DNA from: an uncultured virus (IMG/VR IMGVR_UViG_3300032255_000165)
Lineage: Duplodnaviria; Heunggongvirae; Uroviricota; Caudoviricetes
Length of the DNA stretch: 64,000 nucleotides
Reading direction: 5' to 3' (one strand)
Virus record (IMG/VR): IMGVR_UViG_3300032255_000165
How positions within the stretch are numbered: position 1 is the first letter of the stretch; every line of letters begins with the position of its first letter. The notes under the pieces are model-generated. The model was not told the origin of the DNA. It did not search any database and saw only the letters and a list, made by a program, of their open reading frames with translations. The translations under genes and the position numbers were made by a program. Shown here one piece after another: positions 1 to 64,000 of this stretch.

Positions 1-84
1 ATGTTTATTCAAGAGGTTGAATTTAAACATAGCAAAAAAGTCCAAAAAAAAATAGAAACAACAAACTATAAAGGCGAATTTTCA

Positions 85-381
85 ATGATCATAAGCAATC
101 ACCCAGAAGATATAAAATCCGCTATCAGAAAAAAAGGGGAAACTCTCGAATCCCTCTCAATCGAATGGGGCTACGATCCATGCGCGATTGCCACATGTTT
201 ATCTAGGCCATGGACTAACATACAAGAACTTGTCGCTAGTTTTTTAGAGACAACTCCTCAAACGCTTTGGCCTGAAAGATACCATCCAAACGGGAAGCCA
301 ATCTTTATTCACCATTTCAGATCAAAGAATATCAACTCGGTTAACAATTTCAATAGTCAAGAATCAATTATTTTTGACTAA
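85..381 (+). CDS. ner: Ner/Nlp-family HTH DNA-binding protein
   Basis: HPEDIKSAIRKKGETLESLS...LSRPW...TPQTLWPERY matches the Ner signature; start assumed at ATG 85. Confidence 0.85.
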   Translation: MIISNHPEDIKSAIRKKGETLESLSIEWGYDPCAIATCLSRPWTNIQELVASFLETTPQTLWPERYHPNGKPIFIHHFRSKNINSVNNFNSQESIIFD

Positions 382-470
382 ATGACCTGTTATGTGTTCA
401 TTTTTATACGCTCGAATAAACACATAACAGTGACATACGTTCCATTTCAAATTAAATAAGGAATACGGTT

Positions 471-965
471 ATGGTTAGGCGAATAATAAAAACTAAGGTG
501 CAAAAAAACCAACTTGATATGCTCACAATTCTTGAAGAAGGAATTGGCAATGATATTGTTGTACCAAATGTTATTGAAAAACAACCGGGCACATTTGATT
601 TTGATCAACGCATACGTTCATCTTTAAATAATGTAATCAAAAATTCTGTTTTTTCCCGCGCTCAAATAGCCGATCAATTAACCTCTTTGGTTGGCAGAGA
701 TGTTTCGGAATCAACACTAAATACTTACACGGGGAAAGGGCGGCCAAATCGCTTACCCGCTGATTTATTACCGGCATTGACTATGGTTTTAGGGCCTGAA
801 TTTTTGGCCGAAATCGCAAGTTGGGCAGGTTGCCAAATAGCAGAACGTCACGAAATGACAATGGCCCGAATAGGCCAGCTTTTTTTGATAACCAACGCGG
901 CCAAAAAAGAACAAGAACAATTAATTAAAGAAACCCCACTTTTCAGTGGTCAATCTAATGTCTGA
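471..965 (+). CDS. Mu-like early hypothetical/regulatory protein
   Basis: ORF with AAGGA RBS between ner and transposase; HTH-like SRAQIADQLT...VSESTLNTYT segment. Confidence 0.65.
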   Translation: MVRRIIKTKVQKNQLDMLTILEEGIGNDIVVPNVIEKQPGTFDFDQRIRSSLNNVIKNSVFSRAQIADQLTSLVGRDVSESTLNTYTGKGRPNRLPADLLPALTMVLGPEFLAEIASWAGCQIAERHEMTMARIGQLFLITNAAKKEQEQLIKETPLFSGQSNV

Positions 966-3105
966 TTGGATAACGGCTACGGCATTAGCCAAATTAGTGT
1001 TGCCGGGAATTCCCAAAACTACACAAGGAATAAAAAAACGTGCAAATAAAGGAGGCTGGCAAAGTCGCGCCCGAAAATCGGGCAAAGGTGGCGGCCTTGA
1101 ATACAATATAAATTCCCTGCCAACCGTTGCCAAAGATGATTTGTTTAGCCGTGCTATTAACGTGACAACAACAACCAAAACCCCGGCAAATAAAGTTTTA
1201 ATAACCGATATTATCAAACCCCAAAACGGTCTTACAAATTGGCAAAAAGATGTAATGCATGCACGTTTGTCAATTTTAAATTGGGTTGACCAAAACGCAA
1301 ATTCACACGGCCTTGACCGCGTAATAAAAACACTTGTGAAAGCCAGCCACGCAAACCGTTTACCGTTAGAATTATCGCCACTTGTCGCAATTGCTAACGC
1401 TAAATCAGGCAACCAATCAGGCTCGCCAAAAACATCATTATCACGAGCCACAATTTACCGGTGGATTAAAATTAAGCGTGAACAAAATAACAATGGTTTG
1501 GCTCCGGCCATACCTTGTGAAAAAGACTTTTCCGTACCAGTTTGGGCAACCCCACTTTTGGAACTTTATAGATCACCTAGCAAACCAAATTTGACCGCCG
1601 TATTGGCCGATTTACCCAAGCACATCGAACTTGCAAATGGCTATCCATCATATGACCAAGCAAAACGATTTTTAGATAAAATTTCAGAAGTCGATAAGAA
1701 CAAAGGGCGCATGGGGCCACAGTCATTAAAAGCATTAAAAGCATACACCACACGCACTACAGATAATCTTTGGCCCGGTGCTGTTTATACGGCCGATGGG
1801 CACACATTCAAAGCATCGGTTGAACACCCAATACATGGCCAACCATTCCGGCCTGAAATAACAACGGTTCTTGATGTTTACACACGTTATGCCGTCGGTT
1901 GGTCGATTGGATTGGCTGAAAATTCAATTGGTGTTTTAGAAGCTTTGTCCCACGCCATGATTAAAAAGGATGATGGCCGCAAATCGGCTGTTCCCGCAAT
2001 CTGGTACACGGACAATGGACGCGGTTTTAGGAATGATATGTTAGAAGGCCCCGGTGTCGGTTTTTATGACCGTTGGGGCATCACATTAAAAAATGCTTTG
2101 CCATATAATTCCCAAGCCCGTGGCCTTATCGAACGCTTTCAACAAGTGTGGGTAAAATCTGCAAGACAGTTGATAACGTATAAAGGCCGGGACATGGATA
2201 AAGAAGCCATCCGGTCCATTCAACGCATCACAAATAAAGCCATTGTTGCCGGTAACAAAGCACCGTTTGAATTACCATGGCAAAGTTTTAAAGAATTCAT
2301 CCAAGACACCATCGATAATTATAATAATACGCCGCATTCCGGTCTTCCAAAATTGCGGGATTCCGAAACATTAAAAACGCGCCACATGACCCCGTTTGAA
2401 GCATGGACTTTGTGGGAAAGTGAAGGCGGCCAAAACATCCAAATTGATGTCGCCGATGCCGCCGATTTATTCCGGCCGTACGAACGCCGAAAAGTGAGCC
2501 GTTGCCAAGTTCGGGTTTTATCACAAGTCTATTTTAGCCACGATCTTGACCCATACCATGGCCAAGATGTGCAAGTCGGTTATGACATCCATAATGGTGA
2601 CAAAGTGTGGGTGAAAGATTTTGAAGGTCGCCTATTGGCCATCGCTGAAATCGACGGAAACAGTAAGCCGTATTTTGATGATAGCGCATTGGGACAAGCA
2701 ACAAATTTACTTGAAATAAAACACCAACAACGAACAAAAGGCCGCTTGAACCGATTATCTAAAAAAATAGAAGAGGTTAATGCAGAAGCGGGCGGAATAT
2801 TGCCAATGAAACAGGCAGAAGTCACAGAAACACCATTAACAAATGATGAAATTTTAACCGCTGATAAAGAATTTTTGCGGTTAACCGAAATGTCAGAACC
2901 CATCACACCAGCCGTAACCCATAAAGGTGCGCGGCCAATTTTTAGTGATGAGATGACATGGGCAAAATGGCTGTCAATGAACAGTTCACTTGCCACCGAA
3001 GAAGATAAAGCCCGGCTACGAAAAGCACTCATGCAGCCGGGCTTTAAATCACTACTCGCACTTGAAGACGTGGCTGTCACCACCCTTCAAGAAATCGCAG
3101 CTTGA
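958..3105 (+). CDS. MuA-like DDE transposase
   Basis: N-terminal Mu DNA-binding domain (WQSRARKSGKGGGLEY); DDE residues in YTADGH, YTDNG, GLIERF; Mu transposase C-terminal domain. Confidence 0.95.
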   Translation: MSDWITATALAKLVLPGIPKTTQGIKKRANKGGWQSRARKSGKGGGLEYNINSLPTVAKDDLFSRAINVTTTTKTPANKVLITDIIKPQNGLTNWQKDVMHARLSILNWVDQNANSHGLDRVIKTLVKASHANRLPLELSPLVAIANAKSGNQSGSPKTSLSRATIYRWIKIKREQNNNGLAPAIPCEKDFSVPVWATPLLELYRSPSKPNLTAVLADLPKHIELANGYPSYDQAKRFLDKISEVDKNKGRMGPQSLKALKAYTTRTTDNLWPGAVYTADGHTFKASVEHPIHGQPFRPEITTVLDVYTRYAVGWSIGLAENSIGVLEALSHAMIKKDDGRKSAVPAIWYTDNGRGFRNDMLEGPGVGFYDRWGITLKNALPYNSQARGLIERFQQVWVKSARQLITYKGRDMDKEAIRSIQRITNKAIVAGNKAPFELPWQSFKEFIQDTIDNYNNTPHSGLPKLRDSETLKTRHMTPFEAWTLWESEGGQNIQIDVADAADLFRPYERRKVSRCQVRVLSQVYFSHDLDPYHGQDVQVGYDIHNGDKVWVKDFEGRLLAIAEIDGNSKPYFDDSALGQATNLLEIKHQQRTKGRLNRLSKKIEEVNAEAGGILPMKQAEVTETPLTNDEILTADKEFLRLTEMSEPITPAVTHKGARPIFSDEMTWAKWLSMNSSLATEEDKARLRKALMQPGFKSLLALEDVAVTTLQEIAA

Positions 3106-3123
3106 ACAAAAGGAACATAACAT

Positions 3124-3882
3124 ATGCGAAGCAATTTTGTGAAGACAGAAAATACAACAAGGTTTTTATCAGGACTCCAAGCCCTTCATAACCGTGGTGC
3201 AGAAGAAGCCTGTTTAATGATCGTAGATGGTGAAGTGGGTTTAGGTAAAACCCGAACCATTCATTGGTGGGCGACACAGCAAGAAAACGCTTACGTGCGC
3301 GCGAAAAAAGAATGGACACCGGTTTGGATGTTAAAAGATATATTACTAGCCGTTGGAAAAAAACCAGTAGGCCACAGGTTTGAAAAATTATTCAGACAAT
3401 GCTTAGAAGTTTTAACACAACGCGCAACAGAAGCCGAAGAAACCGGCACTATCTTTGCCGTGGCCATTGATGAAGTAGATCACATCACACGATCCCCACG
3501 GCTGTTGGAAAGTTTACGTGATTTATCGGATTTATTAGAAATTCCTTTTGTCTTGGTTGGCATGGGCCGGGTGCGTGACGACTTATCACGCTATCCACAA
3601 ATTTCCAGCCGCATTGCCCAAGTCATCGAATTTAAAAAAATCACGATCACCGACGCGGCCGCCTTGGCCACTGGATTGTGTGAAGTTGAAATTGGTGATG
3701 GCCTTTTGAATTTATTATTGAAATCATCCAAAGGATTAACCCGTGAATTCAAAGAAGGATTAAACAACATCGAACGTTTTGGTGTGATGAATAATTTGGA
3801 TATGGTCACAATTAAAAACATGACCGGTCAAATTTTAATGAACAACCGCCACAGCAACCGCGCTGTGAAAGTGCAAGGGTGA
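3124..3882 (+). CDS. MuB-like AAA+ transposition ATPase
   Basis: Walker A GEVGLGKT, Walker B AIDEVD; directly follows the transposase. Confidence 0.9.
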   Translation: MRSNFVKTENTTRFLSGLQALHNRGAEEACLMIVDGEVGLGKTRTIHWWATQQENAYVRAKKEWTPVWMLKDILLAVGKKPVGHRFEKLFRQCLEVLTQRATEAEETGTIFAVAIDEVDHITRSPRLLESLRDLSDLLEIPFVLVGMGRVRDDLSRYPQISSRIAQVIEFKKITITDAAALATGLCEVEIGDGLLNLLLKSSKGLTREFKEGLNNIERFGVMNNLDMVTIKNMTGQILMNNRHSNRAVKVQG

Positions 3883-4499
3883 TGGCCATGACAGGTATAG
3901 CAAATTTACAACAAACCGTTTTAAAAGCCATCAATGATAATGCCGATAATTCAGAAATGAATTTAGCAGATTTGGCTATTAAAACCGGCCTTTCACATCG
4001 CAAAGTTTCAAACGGCGCGTGCAAACTCATTACAAGGAGTTTTATTATTCGTGCTAATAAAGGCTGTTATCAAATAACCTTGGCCGGTAAAAAAGCGGTT
4101 CTTGACGGAACCGTATTAAAAAGTGGACCACAAAAAAAATTAACCCAATCAAAACCACGCCGACCAAAAAAAGAAACATTCCGTGATCGGTTATGGCGGG
4201 CCATGCGTATTCATTATGCCGCTGGTAAAAAATTTACAATTCCTGATCTTGTAGGACTTGCCAGCAAGGGCGATGAAAAAGACCCGGCCGAAAACACACG
4301 TAAATTTATTCGTACATTGATTTACGGTGGTTTTATCAAAGAAATGCCTCGCCGTGGGAAAGGTTCCGCGCTCACATCAAACGGTTTTAAACGATTTATG
4401 ATGGTCAAAGATACGGGCCGCTTGGCCCCAATCCACCGGCCATCAAAAAAAGAAACCTATGACCCAAATACTGATGAGGTTTTCCCATGGATTGGCTGA
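3879..4499 (+). CDS. winged-helix DNA-binding hypothetical protein
   Basis: wHTH-like N-terminus; overlapping start/stop in early operon. Confidence 0.65.
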   Translation: MMAMTGIANLQQTVLKAINDNADNSEMNLADLAIKTGLSHRKVSNGACKLITRSFIIRANKGCYQITLAGKKAVLDGTVLKSGPQKKLTQSKPRRPKKETFRDRLWRAMRIHYAAGKKFTIPDLVGLASKGDEKDPAENTRKFIRTLIYGGFIKEMPRRGKGSALTSNGFKRFMMVKDTGRLAPIHRPSKKETYDPNTDEVFPWIG

Positions 4500-4828
4500 A
4501 CATTTTAAAAACCGAATTGGAAAACGGCAAATCGATTGCACAGGTGGGCCGAGAAATCGGTTATTCACGCACCGCCGTGTCTTTGGCAATAAAAGGAAAC
4601 TACCCCGGCGGAACTAAAAAAATAGCCACCGCTACTTTGGCCAAATACACCAACCGATTGATGTGCCCACACATGGGCACCGCCATCACATTCATTGAAT
4701 GCCGCGCCTTTGCTGCCAAATCCATGCCGACCAGCTCCCCCCGGGAATTAAAACATTGGTCCGCCTGTAAACGTTGCACAAAAAAAACAGCAAATGACGC
4801 AACACAGCCTTTAGAAAGGATTGCTTAA
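4487..4828 (+). CDS. HTH protein with Cys-rich C-terminus
   Basis: SIAQVGREIGYSRTAVSLAIKGNYPG HTH; CPH...C...CKRC. Confidence 0.7.
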   Translation: MDWLNILKTELENGKSIAQVGREIGYSRTAVSLAIKGNYPGGTKKIATATLAKYTNRLMCPHMGTAITFIECRAFAAKSMPTSSPRELKHWSACKRCTKKTANDATQPLERIA

Positions 4829-4829
4829 A

Positions 4830-5198
4830 ATGACAATTATAAATCTCACCTTGCAACTTCAAAACATTGCCCAAGATATTAGAAATGCCCACGCCGCCGG
4901 GAAACATTTAACCTCTCACAATTTTTCGATTATTTATGAACAATTTTGTTTATTGGGACGTGCCGCCAAAAAAAACAATATATCCCAAGAAACAAATAAA
5001 AAAATTCAGGGCATTTGCGAAAATATTTTGAGTTACGAATACGAATGTGTTCATGGTCGCCCTGAAACCATTGACTTAAACATCTTGGCAAACTCAATTA
5101 CGGTCACGGTCCAAGCCATTGCCCAAGAAATATCATCATCCCAACCCAACCCGGACAATTCCATATTAACACCATCCAATGGCGGTGATGTGTCATGA
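4830..5198 (+). CDS. hypothetical protein
   Basis: ORF with GAAAGGA RBS in early operon. Confidence 0.6.
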   Translation: MTIINLTLQLQNIAQDIRNAHAAGKHLTSHNFSIIYEQFCLLGRAAKKNNISQETNKKIQGICENILSYEYECVHGRPETIDLNILANSITVTVQAIAQEISSSQPNPDNSILTPSNGGDVS

Positions 5199-5320
5199 CC
5201 GATTATTCACGCATTCTACTTGGTGGCTGCATTACGCCACCGCCTAAACGACCATTAAAAATCCGCATCCAGCGTTTTTTTAAAAAAATAAAAACCAACT
5301 TGAACATGAAATGGATATAA
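5195..5320 (+). CDS. small hypothetical protein (41 aa, MTDYSRILLGG...)
   Basis: ATGA overlap with the upstream stop; fills the gap to the next gene; not in the ORF track. Confidence 0.45.
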   Translation: MTDYSRILLGGCITPPPKRPLKIRIQRFFKKIKTNLNMKWI

Positions 5321-5324
5321 TATA

Positions 5325-5987
5325 ATGCCAAATACAGACCCACAACAAATTCCAAAAGGCTACGTTAAAAATGCCGCTGGCCATTTAATTCCCCGCGATA
5401 AAGTCAAACCCGGCGACATGGCCATGGATAAACTGGTCAAAGGTTTAGTCAATAAGGCTAAAAAAACATCATCGGCATTGTCCGAATTTAAAAGCTTGGC
5501 CTTTGATGACATTCAAGATTTCTTGGATAAAGCCGCCGCCGAATATGGCGTTAAATTGGGTGGCCAAGGTGGAAACGTCACATTGGTTTCATTCGATGGC
5601 GAATACCAAATTAAACGCCAAGTTTCAAAAAGCCTATCATTTAACCATCACCTACAAACGGCTAAATCATTAATTGATGAATGTATTTTGGTGTGGTCAA
5701 AAGGATCAAATAAAAACATTCAAGTATTAGTTCAAGACGCCTTTCAAACCGATAAAGAAGGCAATGTAAACACGACCCGCATTCTTGGATTACGCAAACT
5801 CAACATTGATGATGCAAAATGGGAAATGGCTATGAAAGCCATCGCTGACAGCATGCACGTTACCGGCACTAAATCGTATATCCGGGTTTATCAACGTGAC
5901 GCCCAAGGCCACTATCAACCCATTTCCTTGGATGTGGCCGCCGTACCGTTAAAAGCCGCTAACGACCAATCAACCGAAGCGGCATAA
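5325..5987 (+). CDS. DUF3164-family protein of Mu-like phages
   Basis: GNVTLVSFDG, AKSLIDECI, AFQTDKEG, WEMAMKAIADS, KSYIRVYQR motifs. Confidence 0.85.
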   Translation: MPNTDPQQIPKGYVKNAAGHLIPRDKVKPGDMAMDKLVKGLVNKAKKTSSALSEFKSLAFDDIQDFLDKAAAEYGVKLGGQGGNVTLVSFDGEYQIKRQVSKSLSFNHHLQTAKSLIDECILVWSKGSNKNIQVLVQDAFQTDKEGNVNTTRILGLRKLNIDDAKWEMAMKAIADSMHVTGTKSYIRVYQRDAQGHYQPISLDVAAVPLKAANDQSTEAA

Positions 5988-6098
5988 AGTTTGACGCCCG
6001 CGTAATACTGCAACGCGGCCTTAACTCCCACCGTTTTGTTAAAATGCTCGGGCGTCATTTTTTAAATCATTTGAAAGACGAACCATGATCAGTAACCC

Positions 6099-6950
6099 AT
6101 GACTAATAAACTTAAAGTACTTGATTTGTTTTCTGGCATTGGTGGTTTCAGCCGCGGCCTTGAAATGACAGGCGGGTTTGAAACTGTCGCATTTTGCGAA
6201 ATTGAAGACAGGCACTGCAACGTTTTAAAAAAACATTGGCCTGATGTGCACGTTTACAAAGATGTTAGGAAATTAAATGGTAAAAAAATCATCAAGAACC
6301 ACGGCCCAATTGACCTTGTTTGCGGGGGATACCCATGCCAACCCTTTAGTTTTTCCGGGAACCGATCGGGCACGGATGATGACCGGAACCTCTGGCCAGA
6401 AATGTTGCGGATCGTGGCTTCCACAAGGCCCGGTTGGGTTATTGCTGAAAACGTTGCTGGTCACGTCACCTTGGGCCTCGACGAAGTGCTTTCTGACTTG
6501 GAAAGTGAGGACTACACCGCAGCACCGATTATTATACCAGCTTGTGCCGTCGATGCCCCGCAACGAAGGGATAGGGTCTGGATTGTGGCAAACGATAACC
6601 GTAAGCACGGCCTATCACCCAGCATCAATAAAGCACAAAGCGCATCAACAGTTAAAATTGTCACAACAAGTAAACAATCCACACTTATGGCCAGCACCAA
6701 CCGCCAACGAAGACGCGGCGGGAACTCCAAATGGGAAAATGCAAAAAATGTTGGGCAATCACCCATATATTCGAGGAACAACACCAGAAGAATGGAAATG
6801 TGGAAGCCTGAACCCCCGGTGGGTCGAGTGGCTAATGGGATACCCGGACGGGTGGACCGACTCAAGCAATTAGGGAATGCCGTTGTTCCGCAAATACCCG
6901 AACAACTTGGTAAAGTTATTCTTGAAATAATAAATTGGAAAGCAGCATGA
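6099..6950 (+). CDS. C5 cytosine DNA methyltransferase, alpha polypeptide
   Basis: Motif I DLFSGIGG, IV GGYPCQPFS, VI ENV, VIII PQRRDRVWIV, X LKQLGNAVVP; motif IX not evident in this frame. Confidence 0.92.
   Translation: MTNKLKVLDLFSGIGGFSRGLEMTGGFETVAFCEIEDRHCNVLKKHWPDVHVYKDVRKLNGKKIIKNHGPIDLVCGGYPCQPFSFSGNRSGTDDDRNLWPEMLRIVASTRPGWVIAENVAGHVTLGLDEVLSDLESEDYTAAPIIIPACAVDAPQRRDRVWIVANDNRKHGLSPSINKAQSASTVKIVTTSKQSTLMASTNRQRRRGGNSKWENAKNVGQSPIYSRNNTRRMEMWKPEPPVGRVANGIPGRVDRLKQLGNAVVPQIPEQLGKVILEIINWKAA
6277..6873 (+). CDS. nested alternative-frame beta polypeptide of the methyltransferase (M.EcoHK31I-like)
   Basis: 198-aa +1-frame ORF with AGGA RBS 6 nt before the ATG; ends in LNPRWVEWLMGYPDGWT (motif IX-like). 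Confidence 0.75.
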   Translation: MVKKSSRTTAQLTLFAGDTHANPLVFPGTDRARMMTGTSGQKCCGSWLPQGPVGLLLKTLLVTSPWASTKCFLTWKVRTTPQHRLLYQLVPSMPRNEGIGSGLWQTITVSTAYHPASIKHKAHQQLKLSQQVNNPHLWPAPTANEDAAGTPNGKMQKMLGNHPYIRGTTPEEWKCGSLNPRWVEWLMGYPDGWTDSSN

Positions 6951-7360
6951 CAAAACGTAACAGCCTATTAGCGCAAATTCACATTGCCAAAAAAGAATTA
7001 AATATGGATGATGGTGATTACCGGGCGTTCATCAATCGCCATACCGGCAAATCATCGGCCGGGGCACTGAACGAAAAACAATTACATGCGTTGCTTGACG
7101 CTTTTAAAAATCATGGGTTTAAACCAAAATCCAAAAACACATTTAAACCAAAATCTAATAAACCATATGTGCGGTTGATTTATGTTCTCTGGAAAAAACT
7201 TTCTGATGCCAACGTCACCCATAAAACCGGATTAAACAAATTTGTTAAAAGCCAAATCGGTGTTGATTCCGTTGAATGGTTGGACAATTCCCAATGCCAG
7301 CAAATTATCGAAGCCCTGAAAAAATGGGCAAAAAGGAAGGATGTGTCCCTTGCCAAATGA
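6947..7360 (+). CDS. gemA: GemA (Mu gp16, DUF1018) family protein
   Basis: LAQIHIAKKELNMDDGDYR...TGKSS...LW...QIIEALKKW; ATGA-coupled to the methyltransferase. Confidence 0.88.
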   Translation: MTKRNSLLAQIHIAKKELNMDDGDYRAFINRHTGKSSAGALNEKQLHALLDAFKNHGFKPKSKNTFKPKSNKPYVRLIYVLWKKLSDANVTHKTGLNKFVKSQIGVDSVEWLDNSQCQQIIEALKKWAKRKDVSLAK

Positions 7361-7739
7361 TAATGATAACGATAAACAGCTAACGGATTCTATTCGTGAC
7401 GTTAGCGAACTTTGTGGCGTTCAGTTGGCGGCCGCGCTGGTTAAACATTTTGGCGGCACACGTCTTTATTGCCCGGCAAATTTAAAAGATCATCATGCCG
7501 TTGTAAAAAAACTTGGACATGATCAAGCCAAACTATTAGTTTCCACATTTGGCGGCATGGAATTGGATGTGCCGATGCATTTATTTAACGAACAAACCGC
7601 CCGCCGCAAACTGGTTATAAAATTGCGCGGTAAATCCATGACTATTGCTTATATCGCCCGCACCGCTAAATGTACGGAACGCCGCGTTCACCAAATTTTG
7701 GGCAATGAAAAGAAAAAATCGCAAAACTCGCTTTTTTAA
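7341..7739 (+). CDS. Mor/C-family late transcription activator
   Basis: LVKHFGGTRLYCP motif; C-terminal HTH (IARTAKCTERRVHQIL); position before lysis genes. Confidence 0.82.
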   Translation: MCPLPNDNDNDKQLTDSIRDVSELCGVQLAAALVKHFGGTRLYCPANLKDHHAVVKKLGHDQAKLLVSTFGGMELDVPMHLFNEQTARRKLVIKLRGKSMTIAYIARTAKCTERRVHQILGNEKKKSQNSLF

Positions 7740-7753
7740 TTTGCCGCCAACTG

Positions 7754-7770
7754 TTTCCCTGAATCCTTCC
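7754..7770 (+). promoter_or_regulatory. putative Mor/C activator site of the lysis promoter
   Basis: TTTCCCTGAA-nnn-TTC, also found at 15504 before the protease/capsid operon. Confidence 0.55.
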
Positions 7771-7833
7771 CATAACTCAAATCCTGAACAATTGGCATTC
7801 TTTCTTGGTTATTAAAACAACCGGGAAAAAATC

Positions 7834-8406
7834 ATGGATGACCAAGACCGCTGGCAATTTGCCGCTGATAAATTACTTAAAAACGAAGGCGGGAAAACCG
7901 TTGATCATGCTGGCCCTACAAATATGGGTGTCACGTTGCGATTTTTAATTGGTGAAAGCACCGATGACACCGACAATGACGGTTTTCTTGATGGTGATTA
8001 TGACCAAGACGGTGATGTGGACCAAGACGATTTAAATGTCATGACCGCCAAACAAGCCTTGGATTTATACAAGCGCACATTTTGGGACCGCTACAAAACC
8101 AACACCATCCACACGGATAAATATGTGTGCGCAAAAGTTTTTGACTTAGCCGTTAATTGTGGCCCGCGCCAAGCCCATAAATTATTGCAACGTGCCGCCC
8201 GTGCCGCCCACATCGACAATGCAAATTTGATTGATGACGGTCTTATTGGCCCGCAATCATTAACTGCCATCGGCCGTGCTGATGGGGCCGTTTTGTTGGC
8301 CGCATTACGGTGTGAAGCAGCCGGGTTTTACCGTCTTTTGGTATCAAAAAAACCTGATTTAAAAATCTTTATTAAAGGGTGGCTACGGAGGGCCTATGAA
8401 TTATGA
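7834..8406 (+). CDS. endolysin, glycoside hydrolase 108 with PG-binding domain
   Basis: NEGG...GPTNMGVT, FDLAVNCGP, DGLIGPQSL, FIKGWLRR. Confidence 0.88.
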   Translation: MDDQDRWQFAADKLLKNEGGKTVDHAGPTNMGVTLRFLIGESTDDTDNDGFLDGDYDQDGDVDQDDLNVMTAKQALDLYKRTFWDRYKTNTIHTDKYVCAKVFDLAVNCGPRQAHKLLQRAARAAHIDNANLIDDGLIGPQSLTAIGRADGAVLLAALRCEAAGFYRLLVSKKPDLKIFIKGWLRRAYEL

Positions 8407-8924
8407 TCAAACATTTCCGCCTTTTATTTATTAGTTTTACATTGCTGACCGTCACCGCTTTGGGTGCCTGTTCTCAAGTTCAACGAACAGCGTTTGGAAC
8501 CGCTGAAACGCAAGAATTACGCGCTTACCGTATCATGGCCATTTATACAGGGTTGGCGACATTGGCCAAAAATGATGGTTTAAAAACGTTAGATGATATC
8601 GCTTATCAAAAAGTTTTACGTGTTGTTAAATTCAAAGAACTATCAAGCCCCGCCTTTGAAAAATCCATGAGCAAAGCGGCTACATCTTTGCGTGTTTATG
8701 CGGTGGGGGCCAGTTTCGACATTCCTTTACAACTGGATATGTTGTCCATCGCCATCAAAATTGCCGTAGCTGATACCCGCATTGTCAAACAATCATTGAC
8801 CATTCGCCGTAAAATAAATGCGCTTAATAACGCCGGGCGTGATCCAACGCCCGATGAATGGGAAGACTTACAATCCGAAGCCTTGTCCATCCACCAATTT
8901 ATCCAAGGCGATGGTGGGAACTAA
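8403..8924 (+). CDS. lipoprotein in lysis cassette
   Basis: Signal peptide with lipobox LGAC. Confidence 0.7.
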   Translation: MIKHFRLLFISFTLLTVTALGACSQVQRTAFGTAETQELRAYRIMAIYTGLATLAKNDGLKTLDDIAYQKVLRVVKFKELSSPAFEKSMSKAATSLRVYAVGASFDIPLQLDMLSIAIKIAVADTRIVKQSLTIRRKINALNNAGRDPTPDEWEDLQSEALSIHQFIQGDGGN

Positions 8925-9751
8925 TGAACAACTTTCCAAAATCAATGGGAATGCCCACGCCCGGCCTATCGTTAAAAGTGGCCGCATGGATGGCCAATGC
9001 ATCGGCACTGGCCTATGAAGACCACGTTGATATCGAAGCCCAATTAAAAACCATGTCCGGTTTTATCGGTTGCCAGTTTTTTGATGAACAAGGCACACAG
9101 GCCTTTTTAGCAGAATTCCAAACATGCCAAGTGTTGGTTTTTCGTGGCACCCAATTAAATGAACCCGCTGATATTCTGGCCGATTTGAATTTTAAAAAAA
9201 CCAAACGTGTTAATTCAATAACCGGTCAAGTTCATGCTGGATTCTATAAAGCGTTAAGTGCCGTATCAAAGGACATCACGACGGCCCTTAATATAAGCCG
9301 AAAATCAATATATATTTCGGGTCACAGCTTGGGTGGTGCCTTGGCTGTTCTTATGGCGGCTAAATTGATGAACCCGTTTTTAACAACATGTGGGGAGGTG
9401 ATCGGCGTTTATACTTTTGGATGCCCACGGACAGGTGATAAAATTTTCCAAGATTCACAAAATATATATATTAAGGCTCCTCATTACCGTTTCACAAATT
9501 CATCTGACATTGTGCCGTGGTTGCCCTTTATAATTTTCAATTACCGTCACACTGGCCATCATATTCATCTAACGACCACGGGTAAAATTTTGCGTAACCC
9601 CGGCCTATGCCGTTCATTGGCCAGCGTGATCATGGGATTAATCCCCGGCCTACTTCGGGCCAGTAGTTGGGTTGGTCGCTTCCCATACCGGTTATTCACA
9701 GACCACGCCATTTCAAATTATCAAATCAAATTAGTAAAGGTCATCAAATGA
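8924..9751 (+). CDS. lipase class 3 family alpha/beta hydrolase
   Basis: VFRGT, VHAGF, GHSLGGALA (catalytic Ser), YTFGCPRTGD, DIVPWLP (Asp), DHAISNY (His). Confidence 0.9.
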   Translation: MNNFPKSMGMPTPGLSLKVAAWMANASALAYEDHVDIEAQLKTMSGFIGCQFFDEQGTQAFLAEFQTCQVLVFRGTQLNEPADILADLNFKKTKRVNSITGQVHAGFYKALSAVSKDITTALNISRKSIYISGHSLGGALAVLMAAKLMNPFLTTCGEVIGVYTFGCPRTGDKIFQDSQNIYIKAPHYRFTNSSDIVPWLPFIIFNYRHTGHHIHLTTTGKILRNPGLCRSLASVIMGLIPGLLRASSWVGRFPYRLFTDHAISNYQIKLVKVIK

Positions 9752-9951
9752 AAATAGGTGACCGCATTTATAAAGATGGCAAACGCTGGGACATCACCGG
9801 TGTTTGCAACTCCAGATTAGGCGATAAGTCCCCGGCCATAGTCTGCCTTAGGGATTGTGACCAGCCTGATCCACAAAATGATTTCCGCGTTCCCATTGAA
9901 TTGGTCGAAGGCATTGCCCTAATTAAAAAAGAGGTTCTAAACGATGTCTGA
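9748..9951 (+). CDS. hypothetical protein
   Basis: ATGA-coupled short ORF with AAGG RBS. Confidence 0.55.
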   Translation: MKIGDRIYKDGKRWDITGVCNSRLGDKSPAIVCLRDCDQPDPQNDFRVPIELVEGIALIKKEVLNDV

Positions 9952-10147
9952 TGATGCCGACAAAGCCCAACCCTTAATCGAACGTGAAATTGAAACCGGC
10001 CTCGCCGAAATCACAGCCGCAATACCTAAGGGTGAAAGTGCAAAATTTTGCCGTGATTGTGGTGAAAAGATACCCGACGCCCGACGCCGGGCCGTGCCGG
10101 GAATTAAATGTTGCGTTTTTTGTTCTTCACAAAATGAAAGCCAATAA
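9944..10147 (+). CDS. TraR/DksA C4 zinc-finger protein
   Basis: DDADKAQ...CRDCGEKIPDARRRAVPG...CVFC. Confidence 0.88.
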   Translation: MSDDADKAQPLIEREIETGLAEITAAIPKGESAKFCRDCGEKIPDARRRAVPGIKCCVFCSSQNESQ

Positions 10148-10149
10148 AA

Positions 10150-10371
10150 ATGCCTAAAGATAAAGATGATTTAACATTTCAACTCGGCATCCTGATAGGC
10201 GAAATGAAAGGCGTTCGTGATGATTTGCACGATATCAAAACGGGTCAAATTGCGGTTGATAAGCGCTTGCGTTCTGTAGAAATTAAATCATCCATTGTTG
10301 GCACCATAGGCGGGGCTATTTCTGGCTTTGCTATGGTGTTGTTTGGGGGTGGAAGTGGCCCACAATCCTGA
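10150..10371 (+). CDS. small coiled-coil protein with C-terminal TM segment (possibly holin-like)
   Basis: Coiled coil followed by hydrophobic IVGTIGGAISGFAMVLF. Confidence 0.6.
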   Translation: MPKDKDDLTFQLGILIGEMKGVRDDLHDIKTGQIAVDKRLRSVEIKSSIVGTIGGAISGFAMVLFGGGSGPQS

Positions 10372-10855
10372 AAATAAAGCTTTTGTTAGGCGTTCATATG
10401 TTTTCGACAAATTGCCATTAACGCAAAGTTGCGCCATTCATGGCGTGGCCATTGGCACCGCCCGGCGTTGGAAAAAGAAAGCCACCCAAGATGGTGATTG
10501 TTGGGATAAAGCCCGGGCATCGAATTCCATGACCACCGGCAACATGGATGAAATGTTATCATCCATGGTCAATGATTTTGTCACCATGCATAAAACATTA
10601 TGTGATGAAATCACCAATAACAAAGACATGGACGCCCTGACAAAAATTAACGCGCTGGCAAGCTTGGCCGACTCGTTGAATAAATGCATAGCCGCCGCTG
10701 GCCGGGCCAGCCCGCGTTTAAACCGTCTATCGTTAGCGATCGAAATAATTGAAACGCTGGGTCATTTTATCCAAGAAAAATTTCCAGAACATGCCTTGGC
10801 CTTTGCCGAAGTGATTGAACCCTTTGGTGTAAAGGTTTCAAAAAAATATGGCTGA
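10355..10855 (+). CDS. DUF1804-family protein (probable small terminase subunit)
   Basis: VRRSYVF...TARRWK...GDCWDKAR; precedes the large terminase; GTG start inferred. Confidence 0.8.
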   Translation: MAHNPENKAFVRRSYVFDKLPLTQSCAIHGVAIGTARRWKKKATQDGDCWDKARASNSMTTGNMDEMLSSMVNDFVTMHKTLCDEITNNKDMDALTKINALASLADSLNKCIAAAGRASPRLNRLSLAIEIIETLGHFIQEKFPEHALAFAEVIEPFGVKVSKKYG

Positions 10856-12506
10856 CCATACAAGCAAACGCGAATTTTTAGAAGACCTAGAACAAATCGC
10901 TATCCAGTTCCGGGCCACCATTGAAGCAAAAGTCACCGGTTTCAACCCCGACCCTACCGAAGCCAAAGCCCGTGCCAAAAAAGCATTAGGGGATTTTCGT
11001 TTTTTTGCCATCACATATTTTCCACATTATTTACGCAACAGCGATGATGCCGGATTTAGTCAGTTTCAGAAATGGTTAATCAAAACACTACCGGCCGCCC
11101 TTCAATCACCCGAAGCCGTGGCCATGGCCGTGGCCGCCCCACGCGGTGAAGCCAAATCAACGTATATGTTGATCTTTGCTTTATGGATGGCTTTAAAAAA
11201 ATCCAAGCGATACATGATTTATATCATGGATTCCTATGAACAAGCCGCCGTTGTGGTCGAAGCTTATAAAGCAGAACTTGAAATCAACCCACGCGTCAAA
11301 ATGGATTTCCCAAAAGAAGTGGGGCGCGGCCACATTTGGCGTGAAGGCGAATGCACAACCGTTTCAAACGTTAAATTTCATGCCCGTGGTGCCGGTCAAA
11401 AAATACGCGGACTTAAACATGGTGCGTACCGTCCCGATGCCGTGTTTCTGGATGACATAGAAAATGATGAAAATGTAAAATCCCCCGCCCAACGGGACAA
11501 GCTAGAAGATTGGCTTGATAAAGCCGTTCAAAACTTGGGCGAAGCCGGGGCCAAGTACGATATTTTTTATATCGGCACAATTCTTCATTATGACGCCGTT
11601 CTAGCCCGCACACAAAAAACCCCATTTTGGCAATCCGTCACATTCCAAGCCATCATCCAGTGGCCCACCAATATGGACCTTTGGGAACAATGGGAAGAAA
11701 TTGTCCGCAATGACAGCGTTGATGCCGCGCAATTATTTTATGACGATAATATAGAAGCCATGGAAAGTGGGGCAATTCTATCTTGGCCCGGCAAACGTGA
11801 TTTATTGACGTTGATGAAAAAAAAGGTGGCCATCAAAGACCGTGCCTTTAATTCGGAATATCAGAACAATCCATCCGATGATGGTGACTTTTCAAGGCTG
11901 ACATTTTGGGTTGAACCAAAACCTGATCTTGTTTTATTTGGTGCCTGTGATCCAAGCCTTGGCAAAAAAGGCAAAAGCGGCATTCGTCGTGGCGACCCAT
12001 CGGCCATTTTAATTGGTGGCTTTAATCGCGCACTAGGCACCATGGATGTGTTGGCGGCCGATATCAAACGCCGTAAACCGGGCGTGATCATCGACACCAT
12101 TATAAAATATCAACGCGAATATGAATGTTATTTATGGTTTTTTGAATCCGTCCAATTCCAAGAATTCATGCGTGAACAACTCATTCAAAAAGGAATTGAC
12201 CAAGGCGTCAACATACCCGCCAAACCAGTTATCCCATTGGACGATAAAACTTTACGCATTCAATCATTGATCATCCCTATTGAAGACGAACGCATCCGCA
12301 TTCACGCAAGCCAGAAAGTTTTAAAAGAACAATTGGAACAATGGCCAAACGCCGCCCATGACGATGGACCGGATGCTTTAGAAATGCTTTGGAACAACGC
12401 CATCACACACGGCCATGTGGGTGAATTTAACACCGGTGGCCACCGCACCATGACCCAAATTGCACAACCCGGAATCCTTGGACGTATGAGAAATAGAGGC
12501 AGATAA
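10848..12506 (+). CDS. terminase large subunit (Mu gp28-like)
   Basis: APRGEAKST Walker A, FLDDIEND Walker B, CDPSLG and HDDGPDALE nuclease motifs. Confidence 0.92.
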   Translation: MADHTSKREFLEDLEQIAIQFRATIEAKVTGFNPDPTEAKARAKKALGDFRFFAITYFPHYLRNSDDAGFSQFQKWLIKTLPAALQSPEAVAMAVAAPRGEAKSTYMLIFALWMALKKSKRYMIYIMDSYEQAAVVVEAYKAELEINPRVKMDFPKEVGRGHIWREGECTTVSNVKFHARGAGQKIRGLKHGAYRPDAVFLDDIENDENVKSPAQRDKLEDWLDKAVQNLGEAGAKYDIFYIGTILHYDAVLARTQKTPFWQSVTFQAIIQWPTNMDLWEQWEEIVRNDSVDAAQLFYDDNIEAMESGAILSWPGKRDLLTLMKKKVAIKDRAFNSEYQNNPSDDGDFSRLTFWVEPKPDLVLFGACDPSLGKKGKSGIRRGDPSAILIGGFNRALGTMDVLAADIKRRKPGVIIDTIIKYQREYECYLWFFESVQFQEFMREQLIQKGIDQGVNIPAKPVIPLDDKTLRIQSLIIPIEDERIRIHASQKVLKEQLEQWPNAAHDDGPDALEMLWNNAITHGHVGEFNTGGHRTMTQIAQPGILGRMRNRGR

Positions 12507-12508
12507 AA

Positions 12509-13975
12509 ATGGCAAAAAACAAAAAACATATCAAACCAGAATTTAATGAAGTCACCGTTGCCGGTGGCTCAAACATGGGCAGCTTGTTTTCTGATAAAAC
12601 TATGGAAGCCACGCCAACCAACATTAAAAAATGGCGCGGGTTTTTAATTGATCATCAAGTAGCTTCAACATGGAACCAACGTAAACTTTCTGTCATGGCC
12701 GTTGATTATGAAGTTATCCCCGGTGGCGATGATGCTGTTGATATTGCAGCCGCTGATGATTTGCGGGACCAGTTGGCCAACATTAATTTCAACGCGGCTT
12801 TCCGCAAAATGCATTTTGGCAAATATTTTGGTTTTTCAGTAGCTGAACTGATGTGGTCAAAAACTGGTTTGCGCGTCACCCTTGATCAAATCAAAGTCCG
12901 GCGGCCAGAAAACTTTAAATTTGATCCTAAAACCGGTGATCTAAAATTTTTAGGTGGCGGCAATCCCCAAGGCGAATTTTTGCCCGATAATAAAATGTGG
13001 ATATATACGGTTGATGGCGATTCCGACGACGCCCCCCACGGCCCACCGATTGGTTGGCAATTATACTGGCCCATATTTTTAAAACAAAACGGGGCGCAGT
13101 TTTGGGCCGTTGCGGTTGAAAAATACGGTATGCCCACAGCCACCGGCCAATATCCGCAAGGTGCCGATAAAAAAGCCCAAGAAAATTTGATGGATGCTTT
13201 GCTTGCCATTCACAGCCAGTCGGCTGTTGCTTTCCCCGAAGGATTTGAAGTCAAACTATTAGAAGCCGTGCGCACATCCGGAGGCGATTATCAAAAGTTT
13301 TTGGAATATTGGGACCGGGCCATTTCAAAAGTCATTGTCGGTCAAACCATGACCACGGATGATGGTAGTTCAAAATCACAAGCCACCGTACATAAATCAA
13401 TTTTGGATATCATTGTTCAAGCTGATGCCGATGATATTTGTGACTCATTCAACGACACCGCCGCCAAATGGTTAACCGCATGGAATTTCCCAAATGCCAA
13501 AACCCCCAATGTGCAGAGGCGCATTAAAAAAGCCGAAGACTTAGGAGCCAAGGCGACAAGGGATAAAGCCTTGAGTGAGGCGGCCGGTGCCAAATTGACC
13601 AACCAATATGTCAAAGATCATTATGGCATTGAACTTGAAGAAAAAACCAATGACCCAAGAAACGAGCCAACAAATGACAATTCCGCTTTTAGCGATCCAG
13701 TAAAAAACCAAAATGGAAATTTCATACAACAATTTTCAGACCCGGACGATATCACAAGCCTTGCCGATCAATTGGATGATGTCACATCCATTGAAGTCGA
13801 AGCCATGATTGATGAAGCTAAACAAATATTAAATACATCCAATTCCGTCGAAGAATTCAGCGAACGACTTTTGAAACTTTCGGGTGAACAAGATAATCAA
13901 CAATTGGCCAATATCATTGCCGGTGGCACGGCCGTGGCCGCCATGATGGGCCAAGCGGATGTAGACGATGATTGA
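12509..13975 (+). CDS. portal protein, DUF935 (Mu gp29-like)
   Basis: GFSVAELMW, EKYGMP...GQYP, ISKVIVGQTMTT motifs. Confidence 0.9.
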   Translation: MAKNKKHIKPEFNEVTVAGGSNMGSLFSDKTMEATPTNIKKWRGFLIDHQVASTWNQRKLSVMAVDYEVIPGGDDAVDIAAADDLRDQLANINFNAAFRKMHFGKYFGFSVAELMWSKTGLRVTLDQIKVRRPENFKFDPKTGDLKFLGGGNPQGEFLPDNKMWIYTVDGDSDDAPHGPPIGWQLYWPIFLKQNGAQFWAVAVEKYGMPTATGQYPQGADKKAQENLMDALLAIHSQSAVAFPEGFEVKLLEAVRTSGGDYQKFLEYWDRAISKVIVGQTMTTDDGSSKSQATVHKSILDIIVQADADDICDSFNDTAAKWLTAWNFPNAKTPNVQRRIKKAEDLGAKATRDKALSEAAGAKLTNQYVKDHYGIELEEKTNDPRNEPTNDNSAFSDPVKNQNGNFIQQFSDPDDITSLADQLDDVTSIEVEAMIDEAKQILNTSNSVEEFSERLLKLSGEQDNQQLANIIAGGTAVAAMMGQADVDDD

Positions 13976-15200
13976 CGCAACCCCGGTTCAATTTCAAGAA
14001 GCCATTGATTTTTTCAAATCTAAAACCAAACTTTCAAGTAATGCGTGGACGGATTTATGGGCCGAACAAAACACCAAAGCATTTATCGTGGCCGGTGCCG
14101 TTAAAACCGGGTTGGTCGAAGATTTTCATAACGCTATTCAAAAAGCTATTTCAACGGGCACAACGCTGGATGAATTCAGAAATGATTTTGACAACATCGT
14201 TGCCAAACATGGTTGGTCATATAAAGGCAAACGCGGTTGGCGTAGCCGGGTTATTTATGACACTAATTTACGGGCGGCCTTTAACGCGGGCCGTTGGCAA
14301 CAAATTGAAAAAGTTAAAAAGCTACGGCCCTACCTTATGTATATAGCCGTCCAAGATGAACGCACCCGCCGAAGCCACAAAGCATGGCACGGCCTAGTTT
14401 ACCCTGTTGGCCACAAATTTTGGAACACCCACAATCCGTCGAACGGATGGGGTTGCCGTTGCACGACTAAAAGCCTTTCCGCCCGGGACGTAAAAAAATT
14501 AGGCTACAACGTATCCAATTCTTTGCCGCCCGAAGCCAAGCAAATCAGAAATGTTAAAATTGGCGGGAAAATCACCCAAGTTAAAACCCCGGCCGGGATT
14601 GATCCCGGGTTTGATTATAACGTTGGCCGTAATCGATTAACCGGCGTCACCCCACCACCGGCACCGGGCATACCCGGCCCGGGTAACGGCACAGCAGCAA
14701 CAGCGCCATTACCCACACCCCGTTCATTTAATCCAAAAAACTTATTACCCAGTAAAGGTTATAAAGAAGAAGACTATGCCAACGCATTTTTAAAAGAGTT
14801 TGACGCGGATATAAAAACACCTGTTGTTTTTTTAGATAAATCAGGCGAAGCCCTGCCCATATCCGTTGAACTATTCAAAGATCATTTTAAAGAGTGGAAA
14901 ATAAAAAAATCAGGTCGAGAAATTTATTTACGCATGCTGGCCCAAAACATCAAAAACCCGGATGAAATTTGGTTTGATTGGAAACGGTTAGAAAATGGCA
15001 TCTATCAATTACGGCGGCGGTATCTTTCCAGATTTGATCTAACTGGAAAACAGCAAAGCGGTCTTTCCGTCTTTGAAATCACGCGGGATGGATGGCGCGA
15101 AGTCACAAATTTTGCCCCAAAAAATGACCGCACTAAAGCCGTGCAAGATGAATATATGAACAAGCAGCGCAAAGGCACTTTAATTTATAAGCGGGAATAG
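13968..15200 (+). CDS. MuF (gp30) head protein with C-terminal PBECR2-like nuclease domain
   Basis: MuF motifs (DTNLR, DERTRRSH, NGWGCRC, DPGFDYN), then Pro-rich linker and NPDEIW...RRRYL...GW...TNF...RKGTLIYKR domain. Confidence 0.85.
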   Translation: MIDATPVQFQEAIDFFKSKTKLSSNAWTDLWAEQNTKAFIVAGAVKTGLVEDFHNAIQKAISTGTTLDEFRNDFDNIVAKHGWSYKGKRGWRSRVIYDTNLRAAFNAGRWQQIEKVKKLRPYLMYIAVQDERTRRSHKAWHGLVYPVGHKFWNTHNPSNGWGCRCTTKSLSARDVKKLGYNVSNSLPPEAKQIRNVKIGGKITQVKTPAGIDPGFDYNVGRNRLTGVTPPPAPGIPGPGNGTAATAPLPTPRSFNPKNLLPSKGYKEEDYANAFLKEFDADIKTPVVFLDKSGEALPISVELFKDHFKEWKIKKSGREIYLRMLAQNIKNPDEIWFDWKRLENGIYQLRRRYLSRFDLTGKQQSGLSVFEITRDGWREVTNFAPKNDRTKAVQDEYMNKQRKGTLIYKRE

Positions 15201-15232
15201 AAAAAGCCCGAGGTGCTTCCCGGGCTATTTTT
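15201..15232. terminator. bidirectional rho-independent terminator
   Basis: AAAAAGCCCGAGGTGCTTCCCGGGCTATTTTT. Confidence 0.75.
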
Positions 15233-15275
15233 AAAGAACCATTAGACGCGACATTTGCACCGCTAGGAACCTTAC
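15201..15275 (-). ncRNA. candidate small RNA convergent on MuF-PBECR2
   Basis: Minus-strand TTGATT(15308-15303)-N17-TATATT(15285-15280) promoter; stem-loop; GCCCG/CGGGC terminator with U-tract. Confidence 0.5.
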
Positions 15276-15503
15276 AAATAATATACGCCTAAAAGCCCTA
15301 AAAATCAATATTCAATTTTAAAGCTCAAAACCGCCATTTTTCAAGTTTAAGCTAGTCATGTGGCTGGGCCAAGCTAACCCCCCCCGTTAGGTACCCGTTA
15401 GAATCGCTAAAATCACTATTCAAAATGAAATGCTGGACCGCGCGGATACAATTAAGCCATGATGCCCATTATTGGCGCATTATTTTTTTATGCCCCCGTG
15501 CGT

Positions 15504-15520
15504 TTTCCCTGAACAGTTCA
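15504..15520 (+). promoter_or_regulatory. putative Mor/C activator site of the head (PI-like) promoter
   Basis: TTTCCCTGAACAGTTCA, matches the site at 7754. Confidence 0.55.
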
Positions 15521-15575
15521 TTTAATATCTTTGCCACCGATATTGCATTTTGACCTCACATTAACGAGGTCAAAA

Positions 15576-16724
15576 ATGAAAAAAAAAATTCATATCTTCA
15601 AAACTGGAACACACACACCCGTGACAGGTGGGGCCATTCAGTTTTCCGATAGCGTTGTTAAATCCATCGCCACTAATTATAACCCGGAAAAATACGAAGC
15701 CCCGATTGTCATCGGCCATCCAAAAATGGAAGCTCCGGCTTTCGGCTGGGTTTCCGGCGTTGAATTTTCGGACGGCAACTTATTTGCCGACGTTGGCTTG
15801 ATCAATTCTGATTTTGCCGACGCCGTTAATAAAGGTTATTACAAAAAAGTATCCGCATCATTTTTCACACCCAATTCACCCAACAACCCAACGCCGGGCG
15901 AATACCATTTACGACACGTTGGTTTTTTAGGTGCCGCATCCCCGGCTGTGAAAGGATTAGAAAACGCAACGTTTAGCGACAAACCCGTTTCATTTTCCGA
16001 TGATGACGAAATTGTAACCGTTGAATTTTCTGAAAATTCCGCGTGGGGTTTCAAATCCATTGCCCAAATTTTCAAATCCATTCGTGAATACTTGATTGAA
16101 GACAAAGGCAAAGACGTGGCCGACGTTGTTATACCAACCTATCAAATCGAAAGCTTGGAAAATATCGCCCAAGATGAAAATACCCCGGCCGCCCATAACC
16201 CTGCTTTTGCTGACCCAACAAATCCAAATCCAACCCCAACACCTGATTTGAAAGATAATGACATGCCCGAACAAGCCACAATTGACTTGGATAAAGCCAA
16301 GCAAGAACTAGAAGCCAAAGAAGCCACCCACGCAAAAGTCGTGGCTGAATTCACCCAAAAACAAAACTTGGCCGACGCCAAAACATTCATCAAAGACCTT
16401 GGTGGAAAAGTTCTACCGAGTGAAACCGATGGCTTGGCATCATTTATGGCCAGCCTATCGGATGACACCATTTCATTTGGTGATACCGCCGACCAACCCA
16501 CCATGGAGTTTTTCAAAAACTTTCTAAATGGGTTGCCTGACCGTGTGAATTTTACCGAAGTCACCAGCGAAAACACCTCGGCCGCCACCGTATCATTTGC
16601 CGCCCCGGCGGGCACCGCTGTGAACCAAGATAAATTGCAATTGGACGCGGACGCCCGCGCCCTGCAATCCCAAAACCCCGGCATGAAATATTTGGATGCC
16701 GTCGCCCAAGCCAGCAACGGCTAA
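15576..16724 (+). CDS. Mu gpI-like prohead protease, with probable in-frame scaffold from ~16263
   Basis: IHIFKTG, APIVIGHP, APAFGWV, YKKVSASF, LRHVGFLGAASPAVKGL; low-complexity linker then MPEQ... Confidence 0.88.
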   Translation: MKKKIHIFKTGTHTPVTGGAIQFSDSVVKSIATNYNPEKYEAPIVIGHPKMEAPAFGWVSGVEFSDGNLFADVGLINSDFADAVNKGYYKKVSASFFTPNSPNNPTPGEYHLRHVGFLGAASPAVKGLENATFSDKPVSFSDDDEIVTVEFSENSAWGFKSIAQIFKSIREYLIEDKGKDVADVVIPTYQIESLENIAQDENTPAAHNPAFADPTNPNPTPTPDLKDNDMPEQATIDLDKAKQELEAKEATHAKVVAEFTQKQNLADAKTFIKDLGGKVLPSETDGLASFMASLSDDTISFGDTADQPTMEFFKNFLNGLPDRVNFTEVTSENTSAATVSFAAPAGTAVNQDKLQLDADARALQSQNPGMKYLDAVAQASNG

Positions 16725-16745
16725 CTACCGAAAGGAAAAATTAAA

Positions 16746-17084
16746 ATGCCTTCTGAAAATATCATTCTTGCTGAAACGGTTATTGCCGTTGGTGCAATTA
16801 CCCAAGCACGATTTGTCACCCATGCCGGTGCACAAGCCACAATCCTTGGCGAAAAAGTCCTTGGTGTATCCAGCACCGATGCCGCCACCGGAAAAGCCGT
16901 GGCCATCGCCGCCTTGGGTGTCGCCATTGTTGATGCCGGTGGCGTCATTGCCGTGGGTGACGACATCATCACAGACGCCAATGGCAAAGCGGTTGTCGAT
17001 CCACCCCTTGGTACTGAATACATCATTGGCCAAGCCCGCACCGTCGGTGCCGCTGGTGGTCAAATCGAAGTTTTATTGAAATAA
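16746..17084 (+). CDS. capsid cement/decoration protein (DUF2190-like)
   Basis: Small Ala/Gly/Val-rich beta protein between protease and capsid. Confidence 0.75.
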   Translation: MPSENIILAETVIAVGAITQARFVTHAGAQATILGEKVLGVSSTDAATGKAVAIAALGVAIVDAGGVIAVGDDIITDANGKAVVDPPLGTEYIIGQARTVGAAGGQIEVLLK

Positions 17085-17096
17085 GGAAACAGATAA

Positions 17097-18041
17097 ATGC
17101 CTAAAATGAACACTGATCAAGCCCGCGTGATTGATCCGATTTTATCAAACCACGCCCGCGCCTATACCAACCCTGAAATGATTGCACAAAATCTTTTCCC
17201 AAATGTTGATGTCCCTGTACGTGGGGGCCGCGTCATCCAATTTGGCAAAGAATCATTTCGTCTTCATTCCGCCCGCCGCGCACCCGGTGCCGATACCCGC
17301 CGCGTACAGTTTGGTTTTGCTTCAAACCCTATTAGCGTCGTTCAAGAAGCACTTGAAGGCGTAGTCCCCTTTGAAATCATGGAAGAAGCCAACAATGTAC
17401 CCGGTGTCGATATGGCCGCCGGTTCCGTAGATATGGTCATGGAAACCATGAAATTAAATTTAGAATTCGAATGTTCCCAACTGGCCATGAACGCGGCTGG
17501 CTATGATGCCAATCATAAAGTGGCATTGGCGGGAACGGACAAATGGACTGATTACGCCAATTCTGACCCCATTAAAGACATTAATGATGCCCGCGAAGCC
17601 GTGCGCCGTTCCATTGGCCGTTATCCAAACACATTGGTTTTGGGTGCGGATGTGTTTGCCGTTCTTAAAGAACACCCAGCCATCATGGCCAAAGTTAAAT
17701 ATAACTCCGATCAATCCATGACAGAGGCCATATTAGCCCGCATTTTTGATGTGTCCAAAGTCGTCATCGGCAAAGCCATATATTTACCTGAAACCGCCGC
17801 TGAAACGGACTTGGCCACAGATGTGTGGGGCGGTGCTGTAATCTTGGCGTGGGTTCCACCCGCCGGTCAAAATTACCGTGTGCCAAGTTTTGGGTATAAC
17901 TACCAACTGCCCGGCATGCCTATGGTCGAAGAACCGTATTTTGAACGCAAACCCAAATCTTGGCTTTACCCGGTCACCTATGAACGTCAACCGTACATCG
18001 TTGGCGCGGATGCCGGTTTCCTTATCCAAACCCCGATTTAA
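17097..18041 (+). CDS. major capsid protein
   Basis: IDPILSNHARAY, FGKESFRL, PSFGYNY; position and strong RBS. Confidence 0.85.
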   Translation: MPKMNTDQARVIDPILSNHARAYTNPEMIAQNLFPNVDVPVRGGRVIQFGKESFRLHSARRAPGADTRRVQFGFASNPISVVQEALEGVVPFEIMEEANNVPGVDMAAGSVDMVMETMKLNLEFECSQLAMNAAGYDANHKVALAGTDKWTDYANSDPIKDINDAREAVRRSIGRYPNTLVLGADVFAVLKEHPAIMAKVKYNSDQSMTEAILARIFDVSKVVIGKAIYLPETAAETDLATDVWGGAVILAWVPPAGQNYRVPSFGYNYQLPGMPMVEEPYFERKPKSWLYPVTYERQPYIVGADAGFLIQTPI

Positions 18042-18069
18042 TAGCCCGAATTAAAAGGAAGTCAAAATC

Positions 18070-18453
18070 ATGCCAAATTATCAAGTGCTTTCCCCTGTTA
18101 AATTCGAAGGAAAAGTTCACGGCGTCGGTTCAAAACTGCCAATGACCGAAGAACAAGCCAAAGAACTTGTCACCATTTTTTCTTTGATCTTGGCCACTTC
18201 GGCAACGGCGACCAATCCAAAGCCAAATACCACAACGACTAACACGCCAACGGCTATGGACGAAGCCGAAGTCATCGAAGAAATTGCCGCCGTTCTTTCC
18301 CAACTAAAACAGGATGACTTTAAAAACGATGGCCACCCCAAAGTCCGTGCTGTTGAGGCTTTGTTAAAAGGCCAAGTTGATCCAAGTCTGATTTCTGCAA
18401 CACAAGTGAATGCAGCTTGGCAATCATACAGCCCCGAAAAACCCAACGCTTAA
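18070..18453 (+). CDS. hypothetical virion-associated protein
   Basis: ORF with AAGGA RBS after the capsid gene. Confidence 0.65.
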   Translation: MPNYQVLSPVKFEGKVHGVGSKLPMTEEQAKELVTIFSLILATSATATNPKPNTTTTNTPTAMDEAEVIEEIAAVLSQLKQDDFKNDGHPKVRAVEALLKGQVDPSLISATQVNAAWQSYSPEKPNA

Positions 18454-18537
18454 AATATAGTTGGTGGGAAGTGACCAACCCAAAAATTGGCCTGACAGTC
18501 GGGAAAGACCGACACCTTTAACCCTTAAATCGGATAA

Positions 18538-18957
18538 ATGATTTTGTCATACGCAACACCAGCCCATTTAAAAGAACGATTTAAAGACACTGAATTGGTG
18601 GACTTGACCAATGCCAATGACCCGACGGCCACGGTCGTTGATGATACGGTTTTACAAATTGCCTTGGAAGATGCAGCCGCCGAAATTGACGCCATTTTAA
18701 CAAGGCGTTACACAACACCATTATCCAATCCGCCCGCCGTATTGATTAAAATTTCCTGTGATATTGCCCGCTACAATCTTTATTCCGGACAAAGTACCGA
18801 AGAAGTTGAAACCCGTTATAAAAACGCAAGCAAGCTTTTAAAACAAATTGCCGATGGTGTTATTGATCTAGGTATCAATTCCGGTACCACCGATAGCCCG
18901 GCCTTTAATAAACCCGCATCTATTTTTTCAATTGGTATGATGGGCCGCCGGACATGA
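18538..18957 (+). CDS. Mu gp36-like (DUF1320) head-tail connector
   Basis: YAT...ALEDAAAEID...RY..PL...CDIARYNLY. Confidence 0.87.
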   Translation: MILSYATPAHLKERFKDTELVDLTNANDPTATVVDDTVLQIALEDAAAEIDAILTRRYTTPLSNPPAVLIKISCDIARYNLYSGQSTEEVETRYKNASKLLKQIADGVIDLGINSGTTDSPAFNKPASIFSIGMMGRRT

Positions 18958-19442
18958 GCGCATCCATTAAAGTTGACATTACCAAACTTGGCCGCCTGTC
19001 ACAGCGTGTGCAAAAGTTTTTAAACGATGCCACGGATAAAGACGTGATGTTGGACGCCATTGGTGTTGCTTTGGTTTCCAACGTGCAAACCCGGTTTGAA
19101 CAAGGCCGTGGTCCCGATGGCCAACCGTGGGCACCGGTCAAACGGGGCGGTAGCCCGCTGGTCGATAGCGGCCTGATGCGTGATTCCATGACTTATGATG
19201 TCAATGGCTCAACCGTGCGTGTGGGAACAAATAGAATTCAAGCAAAAACCCATCAATTTGGCGCAACAATTAAACCCAAAAAAGCCAAAGTGTTGGCATT
19301 CACCGTCAAAGGCAAAGCCGTTTTTGCCAAACAAGTAACAATCCCGGCACGGCCATTTTTGGGCATCAATAAAGACGACATCAATTCAATTCGCGGCACC
19401 ATTGCCGATCATATGTTGGCCAGCCACCGGGGGGCATATTAA
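18954..19442 (+). CDS. phage virion morphogenesis protein (Mu gpG/tail S family)
   Basis: RFEQGRGPDGQPW, VGTN, HQFG, IPARPFLG. Confidence 0.88.
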   Translation: MSASIKVDITKLGRLSQRVQKFLNDATDKDVMLDAIGVALVSNVQTRFEQGRGPDGQPWAPVKRGGSPLVDSGLMRDSMTYDVNGSTVRVGTNRIQAKTHQFGATIKPKKAKVLAFTVKGKAVFAKQVTIPARPFLGINKDDINSIRGTIADHMLASHRGAY

Positions 19443-19445
19443 ATC

Positions 19446-20057
19446 ATGACTATAGCCGCCCTTGAAACCGCAATTAAAAAAGCCTTGACCGATGCCGCAA
19501 CGGCCAAGCAGCTAAAAATTCACATTGACGCATATGGCGGGCAATTGGACGAAGCCAAACTTGAAGCCATCGCGCAAAGTTGCCCGGCCGTGTGGGTGGT
19601 GATTTCTGGCCTAACGTTAAAACGTAAAATGAACGTCGGCGGTGAATACGAAGTGACAGCTTCGGTGTTATGTGCAAGCAATTCATTAGACGATGACATG
19701 GCCCGCCAAGGCGGCCGTGGTGGCCGCCATATCGGGGCCTATAATTTAATCAATTTTGTTTATTCGGCCCTGTCGGCTTTTCATGGCCATGACGCTACTG
19801 GCCAACCCATTTTGTCACAACCGTTAAAAGCCACCGGCATCAATAATTTATTTAACGCTAAAACCCGCCGCAATTATTTGGCCGTGTACGCCATCCCGTT
19901 TACGGGCCGCCTGATTTGGTTACCCGATGAACCCATTGATGCAAATTTGGACGACTTCACAGATATTCAAAGCCATTCCACACCGGCCGATGCCGTTAAC
20001 GGCGGCATTGATACACCCAATATTGAAACCGCAATCGCGCAAAAGGAAACGCCATAA
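19446..20057 (+). CDS. Mu gp37-like (DUF1834) tail terminator
   Basis: YGGQLD...CPAVWV motif; synteny. Confidence 0.75.
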   Translation: MTIAALETAIKKALTDAATAKQLKIHIDAYGGQLDEAKLEAIAQSCPAVWVVISGLTLKRKMNVGGEYEVTASVLCASNSLDDDMARQGGRGGRHIGAYNLINFVYSALSAFHGHDATGQPILSQPLKATGINNLFNAKTRRNYLAVYAIPFTGRLIWLPDEPIDANLDDFTDIQSHSTPADAVNGGIDTPNIETAIAQKETP

Positions 20058-20239
20058 TGCCAAACAAAATTTTCTTAACGCCAAAACCCGGAATGACTAT
20101 TCCCAATCCCGATGATGGCCAACCGATCACCGACGGCGGGATGTATGTTCCCAATTCCCGGTTTTATCGCAATTACGTCAAACGCGGTGAAGCCGTCATT
20201 TCAAAACCACCCAAGCCAGCAAAAAGCACAGATAAATAA
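20057..20239 (+). CDS. Mu gp38-like (DUF2635) protein
   Basis: PKPGMTIPNPDDG...VPNSRFYRNYVKRGE; precedes the sheath. Confidence 0.75.
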   Translation: MPNKIFLTPKPGMTIPNPDDGQPITDGGMYVPNSRFYRNYVKRGEAVISKPPKPAKSTDK

Positions 20240-20279
20240 TTTTTTAAATCATCCAAACCCATGGATCAGGAGTAACACC

Positions 20280-21761
20280 ATGCCACCCATTAGTTTTAAT
20301 CAAGTGCCGTTGGATATTTTTAGCCCCGGCATCTATATGGAAATTGACCCGAGCCTTTCCAAAACAGGGTTGCCCATTTTTAAACAACGTATTGTCCTAA
20401 TGGGGCAAATGGGCACGGCTGCACAAGCCACCGCCGGGCAAATGGACATGATCATCACCGCCGCCGAAGCCAAAACCCGCTACGGTGCGGATAGCATGCT
20501 TTATGCCATGGTCAAATCATTACGCGCTGTAAACCCATACCAAGAATTGCTTGTTGTACCCTTGGCTGATAACCCCGCCGGTGTGGCCGCCATCGGCACT
20601 ATTACAATTACCGGAACGGCAACGGCAAGCAGTACGCAACCTATTTATATTGGCGATAAACGTTATCAAATCGGTATTACATCCGGTGAACTGGCCGCAT
20701 CCGTCGCCGGGCGTTTGGTTACACTCATTAACAATGACCTGGAATCAATCGTTGTTGCCAATAACGTGGGGGCCGCGATTACATTAACCTGTAAATGGAA
20801 AGGCGAAACCGGCAACGATATTTCCCTACTGGACCGCTTTTACAAAGACGATTACGGAACCCGTGGCATAACATTTGCCGTTGTCGCCATGTCCGGTGGC
20901 GCGGGAAATCCTGACATCACACTTGGCCTAGATGCCTTGGATGATTTAACACAATACCAAGCTTATGCTATTCCCTACACCGATACCGTTAACCTTGATT
21001 TGTTACGCACCGAATTAGATGACCGATGGGGGCCATTACGTGCTATGGATGGCCGCGTCTATACCGGAAAGCGCGAAGGTGTCGCCGCATTAACGACACA
21101 CGTGCTTTCCAGAAATGATCAAAATTACATTTGCATGGATACCGACGAAGACGCCGCCACACCACCGTGGCAATGGGCCGCATCCGTCGCCGGGACTGCT
21201 TCATTTTATGGTGCCATCGACCCGGGCCGCCCATTTCAAACATTGGAATTAATCGGCATCATGGGCGCACCCGAAGGCCAACGCCGTTTAAGTGCCGAAC
21301 GCGAAACCTTGCTTAGAAATGGCTGTTCAACCAACATTATCGGTGATGATGGCAAGGTCCGCATTCACCGCGCGGTGACAAGTTACAACCTCAACGAAGC
21401 CGGTGCCGAAGACCAAGCTTATAAATCGTTAAACACAGTGATGCTCATGTCTTATTATCGGCGGTCCGTGATTAATCGTTTTCAACTTAAATATCCGCGC
21501 CACAAATTGGCCGTATCAGGTCACCCGGCGGCTGGCTTGTCATCAAACATTATCACACCTGAAACCGGTATTGCGGAATTTTTAGCCCATTACAAACTAA
21601 TGATGGACCGTGGTTTGATGGATGATTTTGATGGTTACAAACAAGACATCATTGCCAATAAAAATGCCGACATGCGCGGCCGCTTGGATGTTTTTGACCG
21701 CCCCCGGCCCATTGACCAATTCCATCAATTGGCCGTCCGCGCCGCTTTTAAATTAATTTAG
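20280..21761 (+). CDS. contractile tail sheath protein (Mu gpL-like)
   Basis: FNQVP...PGIYMEID, KWKGETGN, DPGRPFQTL, KYPRHKLA; AGGAG RBS. Confidence 0.92.
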   Translation: MPPISFNQVPLDIFSPGIYMEIDPSLSKTGLPIFKQRIVLMGQMGTAAQATAGQMDMIITAAEAKTRYGADSMLYAMVKSLRAVNPYQELLVVPLADNPAGVAAIGTITITGTATASSTQPIYIGDKRYQIGITSGELAASVAGRLVTLINNDLESIVVANNVGAAITLTCKWKGETGNDISLLDRFYKDDYGTRGITFAVVAMSGGAGNPDITLGLDALDDLTQYQAYAIPYTDTVNLDLLRTELDDRWGPLRAMDGRVYTGKREGVAALTTHVLSRNDQNYICMDTDEDAATPPWQWAASVAGTASFYGAIDPGRPFQTLELIGIMGAPEGQRRLSAERETLLRNGCSTNIIGDDGKVRIHRAVTSYNLNEAGAEDQAYKSLNTVMLMSYYRRSVINRFQLKYPRHKLAVSGHPAAGLSSNIITPETGIAEFLAHYKLMMDRGLMDDFDGYKQDIIANKNADMRGRLDVFDRPRPIDQFHQLAVRAAFKLI

Positions 21762-21778
21762 AATAAGGAAATAAACAA

Positions 21779-22144
21779 ATGGCACAAATTAATGGTACAG
21801 CCGTCATTACAGTGGATGGCCAAGAATTACAAAGCGAAGGCGGGTCTATTAATTTCACACCCGGGTTCACAGTTGGCAAAGGACGTATGGGGCCACGCGG
21901 TTGGGCGGGGTCAAGTTCCGTTCCCAACAAATCAACAATGTCTTGCGACATTATCCCGATTGTCGGCATTGATCTTAAATCCATGGCACAAAATAAAACC
22001 CTGACTGCCCGCGTATCGGATGTGGATACAGGGGACGAATGGATCATACCCGAAATGGTCATGGTCGAAGACCCCGGCTTCACCGACGGTGAAAGTTCAA
22101 AATGGGCGATATCATTTGAAGGCGCAGAGGCGGAAAAAGTATAA
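21779..22144 (+). CDS. tail tube protein
   Basis: Size and position after the sheath; GTAVITVDG...ISFEG. Confidence 0.8.
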   Translation: MAQINGTAVITVDGQELQSEGGSINFTPGFTVGKGRMGPRGWAGSSSVPNKSTMSCDIIPIVGIDLKSMAQNKTLTARVSDVDTGDEWIIPEMVMVEDPGFTDGESSKWAISFEGAEAEKV

Positions 22145-22545
22145 TGGAAAATCATAAATTATTAACACCGGTTTCCCTTGGCAAAAAACATGTGGTCAGT
22201 CTTGATTTGGTAGCATTAACAGCCGGGTCGGCCATCGATGCCGCCACCGATGCGGAAAAGGTGCAAATCACGCTCACTGGTGAAGCCGTAGTGGTCGCAA
22301 GCCCAACTTTGGCCACGGCCGAACGGGTCCGCCGCCAAGTTGAAAAATTATATTTCGGTGATGGTAGCAGTATTTCAGGACCAATGAATTTATCTGATTT
22401 ACGCCGTTTAACGGAACCCGATTACATAGCGTTAATTAATGCCATTGAAATCGTGGATGCGGCATATCTTGAACGCGAAGACCCCAATTCGGGGCGACCT
22501 GAAACCATCGCCGGAAACGATACTAACGGCGGTGGTGATCAATAA
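22144..22545 (+). CDS. tail assembly chaperone (Mu gp41-like) with frameshift extension to 22717
   Basis: Between tube and TMP; GGGGCGA at 22491-22497; overlapping frame open to 22717. Confidence 0.75.
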   Translation: MENHKLLTPVSLGKKHVVSLDLVALTAGSAIDAATDAEKVQITLTGEAVVVASPTLATAERVRRQVEKLYFGDGSSISGPMNLSDLRRLTEPDYIALINAIEIVDAAYLEREDPNSGRPETIAGNDTNGGGDQ

Positions 22546-22709
22546 ACGGTGCCCCGGTTATTTGTCGGGGGTGGGGCTTTTAAATTCTGTGGCCGACATT
22601 GAATTACAAATGTTGGGCTTGGCCCGCATATCCCATACGCCAATTAATACCGTGGGCAAGATGCCTATTTGGAAAATAATTAGATACATAAAAAAACTGG
22701 CCAAATTAA

Positions 22710-24680
22710 ATGACTGAATTTTCCGCCAACGTCGAAGTCAACCTAACCGGAGATTTGGCCCGCAATGCCAAAAAATCGGAACGGGCCATCAACCGCATGA
22801 CCACACGTTCAGCCCGTAATTTAAAAAAATTACGGGTGGCATCCGTTGGCCTATCGAACGGCATCAATAAATTGGGCAACCGTTACACCGGTTTAATATC
22901 GGGTGCCGGTTTAGGGATTGCGGCCCGGGGCGTTGCTGATTTTGACCGGCGATTAAAAGACATCGAAGTCCAAGCCGGGCTATCAACGGAAAAAATAGTC
23001 AAACTAAAAACCGCGTTGTTTACAATTGCCCAAGCCAAAGACGTGCGCCTAGACCCGACAAAATTATTAGCGGCCTTTGATGCCATCATTGAAAAAACAG
23101 GTGACTTTGATTTAGCCGCCAACAATTTACGCAACATTGGTTTGGCCATCCGCGCCACCGGTGCCCAAGGTGCCGATATTGGCGCGGTCATTGCCGGGCT
23201 GGCCAAGTTGGATATCACAGCCCCAAAAGAGGTGGCCGAAGCGTTAGAATTGTTAACCGAACAAGGCAAAGCCGGGGCGTTTACCATGCAAAACATGGCC
23301 GCCGAAGCCGGGCCATTATTAGCGGCCATGGCATCCATGGGACAAAAAGGCATGGGTGCTGTTCGCACATTGGGCGCATTGGCCCAAGTTACGCAACAAG
23401 CCACCGACAACGCCGCCGAAACATCAACCGCAATTCAAGGCTTAATTAAAGAAATTGCGGTTAAAGGCAAAGATTTTGAAAAATCTGGCATTACGGTCTT
23501 TGATCAAAAAGCTTTGGCTGAAGGCCGCGAAGAATTTTTAGCCCTTGATAAAATTATTAAATCCATCATCGCCCGAAGCGGTGGCAAACTATCTATTATT
23601 AGCAAAAATTTTGGCGATGAAGCCGTAAAAGCTTTAAAGGTGTCAGTTACAGATTTCAAAAACAACGATCAAACAACAAACCTTGATCAATTCTTAGGCA
23701 TGAATGGCAACACCGGACAATTGTTATTAGATGCCGCCAACAAAGCCACTACGGCCACCGCCGCCATTGAAAGTCTTAACGCCGCCATGCAGCGTATGGC
23801 CAATCAAAATTTAGCCAAGCCCGTTCAAGATTTAGCCGACGCCATCAATTCAATCGAACCTGAAAAACTTAATGAACTTTTTGACATTGCTGGTAAAGGC
23901 GTCGCTGCCGCCGCTGGCATTTGGGCGGTTAATAAAGCTGCCCGTGGTGTCGCCGGTGGTTTCCGTGCGGTGCAAGCTTTCCGTGGCGGTAAAGGCGGGC
24001 GTGGCAAAAACATTGGAAATGCACTAAGTCAAGCCACAGCCCAACCGGTGCTGGTCACCAATTGGCCCGGCGCAAATGGTGGCTCGGACTTTGCCGGGGA
24101 TGGTGGCAAAGGCCGGGGCAAACGCCGCAAATCGTTAACCAGTCGTGGTGGCCGTGGTCGGTTTGGCAAATTAAGCCGTGGTCTTTCAAAACTTGGTAAT
24201 GTAGCAAAACTTGGCAGTCTAGGGCGCGGTCTATCGAACCTTGGCGGCTTGACTAAATTCGCCCGTGTCGGACCGGTGGCCGGTGTTATTGGTGCGGCCA
24301 GTTTAGGCAGCGCCGCGATCCAAGGCGACACCCGGGGCGTTGTCTCATCGGGCGGCATGTTGGCTGGCGGTTTGGCCGGTGCCAAATTAGGTGCCATTGG
24401 CGGTTCCGTTTTTGGACCCGTCGGCACGGCCGTGGGTGGACTGGTTGGTGGTGGCATCGGGGCCTATGCCGGTGAAGAAGCCCTTTCAAGTTTGTTTGAT
24501 TATTTCAAAAGCAATAAGCCAATAGATACCAACGCCGCCAATGCAAAAATGGCCGATGCGTTAGCCAACCATGCTCGAACCTTGGCCGACAACACCAACG
24601 CCTTAAAAGACAAAAATCAAAACCGCCCGTTTCCAACTGGCCATGCCGATATGGGCGGCCTGATGGCGGAAAATCCATGA
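22710..24680 (+). CDS. tail tape measure protein
   Basis: Helical Ala/Gly-rich 656 aa; GKAGAFTMQNMA; QPVLVTNWP. Confidence 0.88.
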   Translation: MTEFSANVEVNLTGDLARNAKKSERAINRMTTRSARNLKKLRVASVGLSNGINKLGNRYTGLISGAGLGIAARGVADFDRRLKDIEVQAGLSTEKIVKLKTALFTIAQAKDVRLDPTKLLAAFDAIIEKTGDFDLAANNLRNIGLAIRATGAQGADIGAVIAGLAKLDITAPKEVAEALELLTEQGKAGAFTMQNMAAEAGPLLAAMASMGQKGMGAVRTLGALAQVTQQATDNAAETSTAIQGLIKEIAVKGKDFEKSGITVFDQKALAEGREEFLALDKIIKSIIARSGGKLSIISKNFGDEAVKALKVSVTDFKNNDQTTNLDQFLGMNGNTGQLLLDAANKATTATAAIESLNAAMQRMANQNLAKPVQDLADAINSIEPEKLNELFDIAGKGVAAAAGIWAVNKAARGVAGGFRAVQAFRGGKGGRGKNIGNALSQATAQPVLVTNWPGANGGSDFAGDGGKGRGKRRKSLTSRGGRGRFGKLSRGLSKLGNVAKLGSLGRGLSNLGGLTKFARVGPVAGVIGAASLGSAAIQGDTRGVVSSGGMLAGGLAGAKLGAIGGSVFGPVGTAVGGLVGGGIGAYAGEEALSSLFDYFKSNKPIDTNAANAKMADALANHARTLADNTNALKDKNQNRPFPTGHADMGGLMAENP

Positions 24681-25960
24681 TTGATTTAGACCTATACCGC
24701 CCGGCATCGTTCCGGGGTGTGCCTTTTCATGTGGCGCGTTCGGGTTACCGGATAAGCCACCGTGTCGATGTCAAAGAATACCCATACCAAGACCAAGGTT
24801 TGGTTACCGATATGGGTTTAAGTGATGACCGCATTGAACTGATCATCTTTGTCATTGGTGATGATTTTATCATCCGACGCACCGCATTAGAAGACGCCTT
24901 TAAAAAAACCGGACCGGGGACCTTGGTCCATCCCACACGCGGTGAAATCCAAGTTCAAATTGAAACGATTAAACAAGATGAAGATTTCAGTGAATTGGGC
25001 GTTGCTGATTATACTGTCACTTTCATCCGTTCAAATTCTGCGATTACACCAACGGCCCAAGTCAATACCCAAGCCGCCGTGGCCACCGCTGCCAAAGCCA
25101 CCGAAACCGCCGCCCCCGCCGCATTTGGTTTTAAATCCCCAACCAACCCCGCCGTTGTCACCGCCGCCGAAAGTGATTTGACAAAATTCACCGATGCGTT
25201 GGCATCCGCATCATCCAAAATCAGCGGGGCCACACCGTCAAAAATTATTTCTGGTATTGACGCCGTTAAATCATTACGCGCATCTATTGCAGGTCCCGTT
25301 AATGCCATCAAAACGGTTAACGGTTTTGCCAATTCCGTCACCAGCGTCACCAATCAATGGTCGAACTTGGCCACAAGTCCCGCATCGGCCTTAAAAATGA
25401 TTGCCGGCGTTTCTTTAAATGGTGGGGTGCGTGGGTTGGTTAATAATGGTTTATATAATCCAAGCGCATCATCGGTGATTAAAACCGCCACCGGTTTTGC
25501 CACCGCGCCTGAATTGTCAAACACGGACAGCCAAGCCAACCGTGATACCATTGCCGAATTATTTGATTTAGGCTTGGCGGTTGATGGATCAAAATTATCC
25601 AGTGAAATCAAATTCAAAACATTACCCGAAGCCATCGCCACCCGCGATGTACTTACCAATCGTTTGGATGAAATCGCATTCACCGAACCGGCCGCCGGTG
25701 TTGACCCCGTAGCCGTTAATCAGTTCCGGTCATCGGTGCGCACGTTACGAAACGCCGTTTACCGTGACATCACCGAACGTGCCAGCGAATTACCCACCAT
25801 GCAAAGCTATATCCCGCAATCAGTCACACCGGCCCGTGTGCTGTCATACCGTTTGACCCAAAACATTGACACCGCCGAAACATTGGCCGCCCGAAACGCC
25901 ATTGCCCATCCATCATTTACGCCCACCGCCACGCCGTTATTTTTTCAAGTGAAGGCCTAA
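24677..25960 (+). CDS. DNA circularization protein N (Mu gp43-like)
   Basis: ASFRGVPFHV, EYPY, PGTLVHP, RNAIAHPSF. Confidence 0.88.
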   Translation: MIDLDLYRPASFRGVPFHVARSGYRISHRVDVKEYPYQDQGLVTDMGLSDDRIELIIFVIGDDFIIRRTALEDAFKKTGPGTLVHPTRGEIQVQIETIKQDEDFSELGVADYTVTFIRSNSAITPTAQVNTQAAVATAAKATETAAPAAFGFKSPTNPAVVTAAESDLTKFTDALASASSKISGATPSKIISGIDAVKSLRASIAGPVNAIKTVNGFANSVTSVTNQWSNLATSPASALKMIAGVSLNGGVRGLVNNGLYNPSASSVIKTATGFATAPELSNTDSQANRDTIAELFDLGLAVDGSKLSSEIKFKTLPEAIATRDVLTNRLDEIAFTEPAAGVDPVAVNQFRSSVRTLRNAVYRDITERASELPTMQSYIPQSVTPARVLSYRLTQNIDTAETLAARNAIAHPSFTPTATPLFFQVKA

Positions 25961-25964
25961 GTAA

Positions 25965-27023
25965 ATGTCTGAAATAACCCTATTGGTCAACAATTTAAAA
26001 TGGCTAGGCTGGCAAGACGCCACCGTCACCCGGTCTATTGAAAGCGTGTTCGGTCAATTTAGTTTAAAATTAACGCGCGGGTGGCCATCGCCCAATACCG
26101 CCGCCGTGCCGCCTATTAAAAAAGGCGACAATTGCCAATTATTATTGGGTGGTGAAAAAGTCATCACCGGTTACATAAACAATATTGATTTAGAAGCCAC
26201 GGCCGACGGTTTCACATTAACTGTTTCCGGCCGCGATAAAACCGCCTTGTTATTCAAAGGCGACGTATTAAACGACCCGGCCGAATGGAAAAATGTGGAC
26301 GCTTTAAAAATTGCAAATGACATTTGCGCCCCCTTTGATATTTCCGTTTCCAACACTGCCCCCGTTGGCCAAGTTTTTGAAAAGTTCACAGTCACACCGG
26401 GTGAGTCCGCCAACGAAGCCATCAAACGGTTATGCCGCCACCGTGGGCTTTATCATTATGCCGACATCAACGGCAATTTGATCTTGGCCAATGCCACGGC
26501 CGCCACCCGTGCCGCCGGGTCGATAAGTTTTGGCAAAAACGGCAACGCTTTTTCGTCACGGTTTTCAAACGGTTTAGAAAATCAAAACAGCCAATACATT
26601 GTTCGCAATCAATCGGCCGGTGCCAATTGGGGGGCCAACGAACATAGCAAAATTACCGCCACCGTTAGCGACCCAACCGTTAAACAATACAGCCCTAAAA
26701 TTATCATTCCCGATGAACCGGGCGATATCGAAGCCGCCAAAAAATTGGCCACACACACCGCATCATTAGCCGCTGGTCAATCCCGGCAAAACACTTTTGG
26801 AATTGCTGGATGGCGACAATCCACCGGCGGTCCGTTATGGGGCATTCATCAAACGTGCGAAGTCCGTGATGATATTAGCGGCCTAAACGATTTAATGATG
26901 ATCAAACGCTGTGTCTTTACCGTTAAAGCCAACCAATCTGAAACCGTTGATCTAACGGTTGTTGACCCATCGGCCTATCAATTAATTGCTGTTCCAGAAA
27001 AAAGCAAAGGCGGCTGGTCATGA
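25965..27023 (+). CDS. baseplate hub (Mu gp44-like)
   Basis: GWQDATVTRSIE, VITGYI, SGRDKT, GWRQ. Confidence 0.87.
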   Translation: MSEITLLVNNLKWLGWQDATVTRSIESVFGQFSLKLTRGWPSPNTAAVPPIKKGDNCQLLLGGEKVITGYINNIDLEATADGFTLTVSGRDKTALLFKGDVLNDPAEWKNVDALKIANDICAPFDISVSNTAPVGQVFEKFTVTPGESANEAIKRLCRHRGLYHYADINGNLILANATAATRAAGSISFGKNGNAFSSRFSNGLENQNSQYIVRNQSAGANWGANEHSKITATVSDPTVKQYSPKIIIPDEPGDIEAAKKLATHTASLAAGQSRQNTFGIAGWRQSTGGPLWGIHQTCEVRDDISGLNDLMMIKRCVFTVKANQSETVDLTVVDPSAYQLIAVPEKSKGGWS

Positions 27024-27625
27024 CGTTACGGGAACTCAAAGAACAATTAAGAACTTCATTAAATTCAATTCGTGTACGCATGCGTCTAATGTTTACACGC
27101 GGCACTTTAACGGTGGTTCATGTCGCCCCGGCCGGGAAAATGCAAACCATCCAAGTCACAGGTTTGGCAGGCGAAACATCGGACAATATCGAACACGCGC
27201 AAAATTATGGGCTGTCGACTAGCCCCATGCCCGGTGCCGAACCTTTCATGAATGCCATTTTGGGACAACGCGGGCAATTAGTGGCCATCGCCATTTGTGA
27301 CCCGCGCCTTGAACCCACAAACCGCAAACCGGGCGAAGTTGATGTATGGTCCGTTCACGGCCAAATCATTAAATTACGGGCCGATGGTGGCATGACAATA
27401 AACGCTCCTGGCAACATCGACATGACCGGGGAAAATATCACCATCAACGCCCGTCAAAAACTGGAATTCAAAGCCAAAGTTATTTTGGGCCGTGCGACAG
27501 ATTTATATCAATATGGCACGAATGGATTTGGCTATAACATGTTCCAAACCTATATTGATAATTACACAATCGGTCAAACCCCCGGCACGACTTTCCCAAT
27601 CTCACCGCCCGAGGTGCCTGAATGA
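27020..27625 (+). CDS. baseplate spike (Mu gp45/gpV-like)
   Basis: QTIQVTGLAGE...EHAQNYG...PGAE...GEV. Confidence 0.85.
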   Translation: MTLRELKEQLRTSLNSIRVRMRLMFTRGTLTVVHVAPAGKMQTIQVTGLAGETSDNIEHAQNYGLSTSPMPGAEPFMNAILGQRGQLVAIAICDPRLEPTNRKPGEVDVWSVHGQIIKLRADGGMTINAPGNIDMTGENITINARQKLEFKAKVILGRATDLYQYGTNGFGYNMFQTYIDNYTIGQTPGTTFPISPPEVPE

Positions 27626-28107
27626 CCAAAGATTTTGCATTTACTAATACTGACGGTTCCGGCTTTGACTTTGCCCACGATGGCACAGATTTGGTGCTTG
27701 GTGATGAACTTGAAACCGCCCTTATTCATTCGTTGTTTCGTGACGGCCGCGCCCCCGATGATTTAATCAAACCCGGCGATGATCCCCGTGGCCATTGGTC
27801 AACAAATTTAACCGATGATGCCCCGGACGGTTCATTATTGTGGTTGTTACAACGCGAAAAAATCACACCCGACATGCCCGCCCGGGTGGCCGATATTTTA
27901 AAAAACGCATGCCTTTGGATGGTTGGCGGCCGGGACGGTGGTTTTGATTATGTCACCGGCGTTGATGCCAATTGCCAAAAAGCCGCCACCCGGGGCCGCA
28001 TCGAAGGCACCCTTACCATTCTTTTATCCACGGCCCCGTTTAATCGCCGGTTTAACATCGTTTATGACGATATTAGTAACCAATATCAGTTTAAGGAAAT
28101 CCAATAA
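27622..28107 (+). CDS. Mu gp46-like baseplate protein
   Basis: LETALIHSLF.D.RA...RGHW...GSLLWLLQREK. Confidence 0.87.
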   Translation: MTKDFAFTNTDGSGFDFAHDGTDLVLGDELETALIHSLFRDGRAPDDLIKPGDDPRGHWSTNLTDDAPDGSLLWLLQREKITPDMPARVADILKNACLWMVGGRDGGFDYVTGVDANCQKAATRGRIEGTLTILLSTAPFNRRFNIVYDDISNQYQFKEIQ

Positions 28108-29195
28108 TGGGCTTTGAAAAAACACCTTTAACAGACCGTGAACAACGATTGCGTGACGGCATGGCCACGCGTTTGGGTTTAACCACGACCCCCGGCCGGG
28201 CAAGCAATTTGGCCGCATTGTCCGCCGAAGTTGCCGCCGAAGTTGACGACGCGCACACCCACATTTTGTATCAAGCCCAACAAATCCATTCAACCACGGC
28301 CGCCGAAGAAAACCTGATTATCAAAGCCCGTAATTATGGACTGATTCGAAAACCCGCCCAATCCGCTACCGGTCAAATCACATTCACTGGTACCGATGGC
28401 GCAACCGTTGCGGCCGCTACCATCATCCGTCATGGCGATGGCCGCGAATACCTAACCGATAGTGAAATTAACATTTTAAATGGTGTTGGCGCGGTTAATG
28501 TGACCGCATCGATGCCGGGCATTGTCGGTAATTTAGCATTGAATGAAAACCTATCATTAATCAATCCCATTGCTGGTATTCAAAGCACGGCCACCACAAC
28601 GGCCATCATCACCGGTGGTACTGATTTAGAAGAAATCGAAGCGTTCCGAACCCGCGTTTTATTCCGCCAATCATTCCCGCCACAAGCCGGTCATGGCTCT
28701 GATTACGTGGTTTGGGCCACCGATGTGCCGGGCGTCATCGCCGCATGGCATTCTGATAAAGAAATGGGATTGGGTACCGTTACCGTGCGTTTTTCATCTG
28801 ATGATGCATTCGGCGGCCCCATCCCCACCGAAGCTTTACGCCAAGCCGTCGAAGACCATATTGAAAGCCATATCAACCCCATCACCAATCAATTAACCGG
28901 ACGGCCCGGTGGAATAGATGTGTTTGTTGTCGCCCCAACGGCCAAAATAATTGATTTAGTTTTTGAAGTTTTGACCCCAGCCGACGCCACAACATTGGCC
29001 AATATCGCAACCGGGGTGAATGAAATGTTGCGGGCCAAAGCCACCCCCGGTGCCACGATTTATAAAGATTGGATTGATGAAGCCATTTCCCAAGCCGTTG
29101 GTGAAAACAATCATAAACTAACCAGCCCTGCCGATAACGTTGTTTGCACCATCAACGAACTTGCCATTTTTGGCACAATCACCCCGCCGGTTTAA
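28107..29195 (+). CDS. baseplate J (Mu gp47-like)
   Basis: ATGQITFTG, GGTDLE, DYVVWA, GTVTV. Confidence 0.88.
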   Translation: MGFEKTPLTDREQRLRDGMATRLGLTTTPGRASNLAALSAEVAAEVDDAHTHILYQAQQIHSTTAAEENLIIKARNYGLIRKPAQSATGQITFTGTDGATVAAATIIRHGDGREYLTDSEINILNGVGAVNVTASMPGIVGNLALNENLSLINPIAGIQSTATTTAIITGGTDLEEIEAFRTRVLFRQSFPPQAGHGSDYVVWATDVPGVIAAWHSDKEMGLGTVTVRFSSDDAFGGPIPTEALRQAVEDHIESHINPITNQLTGRPGGIDVFVVAPTAKIIDLVFEVLTPADATTLANIATGVNEMLRAKATPGATIYKDWIDEAISQAVGENNHKLTSPADNVVCTINELAIFGTITPPV

Positions 29196-29205
29196 GGATA
29201 AAATC

Positions 29206-29817
29206 ATGACAGACAAAACCGCCGAAGATTTTAAAAACGCCATTAACGCGGCCTTGCCACAAGGTCCGGCCTTCCCCCGTGAAAACACACCCAACCGGGA
29301 TGGCATCATCACACCCATTGCCGAAGAATTGGCCACTGAATACGCCTTAACTAACAAAATGATTACAGAATCCAACCCGGCGACCACATCGGATTTATTA
29401 CCCGAATGGGAAACCGATCATGGTTTACCTGATTGCCCGGAATTTGCCCCGGTAACCACCGAAGACCGCCGCACGGCCTTGGTCGGAAAACTAACAGCCG
29501 TGCCAAGTTTAAACCCGGCCGCCATCGTTCAAATTAGTAAAAATTTAGGCTTTGATGTGGAAGTCATCGAACGCCGCCCGTTCCAATGCGGCATTTCAAA
29601 ATGTGGCGATGGCCAACACCAAACCACGTCGGCCAATAGCCGTTTTTGGCTGACAATAAAAGTTCTTGGTGACCGGGCCACACGGTTTAAATCCGGCGTT
29701 TCCCGGTGTGGTGAAAAACTTTTAACCATCACCCCGGCCAAAGCCTTGGAATGTAAAATTCCACAAATCAACCACGCCCATATCAAACTTTCATTTGCAT
29801 ATCAGGAAGGAATTTAA
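29206..29817 (+). CDS. Mu gp48-like (DUF2313/YmfQ) baseplate protein
   Basis: LPQGPAF, LLPEWE..GLPDC, LEC...HAH. Confidence 0.85.
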   Translation: MTDKTAEDFKNAINAALPQGPAFPRENTPNRDGIITPIAEELATEYALTNKMITESNPATTSDLLPEWETDHGLPDCPEFAPVTTEDRRTALVGKLTAVPSLNPAAIVQISKNLGFDVEVIERRPFQCGISKCGDGQHQTTSANSRFWLTIKVLGDRATRFKSGVSRCGEKLLTITPAKALECKIPQINHAHIKLSFAYQEGI

Positions 29818-29819
29818 TT

Positions 29820-31019
29820 ATGAAATATAATCCACCCGTTGGCGGTGCCGCCAATGACCCATATATCACCGGCGACCCGGCCCAAGGCATCGAAGGTTCA
29901 GCCATCCCCGGCGAAGCTGTCGAAGTCCCCCAGCGTGAAATTGTAAACGTCATTACGACGGCTGGTCTAACACCCGATGCCGCCAACAACACGCAATTGG
30001 CCAGTGCTATTCAAAGTCTTATCGCCGCTGCTTTATCCGGTGTTTCCAAAGATAAAATCATTATTGAAAATGCCACTTTTGAAGCGTCCGTCACCGATGG
30101 AAAACCCGTTTATTTTGATGGCCCAAATTCTCGATTTGACGAGGCCGTGGCCGATGGAACCACCCTTAACCAAGCCATCGGTATTGCCGATGTAACGAAC
30201 GCCCAAGTTATTGCCTTTGGCGAAACCCCGGCGGGCCTTTTATCCGGCATGACACCGGGCGCAAAACAATATTTAGATGCCACAACACCCGGCGCAATCA
30301 CAGAAACCATCCCCGTCGATATTGTTAAAATCGGTATCGCCAAATCAGCCACCGTTTTATATGTCGATATTGATGCTTTGGCGAATGCCGGTGGTGTGTT
30401 GCAGTCGGTTAAAGTGTTTACGGCTTCCGGTACATGGAACAAAGACGCCGGAACCACAAAAATCGAAGTCGAAGTTAAAGCTGGCGGTGGTGGCGGTGGT
30501 GGTGGCTATCCTGATTATCATGTCGGTGCCGGTGGCGGCGAAGGAGGAAAATCATCAAAAATCATTGACGTATCCGCTGTTTCAAGTGTTGCGGTAACAG
30601 TTGGCACAGGTGGTCTTGGTGGCTTGGGTGCTGACGCTGCTGGCGCGGGTGCAACGAATGGATCAGCAGGCGGTTCATCCTCATTTGGGGCTTATCTTAG
30701 CGCCACAGGTGGCGAAGGTGCAATCCGATCCGGAAGTGGTGACAGCGGTTGGCCCGTGAGTGGTGGTATAGGATCAGGCGGTGATTTGAACTTACGCGGC
30801 GCAAGTTCACAGCAAGCAAATCGCGACCTTGTTTCTGACAATGCTTCCGGTTCGGGTGCCGGTGAGGGTGGCGGTAAAGGCGTCTATGGGACCGCTGTTA
30901 CAGGTACCACAGGATTGAATGGCGGCGGCGGAGCCGGTGGATCATACGGTGCCAGTGGTGCCGGTGGAAACGGCGGCGTTGGCGGTGCCGGTTATATAAT
31001 TATTAGGGAGTATAAATAA
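29820..31019 (+). CDS. tail fibre protein with glycine-rich C-terminal domain
   Basis: QREIVNVI..AGLTP...TQL anchor; FTASGTW...GGGGGG domain. Confidence 0.8.
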   Translation: MKYNPPVGGAANDPYITGDPAQGIEGSAIPGEAVEVPQREIVNVITTAGLTPDAANNTQLASAIQSLIAAALSGVSKDKIIIENATFEASVTDGKPVYFDGPNSRFDEAVADGTTLNQAIGIADVTNAQVIAFGETPAGLLSGMTPGAKQYLDATTPGAITETIPVDIVKIGIAKSATVLYVDIDALANAGGVLQSVKVFTASGTWNKDAGTTKIEVEVKAGGGGGGGGYPDYHVGAGGGEGGKSSKIIDVSAVSSVAVTVGTGGLGGLGADAAGAGATNGSAGGSSSFGAYLSATGGEGAIRSGSGDSGWPVSGGIGSGGDLNLRGASSQQANRDLVSDNASGSGAGEGGGKGVYGTAVTGTTGLNGGGGAGGSYGASGAGGNGGVGGAGYIIIREYK

Positions 31020-31582
31020 TGATTTACGCAAGAATTGAAAACAGCAAAGTCGTTGAAATGATCAATGATCAAGGTGGCGATATTAACGCCCTGTTCACCG
31101 CTGAAATTGTCGCCACATTGGTGCCTGATGATGGCACCGCCATCATTGGTGGAACGTGGGATGGCACGGTTTTTTCGCCGCCCGCACCCGAAATCATCAC
31201 ACTAACTGAAACCCAAACCATGCTGAAAAATCGCATTGATTCCGATGCCGAAAAAGCCCGCCTTAAATTCATCACCGGTGGTGCAGGTCAGGCACTTATA
31301 TATGAACGTAAAAGATCAGAAGCCGAAAAATGGTTGGCAGCCACATCACCATCGGCCACCGACTATCCATTGATCAAAGCGCGGGCTGAACGCTTGAATG
31401 CCACAACGCCGGACTATGCGGCAGTTGCAACGGAATGGAAAACCTTGGCCGATGCATGGATGGGTGTGGCGGCTGCAATCGAAGACATTCGAGAAGGTGC
31501 CAAAGAAGCCGTTGATGCCGCAACAACGGCGGCCGATGCATTAACGGCCGCAAATAATCTAACTTGGCCATCGCCAACATAA
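31019..31582 (+). CDS. tail fibre assembly/chaperone-like protein
   Basis: ARIEN..VVE...IGGTWDG, then helical domain ending LTWP; follows the fibre gene. Confidence 0.72.
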   Translation: MIYARIENSKVVEMINDQGGDINALFTAEIVATLVPDDGTAIIGGTWDGTVFSPPAPEIITLTETQTMLKNRIDSDAEKARLKFITGGAGQALIYERKRSEAEKWLAATSPSATDYPLIKARAERLNATTPDYAAVATEWKTLADAWMGVAAAIEDIREGAKEAVDAATTAADALTAANNLTWPSPT

Positions 31583-31593
31583 GGATAAATGAA

Positions 31594-31761
31594 ATGCAAA
31601 ACAAACCAACAGAAGACCAAATTAATGATGTTTTAAACAAGTGTTTGGACGCCGAAGAAAACGGTGAAACTGTATTCCCGGGCATGTCTTACGAACAAGG
31701 CGTGAAAGCGGGTATTGAATATGTAAGCGACACTGACAACCCACACCCGTTTGATGAATAA
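31594..31761 (+). CDS. small acidic hypothetical protein
   Basis: AAGGA RBS; FPGMSYEQGVKAGIEYV motif. Confidence 0.6.
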   Translation: MQNKPTEDQINDVLNKCLDAEENGETVFPGMSYEQGVKAGIEYVSDTDNPHPFDE

Positions 31762-31776
31762 CGAGGAGCAAATAAA

Positions 31777-32184
31777 ATGACTGAAAAACCATTATTCATA
31801 CCCTTAAAAGCAAAATGGTTCGAAGCCTTTGAACAGTGTAAAAAAACCATTGAATATCGCGTGTATGGCCCCCGATGGAATGAAAAAACATGCCGCCGTG
31901 GTCGGGCGGTTACGTTGTCATATGGCTATGGTAAAGCCCGCCGATTATATGGCGTTATTACCGGTTTTAAAGTTGTTGGCCCACAAGCAAATCCGGCCAT
32001 CCGCGAAACATTCCCAACCGGTGAACAGTTCGCGGCCATCTTCATTCATATTGATATGAAACATCTTAAAATTGATGGGGTCGCAACCACGCACGCCGTT
32101 GAACAAAAACCAAAACCCAAAACCCAAAACCAGCAAAAGGCTTTAAAGCATGGCGGAAAACTCAAAAATCGCATGGACAGATAA
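31777..32184 (+). CDS. ASCH-like domain protein
   Basis: LFIPLKAKWFEAF..KKTIEYR resembles the ASCH (G)xKxxExR motif; GAGGAG RBS. Confidence 0.6.
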   Translation: MTEKPLFIPLKAKWFEAFEQCKKTIEYRVYGPRWNEKTCRRGRAVTLSYGYGKARRLYGVITGFKVVGPQANPAIRETFPTGEQFAAIFIHIDMKHLKIDGVATTHAVEQKPKPKTQNQQKALKHGGKLKNRMDR

Positions 32185-32890
32185 CACGTTTAATCCGTGG
32201 GTCGGATGTCTTCGCGTGTCGCCGGGCTGTGATAATTGCTACGCCGCTGCGATAGACAAACGGTTTGGCGGGACGAGGTGGGATGGTGACGACTTGCCGG
32301 AACGGACCAGTGCCGCCAACTGGAAACTGCCATTAAGATGGAACCGGAAAGCTGAAAAATTGGGCATCCGCACGAAAGTTTTTTGCGCATCAATGGCCGA
32401 CGTATTCGACAACCGTGTTCCCGAGAAATGGCGCACCGATTTGTTTGAACTGATTAAGGCCACACCAAATCTGGACTGGATTATTTTAACAAAACGCATT
32501 GGCAATGTTAAAAAAATGCTGCCCGCCGACTGGGGCAGAGGTTACCAAAATGTATGGCTGCTGGTCACCGTCGTCAATCAGAAAGAAGCAGATCGGAACA
32601 TTCACAAGTTACTGGACACCCCCGCAAAAATTCGTGGACTATCTATTGAACCGCAACTTGAGGAAGTGAATTTAAATAAGTTTATAGCACATCTGGACTG
32701 GGTAATTTGCGGTGCTGAAAGCGGCCCGAACTGCCGCCCATTTGAACTTAATTGGGCACGCGCCTTGCGCGATCAATGTCAGGAAACTGGTACCGCCTTT
32801 TTCTACAAACAGATGATCAAAAACGGCAAGAAAATCGAAACCCCGGAATTGGACGATAAACGGTGGATGGAGATTCCCACCACCGCATAA
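32150..32890 (+). CDS. phage Gp37/Gp68 (DUF5131) family protein
   Basis: SKIAWTD.TFNPWVGC.RVSPGCDNCYA, FCASMADVF, LTKR, SIEP, DWVICGAESG, FFYKQ. Confidence 0.9.
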   Translation: MAENSKIAWTDNTFNPWVGCLRVSPGCDNCYAAAIDKRFGGTRWDGDDLPERTSAANWKLPLRWNRKAEKLGIRTKVFCASMADVFDNRVPEKWRTDLFELIKATPNLDWIILTKRIGNVKKMLPADWGRGYQNVWLLVTVVNQKEADRNIHKLLDTPAKIRGLSIEPQLEEVNLNKFIAHLDWVICGAESGPNCRPFELNWARALRDQCQETGTAFFYKQMIKNGKKIETPELDDKRWMEIPTTA

Positions 32891-32917
32891 AAAAAGGCCG
32901 GGATGCACCCCGACCTT
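32889..32917 (-). terminator. rho-independent terminator between convergent genes
   Basis: Minus strand reads AAGGTCGGGGTGCATCCCGGCCTTTTTTT. Confidence 0.7.
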
Positions 32918-32940
32918 GATTTTTACATTGTGAAGAATTG

Positions 32941-33423
32941 TTATTTAAAAACGGATGAAACGTCCATTGGTTCGGACATTAAGCCTTTTGGAAATGTTTC
33001 CATTTTGCAAAATTCTTGGGCATTAGGACCATAAGCATAAATGCCCGATGGCTTACCCTCAACACCTTGACCCAATGCAACGTACTCTTCACCATTCCAT
33101 TCGATAAATACACCAGAAACCCAACCAAAATCATTTAGTAATTCATTAACCCATAAATCATTCCCTAATTCACTAAGGTACAAGTTTTGATTGGCGGACC
33201 TGTCAATCTGCCATTTTAAACCGGGGCATGTATCAAATAGAAATTTAACGGCTTTGCGAACAATGGCCACCTTTTTATCTGAAAGCTTGGCATATTCTTC
33301 TTTGGCGACCATGCCTAACCCTTTTATGGGGTAATCATCCCCCGCTTTCAAAGGTGTATTATAGGTAACACTGGTCCCTAAAAGGAACAAAGAAACCAGA
33401 CTTGTTTTAACAATTGTATTCAT
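32941..33423 (-). CDS. secreted hypothetical protein (moron)
   Basis: Signal-peptide-like N-terminus; AAGG RBS; oriented opposite to the phage genes; own terminator. Confidence 0.7.
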   Translation of the reverse strand: MNTIVKTSLVSLFLLGTSVTYNTPLKAGDDYPIKGLGMVAKEEYAKLSDKKVAIVRKAVKFLFDTCPGLKWQIDRSANQNLYLSELGNDLWVNELLNDFGWVSGVFIEWNGEEYVALGQGVEGKPSGIYAYGPNAQEFCKMETFPKGLMSEPMDVSSVFK

Positions 33424-33697
33424 AATAACCTTTGAATTGTGGGTTGTTGTCTTGCTTGAACAAGTGAACTATAACCCATGACCACATATAAGGGAATGTT
33501 CAATAAAAATTAAATTTGAACACTGCAAACACAAATAATTAGTTTCAAGTTGTAGCCATTAACTTGAACCCCGAGCAAAATTTTAAAAACATTGTTTCAA
33601 GTTAGTGCAATGCGTTGAAATTGCATAACAATTCACGCCAAAATACTATTTTATGCAATACACAATTTAAATAAACTTGAAACAATTTAATTATCGT

Positions 33698-33791
33698 TTT
33701 TGAGGCTGTGTAAGCCTTTGCACATGAAAACCTAATAAAATTACGTCTCAAAAGGGGGCTGAAAAAGTCTCAAAACGCGCGCCCGGCCACA
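33698..33791 (+). repeat. Mu-like right end: R3 (inverted), R2, R1 transposase sites and terminal CA
   Basis: TTTTGAGGC 33698-33706 (inverted); GTCTCAAAA at 33745 and 33767 (22-bp period); ...CCACA at 33791. Confidence 0.72.
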
Positions 33792-33800
33792 GGGCTTAAT

Positions 33801-33980
33801 TGGTAGCGGAGGAGGGAGTTGTGAAAACAAACTAAAAAGTCTGTTTTCATCCTTTCAGGACCATCTCGCAGGCTCGATGTCTAAAAACGCCTCGCGCCGT
33901 TTTTCCGAACCACGGTGCCCTCGCCCGATCCCCCTCACCAACAAAAAAGCCCTACCAGCTTCGCCGGGGGGCTTGTTTAT
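33801..33980 (-). repeat. 180-bp tRNA-linked repeat unit carrying a 17-bp copy of the tRNA-Met 3' end
   Basis: TGGTAGCGGAGGAGGGA at 33801 and at 33981, exactly 180 bp apart; terminator hairpin at 33943-33974. Confidence 0.6.
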
Positions 33981-34025
33981 TGGTAGCGGAGGAGGGACTC
34001 GAACCCCCGACACGCGGATTATGAT
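33981..34025 (-). tRNA. 3' half of tRNA-Met(CAT): att-site fragment, not a complete gene
   Basis: Minus strand ATCATAATCCGCGTGTCGGGGGTTCGAGTCCCTCCTCCGCTACCA gives anticodon CAT, T-arm and CCA; 5' half absent. Confidence 0.88.
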
Positions 34026-34122
34026 ACGGATGTTATTTATTCAGTATCAATATGTTAGTTTGGAAAACTTTTTCTGATTTCATGTGTTATACTGCTAGTT
34101 ATCGTCATTTTGGAAAACTTTT

Positions 34123-34659
34123 ATGCAAGCCCTTACCTTGTTAATTTTTACGACCATATTTGTTGGTCTGACGGCCAACGGACCTGCAATGGCGCAATCG
34201 AAACCGGCGACGATCGCAGGCCAAGCCTGCGCGATCGATGGGGACAGTCTGGTGATTGGACCGGACGGGCCGAAGAAGAATGGCCGCTGTTCCCGGCAAG
34301 GGATCGAGGTTCGCCTTTCCGGGGTAGATGCGCCGGAGTGGTCGCAAACTTGCAAAGATCAGGACGACAACGACTGGCCGTGCGGGCAGGTTGCCGCGGC
34401 ACGTTTAAAGGCGCTGATCAACGGCAGGCATGCGACCTGTCAGGTCGTAACCAGAGGCCGTTATAAAAGAGCCATATCGGTGTGCCTGTCGGGTGGTGAA
34501 GACGTTGGCCGGGTGATGGTCCGGGAAGGACTGGCCGTGGCCTATCGCCGGTATTCAAAACGGTACGTGACCGCCGAAGACGCCGCCAAGGCCGCCGGGC
34601 TGGGCATATGGGGCGGTACATTTACGCGCCCGGAACAATATAGGCGTGAGAAAAAATAA
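34123..34659 (+). CDS. secreted thermonuclease (SNase-like) family protein
   Basis: Signal peptide; IDGDSL, VRLSGVDAPE, WPCG, MVREGLAVAY, GIWGG. Confidence 0.88.
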   Translation: MQALTLLIFTTIFVGLTANGPAMAQSKPATIAGQACAIDGDSLVIGPDGPKKNGRCSRQGIEVRLSGVDAPEWSQTCKDQDDNDWPCGQVAAARLKALINGRHATCQVVTRGRYKRAISVCLSGGEDVGRVMVREGLAVAYRRYSKRYVTAEDAAKAAGLGIWGGTFTRPEQYRREKK

Positions 34660-34662
34660 AAT

Positions 34663-34746
34663 TAACCCTTCATCCTTGCCGCGGGATCCGGCGCTGGAGC
34701 CAAAATAGTGGGCGACGACGCGTGTGGTAGAGCCACCCAGCAATCC
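34663..34746 (-). pseudogene. remnant 3' end of a holin allele
   Basis: Encodes LGGSTTRVVAHYFGSSAGSRGK, versus LGGSATSVVAYYFGSSAGSRGK in the intact gene at 36237-36737. Confidence 0.8.
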
Positions 34747-34868
34747 TATTCCGAAAGTTATCCACAGGGAGGCCGGGTAAAAAGAGACCAAAACCAAGAC
34801 CTACAACATGTTGTGTGGATAATGGGGGAGAACATAGGGATAACCACAACTTATTGATTATTTCAACG

Positions 34869-34897
34869 TTGATGATGTTATCGCTTTGATGTATATT
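34869..34897 (+). promoter_or_regulatory. putative sigma70 promoter of DUF3892 cassette 1
   Basis: TTGATG-N17-TATATT; upstream DnaA boxes and palindromes. Confidence 0.5.
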
Positions 34898-35065
34898 AAA
34901 TTTGACGAAATAAAAAAAGCCGGGGTTGCAGCCCCGACTTTTAAGAATTCCTTCCGCAATTTTTGCGTCGTCCGCGGATAGAGAAAAGTATTGTACTCTT
35001 TTATTGCATTACCGCGATTCTTCGTCAAGGGCGACGTTCCAACTTTTTAAGTAGGAGTTAAACTC

Positions 35066-35296
35066 ATGAAGAAGACGGTTATAGATGCCCAAGCAGACAG
35101 CAAAGGCAATATCACTAAAGTTCGTTTTAAAGGCAATGTAGGCTTTACCCCGCTTAAAACAGCCATGGATATGGCAGATCGCGGTGAAATCAAAAATGCC
35201 CATTCGGTACGGCCATCACATGCCAAACCGCATTTACGAACAAACCCGGATAATCAACACAACAACAATCTGGATCATATGGCGGGCGACGACTAA
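35066..35296 (+). CDS. DUF3892-like small protein
   Basis: GNITKV...A...GEI...HLRTNPD...NNLD; strong AGGAG RBS. Confidence 0.72.
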   Translation: MKKTVIDAQADSKGNITKVRFKGNVGFTPLKTAMDMADRGEIKNAHSVRPSHAKPHLRTNPDNQHNNNLDHMAGDD

Positions 35297-35313
35297 TCGC
35301 CAATCTATAAATA

Positions 35314-35358
35314 GAATTCGGCTCTGTCATCATATAAATGGAGATGGAGCCGAATTTT
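35314..35358 (+). terminator. stem-loop between DUF3892-like gene and membrane protein gene
   Basis: AATTCGGCTC...GAGCCGAATT inverted repeat. Confidence 0.6.
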
Positions 35359-35385
35359 GATTATCCCAATTAAAACTTAGAGTTT

Positions 35386-36240
35386 ATGATGACTGATTTA
35401 ACAAAAACAATAAAATTAAAAAACACAGATAAAGCCCGTGCTGTTTTTCAAAAAACCATCACAAGCGATGAATACTTTAATGAAAATTTTGTTCGACAAA
35501 TTGATCAGCGATACCGGGAATTAAACACCTTTCGCGGAAATTTAACCAAATTTAATATTATTATTATTTTAGCTTTGTTGGCTAACCTTGCGACTGAAGA
35601 TTTTTCCGTTCCAATTATTCAGATGACAGTACAAAAAATTGATCAGTTCAAAGAATATTTGCTGTTATTTTCTTCCTTGATTGGAATTATTATTCGCTCA
35701 ATTCAGCTATATCAAGAACGATTGATACAAGTAATTGATGCCTGGGGAGAAGTAAAATTTAAAAATAAACACCTGAGAGGGCTTGCAAAATTATCATTCT
35801 CTGCTGGCGGAGTAAAAAGCTTCTTTAATATTGTATCCATGCCAAACCCTGATGGCATTCATATGGGAAAAGCCGCTTCGGTTTATGAAGTCATTTGGTT
35901 CACAATTTCCATTTTACTTATTTTATTCGCATCCATAACAATATTTATCATTCATATTATACTCATCATCGATATAATCAAAAATCCAAATTTATCATGG
36001 TGGGCAATGAGCATCCTACTCTTTATTATTATTCTGGTTGATATTTTGACTTGCATCAGCCTTATAACTGAATCAATTCCATTAAAATATATAGATTATC
36101 GTTTACTCAATCACTTGAATTATTTGCTAATTAATGATCCTGAAAACCATCAAAAATGGCACGAACGATTAGCAAAAGGTGAAGACATGTGGCCGCATGT
36201 GCCGGGGGTGGATAACAAGGATAACAAGAAGAAAAGCTAA
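35386..36240 (+). CDS. AT-rich multi-pass (about 4 TM) membrane protein
   Basis: Hydrophobic segments in two pairs; low GC; stop overlaps the holin stop. Confidence 0.75.
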   Translation: MMTDLTKTIKLKNTDKARAVFQKTITSDEYFNENFVRQIDQRYRELNTFRGNLTKFNIIIILALLANLATEDFSVPIIQMTVQKIDQFKEYLLLFSSLIGIIIRSIQLYQERLIQVIDAWGEVKFKNKHLRGLAKLSFSAGGVKSFFNIVSMPNPDGIHMGKAASVYEVIWFTISILLILFASITIFIIHIILIIDIIKNPNLSWWAMSILLFIIILVDILTCISLITESIPLKYIDYRLLNHLNYLLINDPENHQKWHERLAKGEDMWPHVPGVDNKDNKKKS

Positions 36241-36737
36241 CCCTTCATCTTTGCCAACAAGCCGTCTTTGCCGCGCGATCCGGCGCTGGAGCCGAAATAA
36301 TAAGCCACCACGGATGTCGCCGATCCACCCAACCAGCCGACGGCCAGATTGACGAAATCCATGCGGCCATCGATGACGCCGCTTGGCAGGAACGTCACCA
36401 CCCCGATATAACCGAAAAACGAAACCAATGTGATCACCGCCAGAATTGTCGGGGTATATCCGCCCACCGTCATTTCCCGTTTGCGGGCGCTGTCACGGTC
36501 ATTGGCATGAACGCGCAAGGTTTCCAGTTCAACTTCGCGGATGCGCATTTCAAGCTGGGCCATCAGGTCCGGGTTGGATTGCAACAGTTCCAGCGCCTTG
36601 TCCTGATCGTCTTCGCCGGTAATCGTTGCCACCAGCGTTTTCACGCCCAGCCCCAGTGCACCGCCAACCGGACCGCCCAAAGCCGTGCCGATGGTTGGCG
36701 ACAGTTTGCCAAGAACTTTTAAAAAATCATCCATCAT
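36237..36737 (-). CDS. holin-like protein (3TM-holin-type phage family)
   Basis: PTIGTALGGPVGG, DRDSARKRE, two TMs, YYFGSSAGS. Confidence 0.75.
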   Translation of the reverse strand: MMDDFLKVLGKLSPTIGTALGGPVGGALGLGVKTLVATITGEDDQDKALELLQSNPDLMAQLEMRIREVELETLRVHANDRDSARKREMTVGGYTPTILAVITLVSFFGYIGVVTFLPSGVIDGRMDFVNLAVGWLGGSATSVVAYYFGSSAGSRGKDGLLAKMKG

Positions 36738-36836
36738 TATCCCCTTTTAAAAAATATTTTCTATCCCACTTGCGAAATTTGATTTCGATTACTACCTATG
36801 GACTCCTGAAACCATAATTTTATTAAGGACTTTAAA

Positions 36837-37127
36837 ATGGCAACATCTATTGAAATAAAATGCATTAACAAGTCAGATCGACAAAATGCACATGAACGTA
36901 TTCAATTTATTGGCGGGACAAATGCCGACGGCACTCGCTGGAAAATAAGCCAAAAAGATGCCATCGACAGAATTGAAAGTGGGACAAATGCATTTCATGT
37001 TGGCAATACAATACTGACCAAAGTCAAGGTTATTGTCTCGACCAGCGCGGCCGGAAACAAATACATCAAGACCGAGAATGACGGCGAACAGCCAAACAAT
37101 CTTCTAAGCCTGCCAGAGTGCCCATGA
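36837..37127 (+). CDS. DUF3892 domain protein
   Basis: IKCINK...HERI..IGG...AIDRIE...[25 protein letters not shown]. Confidence 0.82.
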
Positions 37128-38380
37128 GTAAAAAAAAATTGTTGGTCGTTGCCGGTGCAGGGGCATCCATTGAATTAGGCATGCCCTCCGTATCAGAAGT
37201 AGGCGATATCCTTTCAAAGAAAGCCCAAGAGCGTTACCCACTTGCAAATGAACCCGATAATAATCTTTACAATTGGCTCGCAAGGACTGTGAAAGACTAT
37301 TGGGACAAAAGCGGAACAGGCCAAACACCAAATTTCGAAGACCTCATGCACTCAATATTTCTTCTTTCTGCGGTTTATCCGAAAGGAATTTTTACCTCTC
37401 CCTTAGGCGCCATGGTCAAAACAAATGATTTTCCAGATATTAAATTATTTGGGCGGACTATTGATCAAGCAAACCAAAATGTCTGGGGACATTTTAGTGA
37501 TTTTTTAACAGACACAATCATACAGAACTTTCGCGAAAAATGCCGCCACTTACATAACGAAAGAGCCAAAGAACTTGGTGAAATCCAGCAATTCTTTGCC
37601 ACTTTATCGAAGCAGTTCGAACTTTCCGTGGTTACTGTAAATTACGATAATATTATTAATCAATCTATCCCTGGACTTGAGAACGGCTTTGATCAAAAAG
37701 GAATTTTCAATGAAAAATTACTTTTTAACCGGGAACAATGGCCATGCATCCTTCACCTTCATGGATCCGTACATTTCGACATGCGCCATACTAAATACGA
37801 CCTCCATGACATTCAATGGGAACCAAACTTAAAAACCCAATTCAATCAGAATGCAGCGGGGCGAAGTGCAGTGCACGCGGATGAAGGGATAACTTTTCCA
37901 CAATCTGTAATCATTGCAGGACACGGCAAAACATCGCAAATTACCCGGCGACCATTTCGCACCTACTACTCTGAATTGGACAGGCTGGCGAACCAGTCTG
38001 ACGCGTTAATTTCCCTAGGTTATGGTTTTGGGGACAGTCACCTGAACCAAGCATTTGAAACTTATAGAGATAACCGAAAACGCCCTGTGGTAATTGTCGA
38101 CTTCGCCGATGATAATTCTATTTCTGTTTCTGCGGCTGGAAATGAATGTAATGATCCTTCAGGAACTATTCCAATGGCCATGTGCGTTTTCAAAACAGAT
38201 TCTGGTTCCATGAAAGCTCTTGGATATTCAACACCGATAGACATAAAAGATATTAAAGACCAAAAAGCATTTGTTTTAAGTAATGACATAGATACTCCAT
38301 TATCAATTTGGTATAATGGAATGCTGGAGGCTTGCCGACATCCTGATAAAATCTTAGCACAGCTTCAAATGCGGCAATGA
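37124..38380 (+). CDS. SIR2-like (SIR2_2) domain protein, putative NADase
   Basis: [35 protein letters not shown] overlap with the DUF3892 stop. Confidence 0.85.
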
Positions 38381-38391
38381 AATCAATTTAA

Positions 38392-38805
38392 TCACCCTCC
38401 CCTTATCAAATCAGCCACGCGGGTGGCGCGGTCACCGACCTGTGTCGCCCAGCGACTGTCGAGCGCATGACCGGCTGCGGCATCGAAATCACCGGCCTGT
38501 AACGATGCCAGCATGTTTTTGAATTTGGACAAACGCGGCCAGCCCAGATTGAAACACATATTGACCAGCGCCCGCCCCGGCGCGTCCGGCAAATCCCGCC
38601 ACCACGGGACAACCCTGTCCAGTTCGATGCGGGTGCGTCCGATGTCGTTTTCCAGCAGATAATCGGCTTCGGATTCTGTAATACCCATGTCATCCAGATT
38701 GCGACCAACGCCGATGGTCATTTTGCCGACGCTGTCGGTGTAGGGTTTCAGACGCACCCCTTCGTCCCGGATCAGATCCTGTTTCAGTTTGTCCCAGTCA
38801 ACCAT
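38392..38805 (-). CDS. endolysin, T4-like lysozyme family
   Basis: DEGVRLKPYTDSVGKMTIGVGRN (E...D...T triad), NMCFNLG, SRWATQV. Confidence 0.9.
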   Translation of the reverse strand: MVDWDKLKQDLIRDEGVRLKPYTDSVGKMTIGVGRNLDDMGITESEADYLLENDIGRTRIELDRVVPWWRDLPDAPGRALVNMCFNLGWPRLSKFKNMLASLQAGDFDAAAGHALDSRWATQVGDRATRVADLIRGG

Positions 38806-38806
38806 T

Positions 38807-39118
38807 TTAATTTCTTCCTTTGCGCTTTGATGAAACAGCCTGATTTTTTTCAAGCAAGGCCCCGGTCAAATCTTTAATATCTTTGCGCAGGCCTTTGAGT
38901 TCGTCGATCAGACGGCTCTCGACCTCTTTTAAATGGGCGACAGAGGCGTATTTTTCGGAAACTTCCAACCGGTAATCATCGTGTCGCTGCCCCTGACGGC
39001 TGATCCGGGCATGTAAGGATTGATCACTGCGATAGGTATGAACCCAATTCAGGCCGATGAAGCCTAAAAGCAAACCGATCACCCACGCAAAAACTTCCCA
39101 AATAACCGGATCAGTCAT
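38807..39118 (-). CDS. N-terminal TM coiled-coil protein in lysis cassette
   Basis: One TM, then YASVAHLKEVESRL coiled coil. Confidence 0.68.
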   Translation of the reverse strand: MTDPVIWEVFAWVIGLLLGFIGLNWVHTYRSDQSLHARISRQGQRHDDYRLEVSEKYASVAHLKEVESRLIDELKGLRKDIKDLTGALLEKNQAVSSKRKGRN

Positions 39119-39136
39119 TGTATTCCCTTTTCAGAT

Positions 39137-39700
39137 TTATATAGGCTGAGGCCATGTCAGATTGCTTGCGGCCGTCATGGCATCCGCAGCCGTTGTGGCG
39201 GCGTCGATGGCTTCTTTTGATCCTTCGCGGATATTTTCAATCAGAACGGCGCTGGTTATCCATACATCGTTTTTAGTTTTCCATTCGGTCGCCACGGCCG
39301 CGTAATCAGGTGTTGTTGCATTCAACCGTTCGGCCCGCGCCTTGATCAACGGATAATCGCTGGCCACAGGCGAAGTGGCCGCGAGCCAGCTTTCGGCTTC
39401 GGCCCGTTTTCGTTCATAGATAAGGGCTTGTCCGGCACCGCCGGTGATGAATTTCAGACGGGTATTTTCGGCTTCGGAATCGACACGGTTTTTAAGCAAT
39501 GTTTGCGTATCGATCAGGGGAATGGTTTCCGGCACTGGCGCTGTGAAGGCCGTGCCATCCCACGCCGCGCCGATCACGGCCGTGCCGTCATCTGGAATCA
39601 AAGTGGCGACGATTTCCGGTGTGAACATTTGATTAATATCGCCGCCCTGATCATCGATCAATTCGACGACAATATTTTTTTCAATTCTTGGATGGATCAT
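39137..39700 (-). CDS. tail fibre assembly/chaperone-like protein
   Basis: 141/187 identical (hand count) to 31019-31582. Confidence 0.75.
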   Translation of the reverse strand: MIHPRIEKNIVVELIDDQGGDINQMFTPEIVATLIPDDGTAVIGAAWDGTAFTAPVPETIPLIDTQTLLKNRVDSEAENTRLKFITGGAGQALIYERKRAEAESWLAATSPVASDYPLIKARAERLNATTPDYAAVATEWKTKNDVWITSAVLIENIREGSKEAIDAATTAADAMTAASNLTWPQPI

Positions 39701-39701
39701 T

Positions 39702-40904
39702 TTATTTATACTCCTCGATGATTACAAAACCGGGTCCGCCTGTGCCACCGGCACCGGCCACAGCGGTACCGCCTGCACCACAGGCACCACCGCCACCACC
39801 GCCACCATTTGCGCCGTCCTGCCCGGCAGTTCCGGCAAGCCACGCACCGGGACCACCGCCTTCGCCGCCACCATTGCCGCCCTGATTTGAATTTGTGGTG
39901 ACTTCACGAAGACCTTGCGTGCCAACCGCGCCGCGCAGATTAATATCGCCGGATGATCCAAGGCCGCCGGTGCCGCCCCAGCCGTCATCGCCGCCACCAG
40001 ACCGGTAGCCACCTCCACCGCCGGTCGCGGACAAATACGCGCCGAACGACGTTGTGCCGCCGGTGCCACCATTGGTCATGCCCGCGCCACTACCATCGGA
40101 AGGATTTCCGGGTGTGCCGCCGAGCCCTACCGTAACTGCAACCGAAGAAATTCCAAGGGCAATGATATCAAGCAGCCTTTCAGCACGACCACCCTGACCG
40201 CCGCCACCACCGACATAATTATCGGCGTATCCGCCACCACCGCCACCACCACCACCGCAGAGGCGTACTCTGATTTTTGTTGTCCCGGCATCCGGCGTCC
40301 AAGTACCGGAAGCCGTGAACACCTTGACCGCTTGCAGCACGCCACCGGCATCAGATTCGGCATCGATGTCGACAAACATGATATCGGCCGCTTTGGCGAT
40401 GCCGATGCGGACCTTGTCCGTCGGTTCCGTCACGTTCAATGCACCCGCTGTGGTGCCATCCAGATAATAACGCGCGCCCGGTGTCAACCCGGACATCAGC
40501 CCGGCGCGGGTTTCACCAAAACTGACAACTTCAGAATTCGTGACATCAGCAATACCCACCGCATTGTTGCTGGCCGTACCGTCGGCAATGGCTTGGGTAA
40601 AATTGCTGTTAACGCTGTCCCAGCGAACGACTTCACCATCGGCGACACCGGCGGCAAAGGTCGCCGACTTGATTATCACGGCTTTCGATGCGCCGCTAAA
40701 CATTTGCGTGATCGCTTGCGTTAACTGGGTGGTATCATTTTCATCCGGCGTCAAACCGGCCCCCGTAATAACATTGACAATTTCCCGTTGCGGGTCTTCA
40801 ATGGCCGCCGCAGGCGGGATGCTACCAGCTTCGCCGGTTGTCGCATTAAAATCAACGTATGGATCATTGGTTGTGGCAGCACCAACCGGGGCTTGATATT
40901 TCAT
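39702..40904 (-). CDS. tail fibre protein with glycine-rich domain
   Basis: Colinear homolog of 29820-31019. Confidence 0.8.
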   Translation of the reverse strand: MKYQAPVGAATTNDPYVDFNATTGEAGSIPPAAAIEDPQREIVNVITGAGLTPDENDTTQLTQAITQMFSGASKAVIIKSATFAAGVADGEVVRWDSVNSNFTQAIADGTASNNAVGIADVTNSEVVSFGETRAGLMSGLTPGARYYLDGTTAGALNVTEPTDKVRIGIAKAADIMFVDIDAESDAGGVLQAVKVFTASGTWTPDAGTTKIRVRLCGGGGGGGGGYADNYVGGGGGQGGRAERLLDIIALGISSVAVTVGLGGTPGNPSDGSGAGMTNGGTGGTTSFGAYLSATGGGGGYRSGGGDDGWGGTGGLGSSGDINLRGAVGTQGLREVTTNSNQGGNGGGEGGGPGAWLAGTAGQDGANGGGGGGGACGAGGTAVAGAGGTGGPGFVIIEEYK

Positions 40905-40906
40905 TT

Positions 40907-41515
40907 TTAAATTCCTTCGTAATCAAAATGTAAAATGGTATGCGATTGCATGACGCGGCGGATGACGCATTCGAGGTCCTGGGCGCGGGTTAAAAATCCA
41001 AGTTGATCAGACCCGCAACGGCTTTGACCGCATCGGAACATCGTGATCCGTGGTCCCGGCACCTGAATGCGCCAGTGAAAACGTTGTTTTTCATCACCAC
41101 ATTGATGATCAGACCCACAACCCGACAAGCCACAACGAAACGGTCGCTGTTCGGTGACCGTGATGGTGTAGCCAAGTTGTGCGGCCAGACCTTTGAAATA
41201 GGCGATCGAGGCGCCGCCACGGGCGACCCAACGCGCCACCAAATGCAGGCGGCGTTCTTGATCCGCAGCATTTGCCGGTAAACAACTGTCGGGCAACCCG
41301 GCTTCTGTTTCGCGGGCTGGTAACATTTCGATGACAGTTGAAGGATGGGCTTCACGGATTAAATCGCGGGCGCGGGCATCGATTTCGGCCAGACCTTCGG
41401 CTTCGGCGGCAAGCACCCCTTGCCCCCGTCCACCCACATCTCGAAAACCGGCCCAGAATGGACCTTCGGGTAATAATGCGCCCAGAAAATCACGGTAATC
41501 ATCCTGATCAGGCAT
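40907..41515 (-). CDS. Mu gp48-like (DUF2313) baseplate protein
   Basis: LLPEGPFW, GLPDSC, LGYTITV, LECVI. Confidence 0.85.
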   Translation of the reverse strand: MPDQDDYRDFLGALLPEGPFWAGFRDVGGRGQGVLAAEAEGLAEIDARARDLIREAHPSTVIEMLPARETEAGLPDSCLPANAADQERRLHLVARWVARGGASIAYFKGLAAQLGYTITVTEQRPFRCGLSGCGSDHQCGDEKQRFHWRIQVPGPRITMFRCGQSRCGSDQLGFLTRAQDLECVIRRVMQSHTILHFDYEGI

Positions 41516-42644
41516 ATGTCACCGTGCCCATCACGGCGATTTCGCCGGGTAAATAAGTGATATCGGCGGCAGGGATCGTAATGACGTGGCTGTCTTCACC
41601 AGCGGCATCGGAAACGGCTTCCCAAATCCACGATGTGCGGATAACACCGCCCGGACTGGAACGGAATAAAATCATTTCCTGTAATTCGTTTTCAATGGCG
41701 CCACGAATTTCCGGGGTATCGGGCGATAATCCGGTGATGGTCACATCCAATGGCACCGGGGTCGGGGCCAATACAAAAACTTCGGCCGTAGCCGGACGAC
41801 CGGTTAAATCACCGGTTAATTCATCGGCATGGCTTTCGATGTGATCAAAAACGGATTTGATATCGCCTGAATACGCAGGCGCGCCGGTTCCGGCCGGAAT
41901 ACCGTTTGCATAGGTATCGTCCATCATGAAACGGACAACGACGGTGCCAGCCCCGAGCCCGTTTGCTTCAACCCAGACCCGGGTCACACCGGAAATGGCT
42001 TTGGCCCATTTTTTATAATCGCTGTCATTGCCACCATGAGGCGGGGCGGTGATGCGGGCGCGAATTCGACCACGGAAGCCTTCGGACGTGCCCGGCTTGC
42101 CGTCCATTTCTTCGTCCGCGCCGCCGATCAAACCACCACCACCAACTGTTGCCGCCGGTGATAACCCGGCCACCGGTGATATCAGCGTCAAGGTTGATGC
42201 CGCTGCCGTATTTCCGATATCACCAAAATTTTTAGCCTGCACCGGCACGGAAACCACGCCGCCCGCGACCACAGCGGACGCCGTTACCGTAAATAATTCG
42301 CCATCAGCACGGCGGATTTCAGCACCCGCGACAACACCCGCGCCATCGGTTCCGGTAAATGTCACCGTCCCCGCGGCATAGGTGGCAGGCAGACGCGACA
42401 CCCCCCACAGCCGCCCCCACAGATCGAGGTACAAACCTTCGGCCAGCATCGGCATGGCCTGGCGGGAAGCCCAATCCAAATGACCGTGCAATGCGTGCTG
42501 GCCTTCGGCGGTGGCTTCGGCCAAGCGCGGCAGAACGCCTTGAAAAAGGGCGGCATCGCCACCGGTATTGTTTGAATATCCATCCCGGCGCCGGGCCAGA
42601 ATTTCTGTAAAAGAAGGGCGGTTAAAACCACTGTAATTCGGCAT
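41508..42644 (-). CDS. baseplate J (gp47-like)
   Basis: GTVTFTG, GGADEE, PPHGG..DY..WA, GTVVV. Confidence 0.88.
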   Translation of the reverse strand: MPNYSGFNRPSFTEILARRRDGYSNNTGGDAALFQGVLPRLAEATAEGQHALHGHLDWASRQAMPMLAEGLYLDLWGRLWGVSRLPATYAAGTVTFTGTDGAGVVAGAEIRRADGELFTVTASAVVAGGVVSVPVQAKNFGDIGNTAAASTLTLISPVAGLSPAATVGGGGLIGGADEEMDGKPGTSEGFRGRIRARITAPPHGGNDSDYKKWAKAISGVTRVWVEANGLGAGTVVVRFMMDDTYANGIPAGTGAPAYSGDIKSVFDHIESHADELTGDLTGRPATAEVFVLAPTPVPLDVTITGLSPDTPEIRGAIENELQEMILFRSSPGGVIRTSWIWEAVSDAAGEDSHVITIPAADITYLPGEIAVMGTVTYA

Positions 42645-42655
42645 CAATCAATCTT

Positions 42656-43126
42656 TCAAACTGTAATCTGATTAAATAAATCCTTAATATCAATTCGTGT
42701 AGCGCCACCCTGCGGACGACCCAGCGTGATGAAAAAATCAGCGCGGGTCGGATGCGGTACCACAACCCGGATATCAATTTCGGTGACAAAGCCGTCTTCG
42801 ATCAACCAGTTCAGGGCATCAGAAATATAAACCCGGGCTAAATTTCTGGTTTCGGCGGAATTAACCGCGCGCGCCAGTAACCACAATTTTGAACCAACCT
42901 TGCGGCCACGCCCTTGAAAATCATCCCCCCAATAACCTTTGCGGTCATCATCAAACCCCGGCAATTCATCATCGGCATCAGCGCGCGCCCAAGTAAAAAT
43001 GCTGGCCAGCACCGCCGTTTCAATATCCACTTCCTGGACAAAACCGTTATCTGTTGACGTGGACAACGCCTTGATCAAATCAAGACGTTTGGCACCCGCA
43101 TCAAATCGGATGGCTAAATCAGTCAT
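42656..43126 (-). CDS. gp46-like baseplate protein
   Basis: ETAVLASIFT.ARA...GYWGD...GSKLWLL. Confidence 0.87.
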   Translation of the reverse strand: MTDLAIRFDAGAKRLDLIKALSTSTDNGFVQEVDIETAVLASIFTWARADADDELPGFDDDRKGYWGDDFQGRGRKVGSKLWLLARAVNSAETRNLARVYISDALNWLIEDGFVTEIDIRVVVPHPTRADFFITLGRPQGGATRIDIKDLFNQITV

Positions 43127-43147
43127 ATCAGTTACCCCCGGTTTGTT

Positions 43148-43774
43148 TTATGGATGTTCAGGCGGGGTGATCGGATTGGTACTGCCTGCAACAACGTTGC
43201 CGGTTTTCCATGTATCGATCCACCATTTGGAGCCGTCCGTTATCCAGTCTTCGCCATAACCGCCGACATCGAATTTCAGTTTGGTTTTGGCAATCAATTC
43301 AACTACGTCACCTTCGAGACGAGCAATATTTCCGGCTTTGACTGTGGCGTTATTGGTGGCTATCACCATGGCATCGTTGCAATGAATTTCCAGCAGGCGA
43401 CCACGTTTAAAATGCAGCCGGAAATGGCCTTGACTATCATCGGACAAATCCCGGTCTTCATCGCTGTGCAGAACAACTTCACCGGCGACCAGATCCGTGG
43501 GCCGGAAACGGCGATCCGACGCCGGTAAAGCCATGCCCAGATCAGGCTCGATCGCCAGCACCACAGTTTCAGCACCTTTGCCGTCGCTATCCGGCGGCAA
43601 CACCCGCATGGAAAACCCGTAAGGCAATAAATGCTCAACCCCGTCCTGAACATCGCCCGCCAGGCCTGATAACTGCACTTCTTGCAACCGCCGGTCTTCG
43701 TCAACCATGGTGATCACGGCCCGGATCAGCATGTTCCCCAAACGGTGGCGCAAATCTTCGATAAAGCGCATCAT
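43148..43774 (-). CDS. baseplate spike (gp45/gpV-like)
   Basis: LQEVQLSGLAG...EHLLPYGF...DRRFRP..L.AGEV. Confidence 0.85.
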   Translation of the reverse strand: MMRFIEDLRHRLGNMLIRAVITMVDEDRRLQEVQLSGLAGDVQDGVEHLLPYGFSMRVLPPDSDGKGAETVVLAIEPDLGMALPASDRRFRPTDLVAGEVVLHSDEDRDLSDDSQGHFRLHFKRGRLLEIHCNDAMVIATNNATVKAGNIARLEGDVVELIAKTKLKFDVGGYGEDWITDGSKWWIDTWKTGNVVAGSTNPITPPEHP

Positions 43775-44982
43775 AACTGACCGCCCGACGGGTCAACCGT
43801 CACGGGTTCGGGACCGGAAAGTTTTCCGTATTTGCCGGATTTGGGATCCAGCAACATCAATTCCGCAGTTGATTTGCCGGTGACATCGGCAACTATCGGT
43901 GCGGGCGCGTAGGCTTCGGGTGGTTCCAGCGTCATTTGTGTGACCCGGCCATCACTGTCCGATAAAATCCATGAAACTTCGGTGATCAGCAAATCACGGT
44001 TGGTCCCGGTCACCGCACAACGCACCGGCGTGACCAAATCCGGCGACCACAAATCACTTGTTTGGCCGGGAATTTGCCGCCACCCCAAAACCTTGCATTG
44101 ATAGGAAAATGATTTTCCCATGCGACGGGTAATTTCCCAATCAGCGCGAAGCTGGGATGCGGCGACATCAACGCGGGCGTCTGCTTTTAAAATCAATGGC
44201 CGGTAACGTTTGATATTTTCATCCACCGCCTTGGCCGTGACGGCGGCGACACCCACGCCAAAATTCATATCGGTGGCGCGGTCCTGACCTTTGACTATAA
44301 TTTCTGAATATCTTTTTTCTTCGGAAAAACGGCCTTTGGGAGCCAAAACATTGTTGCGCGGATCGGGGCCGCCATCGGCACCGTCCAGATGCAAAAGATC
44401 AATTTTCGAGCGCCGGGTGCTGGCACGGGATAACAACAATTCACCACGGGGCGTGTCGCGCACCAGCAAGCCACGAAGCCGGGCGGCACGCTCGATCGCG
44501 GCAAAAGCTTTTTCACCCTGTTTTAATTGAAAATCCGGTAACGGCAGGCCTACATCCACTGACGTTTTAACAGTGATGGCAAACGGTTTACAAAGATTTT
44601 GGGCGATGGCATCAACGGTCACACCGCGCCATTGCCCGGTTTCGGAAATCGCCGAACAGTCAACCAGGTCTTTGGTCAGGCTGGCACCTTGAATACGAAC
44701 GCTGTCGCTGTCGCTACCGCGTTCCAGTTCAACGGTCACCACCCGGCCCGTGACCACCACGGTGGCGCCCATAAATACCCGGACATAATCGCCCGGCAAC
44801 AACGGCGATGTGCGCCCGGTGTTGAGTTTATCGGTCATGCCGCGCCGGAGCGGGCGCCGGGGCATGGATAATTCGAAAGTCGTCACCGCGCGGTCAATGC
44901 CGCTTGAAATCTTGACCGTTTTCCAGCCGGTCAGGTTTCCTAACGCCGTTTCAACGCGGATGTCATCGTTAAATTTGTCCAT
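43771..44982 (-). CDS. baseplate hub (gp44-like)
   Basis: GWKTVKI, TKDLVDCS, YRPLI, GWRQ. Confidence 0.87.
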   Translation of the reverse strand: MDKFNDDIRVETALGNLTGWKTVKISSGIDRAVTTFELSMPRRPLRRGMTDKLNTGRTSPLLPGDYVRVFMGATVVVTGRVVTVELERGSDSDSVRIQGASLTKDLVDCSAISETGQWRGVTVDAIAQNLCKPFAITVKTSVDVGLPLPDFQLKQGEKAFAAIERAARLRGLLVRDTPRGELLLSRASTRRSKIDLLHLDGADGGPDPRNNVLAPKGRFSEEKRYSEIIVKGQDRATDMNFGVGVAAVTAKAVDENIKRYRPLILKADARVDVAASQLRADWEITRRMGKSFSYQCKVLGWRQIPGQTSDLWSPDLVTPVRCAVTGTNRDLLITEVSWILSDSDGRVTQMTLEPPEAYAPAPIVADVTGKSTAELMLLDPKSGKYGKLSGPEPVTVDPSGGQL

Positions 44983-44985
44983 GGA

Positions 44986-46203
44986 TTAACTCAAATATTC
45001 AATTTTGGTATCCGGTGGCACAAACCCGGGATGGGTGACGTTTTTATTACGCGCCAGCAAATCATCAACCAAGCGGGCATCACCCATCAATTTATAAGCC
45101 AGTACCCGCGATGGTTGGCTGGCTTGTAATTTGGCATTACGTAAATCAGGCAAGGACCCGGCGCGGTTAAATAAATCACGGGTGGTGACGGTTTTCAGTT
45201 CACGGACATTTAAAAAAACATCATCAGAAAAATCATCACCGGCATCTGCCATTAATCTGTTTAACCGGCCACCCAACTGTAAAACGGCAGCTTGGGCATC
45301 CTGACGACTGTCAATGGATACATTGGTCAGGGCGACGGCTTCTTCGGCACCGGCGAAGCGGCGCACAAGACTGGATAATGCCAAACGGTTCTGATCTTGT
45401 TGTTTGCGCGCCGGTGTCAACACTCCGGCAACGGGCCATTTTTCCGCAAAAGAGCCAAGGGATGAAAACAAATCAACCGCAGAATCCGGATCATTTTCAG
45501 AACCGGAAATCCGGTCAGGATCGTAAAAACCGGCGGCACGGGATTTGAACAAATCCTTGACAGCAATTTCCAGACCATTTGTGACATTATCCGTTATTTT
45601 TATTCTGAAATCCGCCAAAGATTGTTCGGCCAATGCCGAAATTTTTGACCCGACTGGACCCGGTGCGCTAAAGACATCGGCTAGATGTTTTGTCAAATTG
45701 ACGGCGTCTGTAGCAACATACGACGGAAAGCCGGAAACATTGAATTGCGATTTAAAAACCGTTGCTGCGCTATCCATCAATTTATCCGCCGCATCCGAAA
45801 CACTGCCTTTCAGATTTTCAGTCAGCGCCGGATAATTTTCATCACCCGATTCTTCGAAGGTGATGGTGAATGCCGCAAGACCACCTTGGTTATCATTTTC
45901 GGAACAAGTGTAAGACCGGGCGATCACTTTCCAGCTTGATTGCCAGGGATCGATGTAAATCCCCGGCCCTGGGGCTTCCAGTGCCGTCAATAATCGGTCG
46001 CGGCGGGTGTCATAATCAGATCCGAAAATCCGGCCGGTGATTTTAAAAACCCGAAGTTTCCGTCCAGTGTCAATGGCATCCGGCAAATCTCGATTGGGGA
46101 ATTCATAAGTCGGACCACGGCGACCGCCAACACGGGAACGTTTAGGCACGTCAAAGGTCACGCCGCGGAAACTGGCCGCACGAATTCGATCATGCCACGT
46201 CAT
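44986..46203 (-). CDS. DNA circularization protein N (gp43-like)
   Basis: ASFRGVTF, YEFP, PGPG, HPGFVP. Confidence 0.88.
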   Translation of the reverse strand: MTWHDRIRAASFRGVTFDVPKRSRVGGRRGPTYEFPNRDLPDAIDTGRKLRVFKITGRIFGSDYDTRRDRLLTALEAPGPGIYIDPWQSSWKVIARSYTCSENDNQGGLAAFTITFEESGDENYPALTENLKGSVSDAADKLMDSAATVFKSQFNVSGFPSYVATDAVNLTKHLADVFSAPGPVGSKISALAEQSLADFRIKITDNVTNGLEIAVKDLFKSRAAGFYDPDRISGSENDPDSAVDLFSSLGSFAEKWPVAGVLTPARKQQDQNRLALSSLVRRFAGAEEAVALTNVSIDSRQDAQAAVLQLGGRLNRLMADAGDDFSDDVFLNVRELKTVTTRDLFNRAGSLPDLRNAKLQASQPSRVLAYKLMGDARLVDDLLARNKNVTHPGFVPPDTKIEYLS

Positions 46204-46263
46204 GAAAAACCTCGAATATTAGAATAAAAATGAAACGCCCAGAGCAAACGGGCAGCCCGGCAA

Positions 46264-46353
46264 TCAGGCAGGGAAAAAGAATTTCAACATCAACAGACCG
46301 AAAACAATGATCATGGCGATGGTGCCGATGGTATCAAATATTGATTTAAACAT
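46264..46353 (-). CDS. possible 29-aa hydrophobic peptide MFKSIFDTIGTIAMIIVFGLLMLKFFFPA
   Basis: ATG-TGA ORF encoding a single TM helix; weak RBS. Confidence 0.35.
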   Translation of the reverse strand: MFKSIFDTIGTIAMIIVFGLLMLKFFFPA

Positions 46354-46386
46354 TTTTTGCTCGTTCAGGGTTCAAAATTGTTTAAT

Positions 46387-47187
46387 TTATCCTGGGAGGC
46401 GGCCTTGCCATACCTTGATTTCAATGATTTTTTCCTTTGCCGGATCGTAGATGCAATTATAGATCACATTCGCCCAGGCGCCAAACCCATTTTGAAATTT
46501 TAGTTTGTCGCCAATGTAGATCACCAGCCCTTTTTCCTTGTCATACCAGCGGTAACGGTCAAATTTGGTTTCAGCCCAGCTATCGGTCCATTCAAAAGAA
46601 TATCTGGATCGTCGTTCGATTTGCGGGCGGCACTGTGACGTCGCTTCGATCAGGGTGGTTTCCGCATAACAGACAAGATCAGGGCGGCATTTGGCTTGTT
46701 TTTCCTGTTCTGCCTTGGCTTTTTTAGCAGCGGCCAATTCAGCCAGCTTTATTTTTTCCTGTTCAGCCTGGGCTTTTTTCTCTTTATCCAATTTCAAGGC
46801 TTCCAGCTTGGCCTGTTTTTTCCTTTCATCGGCAGCCCGTGCCATTTCAATTCGTTTTATTTTCCTCGCCGACAGAATGGCGTCATATTGTTTTTTTGTT
46901 GTCGCCCCGGCTTCTTTAGCCGCGGCATATTCACGGGCATCTACAAAACCTTTTTCTACAGCCACCTGATCTTTTTGCCACGAACCCAGGTTATATAAAA
47001 AAACCAACACAACAAACGACGAAATCATAGTCCGAAGCGACCATTTTTTTGCCCGTAATGGCGGTCTGTCCGGATTTTTTCTTTTTCGTATTTTTCCGAT
47101 TATCAGTGATACAATAAAAACCGGCACAGACAACAGCAAAGCCAACAGCGAAAATGCGACGCCCCAGGATATAATAAATTCAAGCAT
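46387..47187 (-). CDS. membrane-anchored hypothetical protein (moron)
   Basis: Two TMs, Lys/Ala coiled coil, C-terminal FQNGFGAW domain; own TTGACG-N18-TAACAT promoter at 47254-47225. Confidence 0.72.
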   Translation of the reverse strand: MLEFIISWGVAFSLLALLLSVPVFIVSLIIGKIRKRKNPDRPPLRAKKWSLRTMISSFVVLVFLYNLGSWQKDQVAVEKGFVDAREYAAAKEAGATTKKQYDAILSARKIKRIEMARAADERKKQAKLEALKLDKEKKAQAEQEKIKLAELAAAKKAKAEQEKQAKCRPDLVCYAETTLIEATSQCRPQIERRSRYSFEWTDSWAETKFDRYRWYDKEKGLVIYIGDKLKFQNGFGAWANVIYNCIYDPAKEKIIEIKVWQGRLPG

Positions 47188-47276
47188 TTTTAATTTCGCC
47201 CCCACCAATACAGTTATTGGGCGAATGTTAACTTTAAATAATATCACGCGTCAAGCGTGTCATGATTTTAGCACAT

Positions 47277-48050
47277 TCATCGGCGCAGGCCACGGCTGAC
47301 GCTACCCAGCGTGATCGGGGCACCGATGATTTCACCGTGTTCGGATAAATGTTCAAGCGCGCCCGAGCGCCGGGCGCCGCGTTTATCGGTTTTAAGGGCA
47401 TCAATCATGGCATCGACGAAGTTTTTTCGTAAATGTTTATCACTGATACGTACCGCTGTTTCTTCAAATTTCCAGCGCGGATCAATGCGGATACTTTTTT
47501 CCAAACGGTAAAGCATGACAATCGGCAACCGTTTGGCTTGAAAGCGGCGGCGGAATATCGCCTGTTTGCCGTTTTTCATAGTCACCAAAAATGGTTTGAT
47601 CGATTTCAGTTTTCCCTTGCCCCTTTTTTTACGGCGCGGGGTTTTTAATTTTGCCCGTTCGATCTGTCGCATGATGGTGGCGGGCTTGGCCCCGGCACGC
47701 ATCCCGGCCAACGTGCCACCGCGACGGACGGCATTTGTGGGCACAAAAATGGCAGGCAATTTACCGGGACGACGGATGCCGCCGGTTTCCTGATCCCTTA
47801 AAAACCAATCCTTGCTGCCGACATGAGCGACAAGACGGTTTTTTGTCGCTGGCATACGGCGGATACCCAACACGGTGCGCCCGTTGCGCAACAAAAACCG
47901 GTCGGGCATTTGCCGGATGACTTCTTTGCGGGCAATTTCCGCCGTTTGGTTGAGTGCAAAAGACAAAGCATAAGGAATATGTTTAACCTCGATATCGTTT
48001 AATAAGCCGATGATATCATCAAGATTGCTGTCAAGATCGATCGATAACAT
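47277..48050 (-). CDS. basic tail-completion-like (gpZ-like) protein
   Basis: IPYALSFALNQTA...; Arg/Lys-rich; located after the TMP. Confidence 0.55.
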   Translation of the reverse strand: MLSIDLDSNLDDIIGLLNDIEVKHIPYALSFALNQTAEIARKEVIRQMPDRFLLRNGRTVLGIRRMPATKNRLVAHVGSKDWFLRDQETGGIRRPGKLPAIFVPTNAVRRGGTLAGMRAGAKPATIMRQIERAKLKTPRRKKRGKGKLKSIKPFLVTMKNGKQAIFRRRFQAKRLPIVMLYRLEKSIRIDPRWKFEETAVRISDKHLRKNFVDAMIDALKTDKRGARRSGALEHLSEHGEIIGAPITLGSVSRGLRR

Positions 48051-48052
48051 AT

Positions 48053-49834
48053 TTATGATCCTGCCAAACCGCGGCCGACGTCCATTTCCGTTTCCAGCGC
48101 AAACGGATTGGGACCGGTTTGGGTGGTCTGGGTGCGCAGACCCGGCGGCGCGTTTTCAAAACGCACGGTGACCTGATTTTTACCACCCGAAGCCAGGGCT
48201 TGTGATTGAGGTGGCACCAACGTTGTAGCCGGTGCGGGTGCAAGTTTCGAGTTTGCCCCACCTGCAAAGGCCGTGGTCATGAAACCGGAACCGGCATCAA
48301 CAATTTTTTTAGAGGCCTGAACAGATGGCAAACCGGCAAAATCAGACAGGCCGCCATTGCGTTCAGCCAGTGCTTTATCAGAAAAGCCGAGTTTGGTCTG
48401 AATAAAATCCGGTAACAGAGCAATGATTCCTTTGACCTGATCACGGATCGGGTTAAAAATATTCCATCCCAAAAACCAGTCTTTCAAGTCAATAAAGAAA
48501 TCTTTAACCGCGCCCCAATTATCAATAATCAGAAAAGCCAATGTCGTCAAACCAAGCGCAATAGCACCGATAGGGTTGGTGACAATAGCCAGCTTGAGGG
48601 CTTGAAAAATTCCAACGCCGATGCGGACATTTTTAAAAAGCGAGACAAACAGGCCAATAGTCGAGGCCGCGGCCATGCCTGCCAGCCGAAGACCAGTGAC
48701 CCCCGTGACCACACCCAACTGCACAATACTGGTGATCACACTACCGATCGCCAAAAGCATTTGCGCATTTAAAATACCAACCACAACCAACAAAAAATTT
48801 CCCCAGCCGCCAACGGCGTCTTTGGCCCGCACCGTCCAGTCAAAAAACGATTTGATGTCGAAGGCGATTTCCGCCCAATTTATGCTTTTCAGCCAGACAA
48901 CCACAGATTTGACCGCATCACCGATTTTTTGTGCAATAAATTTTTCATTGAGCCGGATCAAATCGGCGATGGCCTTGATGTAAGGTTGAAGCATGGGCAT
49001 CAAATTTTTACCGATCGCCGTTGATAGATCGGATATGGCCGCCGTCATATTACGCCAGGTGTTTTCAAAACTGTCCGACGTACGGGCCGCATCGCCCTGG
49101 GCATCGGTTGTCGAGCGTAAAATAATATTCAAACGCGCCATCACTTTTTGTTGTTCGGTGGCGGCTTTGATCCCGCCCGACACGCCTAAATTCATCAATT
49201 CCTGTTTCAGGCTGGCCTGGGTAATCACGATGCCGAATTTGCGCACGGCTTCGTGGTTTCCGACCATGGCCGATGTCATAGACTCGACAGCTTCGGCAAC
49301 CGGGATATTTTTGAAACTGGATAAATCGACAGCAAGTTTGGTCATGGTTTTGGATAATTTTGCGCCCTGATCGCGGGCGAAACCGAGCGGCACAAAAGTG
49401 TCTTGAAATTGTGCCATGTAACCCATCAGATCAAACCGGGAACGGCCCAGAATTTCCGCCTGATTGTTGGCCCAGTCTTCAGCGCCTTTTGACGATTTTT
49501 TAAACACGGCTTCGAACATCGATGATTGTTCTTCGACCGCGCTGGCTTGCCTAACCGATGCGGCAAGGCCTGCGAAAATACCGCCCGCCGCAATCGATCC
49601 AAAAGCAAATAATTTTCGCACCCCGCCCATTGTCCGCCCCAGTTGGGCATTGAAATTTTTAAGACTGCCCCCCAAGGCACGGAACCGGTCACCCAACCGT
49701 TGAAAGCGCAAAACACGCGCCGTCAACGCCGCCTGACCCCGGAGTTTTTTCAATTGCGAGCCAATGGCCCGCATGGGTGCGGTGGCTTTGTTAATAGCGC
49801 TGAAGGCCATAGCAACTGAAAATGTTTTTGCCAT
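48053..49834 (-). CDS. tail tape measure protein
   Basis: AINKATAPM, GDAARTSDS, NPIG...NW repeats. Confidence 0.88.
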   Translation of the reverse strand: MAKTFSVAMAFSAINKATAPMRAIGSQLKKLRGQAALTARVLRFQRLGDRFRALGGSLKNFNAQLGRTMGGVRKLFAFGSIAAGGIFAGLAASVRQASAVEEQSSMFEAVFKKSSKGAEDWANNQAEILGRSRFDLMGYMAQFQDTFVPLGFARDQGAKLSKTMTKLAVDLSSFKNIPVAEAVESMTSAMVGNHEAVRKFGIVITQASLKQELMNLGVSGGIKAATEQQKVMARLNIILRSTTDAQGDAARTSDSFENTWRNMTAAISDLSTAIGKNLMPMLQPYIKAIADLIRLNEKFIAQKIGDAVKSVVVWLKSINWAEIAFDIKSFFDWTVRAKDAVGGWGNFLLVVVGILNAQMLLAIGSVITSIVQLGVVTGVTGLRLAGMAAASTIGLFVSLFKNVRIGVGIFQALKLAIVTNPIGAIALGLTTLAFLIIDNWGAVKDFFIDLKDWFLGWNIFNPIRDQVKGIIALLPDFIQTKLGFSDKALAERNGGLSDFAGLPSVQASKKIVDAGSGFMTTAFAGGANSKLAPAPATTLVPPQSQALASGGKNQVTVRFENAPPGLRTQTTQTGPNPFALETEMDVGRGLAGS

Positions 49835-49840
49835 GATAAA

Positions 49841-50005
49841 TTATTCTCCAGTTTTTTGTTGTTCACGGTTCCAGTTTGATGTTGCATCCAACGCAAACAA
49901 AAATTCCGTGACCGTCATATTTAAAACATCTTTTGGCAACCAGCCATGCTGACACATCAGTTTTCCGGAGAGGTCGTGCCAGTTGGTTGGGAGTCGTCCA
50001 AAAAA
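49841..50005 (-). CDS. gpE'-like extension made by -1 frameshift
   Basis: TTTTTTG slippery site 50005-49999; -1 frame GRLPTNWHDLSGKLMCQHGWLPKDVLNMTVTEFL... ends at 49841. Confidence 0.75.
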   Translation of the reverse strand, partial: FFGRLPTNWHDLSGKLMCQHGWLPKDVLNMTVTEFLFALDATSNWNREQQKTGE

Positions 50006-50262
50006 TCCTTGGCCCACTCCATCACCACGGTCATGTTACGGGCTGACATATTCATGAATTTATTGTGCGGGATGGTCAGGCAACAGCGCGCGGCCACATC
50101 CATAATTTGCCCACATTCAAGATCAGACAATTTCATTTTTGAAAAATCTTTGAGAGTGGGTTCACGCATTTCCAAAGTTGAAATTGTTTGATCCGTTTCA
50201 ACACCGTTTTCTTTGCTGGTGATCATGACCGGGGCGCGCAGGATGACTGTTTTAATTTCCAT
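49957..50262 (-). CDS. tail assembly chaperone (P2 gpE-like)
   Basis: LEMREPTLKD motif; between tube and TMP. Confidence 0.8.
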   Translation of the reverse strand: MEIKTVILRAPVMITSKENGVETDQTISTLEMREPTLKDFSKMKLSDLECGQIMDVAARCCLTIPHNKFMNMSARNMTVVMEWAKDFLDDSQPTGTTSPEN

Positions 50263-50263
50263 T

Positions 50264-50614
50264 TTAACGCACCTCTTTGCCGGTGATACCTTCGTAACGA
50301 ACTGTGATTTTTGATGCGTCCGGTTCAATTTTACCGACCAATCCGGCACCGGATAAAGTCACCGTGCGGTCACGAAGGCGCAACAAAACAATTTCATTTC
50401 TAACCCGCAGATCGGAAGAATCCTGGGTTTCATCCAGCAACACCGTGCATTCGATGTAGGCGGCGGATCCTTTTTCTGTATCGCCGACTTTACCGGCGGC
50501 GCCCAAAATGCTTTCGCTTTCGATTGAATCAACAGAATATTTTGCACCATCGCTTTCAATGTTGTAATCAACACCGCCGACGGTCAGGCCCAAGGCCCCA
50601 GCTTTTACAGCCAT
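50264..50614 (-). CDS. tail tube protein (Mu gpM-like)
   Basis: AYIECTV, TVRYEG; follows the sheath. Confidence 0.8.
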   Translation of the reverse strand: MAVKAGALGLTVGGVDYNIESDGAKYSVDSIESESILGAAGKVGDTEKGSAAYIECTVLLDETQDSSDLRVRNEIVLLRLRDRTVTLSGAGLVGKIEPDASKITVRYEGITGKEVR

Positions 50615-50652
50615 TTGAGAACTCCTTCAATAAATTTTGAAATGATTTTATA

Positions 50653-52191
50653 TTATGCGGACTGGCTATCCGGCCAGGCGAGGCTGAATGCAATTTGCGC
50701 GGCAAACACAATCAACGGATTTGCCAAATCCGGGGTATATTTGACATTCAGGCGCGTGGCATCACCACCGCTTGCGGAATCGCGCGACACAATCAGGCGT
50801 TTTTCAAATTCATCAATATTTTCAACCAGACCCAACGGCATTAACCGATCGGCATAATGGGCAACCATGGTCGCCTTGGCTTTGGCCGGTGTGCAATAAG
50901 GAATGCCCGCGCCCACAGGTGTGCCATCATCGACCAGAATAGAACGGGTCAGGATGTAGGTGTTTTCAATAATAAAACGCAATTCACGGACGATACGGGT
51001 GATCGTCGCCGGGGTGGTGACATCAAGAAAGCTGTTGTCCGGTTGCCCGTAGGCGTTTTTTTGATAGGTTGTAATGGCGCGGTCAATGACAACGCCGCCA
51101 TCCGATGTCGGCAAGAGGGTTGAAATCCCGGCATAAAGCAACGCCTGACGATCAGACCATGTAAAAGCGCTTTGTTTTGGGGGTGCCATTTCCCCGACCA
51201 GTTTAAGTGTGTGCAACGGGCGCCCCGGATGATTGGTCAAGGCTCTTGAAGCTTGAGCGGTAAAATTAACCGCTGTTTTCCAATCCGGGAGAGGAAAATC
51301 AAACTTACCACAAATACTGACGTATTTTCCGTTGCGGTTTTGACCGTATGTGACCAGTTCGGAAAGAGTGCCGGATTTTGCGGTAAAAACTTCGCCGTTA
51401 AGTTGACGCGTTGGCCCCCATCGGCTGGACATTTCCCCGTCCCAGTCATCAAGAGAGGCATCGTCGGTATAAGCAACAGCAATGAAATCATATTCACTGT
51501 CGCCCATAGCCGTAATCGCCGGGGTCTGATCCGGGTTACCGGCGCCGCCTGCCAAAGAACCATCACCGGGGATTGTTATTGTCAAACCCGCAGGCGTTGT
51601 TTCACCGGCGTCCGTGCCCCTGAAATTCAATTGCAGGCGCAAGCTGTTGGCGGCTTCGCCTTTGTGGCGGGCGGTGACGGTAACCACGCCCAGCGCGCTT
51701 GTCGCCGTGACCATTAAATCTGCGTTGGCGTTGATGGCCGCCGCGATTGATGCGGCAACGACGGTTTCATTGTCACCAATGGCAACAGCCGCCTGAACAC
51801 GCACCCCACCGATATAAAGTTGAACAATGCCCGCGGCCGTTGCCGTGCCGACCACGGTGACGTCAAGGGTGGCGGCGACCCCGGCTGGATTATCATCCAG
51901 GGCAATGACGTAAAGCGTTGAAGTTGGATTGCCTTTTCTGAAATTCAGGACCATGTCGGCGGCCATCGAGCCTTGTCCGAAAAAGGTACGCGCACCGTCG
52001 CCGTTACCGGGGATCAGTTGCGGGATGCCTGCCAGAACAGTGCCGCTTGGCAAACGTTGTCCGACGATCAAAACCGGTGAATTAATCTGGAACGATCCGG
52101 CACCGGAGCCGTCAATTTCGGCCATAAAACCGGATGGTCGCCCGTTTGCCGGGATTTCGTTAAAAGCTTCGGAAGGCATTAAATCAGCCAT
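50653..52191 (-). CDS. contractile tail sheath protein
   Basis: FNEIP, FGQGSM, RHKGEAAN, PGRPLHTL, ITTYQKN, PDLAN. Confidence 0.92.
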   Translation of the reverse strand: MADLMPSEAFNEIPANGRPSGFMAEIDGSGAGSFQINSPVLIVGQRLPSGTVLAGIPQLIPGNGDGARTFFGQGSMAADMVLNFRKGNPTSTLYVIALDDNPAGVAATLDVTVVGTATAAGIVQLYIGGVRVQAAVAIGDNETVVAASIAAAINANADLMVTATSALGVVTVTARHKGEAANSLRLQLNFRGTDAGETTPAGLTITIPGDGSLAGGAGNPDQTPAITAMGDSEYDFIAVAYTDDASLDDWDGEMSSRWGPTRQLNGEVFTAKSGTLSELVTYGQNRNGKYVSICGKFDFPLPDWKTAVNFTAQASRALTNHPGRPLHTLKLVGEMAPPKQSAFTWSDRQALLYAGISTLLPTSDGGVVIDRAITTYQKNAYGQPDNSFLDVTTPATITRIVRELRFIIENTYILTRSILVDDGTPVGAGIPYCTPAKAKATMVAHYADRLMPLGLVENIDEFEKRLIVSRDSASGGDATRLNVKYTPDLANPLIVFAAQIAFSLAWPDSQSA

Positions 52192-52234
52192 GACTGGGTC
52201 TCCTGTCAAATAATTTCAAAATATAAAAACGCAT

Positions 52235-52645
52235 TCAGGCCGCGGATGAATTTTCAAAGGCATATCCGCATTCGGCTTCGGTGACGTCATAGCCAAGTTT
52301 TTGACTGACAACTTTTTCCTTGGGCGGACCGGCCTTGGTAAAATCGGATTTGTTTAAAGTCGGCATCAAATTTTGGATATCTTTGATGATCTGATCATCA
52401 CCGGGACGGGCGGATGATTTGCCGGGGTGTTTTTCATCCGGGTCATCGACCAAAACAAGATCGCCCATCACGCCACCGGCGACACCCATAGGCGGTGGCG
52501 GCAACAAACGAAGGATGCCCGGGATTTTCAAATCCGCCGGGGGCAAATCAAAGACCCCGTCCGGGAAAGGTTTTCCGGTAACAGGATGAAGAACAACAAG
52601 CGGGCGCAAACCCAGTTTGTGGTTTGGGTTTTTCATGACAAACAT
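52235..52645 (-). CDS. hypothetical virion protein (gp38-like position)
   Basis: AAAGGA RBS; HPVTGKPFP...GDLV. Confidence 0.6.
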   Translation of the reverse strand: MFVMKNPNHKLGLRPLVVLHPVTGKPFPDGVFDLPPADLKIPGILRLLPPPPMGVAGGVMGDLVLVDDPDEKHPGKSSARPGDDQIIKDIQNLMPTLNKSDFTKAGPPKEKVVSQKLGYDVTEAECGYAFENSSAA

Positions 52646-52663
52646 GATGGTTTCCTTTGTAAT

Positions 52664-53194
52664 TTATGGTGCAGTCAAAATTTGGCTCAGTTCCGGATCA
52701 AGCGTTTGATCGGTTTGGTCCGGATTGTTGACGTCGATAGCGACGGTTAACAAATCATCGGCATTGGCGATGACATATTCATCCGGATCGGCGACGCGAC
52801 AGGTCATTTCAATAACTTCGCCGACAAAAGGTTTGTGGGCCTTGTCTTCGAGGTATTGCTGAACCCGGAAATCAGGCGCGGACACCCAGCGCCCGGTCCA
52901 TGCCGGGTCCGTGAACAAGACATTTTTAACCTGTTCCACAATCACGCCCGTCTTCAAATCCCAGTCCGTACTGTCGGACAGGCGGATTTCGATCATCAGC
53001 GTCACTGTCATTTGATATTGCGGGTGACCGGCACCCAACGGGGTGCCGGTTTCCGTTGGTGCGTACACACAAATGGCCGGTAGTTTTCCTTCGTCCACGG
53101 CAGCAACGCGGGAGCGAAACACATTATTTCCACAATTTGTTTTACCCAACAGCCGGGTTGTCAAATCATCCAGATGATCAAGACGGGAAGGCAT
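52664..53194 (-). CDS. tail terminator-like protein
   Basis: VFRSR...LPAICVY motif; synteny. Confidence 0.65.
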   Translation of the reverse strand: MPSRLDHLDDLTTRLLGKTNCGNNVFRSRVAAVDEGKLPAICVYAPTETGTPLGAGHPQYQMTVTLMIEIRLSDSTDWDLKTGVIVEQVKNVLFTDPAWTGRWVSAPDFRVQQYLEDKAHKPFVGEVIEMTCRVADPDEYVIANADDLLTVAIDVNNPDQTDQTLDPELSQILTAP

Positions 53195-53199
53195 TGATT

Positions 53200-53520
53200 T
53201 TAACTTTCATGAAGCTGTAAAACGGCGAAACCTTCGCCGTCATCATCAACCGAAACGATGCGCCACGATTTTCCGGAAAAGGTCACGCCATCATCAATGC
53301 GCATTTGAACACCCAAAAGTCCTGATTGTGACAACCGCACGGCCAGCGTTTCAATACGGGTCTGCGCCGAACTTTCGCCGTCATCGACCAGCACCGATTG
53401 CCGCCGGTAATCACCGATCAGTCCCTGAACCGGGATGCCGGTCTGGGGAACAAAATCAAAAGTGATGGCAGCAAAGGCATCGGCGACGGCCTGGTTAAGA
53501 GGTTCGAAATCGACGGTCAT
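53200..53520 (-). CDS. head-tail joining protein (gpFII-like)
   Basis: WRIVSVDDDGEG...L.L motif; synteny. Confidence 0.65.
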   Translation of the reverse strand: MTVDFEPLNQAVADAFAAITFDFVPQTGIPVQGLIGDYRRQSVLVDDGESSAQTRIETLAVRLSQSGLLGVQMRIDDGVTFSGKSWRIVSVDDDGEGFAVLQLHES

Positions 53521-53526
53521 GACGGG

Positions 53527-53745
53527 TTATTCAACAAAACCATCCGGCGGCGGAGTAGAGACGCCGTCATCATTGTTATTTTGTTCAGATTCTGACGTCG
53601 GTTCAGGTGCCGGTTTGGGATCGGGTTTTGACGCCAGTCCGGCATCAATCAATTGCTTCGCGGTTTTTTTATCAACATTGATAATGTCACCAGGGGCAGC
53701 AAATTGCCCGTCCACTTTAATTGATTTTACACATTTGATTTTCAT
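53527..53745 (-). CDS. small hypothetical protein after capsid
   Basis: PGDIINVDKKTAKQLIDAGLA; AAAGGA RBS. Confidence 0.65.
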   Translation of the reverse strand: MKIKCVKSIKVDGQFAAPGDIINVDKKTAKQLIDAGLASKPDPKPAPEPTSESEQNNNDDGVSTPPPDGFVE

Positions 53746-53835
53746 TTTGAACTTTCCTTTTACTGGTTTTTTAAATCCCCGGTCCCGGTGAATTCTGCGG
53801 ACCGGGGATCGGTTCAGATCATGTCAGATATCGGT

Positions 53836-54879
53836 TTACAAACCGTCATGAACCGTCATCGTTGCCGACGCATTGGGCCGGGATGGCACAACTAAAGGCG
53901 CTGATTGCGTCATCACAAATTCCGCAACCGGGTCTTCGGAAATCCAGTTGGTCGGGAATGTTTCAACGGCAGCAAATCCGGCGCGGGGATCATTAATGGC
54001 ACCTTGAGCCTGGACACCTTCGAGGCCATCGATTGAGGCGGCGATGACCGTATAATCCGGCAGGAACTGTTGATTGGCCCCGGCATCATCGGTAAAGCTT
54101 TGCTGATAAACCCATAAATTAAAACGCCCAAGGCTACCGACATAGCTGGACGCTTGTTCCCCCGTACCCAAAGCCACAGGACCCAATTCAACAGAACCCG
54201 TCGCTTGCCGACGATTATCCAGAACCGCCAGAAAATTTGCGTCAAGACGGGCTTTTGTCCATGCCTTGGGATCCATAACGATGGTGGTGGCCGCGGCACC
54301 GGATTTGGTTTGTGTCAATCCGGCCAGGTTTTCAAGATCATCAATAACAGCACTTGCCGACTCGCCCCAACGGGCGGTGCCGACGGCGGTGACATCCAGA
54401 GCAGCATCACGGCCAAAATCAACTTCCTGTTTTGGGTAATCTTCGCCTTCGACAACGACTTTACCGGTTGTCAGAACCTGTGCCGCCATCCATTCCTTGC
54501 GCCGCTTGATCATTTCAAGCTGGGTTAACAGCAAATCGGAAATAATGGCATCGCGGCGTTCAGACGGCGACAAATCGCCACCGATGCGTTCCCCGGCCCG
54601 GCGTTTTAAAGGCCGTGACGCATCGACCTTGTTTTTCGGTTTCACATAGGCCGGTTTGAAGCTTTTGGTGGTAAAGCCCCGATCAAGTACGGGCCGACCC
54701 GCGACAAGAGGTGAAACGAACGGGGCCAGACCTTGATTTTTTGTCAATAAATCAAAATCAATCATTTCCGTCTCGAACGGCATTACGAAAGGGAAAAACG
54801 TATCCAGCAAAAAGGACGACGGCTGACGCAATTCAGCGACGACGGCCGCCAATTGCCGGGTGGTGTAAATATCAAACAT
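53836..54879 (-). CDS. major capsid protein (lambda gpE family)
   Basis: LAPFVSPLV.G, FKPAYVKPK, RRKEWMAAQ, QSAPL. Confidence 0.92.
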   Translation of the reverse strand: MFDIYTTRQLAAVVAELRQPSSFLLDTFFPFVMPFETEMIDFDLLTKNQGLAPFVSPLVAGRPVLDRGFTTKSFKPAYVKPKNKVDASRPLKRRAGERIGGDLSPSERRDAIISDLLLTQLEMIKRRKEWMAAQVLTTGKVVVEGEDYPKQEVDFGRDAALDVTAVGTARWGESASAVIDDLENLAGLTQTKSGAAATTIVMDPKAWTKARLDANFLAVLDNRRQATGSVELGPVALGTGEQASSYVGSLGRFNLWVYQQSFTDDAGANQQFLPDYTVIAASIDGLEGVQAQGAINDPRAGFAAVETFPTNWISEDPVAEFVMTQSAPLVVPSRPNASATMTVHDGL

Positions 54880-54911
54880 TTAGGGTCTCCTGAAAAATGG
54901 GGATAAAAAAA

Positions 54912-55271
54912 TTAAACGGCAGTACGCAAGAACATAGGCGTTCCTTCGAAGGCGGTTTTTGTCGCGGCAGCGTCGATACCGGTGCCGTAAACCAGAAAGT
55001 TCGGGTCAAACTGTCCCGATTTATAAACCGGCACAACCAAATCAGCGGCGGAAGCATCGGCATCAACCGGCAGGATCGCCACCGGAACATCAGAGCCATC
55101 GACGGCAGCCGCCAGAGCCAATGTCAATTTACCGCCGACGGTGATGCGGCCAAGGACTGCGCCACGGGCCAGATTTTGTCCGGCAATCAAAGTTTCCGGT
55201 TCGGTAATTTGCGGATAATCGCCGCTGATCAGTTGGTCGGGAGTGTAAGTATTGGTTTCCTGTAAAGGCAT
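54912..55271 (-). CDS. head decoration protein (gpD family)
   Basis: PDQLI.GD, GAVLG, DGS, YKSGQF. Confidence 0.85.
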   Translation of the reverse strand: MPLQETNTYTPDQLISGDYPQITEPETLIAGQNLARGAVLGRITVGGKLTLALAAAVDGSDVPVAILPVDADASAADLVVPVYKSGQFDPNFLVYGTGIDAAATKTAFEGTPMFLRTAV

Positions 55272-55305
55272 GGATTTGTTCCTTTATAAAAGTTTTAATT
55301 TATGT

Positions 55306-56787
55306 TTAACGGGGCGGGGTTTGCCCGGTTGCTTTGTTGTAGGAATGGATAATATTCGCCGCCACCGCATCATCACCGGTCAGCGAAGCAGGAACGTCAC
55401 CACCACCATCAACGTCAACGGCACCGGCGTTGTTCATGGCCGCTGCCAGCCCGGTTGATTGGTCCGCACCGGCGGCGGTTAACAATTCATCGGCATCGGC
55501 GACGGACATACCGGGCCGGAACGCCAATTTATTGGCAAGAGCAGCTTTGCTTTGCGCCGACGGCAACGCCAGAATGGACTGGGCCCGTTTCAGGGCCGCT
55601 TCGGCGGTTTCCGGCTGGTCCTTTTTCCCGTCTTTGGTAGCGGTAGTGTTTTCATTGTCTTTGTTGTCTTTTTCAGCATCACTGTCGGCGGTTTTTTGGG
55701 GCTGGTCTTTATCCGCCGAAGTTTCGTCTTCGTTTTTGTCTTCGTTTTTGTTTTCCGGATCGATTTCGTTCGGGTTTTCCGGTTGGCTATCGGCGGCACG
55801 AAGTCCGCGCAGGCTTGAGGCGTGATGTTTCATGGTCAGTTCCTTTGTGGTGGTGGTGGATTGGATGACGGCAGACGATAAAGCCCGACCATCGGTTTCA
55901 AGAAAATTTACAAATTCGGACAAAGCGTCAGCGGGCGACAACACCCGGTCGGCAAGATTGGCGGCAACAGCGTCGGCACCATAAAAAACCTGTGCTTCGG
56001 TATCCAATGCACCCCGGGTGCCAAGGGATGGCCGTCCGCGGCCAACGGTTTCGGCAAAAAGCGCGCGTACGGTTTCAACCCGTTTCTGAATTTCAGTGCG
56101 GACCGTTTCCGGCAATGGCTGATACATGTTGCCGTCAATTTTATGGGCGCCGCCGTGGATCATTGTAATTTTTACGCCGTCAGATTTAAGCAATTCCGAT
56201 AAATCGGTGTGCATCATCACCACACCGATGGACCCGGCCAATCCGGTGCGGGGCACGGTGATGGTATGGCATTGTGACGCCAATGCGTAAGCCGCCGATG
56301 CGGACATTTCATCCAGGATTGCCCACACCGGTTTATCCAGACCGACGGCATAAATATCGTCGGCTAATTCAAAACAGCCGTGGACTTCCCCGCCCGGGGA
56401 ATTGATGTGAAGAGCGACGCCTTTAATGGATGTGTCTTCGTGAGCGGCAATCAGTTTTTCACGGATGCCGTCATAGCCGGTCATGCCGGATGACGGGTGC
56501 AGGCCATTTCTGGCAACAAGGGTGCCTTCGACCGGGATGACGGCAATGCCGTCAATGACATCACAGATTTCAGCGACGCCACCCGCAGACATGTCGGACA
56601 GAACATGCCCAGATTGGGCATGACCAGACCCCGCCGCGAGGTCAATGTTTTCAAAATCAACAGCGCCCGTCATGTCAACGGTTACGCCCTGGCGCGCCGT
56701 CAGCACAGATAACAGCGTGTGCGCTTTTTCAGGGGTGATCATCAGCGGACAACCGACCAGGCGGTTCCACAGGTTTTGATAACGCAT
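55306..56787 (-). CDS. S49 prohead protease (lambda gpC-like) with nested scaffold from 55833
   Basis: INSPGG, SASAAYALAS, GSIGV, HKIDG; internal ATG 55833 with AAAGGA RBS. Confidence 0.9.
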   Translation of the reverse strand: MRYQNLWNRLVGCPLMITPEKAHTLLSVLTARQGVTVDMTGAVDFENIDLAAGSGHAQSGHVLSDMSAGGVAEICDVIDGIAVIPVEGTLVARNGLHPSSGMTGYDGIREKLIAAHEDTSIKGVALHINSPGGEVHGCFELADDIYAVGLDKPVWAILDEMSASAAYALASQCHTITVPRTGLAGSIGVVMMHTDLSELLKSDGVKITMIHGGAHKIDGNMYQPLPETVRTEIQKRVETVRALFAETVGRGRPSLGTRGALDTEAQVFYGADAVAANLADRVLSPADALSEFVNFLETDGRALSSAVIQSTTTTKELTMKHHASSLRGLRAADSQPENPNEIDPENKNEDKNEDETSADKDQPQKTADSDAEKDNKDNENTTATKDGKKDQPETAEAALKRAQSILALPSAQSKAALANKLAFRPGMSVADADELLTAAGADQSTGLAAAMNNAGAVDVDGGGDVPASLTGDDAVAANIIHSYNKATGQTPPR

Positions 56788-56827
56788 GATTGGTTCCATT
56801 TTTAAATTATCGGTGCAGATAGACAGA

Positions 56828-58453
56828 TTATTCGCCGGGGGCCGGTTGATCCGCCGGGGTTGTTTTTGTATCAGACCCGCTTTGACGGCTGGGGCTGGTG
56901 CGGCCCATGGCGGCAAAATCCGGTTCTTTCAGTCCCAGTTCACGGCGACGGTCCTGTTCATAGCGTTGTTGTTCAAGGATATCTTCGAAATCCTGACCTT
57001 GTTCGTCTGCTTCCTGTTGCAGGGTGGAAAGTCCGGCACCAATGCGTAAAAGTGCGGCTTGGGCTTCTTTGGTGGGATCAACCCACCCACGGGCCGGGCC
57101 GCGCCAACGGCATTTGCTCCACGCGGCAGGTGCATCCCAAAATCCGGGTACACCGGAAGGCAATTCAATTTCACCGTTGTCGATGGCTTCTTCTAACCAC
57201 AGGGTATAAATCGGGGTGGCAAAACCGGTTGTGAAATGTAACCGCCGGGCGGTTAAAAATTTCCAGCTTTCGAGCAAGGAAGCCCGGGCGCTGGAATAAT
57301 TTGTTTGTGACCAGTCTTGGGCAACCTGTTCGTAACTTTGGCCCAGACCGGCGGCAATATTGCGTAAAACAGCGCGTTCAAAATCGGCGAACCCGGCATT
57401 TGGACGACTGGCAGTTTGAAAATTCAGTTTTTCGCCGGGGAACAAAAACGGCAATTTCATACCGTCCAGCGTAAGATTTGAGGCTTCGTGATATTTCGAG
57501 CGCTGATCCTGATAACTGTCACCCATCACCCCCAAGGCATCCGCGGTGACGTCATGGTCAAACGGGCTTTCGATAAAGGCGGCAAACACCGCGTTGGTCA
57601 GAGCAGCCTGTAATTCCGTGCGTTCGTATTGATCGAGCATCTTGAATTTTTCAAGCACCGACGCCATCAAAGGTTTGCCGCGGGTTTGCCCGGCGCGGGC
57701 GGCTTCGAAGTGATGCAAAACACGCAACCGGTTTTGTCCCGGCACGCGTTTTGGCACCCGGGTCCAGCGGTATTGTTCACGTCCGGCGAAGATTACATCA
57801 GAGGGATGACCATTGCGGATGTGAAAAGCCTGTGGTGCGCCGAAGCGGTTAATTTCAACACCGCCACGCAGGCGGTCGGTATCCGGTTTGCGGTTGGGGT
57901 TTGATAAACGGTCAGGATCGATGATTTGAATCGCGGTGGCGAATTTCGATCCACGATTTGGCAACCAGTGGGCAATACCCAGGCTTTCGCCTTCGACCAT
58001 GTGGTGGCGGAAAGCAACACCCAACAAGCCCGATAAATTATTGCGTTCCGCCGCATCGATCAGATGGCGGGGATCATTGGCCCACGACCGAAATGACGCC
58101 TCTGTTTGTTTGGCCCAATCGGCGGATTCGGTGAAATTCCATCCCAATGCCCGCCAGTCAGGTCGGGCGGAAAGTTTAAAATCTCCGCCGATGGCTTGAT
58201 CCACATGGCGCTGGATCGCCCCCGCAGCCCAGCCATTATTGATGGTCATGTCGCGGGTACGGGCAACTAAATCATTGCGTTCCGGCAAAAAATCACGGTC
58301 CGCGGAATTCATGGACGGTGACCAGCGCGCTAATTCTTGGGAATAGCGATCGGCACCACGGTGACTGGACGTGGCCGCCGCACGCATGGCGCCGCCCCGG
58401 TGATCAAACACCATCGGCAGATTTGTTGTGGTCTGTGCGCGGGAACGGGTCAT
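56828..58453 (-). CDS. portal protein (lambda gpB family)
   Basis: GQTRG, NYSSARA, WVDPTKE. Confidence 0.92.
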   Translation of the reverse strand: MTRSRAQTTTNLPMVFDHRGGAMRAAATSSHRGADRYSQELARWSPSMNSADRDFLPERNDLVARTRDMTINNGWAAGAIQRHVDQAIGGDFKLSARPDWRALGWNFTESADWAKQTEASFRSWANDPRHLIDAAERNNLSGLLGVAFRHHMVEGESLGIAHWLPNRGSKFATAIQIIDPDRLSNPNRKPDTDRLRGGVEINRFGAPQAFHIRNGHPSDVIFAGREQYRWTRVPKRVPGQNRLRVLHHFEAARAGQTRGKPLMASVLEKFKMLDQYERTELQAALTNAVFAAFIESPFDHDVTADALGVMGDSYQDQRSKYHEASNLTLDGMKLPFLFPGEKLNFQTASRPNAGFADFERAVLRNIAAGLGQSYEQVAQDWSQTNYSSARASLLESWKFLTARRLHFTTGFATPIYTLWLEEAIDNGEIELPSGVPGFWDAPAAWSKCRWRGPARGWVDPTKEAQAALLRIGAGLSTLQQEADEQGQDFEDILEQQRYEQDRRRELGLKEPDFAAMGRTSPSRQSGSDTKTTPADQPAPGE

Positions 58454-58462
58454 GGAAAACCT

Positions 58463-58708
58463 TTAAAAAAATGGACGGCGGGCCTGGCGACGGGTGCCGG
58501 ATACGTTTAATGATTTTTGCAGTTCGGCGATGTAAGCGCGCAATTTAGGTTCGTCCGCGGGCGTAAACGCCACCGATTTTCCATCATGACCAGTCGCCGT
58601 TGCCGATTGGCCGATCATCAATTTATGCAACGCCAACTGGGCATCGGATAACCGGGTCGTAAGCAAAGCGGTATCGACCGCCGCCGATGGCGTGGAAAAA
58701 GCAGACAT
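58463..58708 (-). CDS. gpW-like head-tail joining protein
   Basis: ALHKLMIG...V.F..AD...L.AYI..L. Confidence 0.8.
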   Translation of the reverse strand: MSAFSTPSAAVDTALLTTRLSDAQLALHKLMIGQSATATGHDGKSVAFTPADEPKLRAYIAELQKSLNVSGTRRQARRPFF

Positions 58709-58726
58709 TGAAAATGGTCCTAAAAA

Positions 58727-60715
58727 TCAGGTGTTGTTAAGCCGGGCCAACCGTTCAAGAGCGGTTTCCGGTGTATTGCTGTCAGCGGTTCTGGTTTTGG
58801 ATTTTTCAGGTTCTATAACCGGATGATCATCCGTCAACACAGGTTGCCCCAACCACAACCGCGCCAGCCCGCCATCGATGTCATCAAAATCAAGACCGCG
58901 GTCGCGGGCTAGTTTTTCCCATGCCGCGTCGTCAAAAAAATCAAGTCCCCATTTGGCCGCGAGACCCATGTTGTATATCCGGCAATCGTGCCAATGGTTA
59001 TGGCCGCGGGCAACCCAGGTCTTGAGAATTTTGCCTTTTTTAGTCGGGGTTTCTTTAATGTATTCCGATGTTAATTGTTGGAAGTATTCCTTGGAATGTT
59101 GCGATGAAAAATGACAAAAGCCCGGCGGATCCATTTCGGCGCCATCGCGAATGCCATCTTTGCGCAAATTTGAATATAATTCGCCTTTTAATGAATAGGT
59201 GCCAACACCGAATATTTCGACGCCAAGTTTATCAGCCAGTGTTTTCTTGTGCCCGCGTCCGCGTTTTTTAGGCGCGATAATCGCCGGGGTGTTCCAGCCA
59301 TCACGCCCATCAATGGCGACGGCGCGCGGTTGGCGTGGACGGATCCAGTTATAAACCTGGTTCGATAAATAGCCTGTATCGACACCGAACAGATCAACCG
59401 GGCGGGTGTTGCCGTAAGCGTCTTGATAATGTTTTGAAAACAAATCGTCCAGTATAGCCCAGACTTGGTTTTTTTCGTCGGCTGGATCGCCTTCGATAAA
59501 ATCGGCATCGATCGACCATGTGCGTTTGCCAGGTCCGTAAGCTACAGTTTCGTAATAAATTCCGGTTTTTTGCACATCACACGCAGTGAACAAAACCAGA
59601 CCACCGGGCGGAATTTGACCGGATGTGTAGCTGGACCGGCGCGCGTAAAGGCGTTTCCATTCCGGTGCTTCGCCGCGTTCTTCCCAGGTTTCGCCAAGCC
59701 AGAGATTGACGAAAGCTTTCAGTTTTTGCGGGTCACCGTCAGCATTTATAAATTTTTCGGCAACTTTATCCCAGGTCGTCAGTAACGAAGTCAAGCTGTC
59801 GAGATGAAAGCTGGGGTGGCGACCGGGGCCGGGGTTAGTTGCGACCCAACGCCCGGCGCGGACCATCGCGGATTGTTCGTTGGGTGCGATTAAAACGCCA
59901 CATTCAAAACAGGCATAGCGGGCCTCATGCGGCCAGATTTTATTGAATTTTAAATTCTTAAATTCAAGGCGTTGTTCAAACCCGCAATGGGGGCACGGGC
60001 ATTGCCAGTAACGTTGGTCACCTGCTTCGAAGGCATCATCAATGGCCGATGCGCCTTTGATAGTCGGTGTTGAACATTCGAATTTTTTATAGCCACCAGA
60101 ACGATGAAACGCCATTTGCCGGGCGTCAGCCATTTCCATGGGATCGCCTTGGCCGTCAAGGTCTTTGGGCCATTCGTCGATTTCATCACAGAACAGGTTT
60201 TTAACTGTTTTTGAACGCAGGTCCGCGGCGGAATTGGCTCCGGTTAAAATCAACGAGCCGCCGCCGAAACGTTTATTCAAAGACGTCGAGCCACGGGTTG
60301 AGCGGCTAATCTGTTTAAAAACACTACGGCGCAGCGCCGGTGTCTGATCAATAGTCGGTTGCAGTTTTTCCCGGTTGAAGTCCTGAACCGCGTTGATGGT
60401 CGGAAAAACCACCAAAGACGTTGCCGGGTTAACGGCGATGATGGAACCGAGCCAGGCCACGCCCGCGCCTGTCATGCCCGTTTGTGCAGATTTTTTAACA
60501 GACACCCGGTTTGCTGGATGTTCGGGGTCGAGGCAATCGAGTATTTCAACCAGTTGCGGTGTCAGATCGGCGGACCATTTTTCACCAGCACGGGGACCGT
60601 CGGATACAATCAAATCATTACTGGCCCACGCCGACGGGGTCACCATTGGTGGTGGCGCGATTGTGGCCGCCATCGTTGACAGCACCAGGGTTATGGTTGA
60701 TTTTATGTTGTTCAT
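58727..60715 (-). CDS. terminase large subunit (GpA family)
   Basis: KSAQTGMT, CDEIDEW, STPT, CPHCG, DVQ, NHWHDC. Confidence 0.93.
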   Translation of the reverse strand: MNNIKSTITLVLSTMAATIAPPPMVTPSAWASNDLIVSDGPRAGEKWSADLTPQLVEILDCLDPEHPANRVSVKKSAQTGMTGAGVAWLGSIIAVNPATSLVVFPTINAVQDFNREKLQPTIDQTPALRRSVFKQISRSTRGSTSLNKRFGGGSLILTGANSAADLRSKTVKNLFCDEIDEWPKDLDGQGDPMEMADARQMAFHRSGGYKKFECSTPTIKGASAIDDAFEAGDQRYWQCPCPHCGFEQRLEFKNLKFNKIWPHEARYACFECGVLIAPNEQSAMVRAGRWVATNPGPGRHPSFHLDSLTSLLTTWDKVAEKFINADGDPQKLKAFVNLWLGETWEERGEAPEWKRLYARRSSYTSGQIPPGGLVLFTACDVQKTGIYYETVAYGPGKRTWSIDADFIEGDPADEKNQVWAILDDLFSKHYQDAYGNTRPVDLFGVDTGYLSNQVYNWIRPRQPRAVAIDGRDGWNTPAIIAPKKRGRGHKKTLADKLGVEIFGVGTYSLKGELYSNLRKDGIRDGAEMDPPGFCHFSSQHSKEYFQQLTSEYIKETPTKKGKILKTWVARGHNHWHDCRIYNMGLAAKWGLDFFDDAAWEKLARDRGLDFDDIDGGLARLWLGQPVLTDDHPVIEPEKSKTRTADSNTPETALERLARLNNT

Positions 60716-61296
60716 TCTGGTTTTGTTCCCAAATTATCAACAGCACCGGCAAGAACGTTTGAAATGTTTTCACGCAATGTCCGGGTTTTTTGACGCAGAA
60801 TTTTTGGCGTTTTAGCAGGATCGGATCCGATGGAAATCAAATCATCACTCCAATTTGTGATGGCTTCCAAGGCTTGAACAATTTTTGTGGCACCATCGAT
60901 CAGTCCTTCTTCGACGCCGCGACGATCAAGCAGCTTGCCCTCTTTGACAGCCAGATCAATTTCAAGCAACCGGGCCTGGGCTAAATCTTTTTTGGCTTTG
61001 CCCGTAAGAACCGGCTGGGACATACCAGAATGATCACGGACGGTGATTGGTGAAACGTACAAAGCGGCATGTTGGTTTTTCTCATTTTCAAGGGCTTGTT
61101 TGTATTCGCTCATACGAACGCGAACAAAGTTGCCATCACGAACCGGAAACAAAAGATTGTTTTCAGAAAGCCTTTTGACTTTTTTGGAAATTGTATTTCG
61201 GGAACAGCCCAGCTTGCGGGCAATATCAGAGAGTTTTAAAAACTCATCCTCACTGGGCGCACTGCCGCTGACACCAACACTTTCAAATGTGTTCAT
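60712..61296 (-). CDS. terminase small subunit
   Basis: N-terminal HTH; ARLLEIDLAVKEGKLL; overlaps terL start. Confidence 0.78.
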   Translation of the reverse strand: MNTFESVGVSGSAPSEDEFLKLSDIARKLGCSRNTISKKVKRLSENNLLFPVRDGNFVRVRMSEYKQALENEKNQHAALYVSPITVRDHSGMSQPVLTGKAKKDLAQARLLEIDLAVKEGKLLDRRGVEEGLIDGATKIVQALEAITNWSDDLISIGSDPAKTPKILRQKTRTLRENISNVLAGAVDNLGTKPE

Positions 61297-61411
61297 GTCA
61301 CCTGCGAATGTCACCTGCGTAACTCCTTGTCACCCGGGTTTGAAAATCTAAAAAACTGGCGAACTATCACGCCTCACAAAACCCGTAAGCAACGAACGCT
61401 GGGAAGGACCC
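61296..61411 (-). other. cos site (cosQ, cosN, cosB-like repeats)
   Basis: Minus strand GGGTCCT-N16-TTACG GGTTTTGTGAGG CGTGA; TGTCACC three times at 61296, 61309, 61328. Confidence 0.75.
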
Positions 61412-61461
61412 TTTGCGCGTAACCAAGTCACCGAGGATGAGGATGATACAGAAAATTGCCA

Positions 61462-61554
61462 ATAAAAAACCCGCCAGCCGAATGCTCGGTGGCAGGTTGT
61501 CGTACGCTTCCGTCACTATAGCAATTAATACCCTTAAACGTTTCCCGATGTCAA
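61462..61554 (-). promoter_or_regulatory. late promoter followed by intrinsic terminator (pR'/tR'-like)
   Basis: TTGACA(61554-61549)-N18-TATTAA, then CCTGCCACCGAGCATTCGGCTGGCGGGTTTTTT. Confidence 0.55.
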
Positions 61555-61583
61555 CAAGCGTTTCCCATATTTTTTGCATTCCA

Positions 61584-62252
61584 TCATTTTATGTTTATTT
61601 TCATATAATTAAGTTTTTTATCATCAAATGTTTTAAAACAATCAAGCGCGAATCTAAGAGCCATTATTACATTTTCATAACGGCAACCATGTTTTTTTAT
61701 TTGCCGCCGCAATGCGACACGTTCAACAATCAGATCCGTTAACACAACTGCTACTGATGTAAAATTATTATTCTGCTTACATGGTTTTAATGTCAGCAAA
61801 TCAATTTTGTTTATAGCTTTCAGCCATGGCTCCAAATATTCATGAATTAATCGGCCAACTGGTTCATCCGCCGCAAAAACTTGACGTTCATCACCAGACA
61901 AACGGACTAATCCACCGCCGGAATTTTCCAAATCAACACACCCAGCCGATTCACGTCTGATTTTTTCATGCCAAAGAATGTCAATTTGTTCCAGCATCGT
62001 TTTTTGAGAATGATCCAACGATGTTCCAGTGGTTAAGGCTTTGACCGGGTCGCGCCGCAACGAGCGTTGTTTTACAGTTTCCGGTGTTAAAACACTTTCA
62101 ACCGCTTCAGCGGCTTTATCCATTCCTTCAAGGATTAAAACATTATGCAACCGCCGCACCACCGATTTTCCATGCGGAGTTTTTGCAGCTTCCGTTGCAA
62201 TATCAGCAAAACACTTAGCCGTTTTGGCCGTTGATCCTTGAACTTTTCGCAT
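61584..62252 (-). CDS. hypothetical protein at late-regulator position
   Basis: AAAGGA RBS; lies between ori and late promoter/cos. Confidence 0.65.
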   Translation of the reverse strand: MRKVQGSTAKTAKCFADIATEAAKTPHGKSVVRRLHNVLILEGMDKAAEAVESVLTPETVKQRSLRRDPVKALTTGTSLDHSQKTMLEQIDILWHEKIRRESAGCVDLENSGGGLVRLSGDERQVFAADEPVGRLIHEYLEPWLKAINKIDLLTLKPCKQNNNFTSVAVVLTDLIVERVALRRQIKKHGCRYENVIMALRFALDCFKTFDDKKLNYMKINIK

Positions 62253-62266
62253 CAATATTTCCTTTC

Positions 62267-62497
62267 AGGATATTTAGGATATTCAGGACATTTCAAAACA
62301 GAGAATGTCCTGCCATTTTTTCACTTATTATCAATCACTTATCTTGTTACAGGACCTTTAGGACATTAATGTTATCTATTCTTATATGTACTTGCGCGCA
62401 CATGAGCCGGGTCAAACAAAGGTCCTAAATGTCCTATTGTCCTAAGTCATTGAAAAACAATGCTTATATTTAGGACCTTTCAGGACATTCAGGACAT
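62267..62497. repeat. AGGAC/GTCCT iteron cluster, putative phage replication origin
   Basis: About 12 AGGAY copies in direct and inverted groups; IHF-consensus TATCAATCACTTA at 62329; just downstream of the primase. Confidence 0.7.
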
Positions 62498-62507
62498 TTA
62501 AACGGAT

Positions 62508-64000
62508 TTATGAACTTTGATCGGCCATATCGGCCCCCACCGGCACATCGTGAAGCTGAATATTTGTGTAATAAACCAACCCGCCAATTTTACCTTTTTC
62601 GACGCCCCGTTCCGGCAACACCCGCCCGAAAATATGCTTTGTCCATGGCTTTTCAGCATTTGCTGAACACCAATCCACATAAGCCGAATACATCGACGCC
62701 GCCTGAACATCGACACCATCGCATTTGCGAATGCAATCCGTGATAAATCGCCCGACCGGGTCTGAATCCGTACGATATTCATCCGTCGCCGCGCGCACGA
62801 TATCCGGCACGATCAAGCCTTTTTCAAGCCATATCCGCACCCCGTCGAGCATCCAGTTCAAAACCCCGGATCGTTCCCGCCATAACTTTTCTGGCAAATC
62901 TCTGTCCTGTTGATGGTCAGGTATATTTATTTCCCATGGTACCAGCAAAAACCGTCGCCAAATCCCCAAATCCTGCCCCCGGATGGATGGCTTGTGATTG
63001 CCGGATAACGTTAGTTTGAATTGCGGTACAAAATCAAAAAAACCATGGTTTAAATGGCGAACGGTAATTTCTTCACCACCGGTAATCGCCTTGATAGTTG
63101 CTTCGGCAAACCTTGACCCTTTTTCCGGTTCGCTGGCCCGCACCATCCGCGCCCCGGGCAACCGCGCCAGATCAGGCGTCGCTTCGGCTCCGCGTTTGCG
63201 ATCATCGCGCAACAATGATGCAAATGGCAACGTCACCGCGTACGGCCCCATCATCTTCGCAATAAGGTCTATGAAAACCGACTTTCCATTACCGCCTTCG
63301 CCATAATGAAAAACCAGTTTTTGTTCATTGGTCACCCCGGTCAGGCAATACCCCGTCCACACCTGTAAAAATGCACGGATTTTTTCATCTGGCTGGACTT
63401 CTTTTAAAAACCTTAAAAACGTCGGACAATCCGCGTTGGCTTCAAAATCAACATCCAGTATTTTTGCCAGCCGATCTTCCCGTGCCTGTTTTAACAGTTG
63501 ATCACAAGGCCCTTCCATCCGTAGCGTGCCGTTTGCCACATTTAACAATAACGGATTTTCATCCATCATTTCCGGCCCGACAGAAATATACGGCGCTGCC
63601 TCGGTCACCATCGCATCCAGCTTTGATCTGTTGCCCGACGCCGTTGACCACTTGAATAAATCTTCCAGTTTTTTTTCCCAATCCGGGCGCGGGATATCGT
63701 CCGGACGGCCATTTTTTTGCAACGCCGCCACTTCTTCCAATATAGACCGCGCCGTTTCATGGGCGCGTTTTTTAACGATTTCATCGCCGCCAATCGGACT
63801 CCACCGCCGCCCGGACCAATGATGCCATCCGACTTCACGCACATGTAATAAATCTTGGCCGTGGCGCGCTAAAAACCGTTCTGCATTGCCGATGTCGTTG
63901 CGTTCTTTATAAGCCAAATTGACATTTATTTCCCCGCCGCCACCGCCGGGCCAGCGAACCATTTCCGCGCCACCAATAGCCTGTTGAATGGCATTTTCAC
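62508..64000 (-). CDS. P4-family primase/SF3 helicase (D5-like), N-terminus probably outside window
   Basis: NDIGNAERF, LLNVANGTL, YGEGGNGKS, IKAITGGE, GIWRR; frame open to window edge. Confidence 0.92.
   Translation of the reverse strand, partial: ENAIQQAIGGAEMVRWPGGGGGEINVNLAYKERNDIGNAERFLARHGQDLLHVREVGWHHWSGRRWSPIGGDEIVKKRAHETARSILEEVAALQKNGRPDDIPRPDWEKKLEDLFKWSTASGNRSKLDAMVTEAAPYISVGPEMMDENPLLLNVANGTLRMEGPCDQLLKQAREDRLAKILDVDFEANADCPTFLRFLKEVQPDEKIRAFLQVWTGYCLTGVTNEQKLVFHYGEGGNGKSVFIDLIAKMMGPYAVTLPFASLLRDDRKRGAEATPDLARLPGARMVRASEPEKGSRFAEATIKAITGGEEITVRHLNHGFFDFVPQFKLTLSGNHKPSIRGQDLGIWRRFLLVPWEINIPDHQQDRDLPEKLWRERSGVLNWMLDGVRIWLEKGLIVPDIVRAATDEYRTDSDPVGRFITDCIRKCDGVDVQAASMYSAYVDWCSANAEKPWTKHIFGRVLPERGVEKGKIGGLVYYTNIQLHDVPVGADMADQSS

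Follow-up and report, generated by a model that had tools for sequence, protein, structure and literature searches.

Toxin-tailed MuF proteins are regarded as injected effectors whose partners have so far been looked for among small proteins. Here we ask whether such a partner might be an RNA, at a locus in which a MuF head protein ends in a predicted RNase domain. The locus lies in a 64,000-nucleotide stretch of DNA from an uncultured virus (Caudoviricetes; IMG/VR record IMGVR_UViG_3300032255_000165), hereafter the window, numbered from its first letter. According to Pfam and PHROG gene annotation, positions 1 to ~33,000 hold a Mu-like transposable prophage in plus-strand orientation. Its genes encode, in order, a repressor, a transposase (phrog_310, 1.6e-139) and a transposition protein; further along are a Mor/C-type late activator (7341-7739, plus strand) and then an endolysin, a large terminase (10848-12506, plus strand) and a Mu-type portal (12509-13975, plus strand). 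The MuF gene occupies 13968..15200 on the plus strand, and the next gene, at 15577..16724 on the same strand, encodes a head maturation protease/scaffold of the Mu gene I type (PHROG 976, 1e-96), with the major head protein gene after it. Between the MuF stop and the protease gene is a gap of 376 nt (15201-15576). The ORF list and PHROG revealed no homologue of Mu gene G between these two genes in the window or in its two closest relatives, denoted L008 and L009; in most MuF relatives, unlike these three, G lies ~100 nt past F.

The MuF protein has 410 residues, and matches Pfam Phage_Mu_F (1.3e-19) as well as PHROG 220, 'minor head protein and DNA pilot' (1.4e-92). Residues 273-408 (~14784-15191) match PBECR2 (1.4e-29), the predicted RNase domain. 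The active site of PBECR domains is described in PMC5512222 as an N-terminal helix and four strands with a Ser or Thr in strand 4 and a His or Arg in the helix, the Arg standing in place of the His in one PBECR family. An AlphaFold2 model of residues 262-410 (pLDDT 90.5) likewise comprises a helix and four strands; R317 is found in helix 53-68 (model residue 56), which precedes the four strands, and T380 in strand 4 (114-121; model residue 119). As modeled, the placement of these two residues is the active-site layout described for PBECR domains in that source. Nine polar positions, namely D290, K311, R317, D332, E333, R350, Y352, T380 and R401, recur in most of 62 PBECR2 domains, and the predicted active site is near-invariant across the relatives. 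A Foldseek search with the model retrieved 6cp9, a CdiA-CT toxin complex, with a probability of 0.91-0.98 but a weak E of 0.02. In VIA-align all Z values were 4.2 or lower, and the weak matches included RegB, colicin D, colicin E5 and CdiA-CT toxins. These fold matches point, weakly, toward BECR toxins.

A predicted RNA unit at the MuF stop codon

The preliminary description of this DNA had claimed a minus-strand promoter, TTGATT-N17-TATATT, directly behind the MuF-PBECR2 stop, and these boxes are indeed present at 15308..15280. In the promoter scan, the -35 box TTGATT maps to 15303..15308 and the -10 box TATATT to 15280..15285, on the minus strand, with a spacing of 17 nt and 9 of 12 consensus matches. 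Setting the start 7 nt past the -10 box, we predict a non-coding RNA of ~73 nt that runs from 15273 to 15201 on the minus strand, which is the very sequence previously quoted as a ~75-nt RNA with an interrupted hairpin. Folding places that hairpin, P1, at the 5' end (15232..15273), followed by a terminator hairpin, P2 (15205..15226), of 8 pairs (6 G-C) with a 6-nt loop. The U5 tract that would end the RNA (15201..15205) adjoins the MuF stop codon (15198-15200), and the intrinsic terminator proposed earlier corresponds to P2 with this tail. In the window P2 could be used on both strands, with folding energies of -14.2 kcal/mol on the minus and -13.7 on the plus strand, and with a T-run on either side; in most relatives, including L008 and L009, it is minus-only.

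The RNA had also been said to contain no ORF. This holds in that there is no conserved ORF, although two minus-strand frames exist. One is a TTG frame of 25 codons (15308..15231) for an Arg-rich hydrophobic peptide (MIFRAFRRILFV...), with no ribosome site; it begins within the -35 box, ahead of where the RNA is predicted to start, and lacks conservation, and was therefore rejected as the product. The sole AUG frame inside the RNA has 7 codons, and its AUG is a CUG in L008 and L009. Two further candidates in the gap were also set aside. One was a long G-U-rich hairpin at 15228-15312 (-22.8 kcal/mol on the minus strand, -3.6 on the plus strand), which would need a promoter at 15344..15315; it was rejected because its 5' arm coincides with the promoter spacer, a sequence that has diverged in L008 and L009 with no compensating changes, and because its -35 box is not conserved. 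The other was a ~108-nt tandem duplication, dropped at ~55% identity with gaps and no enrichment of motifs.

Comparison with known RNAs did not yield a family for the unit. An Rfam scan of 14800-15900 gave no match at threshold, the closest family scoring 21.3 bits (gathering score 42) and the lowest E-value being 0.053, and the same scan of 20 related loci gave no match. ARAGORN found no tRNA gene over the window. No tandem direct repeats were seen in 15000-15800, and no second match to the conserved RNA core, defined below, in the window. The proposal that the RNA mimics tRNA-Cys(GCA) finds no support: the loop reads U-GCA-AA here, U-UCA-AC in L008 and L009, and is unrelated elsewhere, and ARAGORN recognizes no tRNA in it. 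Nor is the supposed anticodon-like loop placed as in an anticodon arm, with its 5-bp stem and 7-nt loop; it sits in a loop of ~10 nt. Our search of the literature on PBECR2 and on small or antisense RNAs of Mu-like prophages found no earlier description of the unit.

Taken from the window alone, the predicted unit is not beyond chance, since sigma-70-type promoter-like sites occur at the chance rate (17 found, 17.2 sd 4.3 expected from shuffles) and the fold z-score of the 74-nt RNA is -2.12, with 7 of 200 shuffles equally good. It is the comparison with relatives that lifts the prediction well above chance. The locus thereby illustrates how a promoter-plus-terminator unit that seems accidental in a single genome can be recovered by comparison.

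Conservation of the unit among related MuF loci

Using four MuF-PBECR2 proteins as the alignment query, we collected 133 relatives from IMG/VR and used the best 80. Among these 80, the closest to the window are L008 and L009, whose MuF proteins are 64-65% identical to that of the window and in which the F-to-protease gap is likewise present. Both carry TTGAAT-N17-TATAAT, aligned to the two boxes of the window and nearer to consensus, while the spacer sequence has diverged. All three loci share an RNA core, UGUCGCGUC(U/G)AAUGG, inside P1. The outer stem of P1, AAGG/UCUU in the window, is AGGGA/UCCCU in L008, a compensatory change, and the stem of the terminator differs in sequence in both relatives with its pairing kept. 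Directly behind this terminator hairpin lies TTTATTTTTTT on the minus strand and TCAAGGGAG on the plus strand, from which we infer that it acts on minus-strand transcription only. An exact 30-mer had no match in viral contigs, and the core pattern was found there only in the L008 and L009 contigs, apart from 3 chance matches in coding DNA. Searches for relatives gave two loci in metagenome contigs, none in genome contigs and none in phage DNA.

The best 80 loci comprise 70 distinct downstream sequences, which we clustered into 60 representatives, 59 with PBECR2 and one, L001, without it; the Pfam PBECR2 model matches 58 of these 59. A -10-like box was scored when at least 5 of 6 positions matched, with A2 and T6 required, at 60-110 nt past the MuF stop. 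By this rule the promoter is conserved behind PBECR2-type MuF genes: the minus strand has a -10 box in 29 of the 60 representatives, compared with 7.1 (sd 2.5; maximum 15 in 200 trials) upon resampling; the plus strand has such a box in 10 of 60, and control stretches of MuF coding DNA in 1-3 of 60. Of the -10 hexamers, 33 lie 70-99 nt past the stop. At least 4 of 6 matches to a -35 box are seen in 13 of the 29 loci, versus 9.5% at random positions (binomial p 8e-7), and the best -35/-10 spacer is 17 nt in 20 of the 29. The Rhodobacter phage RcapMu has TTGAAA-N17-TATATT, its unit residing in a 92-nt spacer opposite RcapMu37/38, and Rhizobium phage RR1-B has TTGGAC-N18-TATATT. A lookup of the RcapMu spacer in the R. 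capsulatus small-RNA Table S1 (PMC5546546), using a 26-nt RNA-sense string and annotation words, gave no entry, a result that is not decisive.

The structure is conserved as well. Over the first 85 nt past the stop the mean fold z-score is -1.5 to -1.7, compared with -0.02 in coding controls, and it falls below -2 in 23-26 of the 60 representatives, compared with 1 of 60 controls. A two-hairpin classifier was also positive on controls and was left out of the evidence. MAFFT with RNAalifold yielded no family-wide primary sequence or consensus, and an 8-sequence subfamily aligns poorly; structural conservation was judged within 14 groups of related loci. In most of these groups the z-score is about -2.5 to -8.6, and in 11 of 14 the minus strand has the lower consensus energy (sign test p 0.057). 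Pair-keeping changes occur across the groups, 49 one-sided (G-U-type) changes on the minus strand against 19 on the plus strand, and 41 two-sided changes against 38. Single-sequence folding energies do not settle the strand (33 versus 26, p 0.18). Where the first hairpin is clear (44 loci), its 9-nt tail is richer in T on the minus strand in 38, on the plus strand in 1 and tied in 5 (p 1.4e-7), an asymmetry inflated by the overlap of the minus tail with the MuF stop codon and the A-rich codons before it; tails with at least 5 T number 22 on the minus strand and 1 on the plus strand.

On this comparative evidence, we consider it very probable that the RNA gene at 15201-15273 is real. The predicted unit is the local member of an undescribed RNA family in which position and structure are conserved and sequence is not, and whose slot is directly behind the PBECR2 domains of MuF in Mu-like phages that are predicted to be catalytically intact. 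If so, this branch of Mu-like phages, with hosts of ~35-75% G+C and including the laboratory phage RcapMu, keeps an RNA gene in that slot, and the family would be a new conserved phage RNA motif, absent from Rfam and missed by annotation pipelines.

Association of the unit with the RNase domain

As a control, we scanned 12 distinct MuF loci without PBECR2. A -10-like box is present in 1 of these 12, compared with 29 of the 59 loci with PBECR2 (p 0.01), and this lone box sits in tRNA-like sequence. In 4 of the 12, F and G overlap (ATGA), leaving no spacer. In one MuF locus without PBECR2 (L106, ~1625-1670), the MuF stop is followed by minus-strand sequence resembling the T-arm and acceptor end of a tRNA. 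In a neighbour-joining tree of 71 N-terminal domains, built without support values, the PBECR2-negative MuF proteins fall at 5 separate places, and the window's second-nearest N-terminal relative, L094, is one that lacks the domain.

Five lineages have lost the spacer and also changed K311, R317 or T380, and four of them have sisters that keep both. In L056, L065, L068, L074 and L082 the spacer is lost along with K311V or K311A and T380A, while the sisters L018 and L027 keep both. L109 has the K311 loop deleted, together with R317H and T380A; its sister L107, with a near-identical N-terminus, keeps both. L071 has R317L and T380S (sisters L061 and L069), and L050 has K311A and R317K (sisters L035 and L038). 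The fifth is Pseudomonas phage H72, with K311L, R317M, D332A and T380A. Such residue changes accompany 5 of 8 losses, compared with 2 of 43 loci that keep the unit (Fisher p 4.5e-4); the test is approximate, as the loss side is collapsed to lineages and the keeping side is not. For this comparison the unit was called present by a stringent -10 rule and fold z-scores, and 11 representatives fall in neither class. There are exceptions in both directions: L011/L013, L079 and perhaps L073 have no spacer yet keep the residues, and L076 and L081 keep the unit with K311 changed. Phage Mu itself fits the pattern of co-loss, since its F and G overlap by 4 nt with no spacer and its domain is called inactive in PMC5512222. 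The C-terminal domain and the downstream region appear, moreover, to have been swapped together between L107 and L109.

Thus, on the basis of the association with PBECR2-type MuF proteins and the co-loss with active-site residues, we conclude that the RNA unit is probably coupled in function to RNase activity. In this sense the functional link to the nuclease proposed in the preliminary description is borne out in spirit, through the PBECR2 association and the five-lineage co-loss, though not through mimicry of tRNA-Cys. The coupling would offer a first way into the question of whether PBECR2 domains have activity and do harm.

Two types of protein gene were also noted in this position. A family of small ORFs of 82-84 residues, starting MKILRAILRRFGYALVP... 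and with no Pfam match, follows MuF in one clade (L056 2733-2981, L018 2846-3091, and L065, L068, L082, L027, L028, L040 and L057); it overlaps the MuF stop where the RNA unit is lost and lies past the hairpins where the unit is kept. In L079, a gene for a GapR-like DNA-binding protein (2739-2987; 6.4e-34) overlaps the MuF stop, and there the RNA unit is absent with the RNase residues kept.

Candidate modes of action

How might such an RNA act? The reading that we favor, with a likelihood somewhat short of even, is that it is the RNase's safety partner by cis-antisense action, of the type that lambda OOP exerts on cII. A host-type (sigma-70) promoter would drive an untranslated RNA of ~73 nt, with an interrupted 5' hairpin and an intrinsic terminator of its own, the U-tract of which adjoins the MuF stop codon. 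The sense late mRNA would, in most relatives, read unterminated through the spacer, and the RNA would base-pair with it over the stretch between the MuF stop codon and a point shortly ahead of the next gene's ribosome site. The duplex would be cut, in the manner of RNase III, and the MuF-PBECR2 message would then decay from its new 3' end, keeping the RNase low in lysogens and relative to its neighbors in the operon. Here we infer the existence of the transcript, its pairing with the sense mRNA, the cleavage of the duplex and the direction of the effect. We favor this antisense reading over direct inhibition of the RNase because position and shape are shared and sequence is not, as expected when the target is the opposite strand. 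Because a sense-strand T-tail is found in only 1 of 44 loci, the sense RNA should carry the full complement of the RNA; in the window, however, the sense T-run past P2 may end the sense RNA after an overlap of ~30 nt.

Lambda OOP is a close anatomical precedent, and this too weighs in favor of the antisense reading. According to PMC5869508, OOP suppresses the activity and the toxicity of its convergent target CII, oop and the 3' end of cII overlap by 52 bases, and the hybrid is proposed to be cleaved in an RNase III-dependent manner, with cuts outside cII. In both cases a short phage RNA starts from a host-type promoter in the downstream spacer, runs convergent with its target and stops, by means of a hairpin terminator of its own, at the 3' end of that target. 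The differences are that OOP extends well into the cII frame, while here the U-tract alone reaches the MuF frame; that the target here is a late-operon virion protein with an RNase domain; that there is no sequence similarity; and that the present RNA is predicted from sequence. Since only the U-tract overlaps the MuF ORF, translation of MuF would not be blocked, which is the main weakness of the antisense reading.

Antisense antitoxins of type I offer a second comparison. In the pairs txpA/RatA, bsrG/SR4 and par RNA I/RNA II, a convergent antitoxin RNA overlaps the 3' end of the toxin mRNA, par RNA I and RNA II share a bidirectional terminator, and the toxins are small hydrophobic membrane peptides encoded on short mRNAs. 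A convergent small RNA at the 3' end of the toxin message is a feature of these pairs and is predicted at our locus, as is, in the window, a bidirectional terminator like that of par. The toxic part here would be the last 140 residues of a 410-residue structural protein, made from a long polycistronic mRNA.

The rival that survives best would have the RNA, and not a protein, be the immunity partner of the virion-injected BECR-fold RNase in a direct way: the folded RNA would bind and block PBECR2, or would be its dedicated substrate or cofactor. We regard this direct action as possible but doubtful. The RNA might arise at DNA entry, silencing the injected RNase, and be made constantly in lysogens; the promoter is of the host type, independent of the phage cascade. 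The co-loss with active-site residues concerns a property of the protein and not of the mRNA, and direct action explains it at least as naturally as an antisense effect does. The RNA structure itself appears to be under selection, as judged from the G-U-type changes on the minus strand, and the apparent joint exchange of the C-terminal domain and the downstream region between L107 and L109 points the same way. Against direct action stands the finding that no family-wide sequence or loop motif accompanies the near-invariant active site, as a substrate mimic should have one; the tRNA-Cys loop is not conserved, and neither Rfam nor ARAGORN indicates a tRNA-like fold.

The anatomy that defines type III antitoxins is absent as well. 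In ToxIN, CptIN and TenpIN the antitoxin consists of tandem repeats, is encoded upstream of the toxin gene and in the same orientation, and is processed by the toxin. The unit here is single, downstream and convergent, with no tandem repeats, and the proposed resemblance is in logic only, an RNA neutralizing an endoribonuclease. The slot behind the toxin domain does speak for a direct partner: in the MuF polymorphic toxins described in PMC5576092, a C-terminal toxin domain is typically followed by a small downstream ORF proposed as the immunity gene. The C-terminal toxin domain, a putative partner encoded directly downstream and apparent exchange as a cassette are features that our loci share with those systems. 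They differ in that the slot here holds a predicted RNA gene on the other strand, with no ORF, and in that the setting is that of Mu-like phages of Proteobacteria with PBECR2 domains (PMC5512222). If a direct role were true, the RNA partner would time the enzyme's action once injected and shield lysogens from it, and it would represent a new class of RNA antitoxin, single-copy and convergent, structurally unlike type III and forming a cassette with the toxin domain. With this locus, the control of a phage-delivered enzyme by an RNA becomes open to test.

It is improbable, in our assessment, that there is no RNA gene at all and that the hairpins serve the sense late mRNA as a 3' stabilizer, a processing site or a weak terminator between F and G, the minus-strand promoter boxes being incidental A+T-rich sequence by the ribosome site of G. 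Such a role would agree with the nearly equal folding of the hairpins on both strands in single sequences and with the sense-strand T-run past the hairpin in the window, and in loci with an abutting G the -10 box shares nucleotides with that gene's Shine-Dalgarno region and the -35 match is poor. However, the distance from the -10 box to the hairpin is kept even where the order relative to GGAG is reversed (L061/L069), and likewise where no G follows (the window, L008, L010, L016, L019 and L022). In these loci, which have no abutting gene, the -35 box is TTGAAA, TTGAAT or TTGCCA at 17-nt spacing. The strand asymmetries of the T-tails (38 minus, 1 plus) and of the one-sided pair-keeping changes (49 versus 19) also argue against an element of the sense mRNA.

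Quite improbable, finally, is a trans-acting phage small RNA, or moron, that regulates host or other phage genes and is linked to MuF-PBECR2 by descent only: the F/G-I spacer is a known accessory hot spot, holding anti-CRISPR genes in JBD88a and the gyrase site in Mu, and C-rich, CCUCC-like single strands occur in some subfamilies, but no seed is conserved family-wide, the core has no second match in the window, and co-loss with active-site residues in sister pairs would not be expected.

Other features of the window were noted alongside the RNA unit. Within the gap, 15374-15414 on the plus strand contains a perfect dyad, CTAAC-N6-GTTAG, that is unique in the window; it is followed by a second GTTAG and by TAAAAT, upstream of the protease gene, and at its position L008 and L009 keep CCCCCGTTAG...GCGTTAGA. 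By comparison with the P_I promoter of Mu, the region is a candidate promoter at which the Mor/C-type late activator (7341-7739) may bind.

Past the Mu-like prophage, ~33650-33960 contains two copies of a TGGTAGCGGAGGAGGGA... motif that looks like the 3' end of a minus-strand tRNA gene; ARAGORN calls no tRNA there, and the pair may be an attachment-site duplication at the prophage end. The segment 34123-38380, between two prophages, encodes a staphylococcal-nuclease homologue, two DUF3892 proteins and a SIR2_2-domain protein, and may be a defense island. The second prophage, at 38392-63962 on the minus strand, combines a lambda-type terminase (GpA), gpW and a portal with Mu-type baseplate genes (Gp45, Gp46, Baseplate_J and Gp48) and a D5_N primase-type gene.

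Follow-up and report, generated by a model that had tools for sequence, protein, structure and literature searches.

The window, by which we mean the whole 64,000-nt stretch of the uncultured Caudoviricetes record IMGVR_UViG_3300032255_000165 that was analyzed, contains a prophage lysis region in which two inserts, here called cassettes A and B, lie on either side of a predicted holin gene, each headed by a small DUF3892 gene. As the first-pass annotation had stated, DUF3892-A (35066..35296) is followed by a gene for a four-helix membrane protein (35386..36240), and DUF3892-B (36837..37127) by a SIR2 gene (37124..38380), which proved to be intact. All four cargo genes are on the plus strand, i.e. 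antisense to the lysis genes on the minus (late) strand, in agreement with the orientation assigned before.

Lysis genes and accessory slots

The endolysin gene (38392..38805, minus strand) encodes a phage lysozyme (Pfam Phage_lysozyme, E 5.6e-15; PHROG 7), and its stop codon lies 11 nt from that of the SIR2 gene. Directly upstream of it, the gene at 38807..39118 (minus strand) encodes a 103-aa protein that has an N-terminal hydrophobic segment by hydropathy and matches only PHROGs of unknown function, weakly; it is a possible second lysis gene. The gene between the cassettes (36237..36737, minus strand) had been called the holin, and this call stands in part: the 166-aa product matches PHROG 1544 and the Atlas 3TM-holin clusters (score 0.96), and of 80 endolysin loci, 41 have a homologue close to the endolysin gene, but there is no Pfam holin match at E 0.1 (the PF11351 cut-off was not reached), PF11351 being present on only 11-44% of the members of those Atlas clusters. 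We refer to it as a predicted 3TM-type holin.

At the left flank, a thermonuclease gene (SNase; 34123..34659, plus strand; Pfam SNase, E 2.7e-15) is likewise antisense; it follows the holin in the phage relatives L168 and L169 as well and is an older antisense resident of this phage family. Joined to it, as in L168, is a decayed copy of the 3' end of the holin-like gene (34651..34791, minus strand), which is 77% identical over 74 nt to 36265-36338 (tblastn E 5e-12), and positions 34739-34183 of the window align contiguously to the holin end and SNase gene of L168. The remnant shows where cassette A was inserted. The decayed second copy (~34651-34791) had been overlooked in the first reading. 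Further to the left, a tRNA 3'-end-like segment with a 22-nt direct repeat (33976..34030) is the likely attachment core that bounds the right-hand prophage on its left; it has a partial repeat at 33796-33817, alignments of many unrelated contigs accumulate at 33980-34025, and no complete tRNA gene was called in this region.

In L168, the endolysin, holin, and SNase genes are contiguous and both slots are empty, and L169 carries DUF6527 in the first gap and a pair of HTH-like and DUF7699 genes in the second. Because both slots are vacant or occupied by different genes in these two close relatives, the inserts are accessory, and, together with the holin remnant beside cassette A, the relatives bear out the earlier proposal of two independent antisense inserts. 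The GC content of the cargo is 33-45%, compared with 57-59% in the holin, endolysin, and SNase genes. Among the DNA contigs aligned to the region, we found no joint that skips either cassette, which is uninformative.

Two distant DUF3892 subfamilies

Both small genes (plus strand) belong to DUF3892, as first proposed, and score above the Pfam gathering cut-off for PF13031 (22.3 bits): DUF3892-A (76 aa) is a member of a divergent subfamily (E 2.5e-7, 31.5 bits), and DUF3892-B (96 aa) of the canonical one (E 1.1e-20, 74.3 bits; PHROG 8224). The motif H/Y-L/I-R/K-T..D....NNL is present in both translations, and the two are the only DUF3892 matches in the 76-kb record. BLASTP gives no alignment between them, and a profile-profile comparison aligns them at 19% identity (E 0.003, probability 10.6%), by which measure they are distant subfamilies. 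Tandem duplication of one DUF3892 gene was ruled out on these grounds. Homologues of DUF3892-A number 72, including itself, at 55-73% identity. The structure model of DUF3892-B (pLDDT 84.5) gave a best PDB Z score of 3.1 and no Foldseek match at E<=0.001, and neither protein was matched in the PADLOC library.

The literature that we found on DUF3892/PF13031 consists of predictions, with no experiment among them. The Lipocone paper proposes a dsRBD/HPF-like fold, which our fold searches with the DUF3892-B model did not return, and a role in RNA or ribosome sensing, and it describes fusions of DUF3892 to Min-Wnt effectors (10.1101/2025.01.14.632903). A defense link has also been predicted from the occurrence of DUF3892 in CapH/CapP-regulated operons (10.1101/2022.04.27.489752). 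Both copies in the window are of the same Pfam family; in contrast to those systems, neither adjoins an HTH/metallopeptidase regulator and neither is part of a fusion.

Cassette A contains a stable hairpin and a membrane-protein gene

A stable hairpin (35307..35364, plus strand), likely a terminator or a processing site, separates DUF3892-A from the membrane-protein gene. Its predicted folding energy is -27.8 kcal/mol (z -4.89; 0 of 200 shuffles were as stable), and no Rfam family was found for it. Such a hairpin is typical of the family, being present downstream of 24 of 53 A-family DUF3892 genes compared with 8 of 53 controls (p 0.001). The proposal that each cassette forms a unit is weakened here, since an 89-nt gap with a hairpin of z -4.9 makes it probable that cassette A is not one operon.

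The membrane-protein gene (35386..36240, plus strand; 33% GC) encodes 284 aa with four hydrophobic segments, which are also seen in the family average, and its stop overlaps that of the holin-like gene by 4 nt. It matched nothing in Pfam, PADLOC, PHROG, or NCBIfam. Homologue searches gave 59 matches including itself, mostly at 17-36% identity. The structure model is confident (pLDDT 88.9), and fold searches returned no clear PDB match, the best being helical bundles (Z 9.0). The family was matched in 0 of 401 genomes, a search for which the gene in the window itself served as the sole positive control, and its relative P0124 had no plasmid match.

The SIR2 family has no fixed partner

The SIR2 gene (37124..38380, plus strand) encodes a predicted NADase of 418 aa with a conserved C-terminal extension of ~90 aa (Pfam SIR2_2, E 1.3e-10; PADLOC SIR2, E 5.8e-17). 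The motifs GAGAS, TxNYD, HLHGS, and GYGFxD, which have a known role in SIR2-type NADases, are intact at positions 11, 171, 211, and 299 and conserved in 57-66 of 66 aligned sequences. The nearest solved chain is 8w9l (E 6e-9), which we take to belong to Sir2-HerA, and the score against NCBIfam SIR2_antiphage (17 bits) is far under the 500-bit cut-off. The protein resembles Sir2-HerA, SPARSA, ThsA, and DSR1/2 in its SIR2_2 domain and intact motifs; however, no HerA, Argonaute, or ThsB gene was found beside it or elsewhere in the window, its neighbors being the DUF3892-B and endolysin genes. Among 83 neighbors from 43 loci of the SIR2 family (381 matches), no family occurred more than twice and no fixed or small partner recurred. 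Membership of Sir2-HerA, SPARSA, Thoeris, or DSR was ruled out, as no such family recurs among these neighbors; DSR proteins are also far longer than 418 aa. Relatives of the SIR2 gene adjoin housekeeping genes too.

The start ATG of the SIR2 gene overlaps the DUF3892-B stop (ATGA), an operon-like coupling. We considered whether DUF3892-B holds SIR2 in check in the lysogen, in the manner of an antitoxin, with cassette A being unrelated cargo. In toxin-antitoxin loci, a small gene is coupled upstream of a toxic one, a layout that the gene order and the ATGA coupling fit, and the catalytic motifs of SIR2 are intact. However, DUF3892 was absent from the flanking sequence examined at 47 of 47 SIR2-family loci, a count that leaves out the closest relatives P0002-P0004 (56-59%), and only 4 of 46 carrier genomes had any DUF3892 match. 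With 47 of 47 loci and 42 of 46 carrier genomes lacking DUF3892, the SIR2 family does not need it, and no small partner of another kind recurs in the family; we therefore consider an inhibitor role very unlikely.

Genomic neighborhoods of DUF3892

Our census comprised 123 DUF3892 genes, plus 13 further genome loci. No co-directional ORF lies downstream of 52 of the 109 genes with at least 600 nt of downstream sequence, and 7 of 10 annotated plasmid copies have no co-directional gene within 300 nt. Many DUF3892 genes adjoin IS1595 transposases, integrases, or housekeeping genes; others recur with CapH/CapP-like regulators, and on one plasmid a DUF3892 gene is the first of a ubiquitin-like operon. 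At the 27 viral loci, a late gene was nearby in 14, antisense to DUF3892 in 11 of those 14 (p 0.057), and in 5 of 27 DUF3892 followed a same-strand gene for a CI-like repressor. Phage DUF3892 genes are often solitary and either face away from late genes or trail a repressor. This placement suggests a stand-alone function in lysogeny. Because DUF3892 mostly stands alone in these family comparisons, the two inserts are likely ordinary add-on cargo.

The first-pass annotation had suggested that DUF3892 may be a modular partner of interchangeable effectors, an idea that the loci examined mostly fail to support. Neither the SIR2 nor the membrane-protein family was found beside DUF3892 in the 123 and 13 loci, in a comparison that leaves out the contexts of all membrane-protein relatives, with the exception of a weak Dsr1 match at L125. 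PADLOC defense matches were not enriched downstream (7 of 61, compared with 10 of 62 upstream; Fisher p 0.60). A defense-type neighborhood for DUF3892 in general is nonetheless upheld, as 11 of the 123 genes, one of them added by hand, are followed by OLD-like, TIR, Dsr1, PLD, PemK, DUF3800, DUF2188, DUF2513, or PDC-S19 genes.

One form of this idea casts DUF3892 as a plug-in sensor or adaptor, which would bind a phage product and then switch on the effector behind it (SIR2, membrane protein, TIR, OLD-like, Dsr1, or PLD). Both inserts begin with DUF3892, cassette B couples it to SIR2 by ATGA, the 11 genes that precede varied defense-type genes are never separated from them by a hairpin (0 of 11, p 0.007), and the ubiquitin-like operon is headed by a DUF3892 gene. 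The absence of hairpins shows co-transcription at most, however; neither pair recurs, a hairpin splits cassette A, the two DUF3892 proteins are only 19% alike, and the effectors that follow DUF3892 belong to systems known to work without it. The Min-Wnt fusions and the proposed role in RNA or ribosome sensing would also fit an adaptor (10.1101/2025.01.14.632903). On balance we find an adaptor role quite unlikely.

Several observations nevertheless run counter to a reading of the four genes as independent cargo. An ATGA-type overlap ends 13 of 120 census genes and in no case opens an ORF of more than 71 aa, which makes the coupling of DUF3892-B to SIR2 unusual. Both of the two inserts have DUF3892 as their first gene, though DUF3892 occurs in just 2-5% of the genomes sampled (20 of 401, 7 of 400, 10 of 301, and 12 of 401), and about 1 in 10 DUF3892 genes precedes a defense-type gene without a hairpin. 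The described fusion to Min-Wnt effectors points the same way (10.1101/2025.01.14.632903).

The inserts could also be selfish or neutral hitchhikers with no role in defense, and the membrane-protein gene especially may be general cargo. This would suit the lack of PADLOC matches for the membrane protein and both DUF3892 proteins and the frequent position of DUF3892 genes beside mobile-element or housekeeping genes, as well as that of SIR2 relatives beside housekeeping genes. Yet none of the four ORFs is disrupted and conserved residues are retained, the SIR2 protein matches defense-associated PADLOC models, and DUF3892 recurs with CapH/CapP-like regulators (10.1101/2022.04.27.489752); we rate hitchhiking as unlikely.

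Antisense transcription across the inserts

The AT-rich divergent gap of 99 nt between the holin and DUF3892-B genes (36738..36836) is where the promoter of cassette B is presumed to lie, and perhaps that of the holin as well. The best promoter consensus matches there were 8/12 on the plus strand and 9/12 on the minus strand (36843-36814), neither significant. On the late strand, no terminator was found between the endolysin and holin genes; beyond both cassettes, an intrinsic-terminator-like hairpin with a T tract (34915..34942, minus strand; 11 pairs, 6 GC; -19.1 kcal/mol) qualifies as a terminator by consensus match only. This geometry would permit antisense read-through of the late transcript, which is plausible, and with it the silencing of the SIR2 cassette that had been suggested at first, but there is the weak promoter match on the holin side, and the insert is untranslated on the late strand. 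No late-strand frame of more than 100 codons occurs within either insert, and a bridging frame across them was ruled out by stops in every frame (22-29 per frame in cassette B, 22-34 in cassette A).

Discussion

We think it fairly probable that the two blocks are separate accessory inserts, whose four genes are largely independent cargo expressed in lysogeny, most likely anti-phage as far as their sequences indicate. The inserts would have been acquired separately into two variable slots of the prophage lysis region. DUF3892 would be a small and self-contained gene, non-catalytic and equipped with a promoter of its own. In cassette B, DUF3892-B and SIR2 would be co-transcribed and translationally coupled, and the SIR2 protein would deplete NAD+ upon infection through its own C-terminal sensor, sharing with DUF3892-B just a promoter. 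Transcription of DUF3892-A likely stops at the hairpin of cassette A, and the membrane gene would thus be expressed separately or at a lower level. Once the prophage is induced, the late transcript would cross both inserts in antisense, as far as the terminator at 34942-34915, and dampen cargo expression only partly.

The arrangement is an ordinary one, as both late-operon morons in antisense orientation and damping by antisense transcription have already been described (PMC10884400 and PMC11087260). Tab of Pseudomonas phage JBD26 is an antisense moron in a late operon, expressed in the prophage from its own promoter, and our inserts resemble it as small cargo opposite a late operon in a variable slot; Tab, in contrast, lies between terminase genes and is neutralized by a late-strand anti-Tab protein (PMC10884400). 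The cargo families here are unrelated to Tab, and the inserts hold no long late-strand frame. In S. aureus phage 80alpha, antisense transcript overlap switches the prophage defense gene of Tha/Ith between lysogeny and lysis; that gene lies in the cI operon, and the antisense transcript suppresses it only mildly, beside the Ith protein (PMC11087260). The geometry here is compatible with such a noncontiguous operon, as read from sequence, whereas our cargo forms an antisense unit inside the late operon.

The broadest view, that DUF3892 is a general plug-in immune sensor or adaptor that can act by itself, as part of a fusion, or ahead of unrelated effectors, two distant versions of which are wired here to new families of stand-alone SIR2 and membrane effectors and are both switched off by late antisense transcription, seems to us improbable. 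Were DUF3892 such an adaptor, a common domain of unknown role would acquire a function, and with it there would be a way to find many new systems. The value of the locus lies in three candidate defense genes from a documented hotspot: a 418-aa SIR2 family with 381 matches and no fixed partner, a family of membrane proteins for which neither the libraries nor the PDB gave a match, and DUF3892 itself.

Results

The full provirus record is 76,314 bases long, and the window covers its first 64 kb. The ORF map assigns the first ~33.4 kb to a Mu-like phage (+ strand) and shows, from ~34 kb, a second prophage with its late genes on the - strand, in whose lysis region both DUF3892 cassettes lie; phage types were assigned by reading gene content. 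The two prophages (1-33423, and 33976-64000 with Mu-type tail genes) are arranged tail to tail. Positions 33976-34030 hold a core resembling a tRNA end, with a 22-nt repeat, and the far end of the record likely carries an integrase. The tail-fibre and assembly genes of both prophages (29820-31582 and 39137-40904) are clearly related, which suggests that receptor-binding modules have been exchanged. The AT-rich right end of the Mu-like phage (33533-33700) carries repeated 19-27-nt direct and inverted motifs, probably transposase binding sites. Two further accessory genes are counter-oriented or AT-richer: one closes the Mu-like phage (32941-33423; a 160-aa product that looks secreted), and the other lies among the tail genes of the second prophage (46387-47247; a 286-aa membrane protein).

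In cassette A, 89 nt separate DUF3892-A (35066-35296, +) from the next gene (35386-36240, +), whose 284-aa product has four hydrophobic segments and had no match in Pfam, PADLOC, PHROGs or NCBIfam. In cassette B, the stop of DUF3892-B (36837-37127, +), for whose model we found no solved structural relative, overlaps by ATGA the start of a 418-aa SIR2_2 protein with intact SIR2 motifs (37124-38380, +). The first-pass annotation had described these gene pairs correctly, and both DUF3892 proteins score above the Pfam cut-off and carry the motif that it quoted (H/Y-L/I-R/K-T..D....NNL). BLASTP gave no alignment between them, and a profile comparison places them in distant subfamilies (E 0.003, 19% identity), which rules out local duplication as the origin of the pair. 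The gene between the cassettes (36237-36737, -) has no Pfam holin match but falls with 3TM-holin clusters, and 41 of 80 endolysin loci, a set with much redundancy, have a homologue close to the endolysin; we treat it as a predicted holin.

The same annotation had proposed that DUF3892 is a modular partner of interchangeable effectors, which the surveys below do not bear out. Profiles of both subfamilies found no DUF3892 gene near SIR2 family genes at any of 47 loci (46 genome and 1 viral; up to 5 kb on each side, less on short contigs), a set that covers the family outside its nearest clade: the contig of L039 (60%), the closest relative, stops short on the upstream side, and contigs of the 56-59% proteins are not among the 47. 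Only 4 of the 46 carrier genomes had a DUF3892 match anywhere. SIR2 neighbours (83 proteins at 43 loci, four near-duplicates dropped) were mixed, comprising RES/HEPN, ImmA, ApeA, HicB, integrase, relaxase, type I restriction, TIR, caspase, PemK and housekeeping proteins, with no family recurring above two occurrences. Among solved chains, the window's SIR2 protein is nearest to 8w9l, but it lacks the partner of any named system; its C-terminal 88 residues, which SIR2 relatives share (mean column identity 0.50), may serve it as a built-in sensor. Weighing the ATGA overlap with these 47 loci, we consider it very unlikely that DUF3892-B is an antitoxin. The only viral family member found (L047:3897-6849) is split into two frames and sits between a tail-fibre assembly gene and a tail sheath gene, another moron slot. 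At L021:3561-4982, a 473-aa ORF with no Pfam match ends 19 nt before a SIR2 family member and is a possible partner in that one genome.

A census of DUF3892 loci from viral, metagenome and genome searches reduced 136 profile hits to 123 genes (12 near-duplicates and 1 short hit dropped; the duplicate at L092 precedes a gene whose product resembles that of L099's TIR gene), with neighbours chosen by a crude longest-ORF rule that yields some spurious ones. Among the 109 genes with at least 600 nt downstream, 52 had no co-directional ORF there and only 5 had one within 10 nt. Neither the membrane family nor the window's SIR2 family adjoined a census gene, save for a weak match to a Dsr1-like gene at L125, or DUF3892 at 13 further genome loci. 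PADLOC matches were not enriched downstream (7/61, two cut ORFs left out and the hand-added L125 gene uncounted) over upstream (10/62; p 0.60), which, with the 0/47 SIR2 pairing, does not support a DUF3892-effector module. In 7 of 10 plasmid or phage records examined from 41 listed, no co-directional gene lay within 300 nt. One copy, on a Cupriavidus plasmid (L291:2489-4990), comes after a divergent HTH-ImmA pair and leads a ubiquitin-like operon (multiubiquitin-ThiF-DUF6527).

That DUF3892 is an adaptor module, a reading which these counts make quite unlikely, draws on three observations. First, 11 of the 123 genes precede varied defence-type genes (OLD-like ATPase twice, TIR twice, Dsr1, PLD, PemK, DUF3800, DUF2188, DUF2513 and a PDC-S19 fragment; PemK, DUF3800 and DUF2513 counted by judgement). 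None of the 11 is followed by a hairpin, compared with 43 of 109 others (p 0.007; 0.013 without L052), and they are therefore probably co-transcribed; L048, L052 and L008 all come from genome G008, on which the PLD case rests, and L051 and L027 from G027; neither genome is published. Second, 13 of 120 DUF3892 genes end in the same overlap and none opens an ORF longer than 71 aa, so that the coupling to SIR2 here is unusual. Third, DUF3892 is carried by 2-5% of sampled genomes, and two copies heading two inserts are thus notable. All three fit promoter sharing as well as partnership. DUF3892 of both subfamilies also adjoins IS1595-family transposases (L086, L091, L093, L113, L115, L118, L130, L066, L073, L185 and L274, the last judged by sequence likeness only), of which it is probably a passenger; this may explain its spread.

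Cassette A is itself probably split, as its 89-nt gap holds a hairpin (-27.8 kcal/mol, z -4.9) and GC content is 45% in DUF3892-A versus 33% in the membrane gene. Downstream hairpins accompany 24/53 A-family genes versus 8/53 in-gene controls (p 0.001) and 19/67 B-family genes versus 10/67 (p 0.09). Four loci with the holin were found, two being close relatives at 90-92%. In one (L168), endolysin, holin and SNase are contiguous with nothing between; in the other (L169), a DUF6527 gene, here by itself, fills the endolysin-holin gap and an HTH-like and DUF7699 pair the second. DUF3892 and the window's membrane and SIR2 families occurred in 0 of 82 endolysin or holin loci. The cargo genes have 33-45% GC versus 57-59% in flanking genes. 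A decayed duplicate of the holin 3' end (about 34651-34791), joined to the SNase as in L168, appears to be the scar of cassette A insertion; with the old holin tail left there, cassette A would have arrived by an event separate from cassette B. The thermonuclease (34123-34659, +) has an N-terminal signal-like segment, is antisense to the late genes, lies beside the holin in both relatives and, in L168, comes after a DUF6538 integrase-like gene. We conclude that the region is a new instance of a moron hotspot among lysis genes and that its four cargo genes are, with somewhat better than even probability, independent cargo; that the inserts are non-defence hitchhikers is unlikely.

The first-pass annotation had also proposed silencing by the late transcript, and antisense read-through across the inserts is plausible. 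The SIR2 stop is 11 nt from that of the endolysin (38392-38805, -) and the membrane gene stop overlaps the holin stop by 4 nt, so there is no space for intergenic terminators; none was found on the late strand between endolysin and holin. Elsewhere on that strand, terminators are weak at 35442 and 35175 and strong at 34942-34915, past both cassettes. No 78-nt window on it had C at least twice G, which leaves no evident place for Rho to load. Two features speak against read-through, namely the untranslatable late strand (22-29 stops per frame across 1.65 kb) and a 9/12 promoter match directed at the holin (20 matches found versus 11.9 expected). A 223-aa gene between primase/helicase and terminase small subunit (61584-62255), with no PHROG match, is placed so as to be a candidate for a late regulator or antiterminator, which would bear on read-through.

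Among 27 viral DUF3892 loci (119 of 136 listed flanking ORFs scanned in PHROGs), 14 had a gene for virion, packaging or lysis functions close by, with DUF3892 antisense in 11 (two-sided p 0.057), or in 12 of 15 when L152 is added (p 0.035). At five other viral loci, DUF3892 shares the strand of a CI-like repressor and lies downstream of it; in the lambdoid prophages L058, L060, L061, L062 and L153 it is the last gene there, a putative position for lysogenic expression. HTH-ImmA/CapP pairs also recur beside it. This placement suggests that DUF3892 acts on its own and is expressed during lysogeny or stress. In another phage (L154:305-4279), DUF3892 lies antisense among lysis genes (spanin, endolysin); an ImmA-like gene diverges from it, and no large effector follows.

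Discussion

Tab is described as a moron that lies antisense within a late operon, has a promoter of its own and is neutralised by a protein encoded on the late strand (PMC10884400), and for Tha/Ith the account cited attributes only mild suppression to antisense transcription (PMC11087260). DUF3892 has a predicted defence link and was seen behind CapH/CapP (10.1101/2022.04.27.489752), and its fusion to Min-Wnt accompanies a proposed role in RNA or ribosome sensing (10.1101/2025.01.14.632903). Overall, the value of the region lies in three candidate families for defence, namely the window's SIR2 family, the membrane family and DUF3892.
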